A DNA stretch of 63,123 nucleotides, filler included, from Octopus bimaculoides (Eukaryota), in NCBI RefSeq assembly GCF_001194135.2. It is 6 parts of 6 records of this genome, joined end to end, with 100 filler letters (N's around TTAATTAATTAA, not from the genome) between each part and the next. Parts side by side here need not be neighbours in the genome. Positions count along the whole stretch, not along the records: positions 9,749 to 26,581 come from NC_068994.1; 5 more parts are not named here. The stretch is one strand, 5' to 3'. Under the pieces are notes generated by a model that was given only the letters and a program-made list of their open reading frames with translations, was not told where the DNA came from and made no database searches. This document shows positions 1 to 63,123 of this stretch, in pieces. The position numbers were made by a program, and so were the translations under genes. Each line of letters begins with the position of its first letter. The stretch's first letter is position 1.

Positions 1-232
1 CACAGTGTGACAAGGCTGACCCTTTGAATTACAGGCACAACAGAAAGTAAGAGTGAGAGAAAGTTGTGGTGAAAGAGTACAGCAGGGTTCGCCACCATCC
101 CCTGCTGGAGCCGTGTGGAGCTTTTAGGTGTTTTCGCTCAATAAACACTCACAATGCCTGGTCTGGGAATTGAAACCGCGATTCTATGACCGCGAGTCCG
201 CTGCCCTAACCACTGAGCCATTGCGCCTCCAC
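1..232 (-). mobile_element. tRNA-derived SINE, 5' part (runs off the window)
   Basis: Minus strand reads GGAGGCGCAATGGCTCAGTGGTTAGGGCAGCGGACTCGCGG...GGTTTCAATTCC (Pol III A and B boxes) and continues into a non-tRNA body instead of an acceptor stem. Confidence 0.8.
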
Positions 233-516
233 TGTATAACAATAATGAATTTGTATTCTACAAAAGTAATAGAGTAACCCAACAAATTAAAGTAAAATTG
301 TTTTTATGGTTTTATTATAACTAAACATAAAAACAACATTAACACACATACGCACATATGCACACACACACAGATGATGGCCTTTCTTTCAAACCAAAGA
401 AACTTAACCAAGGTGTTGTACTGAAAGGTTGATCCAAGATTTAAAAAAAAAAAAAAGAAACAAAAAGAAAATGTTAGTTGATTAATTTTACATATTCCTG
501 CCTGCATAATTTCTTT

Positions 517-593
517 CTAAGGACGCATTTCTGACACTTCTTGCATTAAATATGCAGCAGACATTGAGTGTTCATACTGCTTCGCACCATATC
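517..593 (-). CDS. Candidate terminal coding exon of an unidentified gene (GYGAKQYEHSMSAAYLMQEVSEMRP* in one frame)
   Basis: Acceptor TCATGTTTTGCAG at 595-594, open frame to TAG at 519-517, minus-strand AATAAA at 316-311. No recognisable homology and the frame is ambiguous. Confidence 0.3.
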
Positions 594-1202
594 CTGCAAA
601 ACATGAAAGCTTTTGCAAGTAAGTGAAAGCTTTCTACGGAACTAAAAGCTTCTGGTTAAAATGACAGCATTGCATTGTTTTCATTAAGTTATATGCTATA
701 TATGTGTAAGAGGAAGAATTTATAATTTCTTAGGAGAAATGGTGAAAGTACAGCATCATCATCAATATTGTTTTAACATCTACTTTTCTATGCTTGCATG
801 GGTTAGATGGCATTTGAGGAGGCAGATTTTCTGCCGCTGAATGCCCATCCTGTTGCCAACCCTCATGCTAGGTAATGTTTCCTTTAGGCTGGATATGATG
901 ATGATGATGAGGAGGAGGAGGAGGATACACTGGGCTTCTTTTAGTTTCTGTCTACCAAATCCACTCAGACGGCTTCAGTTGGTCCAGTACTATTGAAGAA
1001 AAGATCTGCCCAACATGCCATGTAGTGGGACTGAACCTGAAACCATGTGGTTGGGAAACACAGCCACACTCAGATAAAAGACAACAGACAAAACGGATAA
1101 AGGGATGCCTTCATTTTCATTGGAAAGTCTTTTGTTATTCAAAATCTTAAAGCATTCAACTTTCAATTGAACAATTTGTAGTTGTGGGTGGTTGTATTTA
1201 CG

Positions 1203-1350
1203 CTATTCGGTCAATATTCGCACCTTCTTGTACCACTCTACACTACTCTGCATGTTGTAACCTGCTTGCTTTATCAAAGAAACAGGTTTCACTTTTACTT
1301 CATGGTTGAGTGGATGTGTGTTAGATGGCTGCAACTGGGATGTCATCCAA
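1203..1350 (-). CDS. Candidate exon of an unidentified gene ([30 protein letters not shown]...)
   Basis: Strong acceptor TATTTTATTTTACAG at 1352-1351 followed by non-repetitive sequence open in one frame. Donor ambiguous. Confidence 0.25.
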
Positions 1351-1381
1351 CTGTAAAATAAAATACATACAAAAATAAATC

Positions 1382-1382
<1 letters not shown>

Positions 1383-1460
<78 letters not shown>

Positions 1461-1461
1461 G

Positions 1462-1516
<55 letters not shown>

Positions 1517-1552
1517 TGTATATATATATATGTGTATGTATGTATGTATATA

Positions 1553-1598
<46 letters not shown>

Positions 1599-1600
1599 TG
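1383..1600. repeat. Compound (GT)n/(AT)n microsatellite
   Basis: Seen directly. Dozens of similar di-, tri- and tetranucleotide arrays occur throughout the window. Confidence 0.98.
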
Positions 1601-2552
1601 TATGTATATTTGTGTATATGTCAGAGTAAGCATATGTGTATGGATTTATACACACACACACACACACACAGACAAATGCACACACATATTTATATAAACA
1701 CAAGTAGCTATAAAATAAAATATATATACATATATATACATACATACAAAAATACATACATGCACACACGTGTGTGTTTTATTCTAGGCAATGAAAAACA
1801 AGTGTAAATTTTACCTGCTCAGTTTCGGGCTGACCTAATTCTCACAAGTGAAATTAGGGAAGCTGGAAACTGTATGGAACTCCTTTGAATGACTGTACCT
1901 ATTATTCAAAGGGGCCAGCTTTGACACACTCTATCATAGGTGCATCTGACTGACAACGACGATGATGATGATGATGATGGATCGATTCTGACCCACCATT
2001 TTTTTGTGTAATTTGTCCTTATCGATGTCTTGCAAACAACTCACACATGCAAGTGCTACCAGTTGAGAACTCCACATACCGGAAGCCAGCAAGTGTATGG
2101 GGTCATCAGGAGAGAATGCGTGCCGTTTCAGGGCCTACCTTTCAACGGCATCAATGCGCACTGATATGAGGCCCCGCCCTCACTGATATGAGGCCCCGCT
2201 TGCTAGATCAACTGGTCATTAAATAAAGCTCAATATTTCTCTAGCCATCCTCCTTCATAGCAAATTTTTAAAATGGCAAGAGTGGATGGTACCACTCTAA
2301 GTCTTGATCTGTGAGTTGGAAGAAAAGAGTTGGAAAGGACACTTGTCTTTGGTATTCAGTGTGATCTCAGATGATGGGGTTCCTCAATTATCCCTAAAGG
2401 TCCTTCTATATCAGAAGGACCCCATAACTATTACTTTTTTTTCTCTCTTTCTTCTTCTTAGTGCTGTATACTGTGTATATTTCCCTTCTTTTAATGTATA
2501 CCATGTATACTTTTCTTTTAACTTTTTTTTTTATCATTCCATTATTAGTAAA

Positions 2553-2583
<31 letters not shown>

Positions 2584-2689
2584 TTATGCCAGTCTTTGTA
2601 TTGTCCTCACCTCATCCTTTGCCCTGGTGGCAAATAAAAGAAATCATCATCATCATCATTATTATTACTGGTTGAATCCTTAATATGTT

Positions 2690-2975
2690 GAGCGATGCCA
2701 TTGCCAGTGCCGCTGGACTGGCTCCTGTGCAGGTGACACGTAAAAAACACCATTTGAGCGTAGCCATTGCCAGTACCGCCTGACTGGCCCTCGTGCTGGT
2801 GGCACCTAAAAGCACCCACTACACTTTCGGAGTGGTTGGCGTTAGGAAGGGCATCCAGCTGTAGAAACTCTGCCAGATCAGATTGGAGCCTGGTGTAGCT
2901 ATCTGGTTCGCCAGTCCTCAGTCAAATCGTCCAACCCATGCTAGCATGGAAAGCGGGTGTTAAACGTTGATGATA
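2690..2975 (+). mobile_element. SINE or non-autonomous element fragment with RTE-derived 3' region
   Basis: GTGGTTGGCGTTAGGAAGGGCATCCAGCTGTAGAAAC motif, then CCAACCCATGCTAGCATGGAAAGCGGGTGTTAAACG and a GAT/AAT tail. A related reversed copy lies at about 770-900. Confidence 0.65.
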
Positions 2976-3171
2976 ATAATTATTATTATACACGCACACA
3001 TATATATAAGAAGGGTACTTATCACATACATATATATAGACAAAGTTATGCGTTATGATTCTTTTATGCGACGGTTACACATTTTCGCCTGACACCGATT
3101 CACCTTGTTGTGAAGGTCGGACCAACTTGCGTGTGGCGGCTGTTTCACATTTATTTGTTCTTCCTTCACAG

Positions 3172-3249
3172 CGTGTCTATATACCCCAATGTATGTTTCA
3201 AGGCTGGGCTAAGGATCTACCATATCCTGGTCTCTCTTCGCAAAATACG
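3172..3249 (+). other. Candidate 78-nt exon (RVYIPQCMFQGWAKDLPYPGLSSQNT if coding)
   Basis: Acceptor TTGTTCTTCCTTCACAG and donor ACG|GTAAAT. No recognisable homology. Confidence 0.25.
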
Positions 3250-3697
3250 GTAAATATTACACTTTATATCGTTAACTGAGAATATTATTGTAACGCACAC
3301 TTAAATATATATATATATATATCTCTTAACACAGATGTACATAAACATACACTGTCACACACACATGGGTACACAATATATAGGTGGATAGTTTACATTC
3401 ATACATTTATACTCATACGTGTACATAGGTATATCATGTATATATATATATATACACACACACACACATAGATACGTACATACACGTAGGAGGGATATCT
3501 ATCTATACATACATACACAGAAGTGTGTATTTATATATATATTTAGCAGAAGCAACAGAGTGACTCAAGGTCCGAAAGTCCCGTGCGTTTGCACTTATCA
3601 CTGCTAAATAATAATGAAAATATACCAACTCGATCTCATACTTTTGAGTTCTGTTTTTCCTGTGTGCATCACCATACATAAAGACACACACAGAGGT

Positions 3698-3778
<81 letters not shown>

Positions 3779-4046
3779 TGTATACCTATATAGATAGATA
3801 ATGTATACACACTCTATTAGATATAATACTAGTGATCAACGCTAAAACTACTTCAAAAACAATAAAAGAAACGTTTTTTTTCTCTTTTTAGCACATTTCA
3901 TTTTTTCTCTCCTTTTATTTTTCACCATTTCTTAAGAAATCCATTTTAAATTACATTCTTAAAAATAGGCATTAACGCCGCATCGTCCTATATAAACTTT
4001 TGTCCTGTTCACGTCGCGGTTTTTCACTTTCGTTTTTGACCGTTAG

Positions 4047-4115
<69 letters not shown>

Positions 4116-4154
4116 ACACACAAGTATACATTTACGTGTCTGGTCGGTCACAAA

Positions 4155-4323
4155 ATCTTTGGCGGCGTCCGTCCCTCTTTACGTTCTGAGTTCAAATTCC
4201 ATCGAGGTCGACTTTGCCACCGGGGGTCGATGGAGTAAGTACCAGTTGAAAACTGTGGCCGATTACGTCGTCTAGCCCCTTCCCCCAAAAAATTTCAAGC
4301 CTTGTGCCTGTAGTAGAAAGGAT
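4155..4323 (+). mobile_element. Octopus-type tRNA-derived SINE family A, 5'-truncated
   Basis: TTACGTTCTGAGTTCAAATTCC...GAGGTCGACTTTGCC...GGGGTCGAT...AAGTACCAG core shared with many copies in the window. Confidence 0.75.
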
Positions 4324-5039
4324 TTGTATCGGACTTATAACAGCATTGCTTGTCCTTTATTTTTTATTATCTTCATTTATTAAGCTTAACCAATATTAAA
4401 ACATGTATTAATCTGGGGGAAATTATTATTATATAGGGTGATCAATATTGTCTGGTCATATATCTGCAATCAATCGAAAAAGGAAGGTGGCTTTTACACA
4501 TTTTCTTAAATAATCACACACACACACACATATATATATATAAAGTATTTCATTCATTGAGTAATATTTATACTATGTACAAATATTAAATATTCTCGTG
4601 TACAGCGTTTAACAAACTGGCTTCATATATTGTTTGTTCATAAACACGCACATACAGACATTTGAAAATATATATTCATACATACGTATACATGAACATT
4701 ATATATATGTGTGTTTATAAACGGGGTGTGTAGTTTGTATTGCTAAATTATATACTGGGTGGATTTTATACATGTTGCTGTGGTATACACACGCGCACAC
4801 ACACACACGCATAATTTATGTTATCTCTATACACCCTCACGTTGACTTTTGGGTGGGATGTAGTCTATTAACCCAATCCTGCTCTTAACCCATTTTTGCA
4901 AATAGTCTTCATTTTCTTCACACGTAGCTTTACCTCCTCGTTACACACATACACACATTCTCTATTCAAGATAAAGATTTTTTTCATTGCCGCTCTATAA
5001 GTCACATTGCTCGGAGCTAACCTTCTCCCTCTCTGTCAG

Positions 5040-5684
5040 TTTCGATTCCTGGTTTTGGCAGTCATTTTAACTTGGGACTTTTTCAAAGTTGTAACTTCTA
5101 TTTCTCTCTGATCTCTTCATTCTGATTTCTCTTTTGATCGGTAAAGAAAGAAAGAAAGAGAGAGAGAGAGTAAAAATCGATCACATCTTGTTTCCCTCCC
5201 TTTCCAGTTTAGTTAATTTATGTTAGTGTCTAGTCAAGGTAAATTATTACTAGTAACGCTAGTTAGCTAGTAGTAGAAGTAGTTGGTGTAATATATTATA
5301 CTGCATATGTGTACACTTGTAATAAATGTAATAATGTATATAAATCTATGTAGTTATATATATATATATACAACGTTTCAAATATAAAGGCATGAATCAA
5401 TGACTTATATATTAATTAATAAATTAGACAAACTAACAGCATCAAATATACTGAAAGAAGTCTGCCTAACACATACACATAAACACACACACACATATAT
5501 ACTCTTCCTTATGTAGATCTCTCTCTCTCTCTCTCTCTTTCCAGCGTGGATTAATGGATTAGTCTTGGCCTTGGCACCAAACGATCTTTTATTGATTCAG
5601 ATGAATTTGTGTATTTCCAGGAATATTGCGTTACCGTCGATGGTTTAACCAGATCAGCCTTGTTGTTGTTATTCTGCTCGAAAA
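5040..5684 (+). other. Two candidate exons, probably 5'UTR (5040-5140 and 5621-5684)
   Basis: Acceptors CTCCCTCTCTGTCAG and GTGTATTTCCAG; donors ATCG|GTAAAG and AAAA|GTAAGA. Confidence 0.25.
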
Positions 5685-5929
5685 GTAAGAAGTGATCAGA
5701 GAGTATGTGCTTCTTTCCGTAAATTCATTTAAAATAATACACGAAGTAGTATATATTTACGTGTGTTTATATATGATTATGATGTTGTATATTCATACGG
5801 GGATTACTAAGCGTTGTCACACACGTATACATACACCCTCTTGAGAAAACAAACAAGAACTCTGAAAATATATATTCATACGAGGATTATCACACGCGCA
5901 TAAGGAAAGAATATCAGGCGTTTTGTGCA

Positions 5930-6660
5930 CGACCATCACCACATAAAATTCCGACCATCGCCAAAACAGCAGGGATATCAACACTAACCATCACCACCAT
6001 CATCATAATCGTCCTCGGTATAATACTGCAGTAGTAGTTACATCTATAACATCATCACCACCACCACCACCACCACCACTTATAACAACAACAATAACAG
6101 CAGCCTGAAGACGAAGTTGAAGCAGACAAGAATGAGAGCTCGTTATATCGCAACCACTGTGATCGCATCAACATCATTGTCGTCATCGTCATCACAAGCA
6201 CTGTGACCCGAAGAAACAAACTTACAACCATCAGTAGTAACACCAGCAGCAGCACCACCAACATCATCATCATCGCCGTAAACTGACCACAGTTGTGACA
6301 ATCGTTATCAGCATCATCTTCGTTACCAAAAAGCGTCAGCCAAAGACCACAACACCGCGTCATCGCTTTCATCTCCTTGTAAAAAAAAAATAGCTACATC
6401 ACCACCACCACCACCATCACTATTATCGCTGTCTTCAGTAAAAGAGAGCAACCACTGCACCGCAGCCGCTGCCACCACCAACAGCAACAACAACATTAGA
6501 ATCCCCATCGCAATTATCAGCTTTGTCATCAGTCAAAGATAATAAGAACAATAACTAAATCGTCTCCAGTTCTAAAACTGTAGCAACAGTAACAGCAACA
6601 TTATCAACGACAACAACAGCAGCAGCAGTAATAATTATACTACTACTATTGAAATAGTGA
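5930..6660 (+). repeat. Degenerate CAN/ACC/AAC trinucleotide-rich low-complexity tract, possibly a 5'UTR
   Basis: Mixed CAC, CAT, CAG and AAC runs with stop codons in all three plus frames. It leads into the ATG at 6663. Confidence 0.7.
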
Positions 6661-6662
6661 AG

Positions 6663-6774
6663 ATGTCCAGTCACGCAACTACCACAACTAGTAACCAATC
6701 GACCACGGTTTCGATTCCTCATCATGACCGCAACCAGTATTACCAAAATGCTATCATACAGCCCTTACTTACAG
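6663..6774 (+). CDS. Candidate first coding exon MSSHATTTTSNQSTTVSIPHHDRNQYYQNAIIQPLLT(G), phase 1
   Basis: ATG after a UTR-like tract, open frame ending at a consensus donor ACAG|GTAAGT (6775-6780). Product unidentified. Confidence 0.35.
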
Positions 6775-6904
6775 GTAAGTTGGTCCCTTTTACACTCATC
6801 TCTGTCCCCTTGTCGGGTCCAAACTTGGGTAATTTCCTATTTGATGTTCGTAGAATCATGGTGATCCAAAAAGTTTAGACGATCATTCGAGTCTAAACGA
6901 AAGA

Positions 6905-7275
6905 TTCTTTTCTGCTCTAAGCACAAGGCCCGAAATTTTGGGAAAGGGGGCTAGTCGATTAATTTATCGACCCCGAAAGGATGAAAGGCAAAGTCGACCG
7001 CGGTGGAATTTGAACTCAGAACGTAACAGCAGACGAAATACCTATTTCGTTATTGCCCACAAGGGGCTAAACATAGAGGGAACAAACAAGAACAGACGAA
7101 CGGATTAAGTCGATTACATCGACCCCAGTGCGTAACTGGTACTTAATTTATCGACCCCGAAAGGATGAACGGCAAAGTCGACCTCGGCGGAATTTGAACT
7201 CAGAACGTAACGGCAGACAAAATACCGCTAAGCATTTCGCCCGGCGTGCTAGCGTTTCTGCTAGCTCGCCGCCTT
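6905..7275 (-). mobile_element. Two SINE family A copies: a young full-length copy (about 7045-7275) beside or inside an older one (about 6905-7045)
   Basis: The core ATTTATCGACCCCGAAAGGATGAA.GGCAAAGTCGACC...GGAATTTGAACTCAGAACGTAAC occurs twice. Head GGCGGCGAGCTAGCAGAAACGCTAGCAC at about 7275. Confidence 0.85.
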
Positions 7276-9289
7276 AGTCAAAACGAAAGATTGCCAAAGT
7301 TTATTTCAGTTAAACATTAAACATTTTCATAATTATAAGTAGTATACACTGTGAAAGCGAGTAAAAAGTTAGGAAAAATGGGTAAAATGTTAGACTTATA
7401 TCTCGAAACTGAAAAGAGTTTCGCTCTGGGCACATGTGAGAATTCTTCAACAACTCGTGGGCACACCAAGCAATACATGTTGCAGAACCTGACAAAGATC
7501 GAACTAGTGTTGTAATTGTATGCCTTTCATTGATTATATGCTGATTTGTAAGCATTTCGTTGAGATTCACAATAAAACTAGGAGCATCATGGCGTCCACG
7601 AGACATGTTAATCATGTTGAAATGAAATTGAAAGTAAAACGAATTCGATTTTCCCAACGTCAAGTAGGAAATTACCCAAACTTGATTGAGCAGTTTTGAT
7701 AGCTTCCATCCAAAACCATTCCATTTTTTCCTCTCCCTCTACTGTTCGGTGCTGGAATATTCATCGATCTGTCCAAAGGGCCGTCATAGTAACTTTACCT
7801 TTTATCCTTTGCTTGTTTCATTCAGTTGGACTGTGCCCATTTTGGGGCACCGCCTCGAAGGACTTACATCGTCTCCTATTCGCAGTTTTCTTTTAATGCG
7901 CGCGCGTGTGTAGTATGTGCATGTGTTTGTAGTATATGTGTGTATATATCGTTTTGGCGGAGTTTTGTGTATGTAGATTACGCATGTTTTTTTGTCGTTT
8001 TCCTAGTATATATGTGATATCTATTTCATGGCCACTTGTTTGTGATTATATTTGTTATTCAACTCTGAATCGTCCCTGATCGAGCATTTATGATCAAAGA
8101 CGTTTCACCTGTAACCATTCCGTTTTGTTTTGAAACTATTATCTATCTTTACATTATTGTCAATGTACCTGTTTTGGGTCTTTTTCCCTCCCCACGTTAT
8201 GGCTTCTTCGATGGTTTACCACACGCATTCTGTGTAACAAGGGTTGCGTTACCCACCTAGGGCAAAGCTTCTACATTTAAAATAGGAAGAAGGACCCATC
8301 ATTACCTTGTCTGCTATTTAAAAAAAAAACAACTTTGAAAGCGTAATTAACTAAATTTATTAATTTTTTAATTTTAATTTAGTATAATTGAAAGTGAAAC
8401 AGGAAGACAATGTTTTCTTTACTGAATATATTCATTATATCACTTCCGATGTTTGTTTGTTTTTTTTTTTCTTTTGCTAAAAAATGTTTTAACAGGAATT
8501 TCTGAAAAATGTTTTGTTGCCAGGGAAAAAAAAATCAAATAAAACTTTAGTCAAGTTTTTGTCCTCCTCACAACTTTGAGGTGGGTAGTTTGAAGAGAAA
8601 TCTAACCCGTAAGAGTTTTTTTTTATCAAGGTCCACCCGTTTATGGCTAAGAGACAGACGACGCAATAAATAGTCTACCCCTCTCTCTTACACAACGTAA
8701 GGCTTGTCTTATGTCTGTCTGCGTGACCGTCTGGTGTCAATGACCTTCCTGTACGGCACAGTTTCGCTTTAAGCGACCCAAAAACAGAGAAAGAAAGTTT
8801 TAACACCTATTAAAAAGCAAATGTATGATCTCAAAGAATAAATACCACCAATATGTTCGCAAGCCCACATAGAAAAAGTGGGGTAAAGTTGTCGAATCTC
8901 TACGTTAACACCCACCTCTACAAAACGGAAAGGTTTACAGGCATATACTGGAATCCCATATATCTAAAAAAAGTATATATATATATATTTATATAAAGTT
9001 TGGCGTTTTATTGTTTATAAAATAAGATATACTATAATATAGTAATTACATAAATTTGATAAGTAATTACGGCTTCCCTTTTAACATATAATTTACACTA
9101 CACGCTTGGAATCTCCGAATGTCTGCAACATTTTAATGTTTGGTATTATATTGCTTATAAAATATATTCATAAGGGCTAGCCTTAATAAAATAGTAATCA
9201 TGTTTGTTTAGTTAGTTTTAATCACAGGTTCCCGTGTTCGATCGTAAAGTATTATTTATATTCCGCGTGTTGAATCCGCGAATTTCTTT

Positions 9290-9497
9290 TCTTTTACTCT
9301 TTTACTTGTTTCAGTCATTTGACTGCGGCCATGCTGGGACACCGCTTTTAGTCGAGCACATCGACCCCAGGACTTATTCTTTGTAAGCCTAGTGCTTATT
9401 CTGTCGGTCTTTCCTGCCGAACCGCTAAGTGACGGGGACGTAAACACACCAGCATCGGTTGTCAAGCTATGTTGGGGGGACAAACACAGACACACAA

Positions 9498-9538
<41 letters not shown>

Positions 9539-9772
9539 AGTCCTTCGAGGCGGTACCCCAAAATGGGCACAGTCCAACTGAATGAAACAACTTTACAGTG
9601 TGGACTGGTTGCTTTTTATGTGGCACTAGCATCAAGTAATGTGCAAGANNNNNNNNNNNNNNNNNNNNNNNNNNNNNNNNNNNNNNNNNNNNTTAATTAA
9701 TTAANNNNNNNNNNNNNNNNNNNNNNNNNNNNNNNNNNNNNNNNNNNNACACACACACACACACACACACAC

Positions 9773-9806
<34 letters not shown>

Positions 9807-9960
9807 GATGGGCTTCTTTCAGTTTCCGTCTACCAAATCCACTCAAGGCTTTGGTTGGCCTGAGGCTATAGTAGAAGACACTTGCCCAAAGTGCCACGCA
9901 GTGGGACTGATCCCGGAACTAGGTGGTTGGTAAGTAACCTACCTAACACACAGCCGCTCC
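9290..9960 (-). mobile_element. tRNA-derived SINE family B with internal (CA)n, split by an assembly gap
   Basis: Tail TACTCTTTACTTGTTTCAGTCATTTGACTGCGGCCATGCTGG, body, (CA)n, and head ...GTGCCACGCAGTGGGACTGATCCCGGAAC...CACACAGCC. Confidence 0.85.
9649..9748. other. Assembly gap spacer: 44 N, TTAATTAATTAA, 44 N
   Basis: The same 12-mer sits between N runs at 9693, 26626, 55571, 58395 and 61920. Confidence 0.95.
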
Positions 9961-10960
9961 TGTATGTATATTCTACAGAAGTGGATAAGTGGATAATGCC
10001 GTTAGCTCCTATTTTAGAAGTAAAAATCCGTAGTTCGAACCCTGCTTCTATGGGCGCAAACATACAGGAACAAGATACCTGAAGATGACTGAAAATGAAA
10101 CCGATCGAAATGTAGTGCTTTTAATATTAGAAAGTATTTGCTCTTTAAGGATGGGCTTAATAGCCACGCCCTGATTAACAATCAACATCAAAAAGAATAG
10201 TAAAACTATCCGCCAATCAGGAGCGACTATATAGGCCCGTGAAGCAATTAGTAAAAGCGTGGTACACGTAGACGCTTTTGCTAATTATTCTTTTTTTCAA
10301 AGCTTGTGTAGTCGCATGCTTCCTGGTTCCTATACGTTTGGTTCAGCGGCACATCTAGAATGTAGCTGGGGTAGGAGAGAGTTGCACCAGCACGTGGTTC
10401 GTATTCATTTACAGTCGAGCAGACTGGAGCAACGCGAAATGCAGTGCCTTTCTAAACGCGCTGTCCGATTGTTCAGGAATCGAACCCACGAGCTTACGAT
10501 CCTTAATCACCCCCACCCCACAAACCACTAGGTCAGGTGCCTTCACTCGATAAAACTATAATCAGGTCTTATAGCCCAAACAACATCTCATTTCAGACAT
10601 TTAGGCATTTTAACCAATAACAATATTTTTTTTATATAATACTATTAAAATAATTTCAGAAGTAAAACAAAAGGAAGATGGACGGCATCAATCAAGGGAA
10701 TCGAATGTTCTTTGTGTAAATGGAATGTTTACAAAATAATTAAAGATTCAATAATTTACATTAACTCATGATTAGAAAAAATATATAGTAATTATGTTTT
10801 TTTTTTTCGTATCACACTGTCAATAATATAGAAATGTATATGCATATATGTAGTTTCTGAAAGAAAAATATATAATACAGATATTTTAAAATGAATTGAT
10901 GGTTCAGTAACAATTCAATCATTTTAAGAACAGTTCTGTAAGAGTTTATCACGTTGCACG

Positions 10961-11379
10961 TTATCCAAGAGTTGGACCTCTGCTACATATGCAGTGCGTC
11001 GATGGGCAATGTCCGGCACGGCAGGTTGTCAGACACCACTGTTTCATTCCTGGAACTTTTTCGTAAACCTTTGTCACTTTGCAAGTCAAAGTATTGGCGT
11101 TACCATTTCCCCCACACTTGCAGTGTGTGGGCGGACAAAATCCGACGCCGCAGTGGGTGATACACCATTGTTTCATCCCAGGGACTGTTTTATATACTCC
11201 CACGGGATAACAGTCGTCTGGTGATGGGATGGTAGTTGCTCTTGTGGTGATCATCGTTGTCAAGTCTGGTGTAGTAGTAGCAGAGCTTGTTGATATTGTG
11301 CTATGACCACTGAATGTGGCCGTGAATTCGAAAGAACTAACTCGATCGCAACCAGCGTATTCCACCGCATTACCGTTTC
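10961..11379 (-). CDS. Exon 3 (terminal) of the secreted protein: end of the LPMO-like domain, Thr/Ser linker, two six-Cys modules
   Basis: Acceptor TTTTATTTTACAATTACAG (11381-11380), phase 1 matching exon 2. Encodes ...TTRATTIPSPDD-CYPVGVYKTVPGMKQWCITHCGVGFCPPTHCKC-GGNGNANTLT-CKVTKVYEKVPGMKQWCLTTCRAGHCPSTHCIC-SRGPTLG*. Confidence 0.9.
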
Positions 11380-11542
11380 CTGTAATTGTAAAATAAAACG
11401 AAAACCAAAATAAATAAATCAATAAGTAAATGAATAAATAAATAAATAAAGATACATGTAAACTTATCTAACTTAATTCAGTACAGTTGAAAATCCTTTA
11501 TCCGAAATATACCTAATACCTGTATACATATACATATACATA

Positions 11543-11595
<53 letters not shown>

Positions 11596-11744
11596 GTAAA
11601 AGCTATATTATGAAAAGTCAATGGATATTTGTGTTAGGACTCGCGTCCCTAGTGTCCCGCCCTCAAACTGTCCCATTTTATAAATCTGCAACACTTTCGG
11701 TTACAGGAGTGTCGGATAAGGGAATCTTAGTTGTATTACTCGTT

Positions 11745-11935
11745 TACTCTTTTACTTGTTTCAGTCATTTGACTGCGGCCATGCTGGAGCACCACTTTTT
11801 GTCGAACAAATCAACCCCAGGACTTATTCTTTGTAGGCCGAGTACTTATTCTATCGGTCACTTTTGCGGAACCGCTAAATGACGGGAACGTAAACACATC
11901 AACATTGGCTGTCAAGCGATGGTGGGGGGACAAAC

Positions 11936-12016
<81 letters not shown>

Positions 12017-12182
12017 TACATGATGGGTTTCTTTCAGTTTCCGTCTGCCAAATCCACTCACAAAGCTTTGGTCGACCCGAGGCTATAGTAGAAGACACTT
12101 TCCCAAGGTGCCACGCAATGGGGTCTGAACTCGGAACTATGTGGCTGGTAAGCAAGCTACTTACCACACAGTCACTCCTGTG
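11745..12182 (-). mobile_element. Full-length SINE family B in intron 2
   Basis: Complete tail, body, (CAGA)n(CA)n and tRNA-like head ending CACACAGTCACTCCTG. Confidence 0.9.
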
Positions 12183-12247
12183 CCTATTATGAATGTCATT
12201 TTTATAATTTTCATTTTGGTTAATTCCGAACCCCGACAGATACTTAC

Positions 12248-12480
12248 AAGGTGGTGAGCTGGCAGAACCATTAGCGTGCCGGGCGAAATGCTTAGCGGTA
12301 TTTCATCTGCCGTTACGTTCTGAGTTCAAATTCCGCCGAGGTCGACTTTGCCTTTCATCCTTTCGGGGTCGATAAATTAAGTACCAGTTACGCACTGGAG
12401 TCGACGTAATCGACTTAATCCCTCTGTCTGCCCTTGCTTGTACCCTCTATGTTTATCCCCTTGTGAGCAATAAAGAAATA
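12248..12480 (+). mobile_element. Full-length young SINE family A with 10-bp TSD AGATACTTAC
   Basis: Head AAGGTGGTGAGCTGGCAGAACC, B box GAGTTCAAATTCC, tail GCAATAAAGAAATA. TSD copies at 12238-12247 and 12481-12490. Confidence 0.92.
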
Positions 12481-12490
12481 AGATACTTAC

Positions 12491-12773
12491 TTGGCTTTAA
12501 TACCCACTTCACGAGGCAATTGTTGGAGCAATCAATATTTTCGTCGTTTTCCACAACAACTGTCAGAGACGACGTTTTGTAAGTCACTTCCACTTTCCTC
12601 AGTTCTTGCCAGAGACACGGCTGCGATGAAGACTGGCTATTTTCCTTCAAACATATGAATATATGTGCATCAAGGTTACTGGGATTATTTAATGGGAATT
12701 CAAATTTCACTTTGTCTAAATCTTGACTGTCACTCACGGCGACATTTTGCAGCAAAGTTTGGTTCGAAGATAC
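12491..12773 (-). CDS. Exon 2 of the secreted protein (AA15 LPMO-like beta domain, inferred)
   Basis: Acceptor TTTTCTTTTCTACCTTTCCAG, donor CCAA|GTAAGT, 283 nt, phase 0 to 1, fully open: VSSNQTLLQNVAVSDSQDLDKVKFEFPLNNPSNLDAHIFICLKENSQSSSQPCLWQELRKVEVTYKTSSLTVVVENDENIDCSNNCLVKWVLKP. Confidence 0.88.
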
Positions 12774-12842
12774 CTGGAAAGGTAGAAAAGAAAATTTTGA
12801 GTAAACTTGGAAAATAGTTTCATTTAAATAACACTAGATAAT

Positions 12843-13045
12843 CCTTTCTACTTTAGACAAAAGGTCTGAAATCTTGGGGGAGGGGAATAGTCGACTACAT
12901 CCACCCCAATGTTTCACTGGTACTTAATTTACCGACCCCGAAAAGCAAACTCAACCTCGGCGGAATTTGAACTCAGAGCACGTAAAGACGTACGACATGC
13001 TACTAAGTGTTTTGTTCCTGCGTGCTAACGTTTCTGCCATCTTGC
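12843..13045 (-). mobile_element. Older SINE family A copy, inverted relative to 12248-12480
   Basis: Reverse complement gives GATGGCAGAAACGTTAGCACG...CTGAGTTCAAATTCCGCCGAGG...GGGGTCGGTAAATTAAGTACCAG. Confidence 0.8.
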
Positions 13046-13084
13046 TACCTCGAATAACAGAAGATAATAATTAACTGAATAATT

Positions 13085-13125
<41 letters not shown>

Positions 13126-13189
13126 CTTTTTCTTTTATCGATTGTCTCCTTCATCCGTCACCCTGGTGGAAAAATGATTGATTAATGAT

Positions 13190-13470
13190 TGATGCGGGAG
13201 GACGAAACCGCCTTGCTGGATGTAATCGTTCAGTGTCCGTGCATTAGAGGGTTGTGGGCATGTGTGGAACAGCTGTTGTCTCGTGTAAGACGAATCTAAC
13301 CATCCCCCGAGGGCATTGTGAAGATAGACGCTCCCGCTTCCTTTTGGCAGAGAAGTAAAGTCCATCTTTTTTTTTGTGTTTAGTGGCCGTGGCAAAAGAG
13401 GTTGTGTGGTGGACACGCCTGAAAGGTTTCAAGTCAAGCACTTTCCTATATGGCCAAGCTTTGTGCAACC
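13190..13470 (-). pseudogene. Possible decayed CR1/L2-type reverse transcriptase fragment
   Basis: Frameshifted peptides VLDLKPFRRVHH (compare LDLxKAFDxVxH) and WLDSSYTRQQLF...QQGGFVLP (compare WxxSYLxxRxQxV...PQGSVLGP). Weak. Confidence 0.35.
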
Positions 13471-13502
13471 CAGGAGAACCCCATACACCGACCGGCCGGC
13501 CA

Positions 13503-13545
<43 letters not shown>

Positions 13546-13894
13546 NNNNNNNNNNNNNNNNNNNNNNNNNNNNNNNNNNNNNNNNNNNNNNNNNNNNNNN
13601 NNNNNNNNNNNNNNNNNNNNNNNNNNNNNNNNNNNNNNNNNNNNNNNNNNNNNNNNNNNNNNNNNNNNNNNNNNNNNNNNNNNNNNNNNNNNNNNNNNNN
13701 NNNNNNNNNNNNNNNNNNNNNNNNNNNNNNNNNNNNNNNNNNNNNNNNNNNNNNNNNNNNNNNNNNNNNNNNNNNNNNNNNNNNNNNNNNNNNNNNNNNN
13801 NNNNNNNNNNNNNNNNNNNNNNNNNNNNNNNNNNNNNNNNNNNNNNNNNNNNNNNNNNNNNNNNNNNNNNNNNNACTTCTAAGAGGTCATGGAC

Positions 13895-14093
13895 AAAAAC
13901 AATAACAACATGCAACAAAAACATCTTTAAATGATTATTCCGGAGCATATTCACCATCTACTTCAATTACTGCTTCCCATTTGCTTGGCAGACGGTCAGA
14001 CCGTCAGTTAAAGATGTTTTTGTTAAATATTGTTATTGTTTTTGTTGAATAAAATTTGTTGAAAAAAAGCCGCAATAATTATGCACCAACCCA

Positions 14094-14096
<3 letters not shown>
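13895..14096 (-). mobile_element. Internally deleted mariner element (MITE-like)
   Basis: Terminal TATTGGGTTGGTGCATAATTATTGCGGC resembles Hsmar1/MADE1-type TIRs. About 45-bp subterminal inverted repeats enclose the transposase C-terminal peptide RLPSKWEAVIEVDGEYAPE*. The left end runs into an N gap. Confidence 0.75.
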
Positions 14097-14141
<45 letters not shown>

Positions 14142-14695
14142 AAATGAGAGACAGAGAGCGAGAGCGAGAGGGAGAAACAGGAAAGTGGTACTTCGTACAT
14201 ATTACTTTAAACAAAAGAAGTGACGAAATCTGCGTACGAAAATGTCCTGCAGTCTAACGACGACACATCATTTCCCATTGAGTTGAAAATACGAGCGGTT
14301 ATGACCCGGCATTACTATTTCTTCACGAACTCCGCTTTAATGAGGCTCTCATAATTCATACTCGGATAAAACAGTTTCGTGACGTCATTGCTCCCTAGAT
14401 ATGGCCGATGTTTCATCACGTCCCATATTTGAACCGTCAAGGTTAGCATTACGTGAAACAGCATTCGAGATCACTTTTCGTTTCCATTTGTCTCTTCTTT
14501 CAATCTCATTAAAGCAGTCGTATTTTAATTGTAGCACGTTTCAGATGTTAGATGATATTTATTACACAACCTCTACCCCCTTCTCTCTCTCCACACACAC
14601 AAACACACACATATCATACACACACACACGCACACAAACGCTCTTTCTCTCTTTCTCATTCTCTCTCTGTATGTATGTCTGCAAGAATGTATGTA

Positions 14696-14760
<65 letters not shown>

Positions 14761-14951
14761 NNNNNNNNNNNNNNNNNNNNNNNNNNNNNNNNNNNNNNNN
14801 NNNNNNNNNNNNNNNNNNNNNNNNNNNNNNNNNNNNNNNNNNNNNNNNNNNNNNNNNNNNNNNNNNNNNNNNNNNNNNNNNNNNNNNNNNNNNNNNNTAT
14901 GTATGTATGTATGTATGTATGTATGTATGTATGTATGTATGTATGTATGTA

Positions 14952-14986
<35 letters not shown>

Positions 14987-15049
14987 CTGTATCTCACAGA
15001 CACAAACATACACTCGCGCATGCGCACTGTATGTGGTTGATTGGCCGAG

Positions 15050-15455
15050 TCTTTAGAGTGTCAGATAGATTGCTTTGCAGCCATTACTCCGGCTCGCTGC
15101 GCTCTGAGTTCGAATCCCACCGATGTCAACTTTTCTTTTCATCCTTACAAAATCGATAAAGTACCAGTCATGTACACGAGTCAATTTTTCATTTTCTTTC
15201 TTTCTTTCTTTATCACGAACATATTCTTTTCTACTCTAGGCACGAGGTCCGAATAATAATCCTTTCTACCATAGGCACAAGGCTTGAAAGTTTTGGGCGG
15301 AGGGGACCAGTCGATTGCATCAACCCCAGTGATTCGATTCCGAAAGGATAAAAGGCAAAGTCGACCTTCGAGGAATTTGAACTCAGAACGTAAAGACGGA
15401 CGAAATGTCGCTAAACATCTTCCTCGGAATGCTAACGATTCTCTCAACTAGCAGA
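15050..15455. mobile_element. Adjacent inverted pair of SINE family A copies (+ about 15050-15215, - about 15228-15455)
   Basis: GAGTTCGAATCCC...GTCAACTTT...TCGATAAAGTACCAG on plus; GGCAAAGTCGACC...GGAATTTGAACTCAGAACGTAAAG as the reversed copy. Confidence 0.75.
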
Positions 15456-15459
15456 ATAA

Positions 15460-15578
15460 TAAATGGTACGAACATGAACCTTGTAAAAGACTAGAAAGTA
15501 AGAAATATAGGATGTGAGACTTTAACATTCAGACTGACAGGGTAATAGAAGCTAGAAAGCCTGATTTGGTAGTAGTAA

Positions 15579-15613
<35 letters not shown>

Positions 15614-15935
15614 AATAAAGAGAATAGAAAGTACCAGATAATTGACTTTAGAGTCCCAAATGATGAGAAAATCAATATGAGAAGTATAGAGAAACTAGCA
15701 AAGTACCAGGACCTATCCATTGAATTACAGAGACTATGGAAAGTGTGGGTAAAATGTATTCCAATAGTTATGGCGCATTAGGAACTATCCTAAATATTTG
15801 AACAGATGGATGGAGGAAATAGGCATACAACCCAGTTTAGTACAGCTGCAGAAAGCAGTGTTATTAGGGACAGCTAGGATACTTAGGAGGGCTTTTGGCA
15901 TCTAAGGTTACTTGTTGTGGCCGGATGTTAGGATT
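15460..15935 (+). mobile_element. 3' fragment of an R4/Dong-like non-LTR retrotransposon (RLE domain)
   Basis: KWYEHEP...DFNIQTDRVIEARKPDLVV...IIDFRVP...EKLAKYQDLSIELQRLWK...IPIV...LQKAVLLGTARILRR, with frameshifts and stops. Confidence 0.85.
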
Positions 15936-16218
15936 CTTTTCTCCATATATATATNNNNNNNNNNNNNNNNNNNNNNNNNNNNNNNNNNNNNNNNNNNNNN
16001 NNNNNNNNNNNNNNNNNNNNNNNNNNNNNNNNNNNNNNNNNNNNNNNNNNNNNNNNNNNNNNNNNNNNNNNNNNNNNNNNNNNNNNNNNNNNNNNNNNNN
16101 NNNNNNNNNNNNNNNNNNNNNNNNNNNNNNNNNNNNNNNNNNNNNNNNNNNNNNNNNNNNNNNNNNNNNNNNNNNNNNNNNNNNNNNNNNNNNNNNNNNN
16201 NNNNNNNNNNNNNNNNNN

Positions 16219-16239
<21 letters not shown>

Positions 16240-16256
<17 letters not shown>

Positions 16257-16445
16257 CCCCTCCCACCGCCTGACAACCGGTGTTAGTGTGTTTACGTCAC
16301 CGTAACTTAGCAAAAGAGACCGGTAGAATAAGTGCCAGGCTTAAAGAAAAATGAGTTCTAGGGTCGATTTGTTCGACTAAAATCCTTCAAGGTGGTGCCC
16401 CAGCATGGGCGCAGTCAAATGACGGAAGCAAGTAAAAGATAAAAG
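16240..16445 (+). mobile_element. SINE family B, 3' half
   Basis: (GT)n, then GACAACCGGTGTTAGTGTGTTTACGTC...GGTGCCCCAGCATGG...CAGTCAAATGAC.GAAGCAAGTAAAAGA. Confidence 0.8.
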
Positions 16446-16734
16446 GTGCCGCAAAAGTTTAGAATTGCAAGGATTTTGGAACATGGAATCTGAAAAGTTT
16501 GCATCTGTGACAATTGGTGTAGGGACAGGTTGGAATGGAGGGACCTGTAGAGCTTCTACATCGAGGATTTTGAGATTGGTTCAAGGATGTTAAGTACCGT
16601 GGAAAGGGATCGTTTGAGATCTTTGACAAAAGGTTGTTGTCTGCTCTTACAGAATTAACCAGAGCAAGTGAAATCGGGAACTCTGAGAAGGGAAATGGAA
16701 ATGATGATGATGATGATAATAATAATAATAATAA

Positions 16735-17125
16735 AGAAGAAAAAAAATGCTTTCTAATTGATGTATCAATACCAGCAAATGACAACGTTTCTCTAAAAGA
16801 AATGGAAAAACTTTCAAAATACAAAGACCTGGAAATAGAGATAACTCGAATGTGGAATCTAAAAACAGAAACAATTCCTATCATAGTAGGTGCCTTAGGT
16901 ATAATAAAAAATATTCAGACAAATACATAACAAAAACACCAGGACTTACAAATATATATAACATACAGAAAATTGCACTACTGGGTACTGCACACATTCT
17001 ACGCAAAACACTTTCAATACAGTAAACATAAGAGCACCACAGCAAACCACAGCACATACCCAAGGCGCACAGAGCTGCGCTCGGTAGTGAAGTGAAAGCA
17101 CGTTATAAAAATAAAACTACTGAAC
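16735..17125 (+). mobile_element. 3' fragment of an R4/Dong-like LINE between (AAT)n arrays
   Basis: [55 protein letters not shown]...QKIALLGTAHILRKTLSIQ*, 3'UTR and (AAT)n tail. Confidence 0.9.
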
Positions 17126-17173
17126 AATAATAATAATAATAATAATTATTATAAAAATAATAATAATAAATAC

Positions 17174-17214
<41 letters not shown>

Positions 17215-17384
17215 TCATAATATAAAACCAAATATATGGCACCCTAGTCATAACACTAACTTGAACTTCTAACTTGTCTCTTGAGGTCTCTGGGTGAGAC
17301 TTGGACTTGCAGTCAACTTGTACAAATACAAAGCAAAAGTCAAACATATAACAGTAACAACAGCAACAACAACAATAATAATAA

Positions 17385-18133
17385 ATGCTCTGACGCAGTA
17401 CCAGGCAGTGGTTCTCATGGCTTCTGATCTTAATTGATTGGAAGTGTTATCATGTACATTGTTTTGTCTTGGTATAAAAAGATGGGCTGCAGCAAATATT
17501 CTGCTCAATACCTCAGATTTGCTTCTTCGTTACTTGACCATAACCAGTTGAGCACGTCCCGTAGTGGTTGACAATATGTGCATCTCTGATCTTGAGCAGG
17601 GGTAGTGGCGAAAGGGTGGGCATCATAGCCATGTTTTGAGAGAAATTCTTTGGGGTTTGAATAATTCACCTCTGGAAATCATCCTTAAACAACCCTCGTT
17701 CATCATCCTTAAACAACCTTCATTCAGGGACCTTTTGAGCGGGATGGGCTACTCGACCTGAAGAAAATTCTAACTGGGCCCCACCTGCCAAGTCATGCGC
17801 TGTTTATCTTCATATAAGGTCACCATGTCGCGCACATATGGTTGTGATATACATGCCTGGTGTACCCTTATCAGACGGGTAGTCATGATGGGTATATTGA
17901 GCTTCGTATATTTGTACCCCTGTGTCACTTTGAGGGCATGCATTATTCTCTCATTAGAATGCCTGGTAGAGCTCCTATAGAAAGTTTGTCTGTTAGGGAC
18001 AGCGAGGATTATCAGGAGGGTTCTAAGTACTTGAAAGACAGTTGAAAACTTGTGGATACCTAAGGTTACAGGTAGTAATCCGCTACCCACATAAATCGTA
18101 CCACGAATAAGACCGAACCTAAGCTAAACCAAA

Positions 18134-18164
<31 letters not shown>

Positions 18165-18390
18165 ATTCTGGTTTTATTGGTCACAAGGGCTAATATCAAT
18201 CAAAAACATGTAAGGACAAAGACAGGGTGAAGGTTACAAAGGGTTTTGTCCGAAAAGAAGAAAACGTTCGTGTAAACAGAGGAAAAACACAGAAAGATAT
18301 AACAAATAAAACTCCCAATAGGGGGAGGCACTTCGAAAGGTTACACGTGGAAAAATCCAAAAAAGCCACGGGAGCCTGGTCAGAAAATTA
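17385..18390. mobile_element. Mosaic: interspersed repeat (about 17385-17935), R4-like 3' end (+, about 17960-18140), L1/Tx1-type 3' end (-, about 18165-18390)
   Basis: Plus peptide KVCLLGTARIIRRVLST* followed by (AAT)n; minus T-rich UTR ending GCCCTTGTGACCAATAAAA. Family assignments are by recollection only. Confidence 0.55.
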
Positions 18391-18405
18391 AGAAAGGGGT
18401 ATAGA

Positions 18406-18454
<49 letters not shown>

Positions 18455-18455
<1 letters not shown>

Positions 18456-18790
18456 TGAAAGACAGAGAAGAAGTTGATGAATATGGAGACCTGAGAATTA
18501 AGATCGCTAAGATGTGGCAGCTACGAGAGACGGACATAAAGGTTATTCCTATTGTCATCGGAGCATTGGGTTCAATACCACCCAATCTGAAAAAAACATC
18601 TGCAAACTTCAGAAATACCCTACAATCTAGATGTATTGGAAAAGTCGGCATTACTTGGAAATGCAGGCACATTGCGTAAAGTACTGTCTGTCTGAGGTCC
18701 TTGTTGTGACTTGACAAACAGTACAACCCCCCCCCCCCGGTAGATACAATATCTTTAACCAACAACCTCATGATATTGTATACTGTGAGG
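18455..18790 (+). mobile_element. 3' fragment of an R4/Dong-like LINE
   Basis: KDREEVDEYGDLRIKIAKMWQLRETDIKVIPIVIGALGSIPPNLKK, directly after an (AAT)n array. Confidence 0.8.
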
Positions 18791-18844
18791 CGTCTATAAT
18801 AATAGTAATAATAATTATGATAATAATAAGGTTGTTGAACTTAC

Positions 18845-18931
18845 CTTGCAAATGAGGGGTGAAAGCGCAAATGTAATTTTTGCCGTTAATACTGTGAGCA
18901 ATATCAAAGAAATATAACAGTAAGACAACAT
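18845..18931 (-). CDS. Exon 1 of the secreted protein: signal peptide MLSYCYISLILLTVLTAKITFA then LSPLICK
   Basis: ATG at 18931 (in-frame upstream ATGs at 18964 and 18958), hydrophobic core with a small residue at the predicted cleavage site, consensus phase-0 donor CAAG|GTAAGT matching exon 2. Confidence 0.75.
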
Positions 18932-19258
18932 GGTTGGAACTCCTTTGTTATTCACCATTATCATCTTGTTCGCTATTGCTGTCGTCGGCAATAAATAAGC
19001 AACCGTTTGATATCTCCAGGTAACACAGTCTACAATATGCAATGTATCAATGTATATATATATATGTGTGTCGCGTATATGTATGTAAGTATGTATGTAC
19101 GATTATATAGATGTATCTATTTCGCCGCCTGCGTTGGAGATCGTTCTTGTTTTCGTGTCTATCAATATATAAATTACTAACGACAAGAAAAAATAATCCC
19201 AGCAAGTACAAAGAATAGCAACAGCAATGATAATTACGTAATAATAATAATAATAATG

Positions 19259-19293
<35 letters not shown>

Positions 19294-19391
19294 CAGTTGT
19301 AATACACTTCAGTAGCTATGTTAGAGTACAAGTGAATGGACTATGAAAGTTTGCGAGATTGCTTCACAGCCGGTTTTTCTTCTCTTAATAA

Positions 19392-19435
<44 letters not shown>

Positions 19436-19548
19436 GCGTGTATACGTATATATCTCTATGCGTGTGAAAACAAAAACGGTAGGCGAAGCTCGCTAAAGAA
19501 CACGCTGCGTGTTAACAGTGATTCTGACCGAAACTGCTTCCAAGCGTT

Positions 19549-19558
19549 CTTTATATAG
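19549..19558 (-). promoter_or_regulatory. Candidate TATA box for the secreted-protein gene
   Basis: CTATATAAAG in non-microsatellite, CpG-containing context with GTCAGA about 30 nt downstream and about 600 bp upstream of the ATG. Motif evidence only. Confidence 0.3.
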
Positions 19559-20365
19559 AGGCAGGCGTGTATACATGCACAAGTGTTTTGTATGTATGTA
19601 AATAGATTTATGTAAGTACATGTGTAAGGTAAATGTTTGTGACTATGTATGTGTGTATGTGAATGTGTGTGTGTGTGTGTGAATGTTTGTGGGCGTGTTC
19701 TACAGGTTGTATCCGCCATTGTCGCTCTTCCACTAACCGGCTTGCACCTGTTAAAAACACAATCCTTATTGTTATCAAACGCCATGCTTAGAAGATAGGG
19801 CTTGTATTTCTTGCCTTCTTTGTTTGTTTGTTTCTTTCTTTCTTCCCGTCCCTCCTTTCTTTCTTTCATTCATTCATTCTTTCGTTCTTTCTTTCTTTCT
19901 TCTTTCTTTTTTTTTCTTTAGGTTTTACGTTTCATTGGCTCTTAGAAAGAAGTAAAAATAGTCTCTGACATTGTCTAAAGTGATAACAACAGCACCGCAA
20001 AGTGCATCATCATCATCATCATCAACAACAATAACAACAGCAACAACAACAGCTGCCGCCGCCGCCGCCGTCGCCGCACGAACGCAACAACAAAGAAAAG
20101 CAATGAAAACACGGTACGGTTTATTATTAAAATCTTTCCACTGGGACATCGTCGTCGTCACTCTTTAAATTACTTCATTGCGTCTTTGAGGGTAAATCAC
20201 GGATCTCAAATGGGTAATCATGCGTTTTACTGCCGTGATTTTTTCCGGTTACGAATCCTGAATAAGAGGAAGTGCGCTCGTGTGTGTATGTGTGGGCATC
20301 TATATATAGAAATGAATTATCAGCTTATTTGTATATGTATATATATATGTATGTATGCATGTATG

Positions 20366-20405
<40 letters not shown>

Positions 20406-21339
20406 NNNNNNNNNNNNNNNNNNNNNNNNNNNNNNNNNNNNNNNNNNNNNNNNNNNNNNNNNNNNNNNNNNNNNNNNNNNNNNNNNNNNNNNNNNNNNNN
20501 NNNNNNNNNNNNNNNNNNNNNNNNNNNNNNNNNNNNNNNNNNNNNNNNNNNNNNNNNNNNNNNNNNNNNNNNNNNNNNNNNNNNNNNNNNNNNNNNNNNN
20601 NNNNNNNNNNNNNNNNNNNNNNNNNNNNNNNNNNNNNNNNNNNNNNNNNNNNNNNNNNNNNNNNNNNNNNNNNNNNNNNNNNNNNNNNNNNNNNNNNNNN
20701 NNNNNNNNNNNNNNNNNNNNNNNNNNNNNNNNNNNNNNNNNNNNNNNNNNNNNNNNNNNNNNNNNNNNNNNNNNNNNNNNNNNNNNNNNNNNNNNNNNNN
20801 NNNNNNNNNNNNNNNNNNNNNNNNNNNNNNNNNNNNNNNNNNNNNNNNNNNNNNNNNNNNNNNNNNNNNNNNNNNNNNNNNNNNNNNNNNNNNNNNNNNN
20901 NNNNNNNNNNNNNNNNNNNNNNNNNNNNNNNNNNNNNNNNNNNNNNNNNNNNNNNNNNNNNNNNNNNNNNNNNNNNNNNNNNNNNNNNNNNNNNNNNNNN
21001 NNNNNNNNNNNNNNNNNNNNNNNNNNNNNNNNNNNNNNNNNNNNNNNNNNNNNNNNNNNNNNNNNNNNNNNNNNNNNNNNNNNNNNNNNNNNNNNNNNNN
21101 NNNNNNNNNNNNNNNNNNNNNNNNNNNNNNNNNNNNNNNNNNNNNNNNNNNNNNNNNNNNNNNNNNNNNNNNNNNNNNNNNNNNNNNNNNNNNNNNNNNN
21201 NNNNNNNNNNNNNNNNNNNNNNNNNNNNNNNNNNNNNNNNNNNNNNNNNNNNNNNNNNNNNNNNNNNNNNNNNNNNNTATATATATATTTATAATATTTA
21301 TATATATGTATGTGTGTGGTGTGTGTATATGTTTGGTTG

Positions 21340-21630
21340 TGTGTTTTTGTCCACACAACATCGCTTCACAGCCGGTGCTGGTGTGTTTACATCCCTGTCA
21401 CTTTGCGGTTCGGCAAAAGGTGGTGCTCCAGCATGGCCGCAGTCAAATGACTGAAATAGGTAAAAGAATATATATATAATGGGGTTCTTTCAGTTTCCAT
21501 CTACCAAATCCGCTCAGAAGGCTTTTGTCGGCCCGAGGCTATAATAGAAAACACTCGCCGAAGGTGCCACACAGTGGGACTGAACCCAGAACCGTGTGGT
21601 TAGTAAGCAAGCTACTTACCACACAGCCAC
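21340..21630. mobile_element. Two SINE family B halves (+ 3' half about 21340-21470; - head half about 21480-21630)
   Basis: GGTGCTCCAGCATGGCCGCAGTCAAATGACTGAAA and TTCTTTCAGTTTCC...CTTACCACACAGCCACTC. Confidence 0.75.
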
Positions 21631-21649
21631 TCGATACATATACATGCAA

Positions 21650-21698
<49 letters not shown>

Positions 21699-22307
21699 AA
21701 TTTATATCTACCGGCCCTTATATACACACAGACCTATGTATATGCCCCACCGTAGTTCTCCACCCATATTTTATTGTAATCTATTATATTCTTTCTTTTA
21801 AAAATATTTTGTTGTATTGTTTTCCATTTTATTGCATATTATTGTTGTTTATTGTATTGTATTATATGGTCTAATCTTGTTTTTTTTCTGTTTGTCTCGT
21901 GTTGGGACCATAAGGGAAATATTATAATGATCTTTAGTGACATAGCTATACTTGTCGTTGTTGTTGTTGTTGTTGCTTAGTCACTGATTCAGAACGTAAA
22001 AATGTATATGATTCGTGTGAAATTTGGCTGTGAATTCTTTGTGTAAAGATGAATGCGAAAGCAAAACATGAGAGTAGCACACACACACACAGAGTAATCA
22101 ATCACTCGCCATGTCGCGGTTTAGTAATCGCGCCCTCAGTACATCGCGGACTTTTCTGGCTAACGTATATGTAAATTTATATCGCGGACTCTTCAGTATA
22201 TCACGGGTTTCTGCGGCCGATAGGTATTTATATTTTTTTAAATTTTAATTATTTCTGTGATAAATCCAGCATTTTCACGCCTATAAATTAATAAATTAAT
22301 AAATAAC

Positions 22308-22381
<74 letters not shown>

Positions 22382-22644
22382 NNNNNNNNNNNNNNNNNNN
22401 NNNNNNNNNNNNNNNNNNNNNNNNNNNNNNNNNNNNNNNNNNNNNNNNNNNNNNNNNNNNNNNNNNNNNNNNNNNNNNNNNNNNNNNNNNNNNNNNNNNN
22501 NNNNNNNNNNNNNNNNNNNNNNNNNNNNNNNNNNNNNNNNNNNNNNNNNNNNNNNNNNNNNNNNNNNNNNNNNNNNNNNNNNNNNNNNNNNNNNNNNNNN
22601 NNNNNNNNNNNNNNNNNNNNNNNNTGTTAGCTTCGCATTGATGA

Positions 22645-22907
22645 ATATAAAACATAAATGCGCCCTTTTTAAAGCCAAGCCAGGCTCATGGGCCCGGTTT
22701 CCTGGTTTCAACGGCGTATGTGTTCCCCAGCTGGACAGGACGCCAGTCCATCGCAGCGTTACTCATTTTTGCCAGCAGAATGAACTGGAGCAACGTGAAA
22801 TGAAGTGTTTTGCTCAAGAACACAACGCGTCGCCCGGTCCAAGAATCGAAACCACAATCTTACGATCATGATGCTGACACCCTAACCTCTAAGCCACGCG
22901 CCTCCAC
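22645..22907 (-). mobile_element. tRNA-derived SINE family D with TSD TCGCATT(G/A)ATGA
   Basis: Head GTGGAGGCGCGTGGCTTAGAGGTTAGGGTG...GGTTTCGATTC. TSD copies at 22633-22644 and 22908-22919. Confidence 0.85.
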
Positions 22908-22932
22908 TCGCATTAATGAGATATGGGTATAA

Positions 22933-23430
22933 TATTGTTTATGCATGAAAGAAAAAAAAAACGGAGAAACTGAGATAAAGACATCAATTTATTAGAGTAT
23001 ATTTAATTCCAAACAAAAGCAGACTCTTAGCACCTGCAATTGTTTCCATGCTCAATTAATTCAATTTGAGAAATTAAATTAAATTAAATTAAAGTTTCAT
23101 ATTGAATATAGGTAATTGGACATTTCGTCAGGGTAAGAATTTGATTTATATTGGATGCAAATACGCACATATCTGAGTCTATTAAGGATCTACCATCGCG
23201 TAGGAATGTAGCTCCTTTCTATCAAATTCTTTCCCTGACGAAATATCCAATTAGTCATATTCAATATGAAACTTTAAATCAATTTAACTTCATTTCTCAA
23301 ATTGAATTAATTGGGCATGGAAACAACTGTAGGGGCTAAGAGTTTGCTTTTGTTTCGAATTAAATATGTTCTTATAAACCGATGTCTATATCTCAATTTC
23401 TCCGTTTTTTTTTCTCATACGTAAACAATA
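22933..23430. repeat. Long inverted repeat / foldback (MITE-like) element
   Basis: About 210-bp arms (22933-23145 and 23221-23430) are degenerate reverse complements around a 75-bp spacer. Confidence 0.85.
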
Positions 23431-23972
23431 AATATTTATATATATAAACTCTGTACATCACTTCAAACAATTATATACACGCGCACACACACATCTGTAT
23501 ATGCACACACGCATATACACGTATGTAAAAACAAAATGTTCTGCTCATGTGATACTGGTCGGGTGACACTGATCCTGTGACGCCGAAAACCGGCTCTGCA
23601 GGAAAATATTGTACCCATGTCAAATGATATTGTACGATTGTGTGGGAAGCGAAAAAGGGGGAAAAACAGGGACTGGAATTTTGTGTGAATTATCTGAATT
23701 TTCTCGGGTTGTACGTTATTGTAGATGACCCCTACGTTGACCTCCATTCTATTGACCCTTTTAAGGGAGAATGGAATTTTCTAGGTGTCGCTCAAAGTGG
23801 TATGCAACGTTGTTTTGTTAGGCACATTTTTCTTATTGAGGAATTTAATTAATCTGATGTCTTATTGTTGTGAGGGTCCGTAGGGAGCTTCGGTATTGCG
23901 GCTCATGGACACACGGTTTTGTGTGTGTGTATGTGTGTGTATATACACATCTACCCACATTCTACATACACA

Positions 23973-24260
<288 letters not shown>

Positions 24261-24826
24261 CATCAATGTTCGATTTCCATGCAGGGGATGGAGTGGCAGA
24301 ATCGTTAAAGTGTCTGAAAAAATGCTTTGCTGCTGTTGTTCTGACTCTTTACATTCTAAGTTCAAATGGCACCGATTTCAACTTTGCCTTTTCATATAAG
24401 TGCAGGCATGACAGTGGTCAAAAGCTCGTTGATAAATTCTTATGTCCATTTCCTACGTTTCCGCCTTTAGGCCTTCACTTCATCCACATCAGCTGAATTT
24501 GATTCGTTCCCAGTTGAAAGGCGCCTGTTGTTATTTCTTGTTGTTTGTATTCGTAATTGTGTACCATGCTCTCCATCTTTTTGTTTGTTTGTTTTTTGTC
24601 TTTGTTGCCGTACACATTCGCTAGCTTTCTCACAAAGGGGTCTAATGCTCTTAGCTTAGACTTTTTTGTGGAGCAACCAGATGGAACCATCACAAGTGTA
24701 ACTGCCTGAAATGGTCGTGACTTCTGGAACTCGACTGAGTCTGTCCTTCTAATCGTTGTTTCTCTTGTCCGCCTTTGTGTCGTCTATCTGTCCGAATGTT
24801 TTAATGTCCTCTATTGCGTTTTTGTT

Positions 24827-24869
<43 letters not shown>

Positions 24870-25001
24870 NNNNNNNNNNNNNNNNNNNNNNNNNNNNNNN
24901 NNNNNNNNNNNNNNNNNNNNNNNNNNNNNNNNNNNNNNNNNNNNNNNNNNNNNNNNNNNNNNNNNNNNNNNNNNNNNNNNNNNNNNNNNNNNNNNNNNNN
25001 N

Positions 25002-25032
<31 letters not shown>

Positions 25033-25656
25033 AGTAATTATATCTAATCAGTTGACATTCTTAGGATGAGGCTTGTTTAACAGCCTTTTTCATTCTTCAT
25101 CTATAATACATTAAAAGTCAGATTGAATCTTGCATGCTTGCAATGTTACCCAGCCAAATAGGAGCATAATGGGAAAATACTATGACTGAAATCTCCCCTG
25201 AAATATAAATACGAACGGAATGAAACAAATTTCGCGTAAATCGGATAAGTGGTTGTGAAGATATTAAGAGTTTTCAGGATATAAATACCGTAAACGGTGA
25301 ATAATGGTAAAAGTATCCGAAATTAACTTAATCCTGACAGAAAGTAACTCTTACCTTTCGATGAGACTGACTTGGCAGCGAAAAAATACAGTTGTTTTTT
25401 TTTCTTACGATAAATAATCATTTAGAAATATTTTTAAGTGAATGCGATTTTAAAAATTGTAAGTTGTTTGTACAATAAGTATTTATATTTTAGCTTTCTT
25501 TAAACAGACCATATTTTTATTATTTTCAAGTGAATAACATTGCAAAATACGTTTTTGACATAAATATTTCGTAAAAGACCCATTCGTAATCTCGGCATGA
25601 AATTATTTTTTCCATAGGCTTTTTTCGAGTGCATTCAACGTATTTCACTTCCAAAG

Positions 25657-25767
25657 ATTTGGCTGCTATTTCTAACACGCTCTGCTACCACGTAACTGCT
25701 ATTTGCGATAAAGGACCCAAAATACCTGTTACGTGGTAGCAGAGCGTGCAAGAAATAGTAGCCAAAT
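25657..25767. repeat. 40-bp near-perfect hairpin with a 31-nt loop
   Basis: ATTTGGCTGCTATTTCTAACACGCTCTGCTACCACGTAAC pairs with GTTACGTGGTAGCAGAGCGTGCAAGAAATAGTAGCCAAAT at 37 of 40 Watson-Crick positions plus one G-U. Confidence 0.9.
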
Positions 25768-26227
25768 TTTTCCTTTTCTGGGGAAAGGTGCCGCTTACGC
25801 GTGATTTCCTTGTCACATTCGTTGAAGCAACCGGGAAAAGAAGAAAAAAAAAACACGAAACAAAACTCCGTTGCAGGAAAACTCAGACTTTGCCTGCAAC
25901 CCAACGGGTCACGGGTAGTCTGATATAATATTTTCAGTGCATGATCTTTAGAATCTTTAGAATCTTTACTCTATACAGGCAAGAGAAATGAGAGAAGCTT
26001 TTGTTTTTTTCAAGATGAAATTTTCTTCAAAACAAATAAATAAAGACAATATTTATTTCCTCGCAGATTTAATAAGGTTACAAACCGTGAAGGACATTTA
26101 TTTTGCTATAAGGGAGTTATGCAATGTACGGAATTGGATGACAGTATATATGTACAGTTGAGGAGGAAAAGAGAATTAAATCCATAAATTGAAATGTAAC
26201 AAAGTTGTTGTTCGCTTTCTGTTTCAG

Positions 26228-26267
26228 CTGACATATTGGGATTCTCAGAAGGAGGACAAAAACCAGA
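26228..26267 (+). other. Candidate 40-nt exon ((A)DILGFSEGGQKP or LTYWDSQKEDKNQ)
   Basis: Acceptor TTCGCTTTCTGTTTCAG, donor AGA|GTGAGG. Confidence 0.25.
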
Positions 26268-26346
26268 GTGAGGCTATTCTACTCAACAGCGTCTCCTTTC
26301 ACGCTTGAGCCTTCCATCCAGGGAACTGCTTTACAAAAAAAGATTG

Positions 26347-26581
26347 TATTGGGTTGTGGAATAATTAATTAGCGTTTTTTAAAAATGCACGCAGGAAAAT
26401 GCGGTGAAAAAAAAAAAAAAAGATTGACAAGTTTAATATGAGGAGATATTCAAAAGGACGAATAGGTCCAAGAGGGAAATAGTTGTGAGAAACAAGGTAA
26501 AAGTTCAACCTAAACAAAGCGAAGACGACGCCATTTGCCAAAAGAAGAGTAACGAGGGTGAGAACGTCTGCAAATGCATCG
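26347..26581 (+). mobile_element. Mariner-type terminus remnant
   Basis: TATTGGGTTGTGGAATAATTAATTAGCGTTTTTT resembles the TIR ending at 14096. The segment ends at a gap. Confidence 0.4.
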
Positions 26582-26681
26582 NNNNNNNNNNNNNNNNNNN
26601 NNNNNNNNNNNNNNNNNNNNNNNNNTTAATTAATTAANNNNNNNNNNNNNNNNNNNNNNNNNNNNNNNNNNNNNNNNNNNN

Positions 26682-26718
<37 letters not shown>

Positions 26719-26758
26719 AGTATGTAACTTTGTGATTATATGTTTGCGAATGTGTGTC

Positions 26759-26792
<34 letters not shown>

Positions 26793-26917
26793 CGCTTATG
26801 TGCAAATTTATCTATCTATCTATCAATCTATCTATCTATCTATCTCGCTATAGTTTGCATGAAGTATTGTCTAATATAGACAAATGTTTTTTAAATACAT
26901 ACATACACACACACACA

Positions 26918-26953
<36 letters not shown>

Positions 26954-28396
26954 TACATGCATGCATACATACAAACGAAAATTTCAATGAAGGAGCCTTG
27001 GATCTAGGTTAGAAACCGGTTCTTTCTCTATTGGCAAGAAATCTTGAAATAAAACAAAATAATGACACACATACACACATACATACATACATGCATGCAT
27101 GCATGCATGCATAAATACACGTGCACGCACACACATATGTATGTATATATATATGTGAACATATGCATGTACATATGTCTGTCTATCTATCTATCTAATA
27201 GTGTGCATATGTAAGACTGCGTGCGCGTATGCGTTCATGTATGAATATATGTATTTGTGTGTAGTTTATTTTCTCCCTATCGCCTTATCCTACAGTGTGT
27301 ACATGTGCGGTGTTTTGTGTGTGCCTGTGTGTATGTGTATGCGTGCGCGCGTATGTGTGTTTTCACTTTCTTGTATTTTTACTTTCTTTCTCTGTCATCT
27401 TTCTGCTTCCTGATATGTTTTTATTTTATTAAAATTTTTGTTTTTACCGGTCCCAGGGACTATGCTACTGCCATGATGGGGCGTCGCCTTCAAAGGTTAG
27501 CCACCCCAAGGGGCTTCTACATGGTTTCTCAATATGCTAAAACTAATGACCACGTCGTTTTCAAATTTCATGACACTCTACAGTCTTAACTATACGTAAG
27601 ACAATGTGGTCAATCTCTCTCTCTCTCTCTCTTTGCTGTCTTACACAGACACACAGACACACATAGACACACACACACACACGCACGCACGCACACGCAG
27701 CACTAGCATTAACATACACACATTGACAGATAGATAGATAGATAGATAGATAGACAGATAGATATATTCTCGAGTTGATTACGATTCGAGGCCTTCTATT
27801 ATAAGTCTGCTTGAAAAGTGTTAACCTGGTGTTACATATCAATAGCCAGGGCCGGTTAAAGGTTCCGGCCGTTCGAGTAGACCCCAAGGTGTTATATGCT
27901 TGGGGGCATCACATACCTTGCTTGGGATCTACGAAATAACAAGAAAAAGCAAACAAACAAACAAATCCAAGTAAAAAATTAAATAAACGCAACTATTACG
28001 TATATTTAAGGAACTGAAATAATTACTTTTAAATTTTTAGTTTCTAGGTTTCACTCCTTGTGAAAAACTATATTTTTCAGGTTACCTGGGCGCCAGTAAT
28101 CCTAGAGGTGCTCTTAATAGTTGTAACAACAGCATTCGAAGACTTTAGCAGATTTTATTCCCTAACAATACTGTGCCTACTATATATTTCATGGCCCTCG
28201 GAGAGACGAAAAGCAAAATCGTTTAGCATTTGAACTCAAAATTCCTCAACAGACGCGACTAAATCTCCAAGTTATTATGTTTTTCTCTCTCAATTTGGCG
28301 CTCTTCCGATTCTGGTGTTCTGGTATCTAAATTTCTGTACATTAACACTTTACACTTCTATCACTCTCTGTATAGTGTGTGCACATGGACGCACGC

Positions 28397-28455
<59 letters not shown>

Positions 28456-28606
28456 CGTCGGTAAATCATAAATCCGAAAAAGGACATTCAAAGTTATAGG
28501 GTAGTAGATTAAATAGATATGACCAGTCTTTGACGTTATCCTGGGTTTCACGTTCATAGAGCGCTTAGATTTACAACGTTTCTTCAGACCCTAAAGCTGT
28601 ATATAT

Positions 28607-28830
28607 ATTTCTTTATTGCCCACAGAAGGCTAAACATATAGGGGACAAACAAGGACAAAGAAATTAATCGATTACATCGACCCCAGTGCGTAACTGGTAC
28701 TTATTTAATCGACCCCGAAAGAATGAAAGGCAAAGTTGACCTCGACGGAATTTGAACTCAGAACGTAACGGCAGACGAAATAATACTAAGCGTTTCGCCC
28801 GGCGTGCTAACGATTCTGCCAGCTCAAGGC
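28607..28830 (-). mobile_element. SINE family A
   Basis: Full core and head. Further family A copies at about 30945-31110 (+), 31135-31340 (+), 32440-32645 (-), 33640-33830 (-), 34680-34830 (+), 36765-36980 (-). Confidence 0.85.
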
Positions 28831-28844
28831 CTTCTTAAATCTGT

Positions 28845-29006
28845 AAATAGGCTGAAGCGTGACTGTGTAGTAAGACGTTCGCCTCCAAAGCACATGGTTA
28901 TGGGTTCGGTCCTACTGCGTTAAGTATGTGTCTTGTCTTTTACTGTAGCCTCAGGCCGACCAAAGCCTTTTGAGTGGATTTGTACACGGAAACTGAACGA
29001 AGCCTG

Positions 29007-29043
<37 letters not shown>

Positions 29044-29360
29044 NNNNNNNNNNNNNNNNNNNNNNNATATATATGTGTGTGTGTGTGTGTGTGTCTATAT
29101 GTATATGTATATATATATGCGTGTGTGTGTATGTGTGTGTATGCGTGAGTATGTGAGTGTGTGTGTGTTTGTGTGTCTGCTTGTCCCTCACCACCGCTTG
29201 ACGTCCTAATAACTCAACCGTTCCGCAAGTGAGACCGAAAGAATAAATACCAGACTTAAAGAAAAAAAAAAGTACTTGAGCTGATTCATTCGACTAACGA
29301 TTGAAGACAGTGCTCCAGCATGGTGACAATCAATTGACTGAAACAACTAGAAAAATATTT
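28845..29360 (+). mobile_element. SINE family B, degenerate, with internal microsatellite
   Basis: Head GCGTGACTGTGTAGTAAG...GGGTTCGGTCCTACTGCG, then GGCCGACCAAAGCC...GAAACTGAACGAAGCC, microsatellite, tail GTGCTCCAGCATGG. Confidence 0.7.
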
Positions 29361-30192
29361 AGTTGAATAAATCGGCCCTTGTTTCCCCTCTCCTACTTTC
29401 AATATGTATATGATATACATACACACATAAATACACATACACGCACACACACACATATACATATCTATATGTGTAGGTGTGTGTGTGTGTGCTTGAGTGT
29501 GTGTGTGTGTGCTTGAGTGTTTGTTTGTGTTTGCGTGTGTGTGCGCATACACACATATGTTGGTGCCTGCGAGACAGACTTCAAATAACTCTGTATACTA
29601 CACACTTTACATCACATTTTCCCTACTGGAATTATTAAAGCGTCGAACACAATTCTCGTAGTATTTATTCAATCAAGTCCGATTACGTTCTATATCCAAA
29701 TGCCACGAAGTCAAACTTTAGTTTTTAATCCTTCCGGGGCGTCTATTAAATAAATGACCACCAATCAGGTACTAAGGTTGATGCGTATAAAGCAGAGAAC
29801 AGAATTATAATAGAAAAACAAACAGTCTCTATAACACGTATATCGCTATACATCATTCTCTTTATATCATGTTTTGAACACCATACTATATTTCGTTATC
29901 TTGTACTTTCTATACCTCATTTTTTTCTCTTCCGACCTTTTATAATTTTCTCATTATTATTCTTCTGATTCTTATCTATCTACCTCACTCTTCTATATTC
30001 CTTTTGCATTCCCACTTCAACACTATTTGTTAAATTTACACTTTTCCTCCCTCCTCCGTTTCTAAATTCTTCCTCTTTTTATTCTGTTTATCAACCACGT
30101 TCGCCAATACTCGTTCCTTCTGTCTTTCCGTCCTTGTTGATCCTAACTTTTCCCTCTCTAAGCACGAGTGTGGGCCGTGTGTGTGTGGGGAC

Positions 30193-30242
<50 letters not shown>

Positions 30243-30376
30243 GTGCGTGTGTGAGTGCAGGAAGAAAGAAGGAAAGCAAAAAATGAAGAAGAGAATGGGA
30301 CTGTAATTTCACGTGATCTAGAGGACTAGTGTATATATGTATGAGTATGTCTTTGTGTGTGTGTTTGTGTGTGCCA

Positions 30377-30410
<34 letters not shown>

Positions 30411-31633
30411 TATGTATGCTCATGTAGATACCATGGTTCCGAATTCGTTCCTCTGCACAGTACTTTAGGCAAGTGTCTGGACCAAATTTGTGAGTGGAAT
30501 TTGTTAGATGGAAATTGTACGAAACCTGTCGTGTCTGTGTGCATGTGTATGCGCGTGTGTGTACATATGTATGCGCTCGCGCATGTGTGTGCGCACATCT
30601 CTGCGTGTGTTTGCGTGTCATTACGATATATGTATCTGTGTCACTCGATGTCCCGTAACCTAACAGTTTGACAAACTGGATACAATAAAATATAAATACC
30701 AGATCGAAAGAAATTACTGAGGTGAATGTGAATGACTAATTCCTCGAAGTGGTGTCCCAGCATCACCACAATTCAATGACGTAAACCAATAAAAAGAAGG
30801 AAACGATGCATCTTTATCGTATTACCTTCTCTCACTTCACTCTATCACTCTCTCTCTCTCTTTTCTTCTTTTTCTCCTCTATTCCCCCTTCTCCCTCGAT
30901 GTTTTCCTATCAACTAGATTTTCCAATATTTGTTTCTCTAGTAAGGCAGCGTGCTGGTAGAATTGTTAGAGGCATTCCATCCTTCTTTACGTTCTCGGTT
31001 CAAATTCTGCTGCGGTCGACTTTGCCTTTCAACCTTCTTGGGTCGATAAAATCAGTACCAGTTGAACATAATGTAATCGACATACCCTAACCCCCAAACT
31101 TGCCAAAAATCTGAAACCAATATCTCTCCCTCTAGTAAGCCGGCGGGCGGGCAGAGTGCTTAGCACGCTGGGTAAAATTCTTAGCGGTTTTACGTTCTGA
31201 TTTCAAATTTCGCCGAAGTCGACTTTGCTTTTCATCCTTTCGGGGTCGATAAAATAAGTATCAGTTGAGCACTGGGGTTGATGTAATCGACTTACACCTT
31301 ATTCCGAAATTGCTGGCCTTGTGCCAAAATTTGAAGCCAAATTTATTCCTCTTTCATTTATTTCTCTCATCGTACCAATCACATTCTCTTTTCATTTTTT
31401 AGACTTATACATCTTCTGCATCGTCCCTTCCTTCCTTCCTTTCTTTCTCCTTTCTTTCTTTCTTTCTTTGTTGCTGTCTAATTTAGTTACAGTTAAACCT
31501 CTGTGATTAAGAAGTTATTTTGGGTTCGATTCCGCAGCACAACACTGTTTTCTATCATAATTTCGGATCAACCAAAGCTTTCTCCTTGAAATTTGGTAGA
31601 TATGAATTGTTTGCAAGCAGTCACCTGGCTTAA

Positions 31634-31864
31634 CCCTGTCACGCCGTGTTACCGCTATAGCGTGAATAGGTTATACGTCATCTTTGCCAGATTCTGTTAA
31701 AGCGGTAATGAACAACAGACGCAGAAAAAGTCGATGCAACCAATTCTGTCCTTTGGTTTTGCCTGCAATCGTTATTCTTGAGCGGTATATAGAACTATTT
31801 ACTTTTTAGCTCAGGAGCCTGGGTGAAGGATAAAGTTAGACACAGGGGCCCAGGTATGAGAGGG
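31634..31864. mobile_element. piggyBac-type MITE
   Basis: TTAA|CCCT...AGGG|TTAA with TTAA at 31630-31633 and 31865-31868. Termini CCCTGTCACGCCGTG versus CCCTCTCATACCTGG match at 10 of 15 positions. Confidence 0.55.
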
Positions 31865-34800
31865 TTAATAGCACAGTCTGACTTTTACAGGCTTTCAGTT
31901 GATTCTACTTTGTTGAGAGCATTCGGGCGGTATAAAGGTAACTTCTTCTTTCTCTTCTACAAATCTCAAAGATGGTACTGAGAAAGGTCTAGGGTTCTAT
32001 TATTTTCCTGATGACTGAGTTTTTAAAACATGGCTTACAAACCCTGTTTATCACCGTTTCTTTCTCTACTATCTACATCTCTACATATCTCAATCAATTT
32101 TTTAAACCTGTTCTTTCTTATATATAACAAAGAAACCTGATTTATAATATTTTAAGTATTCTATGGATTTCTTATCGCTAATGCCGTTGAACATAGCATG
32201 AATGTTACATAGCCCTTGAAATATCAAGTCAACAAAAGAGCCTCTATGTGGTCCACCTTTCTGCAAGAAATTACGACGAAATTTTTCATGAATTATAACT
32301 TGTAAAAATGGTAAAACGCCTAACATTAGGTATTGTAATCCTAAATGCTTCCCTCCAAAACTGCAAGGTCATTGTTTTGCACTATCAGAATTGACCCGGA
32401 GCTAAGTCACAATGAAAATCTTACTAGAAATACTAGTTTCAAATTTTGGTACAAGGCTATTAATTTTAGGGGAGGAGTAAGTAGATTACATCGACCCCAG
32501 TGATCAACTGGTACTTATTTCATCGACTCCAAAAGGATGAAAGGCAAAGTCAATACCACCGGAATTTGAACTCAGAACGTAAAAACAAACGAAATACTGC
32601 TAAGCATTTTGCCCGGCGAATTAACGATTCTGCCTGTTCGCCTTGAAGTTTTGAAATATGCATATAAAATCAATTTTAAAACCTTGATTCGTATATTTGA
32701 CACTATAGCTTTTCCTAGCTAACACATTATGTTAAGGAGTTGAAATATTGAATGAATAACTCAAGGAGTGCGGAATAGTGTCTACAAGCAATAACAAACC
32801 ATGTTGAGAAATGGATTTACCTGGAGCTTTACCCATAACTTGAGCAACTGATGTAACCACTATGTGTAACAAATAGAAGCAAAATCTCCCTCAACTCACA
32901 AGACCTATAAGTACTGCCTAAAAACATGGAATGGTTACATGATTTGAATACCTTTGAATATATAATTGCTCCATCAAAGCTGATGTGTGACAAACAAGAT
33001 CTATTATTACTTAAAAACTTGTCCAATCGATAGGATGTCACAGGCCTTTTCTAAGGTTATTATATCTTCACTAAGAATTAAAAGAATGTTACGGTTTCCA
33101 TTTGCTGACAATCTACCCTCCTGACTAACGACGTTTCTTGCAAGCTTCTCAGATAATTCTTTTGTTCTTGTAATTCTGTACTTTTAAATCGTTAAATGAG
33201 AACTTGACTGCTTAGGACAAGTACAATCTATGTACTGCAAGCTGGCATGACTGTCTTTCATAACTAGAACAAACATAAATTATATACAAGGAATTACAGA
33301 AATATTGGAAAATTGGAATACATTTCAGACATGAAGCAATAACGAATATTTGGTTGACAACACTGAAACCACTCAATGCTTTACAATACTTTAGACTATA
33401 CTTCGCTACCCACGCAAAAAAAAACAAAACATTTCTATCCTGCTGGCACTCAATATTTTATCTAACAATTACGATTGTGTAGAACTACTTAGAACAAACA
33501 TCGATAGTAAAGCAGGTACTAAAGCAACAGTATCAACAAGAACAGCAGCGGCAATGGCCGAGTTTAAGAATAAGTAAATAATGGCAGCCAAAACAATTTA
33601 TAAGGAGAAAGGTGTGGATTGACGTAACATTCATAATAGTGGGTTCAAATTTTGGCACAAGGTCAGCAATTCTAAGGAAGGGATAAGTCGATTACATCGA
33701 CCCCAGTGCTCAACTAGTACTTATTTTATCGACTCCGAAAGGATGAAAGACAAAGTCGACTTCAGTGGAATTTGAACTCATAACGTAAAGACGGGCGAAA
33801 TGCCGCTAAACATTTTGCTCGGCGCGGTATGTAACCTTCATAATATTGCTTTTAGTTGTTTATCCAGCTGTATTCGAGCGGGTGATTGACTTAATTTTCT
33901 GCTCTGTTTAACACCACCAACTGCCCCGTGGGTGCTTTTGATGGAGTCATCTCTCTATTACACATATTCAATCCAAGTCTCTGGTCTGAGAGTAACCCCC
34001 TTTTCGTACTTGTCTCAGAAATAGTTTTAAAAAAAGTGGCATGGCTTATTATAGTAACCCACCTGAAAGGAAAGACGAAACCGATAATGTATGTTTTAAA
34101 TTGAGAACTTAGAGGTAGAAATGAGATTTAGAACTTGTAAAGAATTTGGTTCAGCGACGGTGACAGTTTACCATGGTTTTATTTGGATGAGATGGAAAAC
34201 AAATTTTATATAATAGACTGAATCGATTCAAGTAGGTTACTGTAACTTATTTTATTAAACCCGCAGAGACAAAAGGTAAAAATCAATCCTCTGACTAAGC
34301 CATAAAAGTATATAAAAGATCTATGAAGAAAGACATTCCAGCCATGACCATCAGGTCTTTTGTTTACTTCAGTTAATACATTCCGAACAAGATTATCCAA
34401 TGTATTTTTAGTTGTTGTTTTGAGACGGTAGATTGTTGGTCGATGGAGGTTTGCCTGCTATTTCTAGGAGGTCGAATGACCACAAATATTTCCTAATTTA
34501 GTTCGTGATGCTCATAGTGTCGTTGTTAATGTTGTTTAACCCTAAGTCAATTTTTGTTGGACAAACCCACGATCAAAAGCTTTTCAGCAATGGCCATACA
34601 GCTTCTTCAGCTACATCTCAAACGACATTAATAAAAAAAAGCACTTTGTTTAAGATCGTGTCAGTATAAAATATAACTTCTGTTACGTTTTGAGTTCAAA
34701 TGCAGCCGGGATCGACTTTGCTTTCCATCTTTTCGGGGTCGATAAAAATAAGTACCAGCTGAGCACTGGAGTGAATGTAATCGACTTACCCTCTCATTCA

Positions 34801-35480
34801 AAATTGCTGGCCTTTTGCCAAAACTTGAAACTAACATGTATGTCGTTGTTTAACCATTGGTCAGCCTTGATCGAGCAAAACAATGAACAAAAGCATTCCA
34901 GCTTTGGCTATTCAGCCTTTGTCCTATGTGTGGTTATCCTTCAGCCTTTGTCCTATGTGTGGCGTATTCCTTTCTAAGTAAGATTGCACGGTATGAATTT
35001 CTAGCCGATCGGGTGACCATATATATTTTTACTGATTTTCTAAAATTGTTATCGATGTTCTTCAAAAGGTTTAATAGGAATCAATATTGGGATACGGGAT
35101 CGGTTAATGAAGAAGCTATTCTCAAAATATTCGAAAAATTAATAACAATAAATAGACCTTGGTCGGAATTGACGTCCACAAAGTTTCAATTGCTCGATGA
35201 ACCTCGTGACTGAATTAGCGTGTAACTGATTGAGTATTCTATAGATACGTGTTCTCTTAACGTGATACAAAATATTATAATACTGACACTCTAAATTACA
35301 CGTACAATCTAGCCAAAGGGCTTCCGTACAATTTCCATCATTCCAACGTTACTTGCAATGTTTGGGTTGACTCGTGGCTATGGTGAAAGATACTTGTCCA
35401 AGATGCCGAGCAGTGGAATCGAAACGAGACGTCGGCTATAATTCGTTTGAGGTTGATTACACTAATGATTAAAATGTAAA

Positions 35481-35716
35481 GTTCCTTACCGCGTCACATA
35501 GACTCACAAGGGCTGGTTTCCCTCGTTTCCGTGGCGTCTATATTCCTCATCTGGACGGGACGCAGTGTTACTCATTTTTGCCTGCTGAGTGAACTGGAGC
35601 AATGTCAAACGAAGTGTTTTACTCAAGAGCACAACGCGTCGGCCAGTCCAGAAATCGAAACCACAATCTTAAGACTACGAATCCAACATTCTAACCATTA
35701 AGCCACGCACCTCCAC
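35481..35716 (-). mobile_element. SINE family D with TSD TAAAATGTAAA
   Basis: Same head and body as 22645-22907. TSD copies at 35470-35480 and 35717-35727. Confidence 0.8.
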
Positions 35717-38184
35717 TAAAATGTAAAATGTTGAACAAAAACAAAGAAAAACTACAACACTAATAGTGGCTTGTTTAGCACCATTAATTGAGTAGACTTA
35801 TGTTCTGAGTTATTCTAGTCGCGACTCTCACTTGTTTTCGCATACGTTGCCCAATGTATACTTATTTTAAGACGAAATTAAAAGAATTTGGTTGCCATTT
35901 CTAACAGGTTGAACATCATCGTAGTGCTTCACCCCTTGGCCCAGAATTTAGAGGTAGACACCATAAGATATTTCCCCAAATTCGAAATTGGGACGAAATT
36001 TTAGTTGCCTGTTGAAGGCGTCTGAGTTCCAATTAAAGAGAGTTCACATGACTTGCGTCACAAATTCCCTTGGAAATGACAGGAACGTCGTAACTTATTT
36101 TTATTATTTCTATCTTCTCGAAAATTAAATTACAGCACTAAAAGAAACAACAATTTAGAATTTAGAAGCCATTAGTCTATTGTTATAAACCTACACAGCT
36201 TACAAAGAATTCCTTTTCGCTTTGATTATCGTCTTTCATAAAACGTTATTGTAAATACGGATATACATGACATTAAACAGACTCTCGGATGCACAATGAA
36301 ATCAGTAAAGATATTAATATTGATTTCTTCTTATATAGTCACAAATTAGAGTGCGAGGAAGTTCAACTATTTATTCAGCACTTGTACATGACTGGTACTT
36401 ATTTTGATCGATCCTTGTTGGACATAGATAAACTGGGAACGTGAGGACACGGAGAAACGTAAAGAGCGCTTTCAACTATTTCTGCTTATTTCAGCACCTT
36501 AATGTAAATTAAAATAGAATTATCCTACACCGGCATAAAGTTCTGTTTTTATAGCATAAGAATATAAAGCTTGACTGAAGTAACACTAAATACATACTTA
36601 TTAATTTAAACGGTTGGCCATTGTAAAATGAACTGGTAACACAATGCCAACAGAATTCGAACTTAAAATATAAAGGGACGAAATGAAATACTGTCAGGTA
36701 TTCACTCTGAACTTCAATCATTTCTGCTTACTTCACCACCAGCCTTACGTGTGAATTAATATTGGTTTCAACTTTTGTCACAAGGCCAGCAGGTTCGAGG
36801 CAAGGGATAGATCGATTAGATCGAACCTCCAGTGTTCAACAAGTACTTATTTTATCGAGCCTGAATGGATGAAAGGCAAAGTTAATTCCAACGGTATTTG
36901 AACTCAGAACGTAAAGACGGTTGAAATGCCGCTAAGCATTTTGTCCGGCGTGTTAACGATTCTGCCAACTTGCCGCCTTATATGTAAATTTGTAAACAGG
37001 TGTGTATGTTTAAGTGTGTCTGAGGTTGTGGCCATGGGGTTGTTTTTTAGGGGATTATAAACGAAGACAGGTAGGCAGTAACATGTTGGGTCACTGGATG
37101 TGTCACATGTAAATTAATGTTGATTTCCATATACGAGTAAGTATCAATGATAGAAGTGGTAGCGTTACTTGTGCAGTCTGATTTCAAATATCTCCCTCAA
37201 ATTACATTCGACCCTTCTTTAAAAAAATGCATATTGTCAGAATAAAAAAGATAGGATAATCATAGCCAAAATATCCTATTGTGTATGATTAAAAGTTCGC
37301 TTATCACTTAAAAAATCTCATAGTCACGACTGAGAAATTGTTGATCATAAATTTGTTCAATCATAGCTGACATGACTTATCAATGGCAATTTTATTTTCA
37401 AAAAAAGAGGGATGTATCTTAGTATTCAGTCTTTTTGCTAAGAAATAGAAATTAAATCTTCCCCATGTTTACAATCTACTATTTTAAAAGTGGGAAGGCA
37501 AATTGGATAATACAATGATAGATACATTATACCTGAAAAATATATTCTGGATGATCATGGTTGGGACGCCTTTGATCATAAATCTTCTCAGTCAGAGCTC
37601 ATATGGTACTAAATAACTTGATTGGTCAAACGAAATAAATACACACTCAAAATAGATATCAACCCTGTATTCTCCCAAGTATCTGAAAACCGAAATCAAA
37701 AACAAAAGTCATTTTTACTTCTATGACTTTTTCGTGATAGGGAAATAAGAAAAAATATTTGTATCACATTACATAACCAAATCATGTGAATGCAGAAACG
37801 TCTCCTTAACAACAAATATATTTAATTATATATTTTGTTAATGAAAGCTACTTGTAAGTGCTCGTTGCAAATATGATACAGAGATGTGGTTCTCCTCCGT
37901 TCGTATCTCAGCGTTCCCTTCACCGAATACCGATTTACAAACACCTCTATTCATATTTTGCAAAGCAACTACAACTATAACACGAAAAAAAAAAACAGCA
38001 GATTATTGCAATCAAACGATTAATTTTGGTTCATTCAGTGGAACGACAAGGTGGACGACAATGAAGGGTAGGTGTCAAGCGTCTTAAAAATTCGTCTTGT
38101 TTGCAATTCAAAGCTATTCAGTGTCAGATCACAGCACTAAAATTGTCTTTAACCTAGGTTGCTGCCTTGCTACGCCGCTGGGTT

Positions 38185-40359
38185 TATTACCTCAGCCTTA
38201 GCAAAGGCGGAGGTATTGTTTTTAGTCATGTTTGTTTATTTGTCCGTGGGCAAGACAACTCAAGAACCACTGGATGGATTCGGATGAAACTTTCAGGGAT
38301 GCTTGGCCTCGTGACTGGCACAAACTGATTGGAATTGATTCAGTACCAGACAAGGATTCTGGATTATTTTTCCTGTTTTTGTTTTTTCACTTAATTTTTG
38401 AGAGCGATCCAGTTAATTTTTAGTATTCTCGTTTGTGAGAGCAGTCGACTTTATTTCAGATATTCTCATTTTAAAAATCATCGCTATCTAATCGTTGAGA
38501 AAACGTTGGTGTTTCCTTGGCGGATGTTTGCTACAGGCAGTTTGAATTGTTTTTTGTCGTGTTAGACGTGGGTCATAGTGTTAAATATTTGTTTGATTGA
38601 TTGTTGCTGGTGCTGTTTTGAGTTGTTATTTTTTCCCATTGTGGGAGGGATGGAGAAGGCGCCAGAAGGTAGCCGCAGCTGTGCGGCTACGACTGGAGGG
38701 GGGGATAGACATGGAAGCGCTGGAGGTGCGAGAAGTAGGGGGTGAGCCTCGAAAGGTGAGGGAGTGCGAGGAGTTGCTGGAAGGAGACGGAAATACACCG
38801 AAGTTAGCGCCGCCTGTGGAACTAACAACCAGTGTGGTGAGGGGAACGGGATGTGTGGGACAATGAAGATAGCAGCGGGAAAAGTGGAGGTAGCGACGGT
38901 GGAGACTGTTGAAGCGTGTTTGAGGAATATAGGAGGACTGGCCACTTTTGTAACAGGAGGGAGAAGGTGCGCTGCTGTGGCGGTGCGTTTTGCATCGGAG
39001 GAGGAAGCAATTAAGCACTCCACGGAGGCAGTAGGATCGGAGGAATAGGTACTTTTGCCATCGTGCTGTGTCAAGCGTGTGGCCGGGGTGCGAGTTGGCA
39101 AGGTGCCCCCTGAGCCGAAGGAAGCATGGCTGATGACAGCCGTAATGTGTGACATGAATGGGAAGGCCAAGATGCTGAAGGCCGCAGGAACCCAAAGAGT
39201 TAACTGCTGGGGATGTGGAATGGAGTTGGTCGTTCAAGCAGAGGTGGAGGACCTAGACGGAATTGTCGGATGACGTGAGATTGAGAGTGGTGGTGGAGGG
39301 CAGGCCACCTATATGTCGTACATGTGGGGAGGAGGGCCACATGAGGGCGAGGTGCCTCCGGAAGGAGCAACAGACGGAGCAGATGGAGGGGCGGAAGAGC
39401 GCGGACCGGGTAGCGCAGGTCGAGATGAGGGAGAGAGCAACGTGTTCAAAAGAAGAAAGAGAAGTGGGAGAGTGAGCTCTCCGTCAGAACAGCAGAAAAA
39501 GAAGAAGGAAGAGATGGAAAAGGAGGAGATCAGAAGGAAGGTAGACGAAATGGTGGTGGATAAAATAAGCGAAAAGGAATTTGAAGTGTTCAAGGAGGAG
39601 TTGCATAAGGAAGAGACGTTGGTGAAGACACCGGTTATTCCAGTGGAGGAAGAAAATTTAGAAACGCAATTGGAGAGACTGTTCAGAGTGGTGGAAGAAA
39701 AGAAGAAGGTACTAGGAGCGGAGCAGGAAAAGAGAAAACAATTAAGAAAAGGAAAATTTCGATGGAATTTTGTGACGTTCGCAAAAAGCAAAGTAACTGA
39801 AAAGAAAGTATTAAAGGTTAAACATATTGTAAGAGTAAAGTTACCCACGGATGTGTATTCCGAGAGTGTGAAGGCCATAGTGGTTGGTAAGGACACCTAC
39901 AGCAGACTAAAAGACATGTGTGGAGAATGGATTGACCCGCCAGGAGTGTTGGTGAAGTTCGATGAATTACCACCAGTAGTGGAGCTGAAAGATTTAGAAC
40001 CTTTCATGAGATATTAAGAAGGAAAAAAAGTAAGTAAAATTGTTTTATTGAAGAAAGAGGGAAAAAATAAAATTGTTTCATTTTGAAAAAGAGGAAAAAA
40101 CGAGATTAAGAAAAAAGCAATAAGATAATAGAACGATTGCAAATAGTTTATATAAACGTTCAAATGATATTGCATGGGAGTGGGGCCCATGCAGCCATTT
40201 CATTTCTCATTTTTATATAGCATCTCATTTTCATTCGTTTTATGTTTTTGTTCTCTCTGTGGTTTTGTGTCTGTCTTTGTAGTGTCCCCTCTGTGTTGTG
40301 ACCGTAGTGCCAAAATAAAGGAACATTGGCGGAGGTTTGCGCTCTCTGAGTGCTCTTGT
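38185..40359 (+). mobile_element. Helentron-type non-autonomous element (HINE/DINE-1-like) enclosing a LINE ORF1 relic
   Basis: 5' TATTACCTCAGCCTTAGCAAAGGCGGAGGT palindrome followed by the typical GTTTGTTTATTTGTCCGT...GGATGGATTCGGATGAAACTT segment. 3' GGCGGAGGT subterminal repeat (40328-40336) plus hairpin GCGCTCTCTGAGTGC and a T-rich end. Confidence 0.7.
38650..40017 (+). pseudogene. L1/Tx1-type ORF1 (gag-like, CCHC zinc knuckle), disrupted
   Basis: RVAGVRVGKVPPE...WL, then RVVVEGRPPICRTCGEEGHMRARC (CX2CX4HX4C), then an E/K-rich coiled region to LEPFMRY*. One in-frame stop at 39046-39048 and at least two frameshifts. Confidence 0.75.
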
Positions 40360-41211
40360 TATGCATGTTTTCTTATACTGCTCTATCCAGCATATAACGC
40401 TTTTTGGGTATTTGAAAGAACAAGTGCTCCCTATGTTAAATCTTTATGCAGACTTCTAAATAAGTTTAAGACTTAGAAAACGAAACTATGTCAGACAGTG
40501 GCAGGTCACTGATAACACAAAGTCTAGTTCATAATTTAATCCCAACAATGATTTAAATAACAATGTGTTTAAAATATAAGTATTATAGCTGGTTTTAAAT
40601 ATATTTTCAAGAAAATACCAGGACCTCTTAAAACAGCCAGTTCTCCATCACAGTAGCGCCCCTCAACTAGGTGAAATTGTACCAGTTAAGAACCGACTTA
40701 CAGAAGCGATAGATTCTTTTCTACTTAGACACACCCGTCAAATACAATTCCAGTTCTCGCCCAATTGTAAGTCTTATTTAGAGTTCAAGGATAAGGTTAT
40801 ATATATATATATNNNNNNNNNNNNNNNNNNNNNNNNNNNNNNNNNNNNNNNNNNNNNNNNNNNNNNNNNNNNNNNNNNNNNNNNNNNNNNNNNNNNNNNN
40901 NNNNNNNNNNNNNNNNNNNNNNNNNNNNNNNNNNNNNNNNNNNNNNNNNNNNNNNNNNNNNNNNNNNNNNNNNNNNNNNNNNNNNNNNNNNNNNNNNNNN
41001 NNNNNNNNNNNNNNNNNNNNNNNNNNNNNNNNNNNNNNNNNNNNNNNNNNNNNNNNNNNNNNNNNNNNNNNNNNNNNNNNNNNNNNNNNNNNNNNNNNNN
41101 NNNNNNNNNNNNNNNNNNNNNNNNNNNNNNNNNNNNNNNNNNNNNNNNNNNNNNNNNNNNNNNNNNNNNNNNNNNNNNNNNNNNNNNNNNNNNNNNNNNN
41201 NNNNNNNNNNN

Positions 41212-41252
<41 letters not shown>

Positions 41253-44200
41253 TCGATCAATGGCTAAATAGATTAAAAGAGACACATGCATTTATTTTCA
41301 TATGTCCTAAGACATTTTTTCTTTTTATTTCTCTCTAATCTTTATTTGAATCTCATATCTATTTATAAAAGTATTTACCTCGCTCGTTGCACTCCCTTTT
41401 GCAATCTACCTGCCTTTATCTTGCTTGCTATCTAAGTTCAAGTCTATCTATTCTTCTCTTAAAAAATATTAAGTCTTTTGGAATTATTCAATAAGCAAAC
41501 ATTTCGATTGGCAGATAGAGAGAAGTTCTACAAACTGTACTAGAGTCAGATAGATTAAATTATCTATAATTTTACTCATGAATTTGGATCGATTAATCGA
41601 TTAGAAGTAAAATAGGATAAAGAAGACATATTTATCAATATATTGATTTGCAAATTGCTAAATTAGAAGTTTCAGTAAATATATTTGTATTGAATATAAA
41701 TTTCCATTGTCCATTATTCTCTTCTCATCGATTTCCTAGCAGAGAAATGATATAAAACTGAAGATCTACCCCCCCCCCCACACACACATTTACACATATA
41801 CAGTCTCTCACTGTTTTTGCATATCTGTATTATGAGTTTGTCTGTATTTGTACATCTGTTTATATGTACTTATATTCATACGTGTGAGGGTTCGCCTCCC
41901 CTCATCTATATATACGTATATATAAATGTATGTACTCACATACATGCACTTGTACACTCACAAACAGACATAAGCTTATAAAGAATAATACACTTTATAC
42001 AATTGTAATCACTAATTTATTTGAGATCAAAAAAGTCCAATAAAGCCATTGATGATACTCGAACACCGTATGTATCGCTTGCCAGGCGACTGCTTTAACG
42101 ATTTTACCACATTGTATTTTGCAGACGACGTGTTATAGAAGTTAAAAGTTCAGTCGATATCAAATAGACATTTACACTTAATTTGAGAAAGGAATAAGTA
42201 CTTAGTGTGGTAGAATCGGAGAAAATGTAAGTGGCTTTGTTGTTCTTTAAAGATTTTACGTTGTTGTTTTATAGACGTCAGTTAGCACTAATGAGGTTTA
42301 TCATTAAAGACGTTCTAGTTATAACAACCTCGTCGTTTTCGCAGCCATATTGTATTTAGGATTACGTTATTTAACTTGTCATTCAGTTTTCAAGACGCTT
42401 GGGTCTGAGTTGAGAGAGATTGCCTGCTATTTCTAATTACGAACCCAGAGGCAACATATAGGGTTTCTGAACGAATTCAATCACAATTTCTGATTTAGAC
42501 GCAAAGACACACATTGAGAGTGGAATTTACTTGATTATATCAACCCCAAGTATTCAGTTCCTACTTTTTTCACCGAATCCGGAAGGATGAAAAGCAAAGT
42601 AATTTTCAAAAGAATTTGAACTTAGGATCTAAAGGAACGCAACTAAATATCGTTCCATCTCTACAGTCACCCACCACACTCCTTTAATAAATGTGCACTA
42701 TTAAATAATGTTCTGTATTAAAGACCATATCCATTCATTAATTGTTTCATTACATCGGGATAAATCATAGTCTCGTCCATTTGTGGAATCCAGCTGTGTT
42801 GTTTAGTTGTTATCTCGAGGAAGTTAAACGCAATGCAGAACTAATGACTTATGAAAAAGAATGAAATGTGGGAGAGGTTAAATGTTGTTGTTTGTGAAGT
42901 TTAACCAATAAATAGGTCTGATCAAGAAGACCCATGATGAAAGACATTCTAACTATGACCAACCCATCTTTATCTGACTGCTTTTAAAATTCTACAGTAT
43001 TCAGTGAGTCTTTCATGTTTTAAACTGATAGGGAGTGATTTGAAAGTTGGCTGCTATTTCTAAAATGGCGAGAGAGTATAGTGTCTAAATATATTTCTGA
43101 CTAGAGAAGGATGGAGATGTATATTCAGTGAGGTGTAAACTGGTAACAAAAAGCACCCTGAAGTGATTCGGATACAGTCAGTTATTACGAAGTGACTGCT
43201 TATGGATGCGGCAGTTTCAGTAAAAGAATCGGAGGAAATATCTATACATGAAGATCTGGATTTAACAATAACAAGAATATGAGGACTGAAAAACAGAATT
43301 CAGTCTCTATAATGAACAACAATTATAAAGAAATATCAATAAATATTATTACTGATAAAGACCGGCAGAAAAGAAAGATTTTCAAAAGATGTGGTAATCA
43401 CATCGGTAAATACGGGAATACTACCTCCCAATCTTGGATAACCTTGATACACCAAAGATTATTAGTACATTGCCCTTGCCGGCAACCTATAGCCTCAGCT
43501 AGAACAAGTTCTTCTAGGCACACCAATTTCAGCTCTCCTACTTATCCTTCATCAAATTTACTGGAGGTCATTAACTTCCTCTCCAGCCTAAAGTTACTCC
43601 TCAATTAGTAATTGGAGAAGTTAATCAATACTTCAATTGTCCTCAAATCTTTCAGCTTTGTCCACCACTAAGTCCGTTCGTTAAAGTCATAAGACAAAAA
43701 GAAATATTACCCACTTTCTCTACTAAAGGAAGACTATGGTTCAACTCTTACGATGTAATTAGTTGATAATCGGATCAATCGCGGACGAAATAATAGTTCT
43801 TCGACAAAAACAGAGCCCTAACATGCTCACAGTGCAGTGACTAAAACAAGTTGTTGAGTAGGTCCTCCACAAACTTATATGTTCTTTTGACCCAACAAGA
43901 CCACTAAACTATGCTGGAATTGTACTAAAGGCTTCAGGATAGTTATCGAGTGCAGAAAGGCCCGTCTGCTACACAAGTAGAAGTAAAAGTCCTTTAACAA
44001 TATTTTGTCCAAAGAAGGGCGGCTGCTATCCACATGGCACCACAAGAAGCATTTCACGAAACGTCGAAAGGGATTGCTTTGTTCTCGGTGCTATAACTGA
44101 TCCGGAAGGCGAAGGATCATTTCCGTTAGTTACAACTGGCAGCGACATCTTATGCTCTTGCGACAATGAAGAGCTAAAAAGCAAGCGAGTGGAGCAGATG

Positions 44201-44396
44201 GCTGAGGTATCGAAAAAGGTATGAATAGGAGGAAAAGAGGAACTTCCTACCAAATAATCCCACCCGAAAAGAAGGCAAAAGAATTTATGAACAGGAAACT
44301 CGTCTCCTCCCATACTGCATGGAAATTCACAGTTCTTTATATAAGCAAAGAGAAGACGAAAGACATGAAAGTGTCTACACAAACATTTCAGACCAA

Positions 44397-44431
<35 letters not shown>

Positions 44432-44999
44432 GGTAATTATTATGCATTTATATACAATCTTATGTCTACGCTCTAGTTTTAAGTAATATAAAATATCCTA
44501 ATATATTCATTGTATAACGTCCTTATTATTTTGCCATATTCATTCCACACATTTTTGTAAACTTATGTTTTATTTCCATATGTCTATACAGCTTTGTGAC
44601 AAGTAACGAAATAATTCATGTTGTGTTTTCTTGTTCAGGCGGTGGTTTAGCGAAATTGTTACACCGTCGGAAAATATCTTGCAATATTTCTTTCGGCTCA
44701 GTACATTCTGATTTCAAATCCCACCTAATTAACTTTGTCTTACATCCTTCTGATAATTAAGTAACAATCAAGTAGAATGGTCAATTCAGTCGACTAACCT
44801 TCCCCATTTGAATTTGCTGTCCTTGTGCCTGAGTTTATGTGAGGGCATCTTTTATTCTCGCTAGACCGTGGCTATTTGCCTGTAAAGTTTGGCTTCGGTC
44901 TTATTGGCAGAGCACTGCGTATATAGACATCCAATCGTATGACAGTCCCGACTCTATTACTTTTCATGGTACTATCTGTCGGACTTGTCCTAATGCATT

Positions 45000-45225
45000 T
45001 TTTTAACTCCATTTTGCCTTCCTTCATCAGTAAACATCAGCCTTTCCTCTTGTCATTCAAAGTGATGCCTGATTTAATCTCTACCGTTACGGATCACCAG
45101 TAATTTATTCCCAACTTTCAAGGCTCGTGTAAAGAGACGTCATACATCACTTTCGGATATCTTTAAAACGAAGATCCCACTGGCTTTGTGTTCTCTTGCC
45201 GGAGAACCTCATACAACAGCAGCAG
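45000..45225 (-). pseudogene. Decayed RTE-clade LINE ORF2 C-terminus
   Basis: LLYEVL / GKRTQSQWDLRFKDIRK...LESWE matches the RTE pattern LLYGEL..GKR..GRP.LRFKD..K......WE. Confidence 0.55.
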
Positions 45226-45875
45226 TAGTAGCAACAGCAAAAACATTAACAGCAGCAACAAACACAACAACAACAACCACAACAACATCAGCAACAATAG
45301 AGTATGTTTACGCCATGCAAGACTTTCCTGCTAATATACTTTAGAGCATAGAGCAAATTAGTTACAACAGGGTATCATTGAAATGTCATTATAGACAGAT
45401 GGTTTACTTTGTTCGCAATTAATAAGCAAAAAAGAAAAAAAAGTGGAAAAAAATTCTTCAGAGCGGAGAATGAAATTAGTAAGAAGACTTTCAGACACAA
45501 GACGAATTTCCGCTGTATTTCATTTATATAGTTATTATTTTATGGGTAATTTATGAGTAATTATGAATGTAATAGAGATCTCATGAAATATGAAACCTTT
45601 AAGCAAACTGGCAGGATTGGTCTACTATGTTTCAACGGAGCATGCTAATTGAAATAATCAAAGGACTAATAGTTATTAGGAGACAGATTTACTCGTGTGA
45701 TTTGCTTCTGTCTCCATTGAAAATCTATATAAGAGTTAACAACTGTGTGTGTGAGAGTGCGTGTATATAACAACTCAACTATTCTGTTTTACTCTTTTTT
45801 CTTCAATCTATAAACAGTGTCAGGACACAGAAAGCAGGAAATTGATCATTGTAAAATTGTATCAGCATATGTATG

Positions 45876-45930
<55 letters not shown>

Positions 45931-46232
45931 GACTATACATGATACACTCACACACACACACACACACACAGATACACGCTCATATTTATTTATTCATTTG
46001 AATATATGCATTCGCACACACATGCGCACTCGTACATTTGCATGTGTGTCAATATAGGCATGCACACACATATGCACCAAAAGTATATTGATACTTATGA
46101 TTTTGTTAAGTCTCAATGAAAAGAACTCCCTTTTAGAAACTCAGTGCAAAGATTTATATGCATGCATGCATACATACATACACATTTATACATACATATA
46201 TGTATACATGCATACTTACATTCATACATACA

Positions 46233-46282
<50 letters not shown>

Positions 46283-46692
46283 AGCTATTGAAGCACGCAC
46301 CCACAGATATTTAAAAATGTGTCCACTACGGGATTTGAAAACTATTTCATATACGATCGCTGATATCAAGCTACTTCGTGTATATGTCCACAAAGTGCTT
46401 AATACTGTTCTTACTGAGCACCAAACCTCAGAAGCAGCTGTATAGGATTACTCGTATTCTCCACTCTCTTATTTGTGACGTTCCAGTATAAATTCTCCGG
46501 ATATTTACCTACCTATCTATGGCAAGCCATTAGGAAGGACTAATCGGATACTCGTCACTTTATTTGTACTATTGGAGTATGCACTTTCCGGGAATGTACT
46601 CCTCTATGAAGAATTACTATTAACTTTCGCTTCCCTGAGTCTCCTGTTTCTCTGCTGAGTTTCACACACGCACACACACACACACACACACA

Positions 46693-46745
<53 letters not shown>

Positions 46746-46869
46746 GAATGAAAGCAGCCATTGGTTTCATGTAGGTGTGAAGGCCCTTAACAATTATCTT
46801 AACTACGACACGGAACCTTGGTGCCCCTCTCATCGTGAATTAAATTACAATAACATTGTGTACGATGAC

Positions 46870-47190
46870 GAGTTACCTCTATTTCCAGGCCGTTTTATTT
46901 TAAAAGATTCCCCGTTTCTTTCAAAGAAACATTTTCATCTGTTGGTATTGATACATCAGTTAGAAAATATATTTTTTCTTGATGATCTCTGACAACTATG
47001 TGTTGCCTATTGACCTTAATTTCTCTATCCGTATGTATTGGCATATCGCAGATTATGGTTGCTTTCTCATTTTCTGTGACCTTTTCTGGCGTGTGCATAT
47101 ACCTTATTTTTTCTGTTGTTGTTCCATAGTGTTGGCACAGCTTCCAGTGTATATAGGTCCTCTGTGCTGGCAGAATCAGTAGCATGTCGA
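46870..47190 (-). mobile_element. R4/Dong-like LINE RLE fragment
   Basis: YIHWKLCQHYG...HTPEKVTENEKATIICDMPIHTDREIKVNRQHIVVRD...FLTDVSIPTDENVSLKE. Confidence 0.85.
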
Positions 47191-48871
47191 GCAAAATGAT
47201 TAATAATATTCCTTCCACCTGTTCTAGGTTCTGATTTCAAATTCCACCGAGGTCAAACTTTACACTCCATGTCTTCAGGGCCAATAAATTACCAGTAAAG
47301 TACTGGCCTTGGACCATGCAACGGACTGGCGCCCCGTTTTGGGGGAATGTGGTGATCACACTCATTTATATGACATGGAAACTAGGGTCACCAACCGTAT
47401 GAGTCCTAGAGCTGGAAATATAAAAAAGTATTAGGGGTAACTATTCGTAGCGATTTCTGTATTGATAGGTAAAAGAATGCCTATAGAGACAATCTCATTT
47501 TGCCTTAAAGACCATAATATTTTAGAAAAATATAAAGCGATTAACTACTAAACGTTAGTAACAATATCAATCACTTTAGCGCTTAAATACAAAAAAAAAA
47601 AAAAGCGAAAAAAATAAAGGACATTTTGCGATTGTCACTAGAGTAGGAGTGCAGCAAAACTAAGAGATTTTTTTTTTCTATTGCTGTACTGAAATTATTA
47701 TTTTTTTAGGAGCAGTATAAACACATTTTATAATGAGATCGGGAAGGCATTATGCGTTAGGATATTGGCCGAATACTTTAAAAGTAGACTCACTGCCCTC
47801 CTTCAGCAAGAAAATCTGGCATCTGTCTTCTGACTAGTATCTATGACGAAACAGGTTGTATTGCGGGTACACTTGTAGTTGTCATTTTACTCTGTGCAGA
47901 TGTAGTCATTTTAGTCATAACTACCCCATCTTTCCAAACATGATTTATCATTTTGGCATGGTTTTCCTTAAGACAGTGTTGTATAAGTAGGACACGATTG
48001 GGCTTGTGTTTCTAAAAAGTTGAGTGCTTATGTCTTTTTTCAGTAGCTCCGTATCTATATCATAATTGCTTTGCAGATTTCCGTTTAATTTGCATAACGT
48101 AGCCTTTCCTGTAAGCAAAAATAACGTACCCACAATAATTGTTATTGATTTGATTTGCACTAATCTATCACTGTGCTTTCTTTAATGTTGCTGACACTAG
48201 TGGCCATCTGCCTAAAAGGTGATCATTTAGTATGGACAAAATACTACCAATTACAACAACGATAGTATTAAACAACGGAAACAAAAATAGTAGTTGCAAC
48301 ACTGGATGTATACTTCCTGTTAACTTGAACAACGCCATATATGGCAAGTAACTTATCGACAAAAAATGTCAAATTTCAAGTTTTATATACTTTTATCTAA
48401 TATCGTATTTTTGAAAGAAATTAACCATGATTTGTATCTTAATTCATTATTTTAGAAATTAGTACCATAATAACATGAATGTTTACTGCAGCATGGAATT
48501 TTTCTTCTGGATGATGGTTCTGGTTCAATGATAATAGTTGTTCCTTACTCGTTGAGAGTTAGACAAGGAAGGAGGTAAGAAAATAAGAAAATAAGAAAAT
48601 AGGAAAAAAGAATGGTGACTAGATTAATGACTTCTGTATGACGCATGAGGGTAAATGTGTGTGTGCAGAACTGATGAGGATTAGTAGGTTGAAATAGTTG
48701 AATGACTCTTCGTTTACTGATGGCTTCGTATTACAGAAGTGTTCATTCCTTTTACTATGATGTCTGTTGCTGTCAATTTCTGTTTGCCTTTCACTTAGTA
48801 ACTGTTTTTGTTTTTGTTTGTGTGTCCCTGTCACACTACGTTCACACATATATGCATTTGTGAATATATGA

Positions 48872-48931
<60 letters not shown>

Positions 48932-48959
48932 GTCTGTGTGTCTGTCTGTCTATCGATTC

Positions 48960-49000
<41 letters not shown>

Positions 49001-49134
49001 AAGCTCTACATTTGTACTTGTCCCCTGTGTGTTCAGGCCTGTATGGCCAATAAAGAAAGTTATCTATCTATCTATTCATATACATACATACATCTGTATG
49101 TGTGTTTATATATACAATATATGAATATGTGTGC

Positions 49135-49365
49135 TTGAGCAAGACACTTTATTTCACCTTGTTCCGATTCACTGAGGTGTAGAAACGAGTTGTGACGTCA
49201 CTGGCGCCAAGCTGTATCGGCCTTTGCTTTTGCTTTGGATAATATCGGTGGCGTGGAGAGCGGAGACTGGTATGCATGAGTGACTGCTGGTCTTCCATAA
49301 ACAACCTTGCCTGGATTTTCTAGGTGCAATCCCTCGGTCATTTGTGACTGAAGGAGTTACGTATC
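49135..49365 (+). mobile_element. SINE 3' fragment with RTE-like tail
   Basis: CTTGAGCAAGACACTTTATTTCAC...GCCAAGCTGTATCGGCC...CAACCTTGCCTGGA...GGTCATTTGTGACTGAAGG. Confidence 0.6.
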
Positions 49366-49409
<44 letters not shown>

Positions 49410-50151
49410 CAAATGATATGTGAGCATATGCATATATACATACATATATGTACATACCTACATCTACATGTATATATAGATGCATATGCTGGTACAGGAC
49501 ATCAAAAAAACGTGGACAAAATATGGAACGGGAACTTAAACAAAGCACAAAAAACGAACTTTTTTTACGGACAACAGAATGTACACAGGAATTCAGACAA
49601 GCCACATATGGAACTTTTCCTTCATCAGCTGTCTCTATTCTAAACTAGGCGTTTCGAGGGTGTTTACACGTATAATCCTATATGTTTCTATACAATTTAC
49701 AATTACTAAAAGAAATAAACTCACCTCCGTTATCCCTCACCCCAATCGTGCTCTTGCAGTCCCTTCTTATGGTTTGGGCAAACTAGACAATCACTCAGAC
49801 AGTAGAAGGACGAGTCTGGGAGACCAACGTACGCTGTAGTTTGCAGTCAATAAAGGCATCTCTTAGGCTCCTGAACATTGTTTAGCTATGAAGACGTGGC
49901 TAGGGGACTTGTATTAAAACATAAACATCATTTTTCGCATTTAATTTCTGCGTAATTTAAATTCTGATAGCAAATTTTGATGGGAACGGCTTTGTATTCC
50001 GTCCTTCTGTTGTCTGTTAAACGTACTAAGAATGAGTTAGGTTGACTCGATCAAACTAACATCTACAGAATGTGGACCAGTGCTATACCACAAGAAATCA
50101 TTACGTATGTATGTTATCAATCAGTTTCATTTCTGTATTTCTTGTCAATAG

Positions 50152-50217
50152 AGAAAGAGCCGGACTCTAACATAGATTCAAGGCTCCTTCATTGGAACTT
50201 TTATCAACATCATCTAG
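50152..50217 (+). CDS. Candidate symmetric phase-1 exon (E)[21 protein letters not shown](G)
   Basis: Acceptor TTCTGTATTTCTTGTCAATAG, donor CTAG|GTATGC, 66 nt, only one open frame. The donor abuts an (ATGT)n array and may be coincidental. Confidence 0.3.
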
Positions 50218-51234
50218 GTATGCATGTATGTATGTATGTATGTATGTATGTATGTATGTATGTATGCATGTATGTATGTGTGTATGTATGTATGTATGTA
50301 TGTATGTATGTATGTATGGTTTTTCTTTCAGCTTAATTTAAGTTCTTCCTGAAAGAGTTCAAGTCCGTTGCTAACAAATCGACAAAACTTTTTGAGTTAA
50401 GAATTCCTGATGTTTGTTAATATGTGGTTACATGTATGTATGTATATNNNNNNNNNNNNNNNNNNNNNNNNNNNNNNNNNNNNNNNNNNNNNNNNNNNNN
50501 NNNNNNNNNNNNNNNNNNNNNNNNNNNNNNNNNNNNNNNNNNNNNNNNNNNNNNNNNNNNNNNNNNNNNNNNNNNNNNNNNNNNNNNNNNNNNNNNNNNN
50601 NNNNNNNNNNNNNNNNNNNNNNNNNNNNNNNNNNNNNNNNNNNNNNNNNNNNNNNNNNNNNNNNNNNNNNNNNNNNNNNNNNNNNNNNNNNNNNNNNNNN
50701 NNCTCTCTCTCTCTCTCTCTCATACACACACACACACACAAGCACACAAATACATCAGGGACAACTGGAAAGTTAAAGGATGCGAGACAGAATTGAAGAG
50801 AAATAATGCACATTGGATTTGCATCGTTTTAAAAGAAAATAATAAACAAGAATAATATTATTATGAACGGAAGAACATTTATTTCAAGAACATTGAAAAC
50901 AGAAAATAAAACTGAAGAATTGGTTCAAACATGAAGGATGCCGAGTTGTTGGCGGTATTGGTGGTATAAGAAGTACTTGGCTCGGATGAAATTACTTTGC
51001 AAGCAAGATTATCCTTGTCCGATACCAGATGCGTCCAAATACCAGTCAATACTTTCGTAGAAGAAAAGGAAGAAGAAAAGAAGAAATCAGAGAAAATAAA
51101 AGGTAAAACAGATAAAGAAATAAAAGAACTGAGAAAGAATTAGTAGAAGACTACGAAGGAAAAAATAAAATAAGGTGTAGTGGGGAGAAAAGAGTATAAA
51201 TGAGGATGAGGGAAACAGAGAAAGCAAAAGCGAA

Positions 51235-51276
<42 letters not shown>

Positions 51277-51329
51277 TAGTCTATGTTTTTCTGAGCGTAT
51301 TCTGACGTTTTAATCCGTTATGTCACATG

Positions 51330-52528
51330 ACACAGAACGTATTAAATCTTCAGTGTAATGCGTTTTCTTGACTATTCTTTCGATATTTACTGCCAGAGAT
51401 AGGCCGATTGTTCGTAGGATGAAGGATGTCGGGTTGGTTAGTGGTTTGAAATAGTGCATAGAGTTTAGATGAATGAGAACATCTTTATTGAACCAATCGC
51501 CTTGCAATACAACCTCGATCTCTCTCCTAGTCACCCCTTTCACTTGTCTTCTGCTTATTGAGAATATGTGTGTGGATGCATAGGTGTATATGTGTATGTA
51601 TCTATATGTATATTTGTATGCATGTACACTCATACACGCGCGCGCGCACACACACACACACGCGTGTGCACACATATATACATGTATTTACATTGTTCGT
51701 AGCTGTCTTGGTTACCGAAATCTCTCGGTTTAGAGTAATCAATATAGATCAAGGTCAACGAAGTCGAGCTGACAAGATGTTAGACTTTGCACGATTTGTG
51801 GGTATGTATGTGGCTAAGATTGATTTACTTATATATTTATGTATTTGTTCATCTATTTCATTTAAATTTATTTCCTTTTATCAACAAAGTGCATTTATTT
51901 TAACAAGATGGTGGTTCTGCTGTTGAGTTTGGAATTTGATAGCATAGCTGAACGGCTATGGCTATTGATTTCCTAACACTAATCATGATGCCTCAGGTGA
52001 GGAAGGGAAACGGAATTGGAAGTTGTTATGCTCTTGCTTTTTCAAAAGGTATTAGAGCCGTTAAGGAAGTAGAATGCCTTTAAATTAGAATCTGTAAATA
52101 TGATAGCAGATTTAGTTTGCAGGAAATTCGCTACAGCAGTTAGGCATATTACAGCCACTTCAGACAGAAAGTGAGGTAATCTATAGTTTAGCTGCTGGGG
52201 TGCCTTGATCGCAGTTTAGTTTTGCTATCCTGATTAAAGCCATTTTCATTTCTGTTCCATTAGTAATATCCTGGAGAGAGACTGTTAACCAACATACTTT
52301 TGCAAGAATATTTTATGGATTAGTCGGGAGAAAATGGATAGTGTTCAATACTTGTGTAAGTACATCAGTAACTCGATAACGGAATTCCAGAAGGAGGCAG
52401 AGGATAGTTTGAAAACTCTCGATTCCAAAGCTGTTTTAGGATCCAAGAGTTAAAGCACGACAGATGTAACAAACTAAGAGAGAGAGGGGGGAGGGAGGGA
52501 GAGAGGGGGGAGGGAGAGAGAGGGAAAC

Positions 52529-52563
<35 letters not shown>

Positions 52564-52599
52564 AAGAGGGGGAGGGAGAGAGAGAAAGAGAGAGAGAGG

Positions 52600-52633
<34 letters not shown>

Positions 52634-53700
52634 GAGATAGAGAGAACAGTTTTGGATAGGAATACGTCGAAGAGATATGTAACTAGTTAGTGAGAGGATT
52701 CGAGGTTATTGCAATAGTGAAGATGACGTTGAAAATGTAATTGTATTCTATCTCAATAAAGAACTTACTTTCTGTTCGGTACTTATTGTTATTTGCTGTA
52801 ATCTATTATTTTCTCTTAAGTGATCTAACTCATCTGTGTCTAATTGACAGACAATAATGATTTCTTTCGAAACAGCAACACCTTTGATATTCGTATGACG
52901 GTGATATAGTCAATTAACGTGAGTTACCGTTTATTAAGAAAGGAAATATTACAGACATGTGCAGCTTCCAGATAATAGTAATTATTATGTTTGTAAGTAT
53001 CGCAAGATCGGTTTTTCAGAAGAAATTTTAGCCCAGAACATCTGTACTTGTAACATAAAAGAGATTCGTATTCTTCGTAAACTAAAAAGGAAAACATTTA
53101 TGTGTTTATCAATGTACGAATACAACGACAACGGCGGGGCGATTCAGTAAATCTTTGTCTGAGTAACAGGCAAATTACTGCTTTGACGAAGACAGGACGA
53201 CCGGATTTCTTTTTGAACACTTTTCATTCATTAGTGTTAGTGGGTAACTAGAATGATATTGTAGACGAACACCGCGTTTGCGTGAGACAAGTGCCTAGAA
53301 AGGATAGGACGAAAGCTTTCTTAAATCTGTAACGATATTTTCAACAGTCTGATAGATATGATACTGATTGGATTATTAGCATGCACCAAATTGGATTTGA
53401 ATAAGTTTCTGTTGGTCGCCGAGATCAAACTTAGATTATTTGTCAAGACAGCTGACAGAGATAGCAGAGGTTGTCGACATTTTCGAGTGGTTGATGACAT
53501 AAAACTAAAATGGGAATTTTTGACACGAACTTGTTTACTGGAATCAGAACGCGATATTTGCAGGGTGGAAAGCAAGCAGAGATCTGATTAGTGAGTTTAT
53601 TCTGCGGCGAAGGATTAGGGATTATAAATAGTTGCCAGTAGGTAGATTTGAACATGAACATTTAAACAAGAATCGGTGATGCATGGACAGGAAATTAGGG
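51330..53700 (-). pseudogene. Highly decayed LINE ORF2 (RT, RNase H, C-terminal region; I/Nimb-like)
   Basis: In the correct order on minus: ILVLCHQPLENVDNLCYL (RT, about 53460-53520), LNYRLP...SEVAVICL..V...KSAIIFTDS (RNase H, about 52080-52190), RREIEVVL... (about 51500). Interrupted by microsatellites. Confidence 0.5.
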
Positions 53701-53962
53701 TAGCAAGCCTTATATAGCAGAACGTAATAACAAATTTTGATGGGAATGTCGAAAAAGATATCGCAGCTAAATTAGTAGCATTGAGAGTGTATTTAAACCA
53801 TTATTTTCGAAGCCAAACTCGATGGGTGCATTATTTAATCTAATGCAAGTACGCTAAGGCACAAGCACTGAACATATTCAATGATCTCTATTGGCAGATA
53901 CAAGTAATAGCAATCGAAATACGTTGAAGTCTTTGATTGACAGCGGAAAGCGTATGGCATGC

Positions 53963-54021
<59 letters not shown>

Positions 54022-54029
54022 GTTCAGTA

Positions 54030-54273
54030 GTTTTATTTTTATAACGTGCTTTCACTTCACTACCGAGCGCAGCTCTGTGCGCCTTGGGTATGTGCTGTGG
54101 TTTGATGTGATGCTCTTATGTTTACTGTATTGAAAGTGTTTTGCGTAGTATGTGTGCAGTACCCAGTAGTGCAATTTTCTGTATGTTATTTATTTATTTA
54201 TGTGTTTCAGCCAAGTGGCTGCGGTCATGCTGTAAGTCCTGGTATTTTTGTTATGTATTTGTCTGAATATTTT
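54030..54273 (-). mobile_element. R4/Dong-like 3' end, same subfamily as 16735-17125
   Basis: [13 protein letters not shown] and 3'UTR GTGAAGTGAAAGCACGTTATAAAAATAAAACTACTGAAC followed by (AAT)n. Confidence 0.85.
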
Positions 54274-54520
54274 NNNNNNNNNNNNNNNNNNNNNNNNNNN
54301 NNNNNNNNNNNNNNNNNNNNNNNNNNNNNNNNNNNNNNNNNNNNNNNNNNNNNNNNNNNNNNNNNNNNNNNNNNNNNNNNNNNNNNNNNNNNNNNNNNNN
54401 NNNNNNNNNNNNNNNNNNNNNNNNNNNNNNNNNNNNNNNNNNNNNNNNNNNNNNNNNNNNNNNNNNNNNNNNNNNNNNNNNNNNNNNNNNNNNNNNNNNN
54501 NTTATTATTATTATTATCAT

Positions 54521-54735
54521 TAAGGCGGCGAGCTGGCAGAATCGTTAGCACACCGGGCGAAATGCTTAGCGGTATTTCGTCTGCCGCTACGTTGTCAGCT
54601 CAAATTCCACCGAAGTCAACATTGCCTTTCATTCTTTCGCGGGGTCGATAAATTAAGTCCGAGTTGAACACTGGAGTCAATGTGTCGACTAGTCCCCTCC
54701 CCAAAGTTTCAGGCCTTGTGCCTTTAGTAGAAATG
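54521..54735 (+). mobile_element. Full-length SINE family A
   Basis: TAAGGCGGCGAGCTGGCAGAATCGTTAGCAC...CAAATTCCACCGAAGTCAAC...GGCCTTGTGCCTTTAGTAGAAA. Confidence 0.88.
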
Positions 54736-55460
54736 GTTCTTCTTCTTCTTCTTCTTCTTCTTCTTCTTCTTCTTCTTCTTCTTCTTCTTCTTCTTCTTCT
54801 TCTTCTTCTTCTTCTTCAAACTCATAGTCTATTTTGCTAGGTATGATGGAAAGCGTCAGCTGTCCACAGCCAAAAGACTAAGGTGACACTTGTTTACTGG
54901 TTTCTGTTAAATCTGTCATACATACATGCATGCATGCAAGCCTACATACATACATACACACATATATAAAGATATACATACATACACACATATATAAACA
55001 CATACATACATACATACATACACACATATANNNNNNNNNNTATATAAACACATACATACATACATACATACACACATATATACATACATACATACATACA
55101 TACATACATACATGTGGGTGCGTGTGTGTGCGTAAGTGCATGCGAGCGTGTGTGTTCACACTGGAACAATTAAAATTTGGAAGAGTGATTTTATCCATTT
55201 AAGATCACATTAACTATTCATTTATTTGTTAACCGAATAGCTTCTTTCGAAACGTGAAAAAATATCGTCGCTCTACTGCGATCTGCTAAGTAACACAATT
55301 CAGAAATGTTATGGAACTATGTCAGTTATTCTATATCACTTCACGGTAGACGCTCTTGTTGAAGAAATAAACGGGAAGGGAAAAAAGATGCAGATTTTGA
55401 TGTGTTCTTTAATGACATGTAATTTATTATATATATATATGCCGTCCCCCCAATCACTCA

Positions 55461-55526
<66 letters not shown>

Positions 55527-56190
55527 NNNNNNNNNNNNNNNNNNNNNNNNNNNNNNNNNNNNNNNNNNNNTTAATTAATTAANNNNNNNNNNNNNNNNNN
55601 NNNNNNNNNNNNNNNNNNNNNNNNNNTAAACGATGATGATGATGATGTATGTATGTATGTATGTATGTGTGTGTGTGGACATATGTGTGGGTGCATGTGT
55701 ACCACTCTGTGTCACTCTGTCTCTCTTTGTCTCTGTATATTTATGTGAGTGTATGTGTGTGTATGTATGTGCGTTCATGTGTGTGCGTGTATGTGTGTAT
55801 GTATGTGCGCATGTATGTGTGTGTTGTGTGTGTGTCTGCATGTGTGTGTGTCTATGTGTGTGAGAGGAAGAGAGGAGTGAGATGGAATGTGGGTGCATTG
55901 TTTGAAGGGTGTGGCTGTGTGAATGAGTGAGGGTGGTGGTGGTGGTGTCACTCTGTCTCTCTTTCTCTCTGTATATTTATGTGAGTGTGGGAGTGTATGT
56001 ATGTGCGTTCATGTGTATGCGTGTATGTGTGTATGTATGTGTGCATGTATGTGTGTGTTGTGTGCCATTCTGCTGTGCACTCTCTCTGTATAAATGTGTG
56101 TGTACCTATCTCTGTGTGTCATTCTGTTGCGTGTGTGTGTGGAAGTGTATGTATGTGTGTGTATATGTGTGTGTTGTGTGGGGTTGTGTG

Positions 56191-58302
56191 TAGGGCTGCG
56201 GAGTTGGAGTTGGAGTCGAGACAATTTTTGTGTTTTAGGAGTCAGAGTCGGATTTGGTGAAAATTGGCTAACTCTCAACTCCTCAAAAATATTATGCTGT
56301 TTATTTGATGAAAAATATATAGTTTATTTAATTATGTTTTATAATAGAACATAATCAAATAAACTAAACAACAATAGAAATGTCTGTAAATATATTCAAA
56401 TTAAGAATTAGCTATACACTATAAATTACATTCAGAATTAATAATAATACCAAGATCGCGCAAATTTATCCTTTGTAAAACATGCAAATATAGTGAACTG
56501 CATCACAGCCAACTGTAATAAGTGTAATCTGCAATGAATTTGAGCTGTGAATTGCATCAGTTGTAAACATCACTTTGACTGAGGTAAATGGCTACTTCTG
56601 CACATATTGTATCATCTTTCAAATTCAAAGATGATGCAATATGCGCACAAACAACCTATGAAGTTTACATTTTAAGATTGTTAAATGAAGTGTTTCACTT
56701 GAAAAGAACTAAATTAAGGGAAACTTTTATGCATGTGTTCTTTCACATGTATGTAAAATGTTTCGTAGGATTATGAAAATAAAATTGTAAAAAAGAATGA
56801 AGCATTCAAGGTTTCTGCACAAATTGTTCAACTAGATACTAGATAGTCATATACCACGATAATTTAATTCCGTTTCTTTTGTTTTGACTGTTAAAATTCT
56901 GAAGAAAATCTTTTATTTTCTTTAATATTACTGTGGCTTCTATCTTAACTTTTGTGACAATATATAATATATTAATAAATATTACAGTAATTTAACAATG
57001 CTTACTGTTAAGCACTAATTGTAATTTATGCGGTCAGTGTTTTTCATGTTTGATTTTTTTTTTTTTTTTTTTTTTTTCAGAATTAAATATTGTTTATATT
57101 TTCATTGATGTTGTTGATGTTGACAGTCCCTACAGTATGGAAAGAAAAAACAAATAGCTAAATCTACTAAATCTAGTGTATTTGAACACTTTACTATCAC
57201 TGAAGTTAACAAATATTTTGTGTGTCAATGCATGGTTGATGGTGAAGATAGTGATAATGATGATACTGGAAAACTTTGTAACAGCAAAATAAGTGCTTAT
57301 AGTGATTCTAATAAAATCGCTCCTTCAAGAGCAAGTAATTTGAAAAGACATTTAGTGCGTTTCCATCTAAAAGTCTTAGAAAAAGTAAATGAAAAGGATG
57401 AAACAAGTGCACAAGAAGCAGAGCCAAGTACTTCATCATCAGTTAGTGGAATATCAATTGCAAAGCAAACAAGTGTCACAAGATTCTTTGCTTCTGACAA
57501 TATAACAATAACTATGACTACAGAAACATTTAAGAAGTGTCTTATTGATTTAGTTGTAAAAAATGCCATGCCTCTAAGTTTATTTTCACAGCCAACATTT
57601 CTTCAACTCAGTGGTGAAATAGCTAGAAAGTTTGATGTTTCATTAGATAAGCAAAGTATCAGAAAACTTGTTGTAAATGAAGCAACTGCAAAAAAAGAAG
57701 AATTGCAGAAAACTCTCCAGGGCCGGTACATGTTTCTAAAAATGGATGCAACTACAAGGCATAAAGTAAATTATTTTGCAATAAATTTAAGATTTGTTAA
57801 CGATGACGGTAAGATTGTGACAAAGACACTGGCTGTTAAAGACACCAAAGCAAATCATGATAGTAATGACCATCAGTCCTTGGTAGAAAATGTTATGAAA
57901 GAATATCAAATCCAAAAGAAACAAGTTATCTGCATTGTTACTGATAATGCATCAAATATGATTAAAACTATTGAGAAGTTGAATGCAAATGAAGAAATTG
58001 CTGATGATGAAAGAACTACTGTAAATCTTGAAAAAGAAGAAGTAATAGAACAATCAGAGGATTCGGATAACACACTTGATGTTGCTGTCTCACTTACTGA
58101 ACAGGCTTCAAAATGTTGCCAAATATATCACATGCACTGTGCAGTGCACACCTTACAACTTGCTATAATGGCTGGTTTCAAAGATCCCCATGCAGCAACT
58201 CTGATTGATAAATTAAATCAGGTAGCCATAGCAGCAAGAACACTCAAGATTGATGCTATAATCAGAAGACGTGCAAGAAAAGGAGCTATACTTGATGAAG
58301 CA
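56191..58302 (+). mobile_element. hAT-superfamily DNA transposon, 5' portion
   Basis: Starts TAGGGCTGCGGAGTTGGAGTTGGAGTCG (hAT-like terminus with GGAGTY subterminal repeats). Putative 5'UTR intron 56584-57080 (GAG|GTAAAT...T-run CAG), then the transposase. Confidence 0.8.
57137..58302 (+). pseudogene. hAT transposase with BED zinc finger, truncated by a SINE insertion
   Basis: SSVFEHF...VCQC...CNSKI...SNLKRHLVRFH (BED), FLKMDATT and IVTDNASNM (first two catalytic Asp), HCAVHTLQLAI (CxxH). The ATG at 57137 is out of frame by one base in an A run; the frame is open from 57151. It stops before the expected TRW motif. Confidence 0.9.
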
Positions 58303-58305
58303 CTT

Positions 58306-58350
58306 ATATACTCTTTTACTTGTTTCAGTCATTTGACTGTGGCCATGCTG
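58306..58350 (-). mobile_element. SINE family B tail inserted in the hAT transposase (continues into a gap)
   Basis: TATACTCTTTTACTTGTTTCAGTCATTTGACTGTGGCCATGCTG. Confidence 0.85.
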
Positions 58351-58513
58351 NNNNNNNNNNNNNNNNNNNNNNNNNNNNNNNNNNNNNNNNNNNNTTAATT
58401 AATTAANNNNNNNNNNNNNNNNNNNNNNNNNNNNNNNNNNNNNNNNNNNNTGTGCGTGTGTGTGCAAATATATATATATTTATTTGTATATGTATGTGTG
58501 TCTCTATGTATGC

Positions 58514-58562
<49 letters not shown>

Positions 58563-59100
58563 CACTAAATTACATGTAGCTTTTGAACATAATCGTACGC
58601 CATTCTCAAGACCTACTTAAGAGATGTGTAAGAAGATGAAAAGACATATTAAATGCAAATTGCATCGGATAGCCTGTCTCGATCAATTTTCATTTCAAGT
58701 TAATCAGTATTTGTAAGAATATAAAGAATTAACGTTGTTGGAGTTGTTAATATTGTTCTTTTCGTGCCCGCCGCCGCTGTTGTTGTTGTTGTTGTTGTTG
58801 TTGTTGATATTGTTATTGTAATAGCAGTAGTAGTAGTAGTAGTAGTCGTCGTAGTTGCATCGTTACTGTAGTGGTATATTTTATCATAATACATACATAA
58901 TGCTTTTGATGTCTTTTAGTTATAGCGTTCTTTCAATTTTTCCTTCTGGTTGATGTTTTAAAAATAAAGATTCAGGAAACAGCATCATGAATACCAGTGT
59001 CATTCGTCATGATGATCATCATCACATTAGGCTTGCTGTGATGCTCTTATGGTTACTGTATCATTATCATTATTATCATTATCATCATCATTATTATTAA

Positions 59101-59157
<57 letters not shown>

Positions 59158-60057
59158 GATTATTAGTGTTGTTGTTTTTGTTGATGTTTCTATTATTATT
59201 ATTATTGTTGTAGTTGTTGTTGTCGTTGTTGTTGTTATTATAATTGTAATTNNNNNNNNNNNNNNNNNNNNNNNNNNNNNNNNNNNNNNNNNNNNNNNNN
59301 NNNNNNNNNNNNNNNNNNNNNNNNNNNNNNNNNNNNNNNNNNNNNNNNNNNNNNNNNNNNNNNNNNNNNNNNNNNNNNNNNNNNNNNNNNNNNNNNNNNN
59401 NNNNNNNNNNNNNNNNNNNNNNNNNNNNNNNNNNNNNNNNNNNNNNNNNNNNNNNNNNNNNNNNNNNNNNNNNNNNNNNNNNNNNNNNNNNNNNNNNNNN
59501 NNNNNNNNNNNNNNNNNNNNNNNNNNNNNNNNNNNNNNNNNNNNNNNNNNNNNNNNNNNNNNNNNNNNNNNNNNNNNNNNNNNNNNNNNNNNNNNNNNNN
59601 NNNNNNNNNNNNNNNNNNNNNNNNNNNNNNNNNNNNNNNNNNNNNNNNNNNNNNNNNNNNNNNNNNNNNNNNNNNNNNNNNNNNNNNNNNNNNNNNNNNN
59701 NNNNNNNNNNNNNNNNNNNNNNNNNNNNNNNNNNNNNNNNNNNNNNNNNNNNNNNNNGTGTGTGTTTGTGTGTGTGAAGATGCGTACAAATTTTCTTTAT
59801 TTATTCGTTTGCTCATGTATTTACTTGTTGAACGACATAACGGACAAACTATTTGTTAAATAAGAACTATCCACGTGACAATGTAATTGTTTATTTTAAA
59901 ATTTATTCCAAAATAACCCAGGGAACTATAATTTTTTCACCAGCAGCAGCTAGTTTGATAGCTGCTAGCACACAAAACTTTTGGGTCCTCCGTCACTCTG
60001 TTGCGTCTGCAAAACCTATCTATCTATCTATCTATCTATTTATCTATCTATCAGTCT

Positions 60058-60133
<76 letters not shown>

Positions 60134-60724
60134 GCTATACACATATATGAATGATACACATACGCACATATACATGTATATATATTTATATATATATATG
60201 TGTGTGTGTGTATAAATTAAAAGTGACAAGTGACAAAGAGTAAAGGCAGAAAATTAAAAAGCTAGAGTTACAGAGAAATGGATAGTTAAATGCTCAACAT
60301 TTATAATGATCATATATTAGACTAAGCTATTAGCGAGAACATTCCTGCTAATGAAAATAAGAAATGACTTACAAAGGCAGAAAACTGACATAAAATAGTA
60401 TAAAATATGGAACAAAGACCTAATGTTTACGAATTAACTTCCTCTGCACTTATACTGTGCAACAGAGCCAATTATATTTCTTTTTGTTGATTAGGGATAA
60501 CCATCAACGTGTGATCAAATCTAATTATAATTATGCCAGTGTTTTACTCACCCTGCAACAGTTTTCTAGTTTGCTGCTCGGCTGCAATACCTTTCCAATT
60601 CGTTTATTCTTTCTACTCTGTCACTATCTGCCGTCGCTTACTCCTGGGTGGTGTTTGTCGACGATACTAATGTTTGTTTGAGCAAATGTTGGCGATGTTA
60701 TTGTTTTTAGCTTCACATTTTGTT

Positions 60725-60960
60725 GGTTAATGTGTAAGACTCATGATCATATGATTGTGGTTTCGATTCTTGAACCGGGCGAAGCGTTGTTGCTCTTGAG
60801 CGTTGGTCTCCTTCATTTCAAGTTGCTATAAGTCTACTCAACTGGCAAAAATTAGTAATCTTGGGACAAACGGGCGTCCCGTCCAAGCTGGGGAACATAT
60901 GAACCACAGAAACCAGTCATGTGTGTCTATATGAAGCTGGAAGAATCTTTATCCGATGTA
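60725..60960 (+). mobile_element. Degenerate SINE family D copy
   Basis: GGTTAATGTGTAAGACTCATGATC...GGTTTCGATTCTTGAACCGGGCGAAGCGTTG...CCCGTCCAAGCTGGGGAACATA. Confidence 0.65.
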
Positions 60961-61039
60961 TGTTTCTTCTGTATTTAATCATTTAAATTCTTCCTCTGAA
61001 GAAGTAACTAGTTTCTAATAAAGATACAAATCTCCATCT

Positions 61040-61330
61040 TTGAAGTGTAGATAGCGAAATCAAACTCACAGTTTAAACCTGGGAAAAGTTTTGCATAGTT
61101 TTACCGCTCCGCTTACAGATTGTATTTGTAATGTGCAAATCAGTGGGTTTATTTCTTCTTCTGAAAATCTAAGTTTATCCAGACTGACAGGTGGCTACTT
61201 ACAAAACCAAATGCTTCAATTATTATTGGTATAAATATAAATTTGTAATCTGAATATAGAAGCTAGAGGTTTCGAAGCAATTGTCCATAGTTATCTTCTT
61301 TTTGATCTTCAAATACATTGAGATCAGCTT
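61040..61330 (-). pseudogene. RLE-type non-LTR retrotransposon C-terminus
   Basis: QKEDNYGQLLRNL*LLYSDYKFIFIPIIIEAFGFV...LQIQSVSGAVKLCKTF. Confidence 0.65.
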
Positions 61331-61419
61331 ACCTCTATGATGATACAAAATTTTCTTCTCTGTCTGTCTGTCTGTCTGTCTGTCTATTTATATGTGGCAC
61401 CTACCGAACAGAAACCTTT

Positions 61420-61790
61420 ATCATGTCAAGTTAATCGTGTAGAATATTCTCAATTCTCTCACTGGATATGCTAATAGCATTGGTTATTTGATTTATAGTT
61501 AACCACTTGTGGCGAAAGCGATCAATGTTTTCCTCAATGGTGGCCATTCCAGGACGTTAAATACTTGAGTCATCATCAAGACTCTCCATTCACCTCTTTA
61601 ATTCAGCTACCCACTTTTACACTGTTGATAAAACTGCAGCATCATCCGCTAATGTAGCAACGATGTCTGTATGAATGCCATCGAAAGCTAAAGTATTTTT
61701 CTGCTAGTACTTGATAACACCACGTTGTCAGATTTTGTCCATTTTTCAAGAGAGAAGTCACTACTAATTAGTTTTGATGTCGTTCAAAGA
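61420..61790 (-). pseudogene. Mariner transposase N-terminal (HTH) remnant
   Basis: RGVIKY...IHTDIVATLADDAAVLSTV*KWVAELKR*MESLDDD...TIEENID...LTINQITNAISISSERIENILH. Confidence 0.85.
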
Positions 61791-61830
61791 CTGTCAGATG
61801 ACAATTCAATCTATCTCTCTCTATGAATGA

Positions 61831-61875
<45 letters not shown>

Positions 61876-62657
61876 NNNNNNNNNNNNNNNNNNNNNNNNN
61901 NNNNNNNNNNNNNNNNNNNTTAATTAATTAANNNNNNNNNNNNNNNNNNNNNNNNNNNNNNNNNNNNNNNNNNNNCACACACAAATACACATTCGCACAC
62001 ATACACGTACATCCATACTTACAAATATACACGTATTTAGACATAAATATACACATATGCACACATATATTTGTATGTATTATACAGAAATACATACATA
62101 CACATATAGGCACCGCATGCATACATGCACCCGCACACACATGTGTATACAGAATGGGGAGTAGGGAGAAGTGATATAATTAATTCCTATGACAAGGATC
62201 GAGCATTAGTTTAACAATAAGTCCACAGCAGTGGACGACATGGGTAGGTGAGGGTAGTTTTGTAATGGAGGGTAGAGAGAGAGAGAGAGGGGTGTCTGTG
62301 TTGGTGGCGGTGTGAGGAGAGAGATAGAGTAAGGGAGAAGGAGGTGGGAAATGGAGAGAGATAAGGTGTTGCTGAGGACAGTGAACTTTTGCGGTGAAGG
62401 CTGAACTAGTAATAGGTCGGATGACAAATGAGGAATATGGAGACGGAGAGAGAGAGAGATAGATAGATAGTGATAGAGAGAAAGAGAGAGGTATGAGTGG
62501 CTTCGAAGGTTTAGAGACGAGAAGATGGCGTTTAGTTTAGTATTTAGAAATTATATTTTGTTTTTAGAAATGGCCGAGTATGGTCGATGTGAGATTATAA
62601 CGGAGAATCACAGATAATGGTAGTGACAGGAATAGAAACGATAACAATAACAGAGTA

Positions 62658-62694
<37 letters not shown>

Positions 62695-62856
62695 GTATGT
62701 ATGTATGTATGTATATATATAACTGTTTGAATATGTATGTTTGTGTGTGTATGCTCGTGAAAATATATGTATATATATATATACATATTCATAGACACAA
62801 GTTCTAAAATAGTATGAATGTATACACATTCTATTTTAGAATTTGTGTTTATGAAT

Positions 62857-62980
<124 letters not shown>

Positions 62981-63123
62981 GTGTGTGTTTGTGTGTTTTT
63001 ATATATGTGTGTATGCGTGTATTTATGTATGTATATGCCTTTACGCTCACATGCCTCTCGTATATAAACATATGATTTAAAACTGAAAACTAGCTAATAT
63101 TATACATCCACACACACACACAC

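Follow-up and report, generated by a model that had tools for sequence, protein, structure and literature searches.

The LOC106872312 locus and its product

The window is a stretch of 63,123 nucleotides, filler included, from Octopus bimaculoides. It carries the gene LOC106872312, which consists of three exons on the minus strand. Joined together, these give a coding sequence of 822 nt, and the product, of 273 aa, matches the NCBI entry 'uncharacterized protein LOC106872312 [Octopus bimaculoides]' at 100% identity. The exons lie where the original prediction had placed them, with the same splice sites and phases (0, then 1), and translation recovers its order of signal peptide, six-Cys domain, Thr/Ser linker and two Cys modules. 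The predicted ORF of 262 aa holds if the second in-frame ATG, at 18931, is used, whereas the full ORF from the ATG at 18964 is 273 aa. The features, in window coordinates, are these:

18964-18845, minus strand: exon 1 coding sequence, 120 nt, residues 1-40; matches the NCBI model; orthologous exon in O. sinensis at L001 10001-10111
18964-18866, minus strand: signal-peptide-like stretch, residues 1-33, then LSPLICK with the first domain Cys
12774-18844, minus strand: intron 1, 6.1 kb, phase 0, GT-AG
12773-12491, minus strand: exon 2, 283 nt, residues 41-134 plus 1 nt; putative AA15-derived beta-sandwich core, corresponding to ~TdAA15A residues 59-165
11380-12490, minus strand: intron 2, phase 1, GT-AG, rich in SINE-like and microsatellite repeats
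11379-10961, minus strand: exon 3, 419 nt, acceptor ATTACAG/G, ending with the stop codon
11300-11379, minus strand: end of the N-terminal domain and start of exon 3, residues 135-161, RNGNAVEYAGCDRVSSFEFTATFSGHS; sixth Cys and last predicted strand, EYAGCDRV
11216-11299, minus strand: Thr/Ser-rich linker, residues 162-189, 55% S/T
11108-11215, minus strand: Cys module 1, residues 190-225, DCYPVGVYKTVPGMKQWCITHCGVGFCPPTHCKCGG; C-x15-C-x3-C-x4-C-x4-C-x-C
10979-11086, minus strand: Cys module 2, residues 233-268, TCKVTKVYEKVPGMKQWCLTTCRAGHCPSTHCICSR; pattern as in module 1
10963-10961, minus strand: stop codon TAA

The donor of exon 1 reads TGCAAG/GTAAGT, and exon 2 lies between the acceptor TTTCCAG/G and the donor AGCCAA/GTAAGT. 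Besides three assembly gaps, intron 1 contains microsatellites and interspersed repeats. On the 3' side of the stop codon, conservation with O. sinensis is ~88% as far as ~10293, and the sole poly(A)-like hexamer downstream is ATTAAA at 10125-10120.

The N-terminus of the protein is hydrophobic and signal-like, with a Kyte-Doolittle peak of ~2.5 at residues 16-26. It precedes an N-terminal domain (N-domain) with six Cys, at 39, 81, 93, 122, 126 and 145, and each of the two C-terminal modules has six Cys in 36 aa. The protein is presumably secreted with its disulfides paired, and the linker is likely to be a mucin-type O-glycosylated spacer.

The family to which LOC106872312 belongs is small, annotated but uncharacterised, and so far found only in octopods. 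The search for cephalopod orthologues that had been proposed at the outset yielded one in O. sinensis, ~77-78% identical at the amino-acid level, plus paralogues in O. sinensis and Argonauta hians. An exhaustive HMMER search of 1.84 billion proteins found only the orthologue and the paralogue P0003 (E 8e-4), to which a profile search added P0004 from Argonauta. P0001 and P0004 match with an E-value of 4e-29 across 239 aa and share the architecture. The window protein is referred to here as paralogue A, and O. sinensis LOC118765915 and the Argonauta hians protein as paralogue B. In O. sinensis, paralogue B shares a chromosome with the orthologue of paralogue A, at a distance of ~100 kb, and its intron positions are identical.

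The C-terminal cysteine modules

The cysteine pattern of the modules is of the CSalpha/beta type. CxxxC, GxC (NxC in one case) and CxC follow each other in canonical order in six of six modules, with the C4-x4-C5-x-C6 spacing known from short scorpion toxins. In the AF2 model, at a pLDDT of 54, CxxxC falls in a helix and CxC in a strand. The same six-Cys order, C...CxxxC...GxC...CxC, is seen in invertebrate defensins, short scorpion toxins and scorpine, so that by cysteine pattern the modules may be read as CSalpha/beta domains. However, there are differences. The C3-C4 loop of the octopod modules is unusually short (4 residues), the C1-C2 loop is long (15) with an invariant VPG[MI]xxW, and the modules are tandem domains in a larger protein, not free peptides. 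No significant sequence or structure match was obtained for them: scorpine was the best match of the module profile in the PDB, and the only one, at a non-significant E of 2.2, Foldseek found nothing with the module model, and no Pfam defensin or toxin family was matched.

Evolutionary rates differ along the protein. Between O. bimaculoides and O. sinensis, dN/dS is 1.21 for the N-domain, 1.04 for the linker and 0.26 for the modules. For the N-domain neutrality fits (p 0.85) and an omega of 0.26 is rejected (p 9e-6), and the linker is indistinguishable from neutral. The modules are under purifying selection (p 0.003 vs neutral). Because they are the constrained part, the modules probably carry a binding or effector activity.

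Could the protein act as an effector of the immune or venom type and not in a chitin matrix? In this scenario the modules would be defensin-like, and the LPMO relic would be a diversifying domain with a recognition or carrier role. The motif order, the toxin-like spacing, the predicted helix and strand, the match to scorpine and the fast evolution of the N-domain would all fit. However, none of the module matches reaches significance, and a dN/dS of ~1 is no evidence of positive selection. Such an effector is conceivable, though rather improbable.

The N-terminal domain and AA15 LPMOs

The proposal that the N-domain derives from the C-terminal part of AA15 LPMOs began with motifs. Exon 2 has NNPS at the position of a brace His, IFIC-x11-C and IDC-x3-CLVKW, and together with AGC-x5-FEF the spacing is as the original prediction quoted it. 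This was a lead and not proof, since the window protein alone gives no significant match to AA15 (HMMER 1.0 bit, hhalign probability 2.7%); nor does it match any Pfam family above threshold. The link comes from a profile built on the N-domains of the four octopod proteins. Searched against 177,635 PDB sequences, this profile ranks TdAA15A (Thermobia AA15, 5msz_A) first at an E-value of 3e-6, with the runner-up at 0.03, and the match spans Td 67-169 with four Cys and CxxC[VL]xQW aligned. When the octopod profile is compared with AA15 by hhalign, the probability is 95.9% (E 5.4e-9). A Pfam LPMO_10 match to the corresponding stretch of the profile, although below threshold, points the same way. 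Paralogue B connects the two at the level of single sequences. P0004 matches TdAA15A in BLASTP (37.4 bits, E 8e-8), and tblastn with TdAA15A against the paralogue locus hits exactly exon 2 (L002 21642-21926, E 4.9e-7). The AA15 link of the window protein is thus transitive, via paralogue B, and is supported indirectly by these sequence comparisons.

An alternative is that the N-domain, with no LPMO in its ancestry, is an extracellular domain of the common Ig/Fn3-like kind and that the AA15 match reflects a chance convergence of Cys spacing. This would agree with the failure of the window protein alone to match AA15, with the sub-threshold Pfam LPMO_10 match on the corresponding part of the profile, and with the structural comparison. 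The AlphaFold (AF2) model of the N-domain, made from four sequences only and of middling confidence (pLDDT 71, pTM 0.67), is an all-beta, Ig-like beta-sandwich. Foldseek gave no match to it at E <= 1e-3, only generic Ig-like sandwiches including CopC/PcoC, KirBac, FnIII, NF-kB and IL-18BP. Among the best 50 matches the AA10 LPMOs share the highest query-normalised TM-score (0.46), but many non-LPMO sandwiches rank above them and 5MSZ falls outside the best 50. The suggested structure search gives an Ig-like sandwich, with AA10s among the matches, but Foldseek does not discriminate LPMOs. However, it was an unbiased search of the whole PDB that ranked AA15 ahead of all else, with a margin of four orders of magnitude. 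TdAA15A scores 30.0 bits against <=7.7 bits in 5000 composition-matched shuffles, so Cys content does not account for the match. Agreement also extends past the Cys to KNI[IT][VI], the Pro before His91 and LP..x.C[TS]NC[VI][VL]QW. Chance convergence is regarded as unlikely.

An origin of the domain in the C-terminal portion of an AA15 LPMO, in a secreted protein without either brace His and without the N-terminal subdomain, is accordingly favoured by the octopod profile and hhalign, as first proposed. One detail did not survive. AGC-x5-FEFTATF had been paired with the AA15 motif GC-x5-F..CADI, but placement of the last strand and the sixth Cys is ambiguous among three alternatives; HMMER puts this Cys on Td C169 and MAFFT on C187 in 'EEYRNC'.

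AA15 LPMOs (TdAA15A, PDB 5MSZ; Pfam PF03067 LPMO_10) are known in molluscs (PMC5823890). Secretion and a high disulfide content, both presumed for the octopod protein, are shared features, as is a core folded as a beta-sandwich. The octopod profile aligns with Td ~65-169, including C100, C113, C151, C154, Pro90 and the C-T-N-C-V-L-Q-W strand, and the last strand, E-Y-x-x-C, may have been retained along with the axial Tyr184. In contrast, the octopod protein keeps 4-5/10 conserved Cys, is missing ~20 residues of the C169/C178 loop, and is joined at its C-terminal end to a novel type of Cys module rather than to CBM1 or CBM14.

The copper site and the proposed origin of the protein

The roles of His1, His91 and Tyr184 in AA15 LPMOs have been described (PMC5823890). 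His1 is missing from the octopod proteins along with the first ~64 AA15 residues (Td 1-64), which include three Cys and the L2-type surface and form most of the LPMO substrate-binding face, a caveat for the chitin or polysaccharide binding that the original prediction had suggested. No plausible mature N-terminus has a His in any of the four family proteins. Td His91 aligns to Ser in the window gene (within NNPS) and to Asp in the paralogue. H77 and H160 of the window protein are not kept in the paralogue, and not a single His of the octopod domain is conserved. The missing histidine brace of the original prediction is thereby confirmed at both positions. Without an N-terminal His there can be no brace, so that the domain would neither bind copper nor cleave polysaccharide in the LPMO manner. 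Given established LPMO chemistry, histidine-brace catalysis would be ruled out and the domain non-catalytic.

Paralogue A might instead be decaying, or have recently become a pseudogene, with an N-domain that no longer functions. The neutral-like ratios of N-domain and linker are also compatible with decay, as is an amino-acid identity (77%) not above the intron nucleotide identity (~80-88%). However, both Octopus species have an intact frame, start and stop and all four splice sites, all 18 mature Cys are conserved, the modules remain under purifying selection, and the N-domain core has been kept back to the A/B duplication. Decay of the gene is thus quite unlikely.

A His-brace exon might also have been hidden in the assembly gaps, as the original prediction had allowed. 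The N runs at 13546-13874, 14761-14897 and 15955-16218 all lie within intron 1, none touches coding sequence, and each directly adjoins a microsatellite:

13505-13545: (TC)n, at gap border
14688-14760: (TG)n, at gap border
14898-14982: (TATG)n, at gap border
16219-16255: (TG)n, at gap border

The orthologous O. sinensis locus, L001, contains no N in its 34 kb, and the O. bimaculoides piece in its entirety is collinear with it. The three GT-AG exons recur there (10001-10111, 21103-21385 and 23696-24114), intron 1 is 11 kb long, gap-free and without an AA15-like N-terminal exon, and the counterpart of gap 14761-14897 is an (ATAC)n array. Coding sequence resembling Td 1-58 was absent from the window, L001 and the paralogue locus L002. 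A full AA15 LPMO, with the exon for His1 and the N-terminal subdomain in a gap or unannotated, is therefore very improbable even though intron 1 has three gaps and its phase 0 would permit an in-frame exon, since in four gene models from three species exon 2 follows immediately on the signal-peptide exon, with no difference in length, a signal peptide on exon 1 leaves a subsequent exon unable to expose His as residue 1, and His91 is replaced in every family member anyway.

The preferred reading, with a probability of about 0.72, is an octopod-only family of secreted, disulfide-rich proteins combining a non-enzymatic AA15-derived domain, a linker and two modules. The ~125-aa domain after the signal peptide would descend from an AA15 LPMO, of which it represents the C-terminal two thirds. 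It would have kept the Ig-like beta-sandwich core, 4-5 of the 10 AA15 Cys, the CxxC[VL]xQW strand and the Pro that precedes the second brace His. It would have lost the first ~64 residues with His1 and the loop region from which the flat substrate face is mostly built, as well as His91 (to Ser in LOC106872312, Asp in the paralogue) and the ~20-residue loop preceding the last strand. The Thr/Ser linker, probably O-glycosylated, would tether this scaffold to the two 36-aa modules, whose C...CxxxC..GxC....CxC signature is that of cysteine-stabilised alpha/beta peptides. The modules would probably bear the binding or effector activity, with the relic, ~neutral between the two Octopus species, probably serving as a scaffold or variable recognition surface.

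CopC/PcoC and X325-type LPMO-like proteins are likewise small Ig-like beta-sandwiches, but they bind copper, many of them via an N-terminal His. A precedent is LsAA9B ('Arg-AA9'; Frandsen et al. 2019, J Biol Chem 294:17117, cited in PMC10354095), an LPMO-like AA9 member that no longer has the histidine brace or copper site, yet persists as a secreted protein with a presumably non-oxidative function. However, LsAA9B is fungal and has the full-length LPMO fold with a point replacement of His1, whereas the octopod protein is without the entire N-terminal third and both His. LOC106872312 would be a case of an enzyme turned non-enzyme.

Gene model and octopod family

The window gene, LOC106872312, consists of three minus-strand exons with consensus splice sites, as originally predicted.

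Exons of LOC106872312
18964-18845, minus strand: exon 1 coding sequence, 120 nt, donor CAAG/GTAAGT
12773-12491, minus strand: exon 2, 283 nt, polypyrimidine tract followed by a CAG acceptor, donor CCAA/GTAAGT
11379-10961, minus strand: exon 3, 419 nt, acceptor TTACAG, stop codon TAA

The introns are in phases 0 and 1, and the uninterrupted coding sequence of 822 nt specifies 273 aa. The earlier figure of 262 aa counts from the ATG at 18931, the second in the frame. At 100% identity, the product matches the NCBI entry 'uncharacterized protein LOC106872312 [Octopus bimaculoides]', so the gene model is already annotated, without a name or a domain. Its O. sinensis orthologue, LOC115219204, is 78% identical. 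No tRNA or Rfam features were found within the NC_068994.1 piece of the window.

Relatives are few. When 1.84 billion representative proteins were scanned exhaustively by HMMER with the paralogue-A profile of the N-domain, only the orthologue and, weakly (E 8e-4), the O. sinensis protein P0003 were returned, and no relatives outside Octopus. A scan of IMG/VR with the N-domain was empty. P0003 is the product of LOC118765915, which lies approximately 100 kb from the orthologue of the window gene on the same chromosome. P0004, an Argonauta hians protein, came to light in a profile search; its architecture is that of the window protein, to which it can be aligned across 239 aa (E 4e-29). By word-indexed searches the family totals four members. 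These define two paralogues, A (the window gene) and B, with a common three-exon plan, and among the proteins searched both are seen only in octopods. This provides a first annotation for four 'uncharacterized' octopod proteins that lack a Pfam domain.

The public LOC118765915 model is only 184 aa long and reads into intron 2. The true third exon, encoding the linker, two Cys modules and an acidic/basic tail, follows just past an N gap (27749-27848 of L002, the O. sinensis paralogue locus). Therefore, the public model was cut short by this gap.

Paralogue B locus in O. sinensis (CM016872.1)
L002 10001-28404, strand not given: LOC118765915
L002 27853-28404, strand not given: true third exon of LOC118765915

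Paralogue B differs from A in its linker and tail. A Pro/Met/Tyr/His-rich stretch (…PMAMNYPMHHIPYAPYLYNY…) takes the place of the Thr/Ser linker (P0004 135-200; L002 27853-28404), and there is an extra C-terminal tail with a conserved basic/hydrophobic end motif, DQRKAQQ..LKRQRLY.IQMYFK (P0004 270-335; L002 27853-28404). The composition of this linker and tail may resemble that of cephalopod structural-material proteins.

Linker and cysteine modules

The linker of the window protein is 55% Ser/Thr. It is followed by two 36-aa modules. Such modules conform to C-x5-[YF]-x2-VPG[MI]-x2-WC-x3-C-x2-[GN]-x-CP-x2-HC-x-C in six copies from three proteins, all six with the cysteine spacing C-x15-C-x3-C-x2-[G/N]-x-C-x4-C-x-C. 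The order CxxxC, GxC, CxC is one that we take to be that of cysteine-stabilised alpha/beta peptides, in which the C2-C5 and C3-C6 disulfides hold a helix against a beta-sheet. In an AF2 model of the module (pLDDT 54), CxxxC falls in a helix and CxC in a strand. Foldseek found nothing for this model below E 2.6, and the best PDB profile match of the modules, scorpine, is not significant (E 2.2). No Pfam family was matched by the modules; the hit to 'Antimicrobial21' (E 0.008; 16 bits, where the cut-off is 27) was set aside as a coincidental CxxxC match. No relatives emerged from a word-indexed protein search or from pattern scans of the IMG/VR and JGI metagenomes. One explanation of the gene is that it encodes a defensin-like effector. 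The cysteine order and the modelled helix and strand speak for it, the insignificant structure and profile matches do not, and it is doubtful. What can be defined is a new Cys6 module of 36 aa, subject to purifying selection (see the rates below).

Relation of the N-domain to AA15 LPMOs

The window protein on its own has no significant similarity to AA15 (no PDB match, HMMER 1.0 bit, hhalign probability 2.7%). A phmmer search against PDB sequences gave nothing except chance matches to U2AF65. The four-sequence family profile behaves differently. Among 177,635 distinct PDB sequences its top match is 5msz_A, the AA15 LPMO TdAA15A of Thermobia domestica (E 3e-6, 30.7 bits, Td residues 67-169), and the next match is at E 0.03. 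The TdAA15A sequence was taken from the PDB search alignments. Cysteine content does not explain the match, because the best score over 5000 shuffles of the Td sequence was 7.7 bits. The same relationship appears with hhalign (family profile against TdAA15A, 95.9% probability), with BLASTP of P0004 against Td (E 8e-8) and with tblastn, in which Td matches exon 2 of paralogue B (E 4.9e-7). The original prediction of an LPMO derivation is supported by sequence similarity of the family, but not by that of the window protein taken alone.

In Pfam, no family was above threshold for any of the four proteins (searched at E <= 10). LPMO_10 (PF03067) gave no match for P0001 (the window protein), P0002 (its O. 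sinensis orthologue) or P0004, and for P0003 it scored 13.7 bits against a cut-off of 23, over profile positions 95-168 of 183, the part that matches the AA15 alignment. Features aligned between AA15 and the octopod proteins are KNI-[IT]-[VI], the Pro before His91, FxFxxC-x11/12-C and LPxxxxC-[TS]-[NK]-C-[VI]-[VL]-Q-W, and the aligned region coincides with exon 2. From these sequence comparisons we conclude that the octopod family probably descends from AA15. For the window gene the descent runs through its paralogue, by membership in the octopod family at E 4e-29.

In a catalytic LPMO the first mature residue is His, and its amino-terminus and imidazole bind copper. The AA15 catalytic domain is approximately 190 aa long and includes an N-terminal strand/loop region (Td 1-64) and ten conserved Cys. 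In TdAA15A the copper ligands are His1 and His91, with an axial Tyr184, Ala89 and five disulfides (PMC5823890). Plausible mature N-termini of the octopod proteins are L34 or K29 in the window protein, I/K in O. sinensis and L/N in paralogue B, and none of the four has a His within its first 40 mature residues. Opposite His91 (Q-A-P-H), paralogue A has Ser (NNPS) and paralogue B has Asp (DPDH, with a His one residue on), and the preceding Pro is invariant. The predicted loss of the brace in the window protein is borne out at both positions. An alternative copper site formed by other histidines was rejected, as His77 and His160 of the window protein are not conserved in paralogue B and the paralogues share no further histidine. 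As judged from the alignments, histidine-brace chemistry is excluded.

More than the brace is gone. Td 1-64 is replaced by approximately 20 residues with one new Cys, and approximately 20 residues of the C169/C178 loop are missing. The octopod domain is approximately 125 aa, has a counterpart only for Td 65-169 (possibly to 190) and keeps 4-5 of the 10 AA15 Cys. The tail is ambiguous. HMMER places its sixth Cys on C169, setting the E-Y142-A-G-C145 region on R-Y166-G-D-C169. MAFFT places the same Cys on C187 and E-Y142-A-G-C145 on E-Y184-R-N-C187, which coincides with the last confident AF2 strand. Neither agrees with the earlier placement of this Cys on C178 and F151 at the axial site. The axial Tyr would be kept under the MAFFT alignment, one of three that compete.

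From the alignment of the four sequences, AF2 models the N-domain as an all-beta structure with eight strands (pLDDT 71, pTM 0.67). Foldseek found no match at E <= 1e-3 in the PDB or BFVD. The PDB matches are Ig-like sandwiches (KirBac, CopC/PcoC, FnIII and NF-kB dimerisation domains), and those in BFVD are likewise generic sandwiches. Among the best 50 PDB matches listed, the AA10 LPMOs 6ndq and 5uiz share the highest query TM-score (0.46; E 0.02, rank 42-45), and 5MSZ does not appear. The structural check suggested with the original prediction recovers Ig/FnIII-like sandwiches that include AA10s, but does not single out LPMOs. The modelled fold is compatible with an LPMO core without being discriminating. 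A rival explanation is that the N-domain is a chance Ig-like domain with no LPMO ancestry. The generic sandwich matches would suit this explanation; the family-profile match to Td, the shuffle scores and the aligned features beyond Cys are set against it, and it is unlikely.

Evolutionary rates, assembly gaps and a possible role

Comparison of O. bimaculoides with O. sinensis reveals a strong rate asymmetry inside one gene, with the LPMO-derived domain at 1.21 and the Cys modules at 0.26.

dN/dS between O. bimaculoides and O. sinensis
Whole protein: 0.66
N-domain (window 12491-12773 and 11300-11379): 1.21
Linker: 1.04
C-terminal modules (window 10979-11215): 0.26

Of the changes in the N-domain, 36 are non-synonymous and 8 synonymous, which fits neutrality (p 0.85) and rejects an omega of 0.26 (p 9e-6). 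The LPMO relic is under either relaxed or diversifying selection. The modules fall below the neutral expectation (p 0.003), and all 18 mature Cys are conserved between the two species. Because their dN/dS is low and their Cys are conserved, the modules look like the constrained working part. A gene in decay would accommodate the neutral rate of the N-domain; set beside the constrained modules and the intact reading frame, this is decidedly improbable.

The window contains three N runs that had been named, with the original prediction, as places where a brace-restoring exon would refute it. All three fall within intron 1 and leave the coding sequence untouched. Nearly all gap edges in the piece adjoin a di- or tetranucleotide microsatellite (13505-13545, 14688-14760, 14898-14982, 16219-16255, 20332-20405, 22325-22381, 24829-24869 and 25002-25030), the exceptions without a called array being 13875, 15954, 21278 and 22625. 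The gaps are therefore most likely unresolved simple repeats, not missing unique sequence. In O. sinensis the locus of the orthologue, L001, spans 34 kb without any N and is collinear with the piece over its full length; it carries the same three GT-AG exons and has an (ATAC)n array at the position equivalent to gap 14761-14897. Four gene models from three species splice the signal-peptide exon straight onto exon 2 and leave no space for an insertion. With full TdAA15A as the query, tblastn detected no counterpart of AA15 residues 1-58 in the window, in L001 or in L002, which agrees with the predicted absence of the N-terminal AA15 subdomain and led to rejection of a hidden His-brace exon. Such an exon is very unlikely, and a full AA15 completed by one is scarcely credible.

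Several repeats lie in and around the gene. Three plus-strand ORF fragments in intron 1 (15566-15781, 16634-16930 and 18455-18679) share the motif …KY.DL.IE..R.W.......IPIV.GALG… and, antisense to the gene, look like C-terminal-end copies of a single transposable-element ORF family. Approximately 4 kb upstream is a MITE- or hairpin-like inverted repeat of 193 nt (arms 22953-23145 and 23221-23413, 89% complementary, 75 nt between); the region 22953-23413 is conserved in O. sinensis (L001 ~2276-3021, both orientations). SINE-like interspersed repeats occur at 9799-9960, 12016-12190, 21472-21632, 12247-12480 and 15334-15449, each beside a (CA)n or (ACAG)n microsatellite. ARAGORN and Rfam made no calls within them. 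In the intron of O. sinensis the 12247-12480 element is clustered in tandem (L001 19000-19936).

What might such a protein do? As a whole it would be a secreted, non-catalytic, three-part protein. A truncated, copper-free AA15 sandwich could serve as a scaffold or variable surface, the linker could form an O-glycosylated spacer, and two disulfide-knotted modules could act in binding or as effectors. The protein might bind chitin; the usual LPMO binding face is largely deleted in the octopod protein. A more novel and more speculative reading is that octopods captured an internal piece of AA15, about one exon, behind a new signal-peptide exon. This would have yielded a copper-free, fast-evolving recognition domain joined to two defensin-like Cys modules, a lineage-specific secreted effector in immune, salivary/venom or egg/mucus defence. 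It is unlikely, with a probability of roughly 15%. If true, an effector was built from a dead carbohydrate-oxidising enzyme and a Cys6 module not described before. In practical terms the family is of modest importance until its expression and a ligand are established.

LPMOs have been studied almost only as copper enzymes; among animals, AA15s are familiar from arthropods, where they act in moulting and digestion. To our knowledge, almost nothing is known of mollusc AA15s. No description of a truncated AA15 relic with a new Cys module in cephalopods was found in the literature searched, and searches on the LOC identifiers and on cephalopod LPMOs found nothing relevant. A precedent for a brace-less LPMO-like protein is the fungal LsAA9B (Frandsen 2019, as cited in PMC10354095). 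As far as it is described there, LsAA9B has a single-residue loss, whereas the octopod family has lost the N-terminal third and both brace His. Keeping part of the AA15 sandwich, the octopod family would represent, in animals, an LPMO that has become a pseudo-enzyme, and would show which part of the fold can stand alone.

What the first reader, a model, noticed from the sequence alone, without database searches (positions are those of the whole stretch)
12238..12490. SINE target-site duplication copied the 5' splice site of exon 2
Seen: the young SINE at 12248-12480 is flanked by AGATACTTAC at 12238-12247 and 12481-12490. On the gene strand this is GTAAGTATCT, the exon 2 donor. The gene now has two identical donors about 243 nt apart. 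Inference: using the distal donor would exonise the antisense SINE and read ...LKPSKYLISLLLTRG* (stop at 12453), giving a form without the Cys modules or an NMD target. That would be a TE-made splice switch.
Basis: partly seen in the sequence, partly recalled or inferred. Interest (0 to 1): 0.7.

Follow-up and report, generated by a model that had tools for sequence, protein, structure and literature searches.

The report
SINE insertion duplicated an octopus splice donor
In an Octopus bimaculoides gene for a small secreted cysteine-rich protein, a 233-bp SINE landed 10 bases into intron 2 and its target-site duplication copied the splice donor; this is real and proven by an empty site in O. 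sinensis, but it is a known kind of event and whether the second donor is ever used remains untested.

Summary
AGATACTTAC occurs only at 12238-12247 and 12481-12490. It flanks a 233-bp SINE (12248-12480, + strand) whose two ends match the ends of its repeat family. The window is Octopus bimaculoides. The gene on the minus strand is LOC106872312, with three coding exons and a 273-aa product.

On the gene strand the repeat is GTAAGTATCT, positions +1 to +10 of intron 2. The O. sinensis orthologue has one copy of this 10-mer, no SINE, and matching flanks on both sides. This is a textbook empty site, so the target-site duplication claim is proven.

The functional claim is untested. The annotated protein uses the upstream donor D1 (12491|11379). 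The downstream copy D2 (12248|11379) is almost equally complementary to U1. Using it would add 243 nt and a stop after 12 codons, 205 nt before the junction. No RNA data were reachable.

The exon 3 ORF is intact and the Cys modules show dN/dS 0.28, which suggests productive D1 splicing persists. The SINE is not especially young, at about 8% from consensus.

A human Alu-like insertion in MLH1 intron 7 duplicates a donor in the same way, so this is a new member of a known kind. The new SINE also forms an inverted pair with an older SINE across exon 2.

The parts
12248..12480 (+). 233-bp SINE, full length, antisense to the gene. It has a B-box-like motif GAGTTCAAATTCC at 12321-12333 and the family's 3' tail AATAAAGAAATA.
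   Evidence: Multi-copy family in both octopus species. Its termini match the family termini. It is absent from the orthologous O. sinensis site. It lies 7.8% from a 7-copy consensus.
12481..12490 (-). Upstream donor D1 and one copy of the target-site duplication: CAA|GTAAGTATCT, adjacent to exon 2.
   Evidence: The junction 12491|11379 reproduces the annotated protein exactly.
12238..12247 (-). Downstream donor D2 and the second copy of the target-site duplication: CTT|GTAAGTATCT, followed by the native intron sequence GTCGGGGTTCGGAATTAACC...
   Evidence: The sequence downstream of this copy aligns 34/35 with the sequence that follows the single donor in O. sinensis.
12491..12773 (-). Coding exon 2 (283 nt) of LOC106872312, the N-terminal domain of the mature protein. 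Acceptor is ...ctttccag|GT.
10961..11379 (-). Coding part of exon 3: Thr-rich linker, two six-Cys modules and the stop codon. Acceptor is ...aattacag|GA at 11380-11381.
   Evidence: dN/dS of the Cys modules is 0.28.
18845..18964 (-). Coding exon 1, with a signal-peptide-like N-terminus. Donor is CAAG|GTAAGT.
12453..12455 (-). TAA, the first in-frame stop if D2 is used. It lies 205 nt upstream of the D2 junction.
12889..13050 (-). Older, diverged SINE copy in intron 1, sense in the pre-mRNA and shared with O. sinensis. It is inverted relative to the new SINE, so the two flank exon 2.
   Evidence: A long-range helix of 153 bp is predicted.

Best explanation
A SINE retroposed into intron 2 of LOC106872312 in the O. 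bimaculoides lineage, after its split from the O. sinensis lineage. It inserted between intron positions +10 and +11, in antisense orientation. The staggered cuts of target-primed reverse transcription duplicated the 10 bases GTAAGTATCT, which are the whole intronic half of the 5' splice site. The gene therefore carries two donors 243 nt apart. D1 keeps the native exon context and is now followed by the U-rich antisense SINE tail. D2 keeps the native intron context but is preceded by SINE sequence. The insertion was tolerated because everything U1 and U6 read (+1 to +8) was preserved next to the exon. I infer that D1 remains the productive donor. I also infer that D2 is a latent or competing donor whose use, at whatever level, gives a transcript with a premature stop: a likely nonsense-mediated-decay target, or a 146-aa secreted N-terminal fragment. 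Its net effect would be at most to lower productive output, not to provide a regulated switch. Shown: the insertion, the duplication, its polarity relative to O. sinensis, the annotated use of D1, and the coding consequence of D2. Inferred: the relative use of D1 and D2.
For: The repeat is exact and unique in the window. The SINE termini match the family termini. The O. sinensis empty site has a single GTAAGTATCT and collinear flanks on both sides. An Argonauta hians homologue has the same three-exon structure, a single donor GAGG|GTAAGTAG, and no copy of this SINE in that intron. The three-exon CDS through D1 equals the annotated protein, and the same sequence is held by NCBI and EukProt sources. 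No protein with the read-through peptide is on record. The U1 duplex energy is -7.8 kcal/mol for D1 and -7.4 for D2, with A versus U at -2. The exon would be 283 nt with D1 and 526 nt with D2, next to a 6-kb intron 1. The exon 3 ORF is intact with all 12 Cys conserved, and the Cys modules give dN/dS 0.28 (Fisher p = 0.002) against about 1 for exon 2. In the human F7 gene, only the most upstream of several identical donors is used (PMC1557585).
Against: No RNA data could be consulted, so the use of D1 rests on gene models, which favour open reading frames. In mammalian model substrates, two strongly U1-complementary donors 45 nt or more apart splice almost only from the downstream, intron-proximal site, which here is D2 (PMC3413131). 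The human MLH1 case with the same anatomy lost normal splicing (PMC7767547). The dN/dS value is pairwise, so the constraint it shows could come mainly from the O. sinensis lineage. Polarity rests on one close species plus one distant homologue.
Confidence: 0.72

Rival explanations
1. D2 dominates. As the intron-proximal of two strong donors it captures most splicing, so the O. bimaculoides allele is largely a null or a strong hypomorph, and the annotated 273-aa product is a minor form or a gene-model artefact.
For: Two strong 5' splice sites 45 nt or more apart splice almost only from the intron-proximal site in HeLa cells and in vitro (PMC3413131). An Alu-like insertion at MLH1 c.588+8_9 that duplicates the donor abolished normal splicing (PMC7767547). 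D2 keeps 35 nt of native, conserved intron context including a G-run. U1 pairing is nearly equal for the two donors.
Against: The exon 3 ORF is intact after an insertion about as old as the species split. The Cys modules show dN/dS 0.28 and all Cys are conserved. Gene models use D1. Use of D2 would make a 526-nt internal exon beside a 6-kb intron. F7 shows upstream-only use of identical donors (PMC1557585). The MLH1 insert was in sense orientation with a poly(A) tract blamed for termination, which is not the case here.
Confidence: 0.15
2. This is the reader's reading: a regulated, TE-made splice switch. Tissue- or condition-specific choice between D1 and D2 would tune output through splicing coupled to decay, or would produce a functional truncated secreted protein without the Cys modules.
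For: Both donors are intact and strong. The D2 extension is a multiple of three, and the truncated product would keep the signal peptide and the whole N-terminal domain. The inverted SINE pair could make the choice structure-dependent.
Against: There is no isoform on record. Intactness of D2 is not evidence of selection: at about 6-8% divergence a 10-mer stays unchanged about half the time. The event is lineage-specific and nothing suggests regulation.
Confidence: 0.08
3. The SINE is ancestral and was removed precisely in the O. sinensis lineage by recombination between the two 10-bp repeats. On this view there was no new insertion in O. bimaculoides.
For: Only one closely related species could be compared.
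Against: A precise loss that leaves exactly one repeat copy is far rarer than insertion. The Argonauta homologue has no such SINE after its donor. The older SINE 400 bp upstream is retained in both species.
Confidence: 0.02

Closest known systems
AluSx-like insertion at MLH1 c.588+8_588+9 in Lynch syndrome (PMC7767547)
   Same: A SINE inserted 8-10 nt into an intron. Its flanking direct repeats contain the wild-type donor, so a second identical donor sits at the far end of the insertion. Read-through puts SINE sequence into the mRNA.
   Different: The human case is a rare pathogenic germline allele. The truncated Alu is in sense orientation, and its poly(A) tract was blamed for transcript termination. 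Its repeat also includes six exonic bases. The octopus case sits in a reference genome, is antisense and old (about 8% diverged), lies in a gene with an intact downstream ORF, and its duplication starts exactly at +1.
Human F7 intron 7 minisatellite with five to nine identical donors (PMC1557585)
   Same: Several donors of identical sequence compete for one acceptor. It serves as a natural model of how the authentic site is chosen.
   Different: The F7 copies arise from a 37-bp tandem repeat, not a transposon, and lie 37 nt apart rather than 243 nt. In F7, experiments showed that only the upstream site is used.
Antisense Alu exonisation and TE-derived alternative 5' splice sites in mammals (general knowledge; overview in PMC2911107)
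   Same: An antisense SINE in an intron becomes part of an exon. The usual outcome is a premature stop and low inclusion.
   Different: In classical exonisation the splice sites arise inside the element by mutation. Here the donor is host sequence copied by the insertion itself and was at full strength from the first day.
Inverted Alu pairs flanking exons, which act as circular-RNA and ADAR substrates (general knowledge)
   Same: Two SINE copies in opposite orientation sit in the introns on either side of exon 2, and a long imperfect duplex is predicted to loop out the exon.
   Different: The arms are only about 74% identical, and no circular RNA or editing data were available. This is a resemblance only.

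Membership tests
SINE retroposon insertion (target-primed reverse transcription) | Short, non-coding, interspersed, multi-copy element | tested here: met
   233 bp with stops in the frames read. There are 14 fragments in 34 kb of O. sinensis and 7 in 28 kb of O. bimaculoides, with same-subfamily copies at 87-92% identity.
SINE retroposon insertion (target-primed reverse transcription) | Insertion boundaries coincide with the family's own 5' and 3' termini | tested here: met
   All full copies end ...TAAAGAAATA and begin near AAGGYGGYGAGCTGGCAGAA, and the focal copy does both.
SINE retroposon insertion (target-primed reverse transcription) | Flanking target-site duplication | tested here: met
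   A 10/10 direct repeat abuts both termini and is unique in the window.
SINE retroposon insertion (target-primed reverse transcription) | Orthologous empty site with one copy of the target | tested here: met
   O. sinensis L001 21386-21395 has a single GTAAGTATCT, with collinear flanks at about 88-97% identity.
SINE retroposon insertion (target-primed reverse transcription) | Internal Pol III promoter or tRNA-derived head | tested here: inconclusive
   A B-box-like motif GAGTTCAAATTCC and a possible A box are visible. However, ARAGORN found no tRNA and Rfam found no match even at E <= 10. Most octopus SINE families are listed as unclassified (PMC13282606).
SINE retroposon insertion (target-primed reverse transcription) | 3' tail shared with a partner LINE | not tested
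   No octopus LINE library was available.
Alternative 5' splice site / TE exonisation | Two sequence-competent donors upstream of one acceptor | tested here: met
   Positions +1 to +10 are identical. U1 duplex energy is -7.8 versus -7.4 kcal/mol. Both junctions keep the exon 3 frame, since 243 is 3 x 81.
Alternative 5' splice site / TE exonisation | Transcripts that use each donor | not testable with these tools
   Only the D1 product is annotated.
Donor duplicated by a transposon's target-site duplication (MLH1 c.588+8_9 type) | Element inserted within the first ~10 nt of an intron, with direct repeats that contain the donor consensus | tested here: met
   The insertion lies between +10 and +11 and the repeat covers +1 to +10.
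Donor duplicated by a transposon's target-site duplication (MLH1 c.588+8_9 type) | Demonstrated splicing defect | not testable with these tools
   No RNA data were available. The intact exon 3 and dN/dS 0.28 argue against complete loss of splicing through D1.
Exon flanked by an inverted SINE pair (IRAlu-like) | Inverted copies in the two flanking introns, able to pair | tested here: met
   SINE positions 2-168 match 13050-12889 on the opposite strand at 73.5%. The minimum-free-energy fold of 13080..12200 has a 153-bp long-range helix, with z = -14.5 against shuffles.
Exon flanked by an inverted SINE pair (IRAlu-like) | Circular RNA, A-to-I editing or structure-dependent splicing observed | not testable with these tools
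   No transcript data were available.

The most novel reading that the evidence does not exclude
The insertion did two things at once. It gave exon 2 a second full-strength donor, and it created an inverted SINE pair that loops out exon 2 together with D1 while leaving D2 at the foot of the helix. If the helix forms in vivo, donor choice, or back-splicing of exon 2 into a circular RNA, or ADAR editing, could depend on RNA structure. That would be a species-specific post-transcriptional control of a secreted Cys-module protein, installed by one retroposition.
Probability: 0.08. Interest if true: 0.55.

Novelty: new member of a known kind. Interest (0 to 1): 0.3.

Why it matters
The locus is a clean natural experiment: two identical strong 5' splice sites 243 nt apart, in a non-model invertebrate, with the pre-insertion state preserved in a sister species. 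Published rules for this situation conflict. Model substrates favour the downstream site, while F7 shows upstream-only use. One RNA-seq junction count at this locus would therefore add an out-of-mammal data point. It also shows how an insertion only 10 nt from an exon can be tolerated: the duplication keeps the donor core next to the exon. SINEs make up roughly a tenth of octopus genomes (11.6% in O. vulgaris, PMC13282606). By my own order-of-magnitude estimate from assumed counts, not a measurement, tens to hundreds of insertions with this geometry could exist per genome. This one is therefore an example of a class, not a singular oddity.

Tried and rejected
1. Chance repeat: rejected (empty site).
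2. tRNA origin of the SINE head: ARAGORN and Rfam at permissive thresholds found nothing, so I call it a SINE with a B-box-like motif and do not claim tRNA derivation. The many microRNA 'hits' fall on microsatellites, all lie below the gathering scores, and were dismissed.
The genomic read-through ORF is not on record. A homology search with exon 2 returned only the two annotated orthologues. The gene identifier appears in no paper.
4. A SINE-internal acceptor making a cassette exon with D2: by inspection the only good polypyrimidine-AG (tatttctttattgctcacaag|G) lies 31 nt after D1, too close for an intron, and the other AGs lack a pyrimidine tract. Rejected.
5. Donor accessibility from folding: mean unpaired probability was 0.40 for D1 and 0.41 for D2, which does not discriminate.
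6. Conservation of the 35 nt after the donor (34/35): too few sites for any inference of selection on D2.
7. Target-site duplications of other copies: the full-length copies available are dimers with unclear flanks, so no typical duplication length could be derived.
8. Protein identity: no Pfam family and no related solved structure. Relatives with the same Cys module carry LPMO_10 or GH18 domains.

Full report
**What is in the sequence**

The piece 9749-26581 is Octopus bimaculoides DNA. A spliced translation of two minus-strand exons matches 'uncharacterized protein LOC106872312 [Octopus bimaculoides]' (P0001, 273 aa) at 100% over its whole length. It matches the O. sinensis orthologue LOC115219204 (P0002, 270 aa) at 79%.

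Joining 18964..18845, 12773..12491 and 11379..10961 on the minus strand reproduces P0001 exactly, stop codon included. The splice sites are canonical:
- Exon 1 donor: CAAG|GTAAGT.
- Exon 2 acceptor: ctttccag|GT.
- Exon 2 donor: CCAA|GTAAGTATCT.
- Exon 3 acceptor: aattacag|GA.

**The repeat and the element**

AGATACTTAC occurs exactly twice, at 12238-12247 and 12481-12490. Shuffles give 0.03 expected occurrences.

The 233 bases between the two copies recur in both octopus species. Within 62 kb there are same-subfamily copies at 87-92% identity and many more diverged fragments. In an alignment of eight copies, every complete copy ends ...TAAAGAAATA and begins near AAGGYGGYGAGCTGGCAGAA. The focal copy begins and ends at exactly those points, directly abutted by the 10-mer.

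The element is non-coding and has no terminal inverted repeats. It has an A-rich 3' tail and a B-box-like motif (GAGTTCAAATTCC). ARAGORN and Rfam do not recognise a tRNA in it. I therefore call it a SINE without claiming a tRNA origin. This is consistent with most octopus SINE families being unclassified, and with SINEs making up 11.6% of the O. vulgaris genome (PMC13282606).

Its head-to-tail direction is on the + strand, so it is antisense to the gene.

**The empty site**

The O. sinensis locus (L001) is collinear with the window across the whole gene. Around the donor:
- Window 13127..12481 aligns to L001 20749-21395 at 88%.
- Window 12247..12213 aligns to L001 21386-21420 at 97%.
- Both copies of the 10-mer therefore map onto the same ten O. 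sinensis bases, and the 233-bp element has no counterpart there.

Written out, O. sinensis reads ...GGTATTAAAGCAAA|GTAAGTATCT|GTCGGGGTTTGGAATTAACCAAAAT. O. bimaculoides with the SINE and one repeat copy removed reads ...GGTATTAAAGCCAA|GTAAGTATCT|GTCGGGGTTCGGAATTAACCAAAAT. The O. sinensis CDS also splices at this GT.

A distant homologue in Argonauta hians (P0004, 32% identity) has the same three-exon layout and the same intron phase. It has a single donor GAGG|GTAAGTAG and no copy of this SINE in that intron. This weakly supports insertion in the O. bimaculoides lineage over precise loss in O. sinensis.

An older, diverged SINE 400 bp upstream (12889-13050) is present in both species. This shows that shared elements are retained at this locus.

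**Age**

The copy differs from a rough seven-copy consensus at 18 of 231 positions (7.8%). Several differences are CpG-decay changes. Noncoding divergence between the two species at this locus is 5-12%, or roughly 3-6% per lineage.

The insertion is therefore lineage-specific but not recent. It is probably about as old as the split, which PMC13282606 quotes as 13-33 million years for O. vulgaris and O. bimaculoides. That paper also reports a SINE burst at Jukes-Cantor distance 0.065.

At this divergence an unselected 10-mer stays intact about half the time. The perfect identity of the two copies therefore says nothing about selection on the downstream one.

**Consequences for the gene**

I call the upstream, exon-adjacent donor D1 (GT at 12490) and the downstream one D2 (GT at 12247).

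| | D1 | D2 |
|---|---|---|
| Positions +1 to +10 | GTAAGTATCT | GTAAGTATCT |
| Positions -3 to -1 | CAA | CUU |
| U1 5'-end duplex energy | -7.8 kcal/mol | -7.4 kcal/mol |
| Sequence downstream | UAUUUCUUUAUU, the antisense SINE tail | native intron, including GUCGGGG |
| Exon 2 length if used | 283 nt | 526 nt |

In vertebrates, U-rich tracts next to a donor recruit U1 through TIA proteins (PMC2964331). This is an analogy only and was not tested here.

Use of D2 lengthens exon 2 by 243 nt. It adds SKYLISLLLTRG and then TAA at 12455..12453, 205 nt before the junction. The result would be either a decay target or a 146-aa product. That product would keep the signal-peptide-like N-terminus and the N-terminal domain but lose the Thr-rich linker and both Cys modules.

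**Which donor is used?**

No transcript data were reachable. The following indirect evidence favours D1:
- The only protein on record uses D1, and sources beyond NCBI hold the same sequence.
- The D2 exon would be long and sits beside a 6-kb intron.
- Exon 3 is still an intact 139-codon ORF with all twelve Cys conserved.
- The Cys modules show dN/dS 0.28 (Fisher p = 0.002), against about 1 for exon 2. This would be unexpected if exon 3 had gone untranslated since the insertion. The estimate is pairwise, however, and cannot be assigned to one lineage.

Precedents conflict:
- Identical donors in human F7 are used only at the most upstream copy (PMC1557585).
- Pairs of strongly U1-complementary donors 45 nt or more apart splice almost only from the downstream copy (PMC3413131).
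- A human Alu-like insertion with the same anatomy in MLH1 abolished normal splicing (PMC7767547).
- A 403-bp duplication of an FGG donor junction gave mostly aberrant transcripts (PMC9052919).

My estimates are about 0.6-0.7 that D1 is the main productive donor with D2 minor or silent, about 0.15 that D2 dominates, and under 0.1 that this is a regulated switch.

**An additional structural point**

The new SINE is inverted relative to the older SINE in intron 1, so exon 2 is now flanked by an inverted pair. The fold of the 881-nt pre-mRNA segment 13080..12200 gives:
- a minimum free energy of -309 kcal/mol, against -220 ± 6 for shuffles (z = -14.5);
- a long-range imperfect helix of 153 base pairs between 13073-12884 and 12420-12205.

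The helix loops out exon 2, its acceptor and D1, and leaves D2 at its foot. This is a thermodynamic prediction only. It resembles inverted Alu pairs that promote circular RNAs and ADAR editing. It exists only in the species with the insertion.

**The gene product**

The gene product has no Pfam family and no related solved structure. An exhaustive HMMER search finds 149 representatives that share the roughly 37-residue six-Cys module (C-x-...-PGM-x2-WC-x3-C-x3-CP-x2-HC-x-C). Some of these carry LPMO_10 or GH18 catalytic domains. The modules are therefore probably carbohydrate- or chitin-binding, by association only.

**Comparison and verdict**

Every element here is of a known kind: a SINE with a target-site duplication, an antisense SINE that could be exonised, and competing donors. 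The specific geometry, a transposon's duplication copying a donor, has been described in MLH1. This is a well-documented new member of that kind, not a new mechanism.

The structural claim is confirmed and the functional claim is open. Interest is modest (0.3). The main value of the locus is as a clean natural test case for 5' splice-site competition outside mammals.

Noticed in passing
window 12889-13050 (-) with 12248-12480 (+): Exon 2 is flanked by an inverted SINE pair. The older, shared copy sits in intron 1 and the new copy in intron 2. The pre-mRNA fold predicts a 153-bp imperfect long-range helix (z = -14.5) that loops out exon 2 and donor D1.
   Followed up: partly
L002 26678/26679; L001 16992/16993; L001 19226/19225 (reverse strand): The same SINE-SINE junction (...AAAGAAATA|GGTATTTCGTCTGC) recurs at three unrelated loci in two species: a full unit followed directly by a unit starting at position 50. 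This suggests a dimeric SINE subfamily rather than independent nested insertions.
   Followed up: partly
window 10961-11210 (-), the two Cys modules of exon 3: The six-Cys module (..PGM..WC...C...CP..HC.C) has no Pfam family or related solved structure. It occurs in 149 representative proteins, some with LPMO_10 or GH18 domains and one with 13 tandem modules (P0003, 1459 aa). It looks like an undescribed carbohydrate-binding-type module.
   Followed up: partly
window 12491-12773 versus 10961-11379: The N-terminal domain (exon 2) evolves at dN/dS of about 1 between O. bimaculoides and O. sinensis, while the Cys modules sit at 0.28. Coding divergence in exon 2 (10.6%) equals the intron divergence.
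   Followed up: yes
window 22953-23145 and 23221-23413: A pair of 193-nt inverted repeats, 89% complementary and 75 nt apart, forms a foldback or MITE-like element about 4 kb upstream of the gene.
   Followed up: no
window 15566-15781, 16634-16930, 18455-18679 (all +): Three short ORF fragments in intron 1 share a motif (..KY.DL.IE..R.W......IPI.(I)GALG..). Each lies next to a trinucleotide microsatellite. They are probably relics of one more repeat family, possibly a LINE 3' end. There is no Pfam match.
   Followed up: partly
window 11744-12207 and 9799-9959, 21472-21632: A second interspersed repeat family, with an internal (CAGA)n/(CA)n microsatellite and the core GGGTTTCTTTCAGTTTCCGTCT, has three copies in the piece. 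The intron 2 copy is shared with O. sinensis (L001 22110-22543).
   Followed up: no
L001 21421-22109 versus window 12212/12208: O. sinensis has about 690 bp between intron position +35 and the shared repeat that O. bimaculoides lacks. This is a second lineage-specific indel close to the same donor, and its nature was not examined.
   Followed up: no
window 13546-13874, 14761-14897, 15955-16218, 20406-21277, 22382-22624, 24870-25001: Six assembly gaps (runs of N) all border microsatellites. The 100%-complementary 'inverted repeats' and 300-nt 'direct repeats' reported around them are artefacts of N runs. The microRNA-family hits fall on microsatellites, all below gathering scores.
   Followed up: yes
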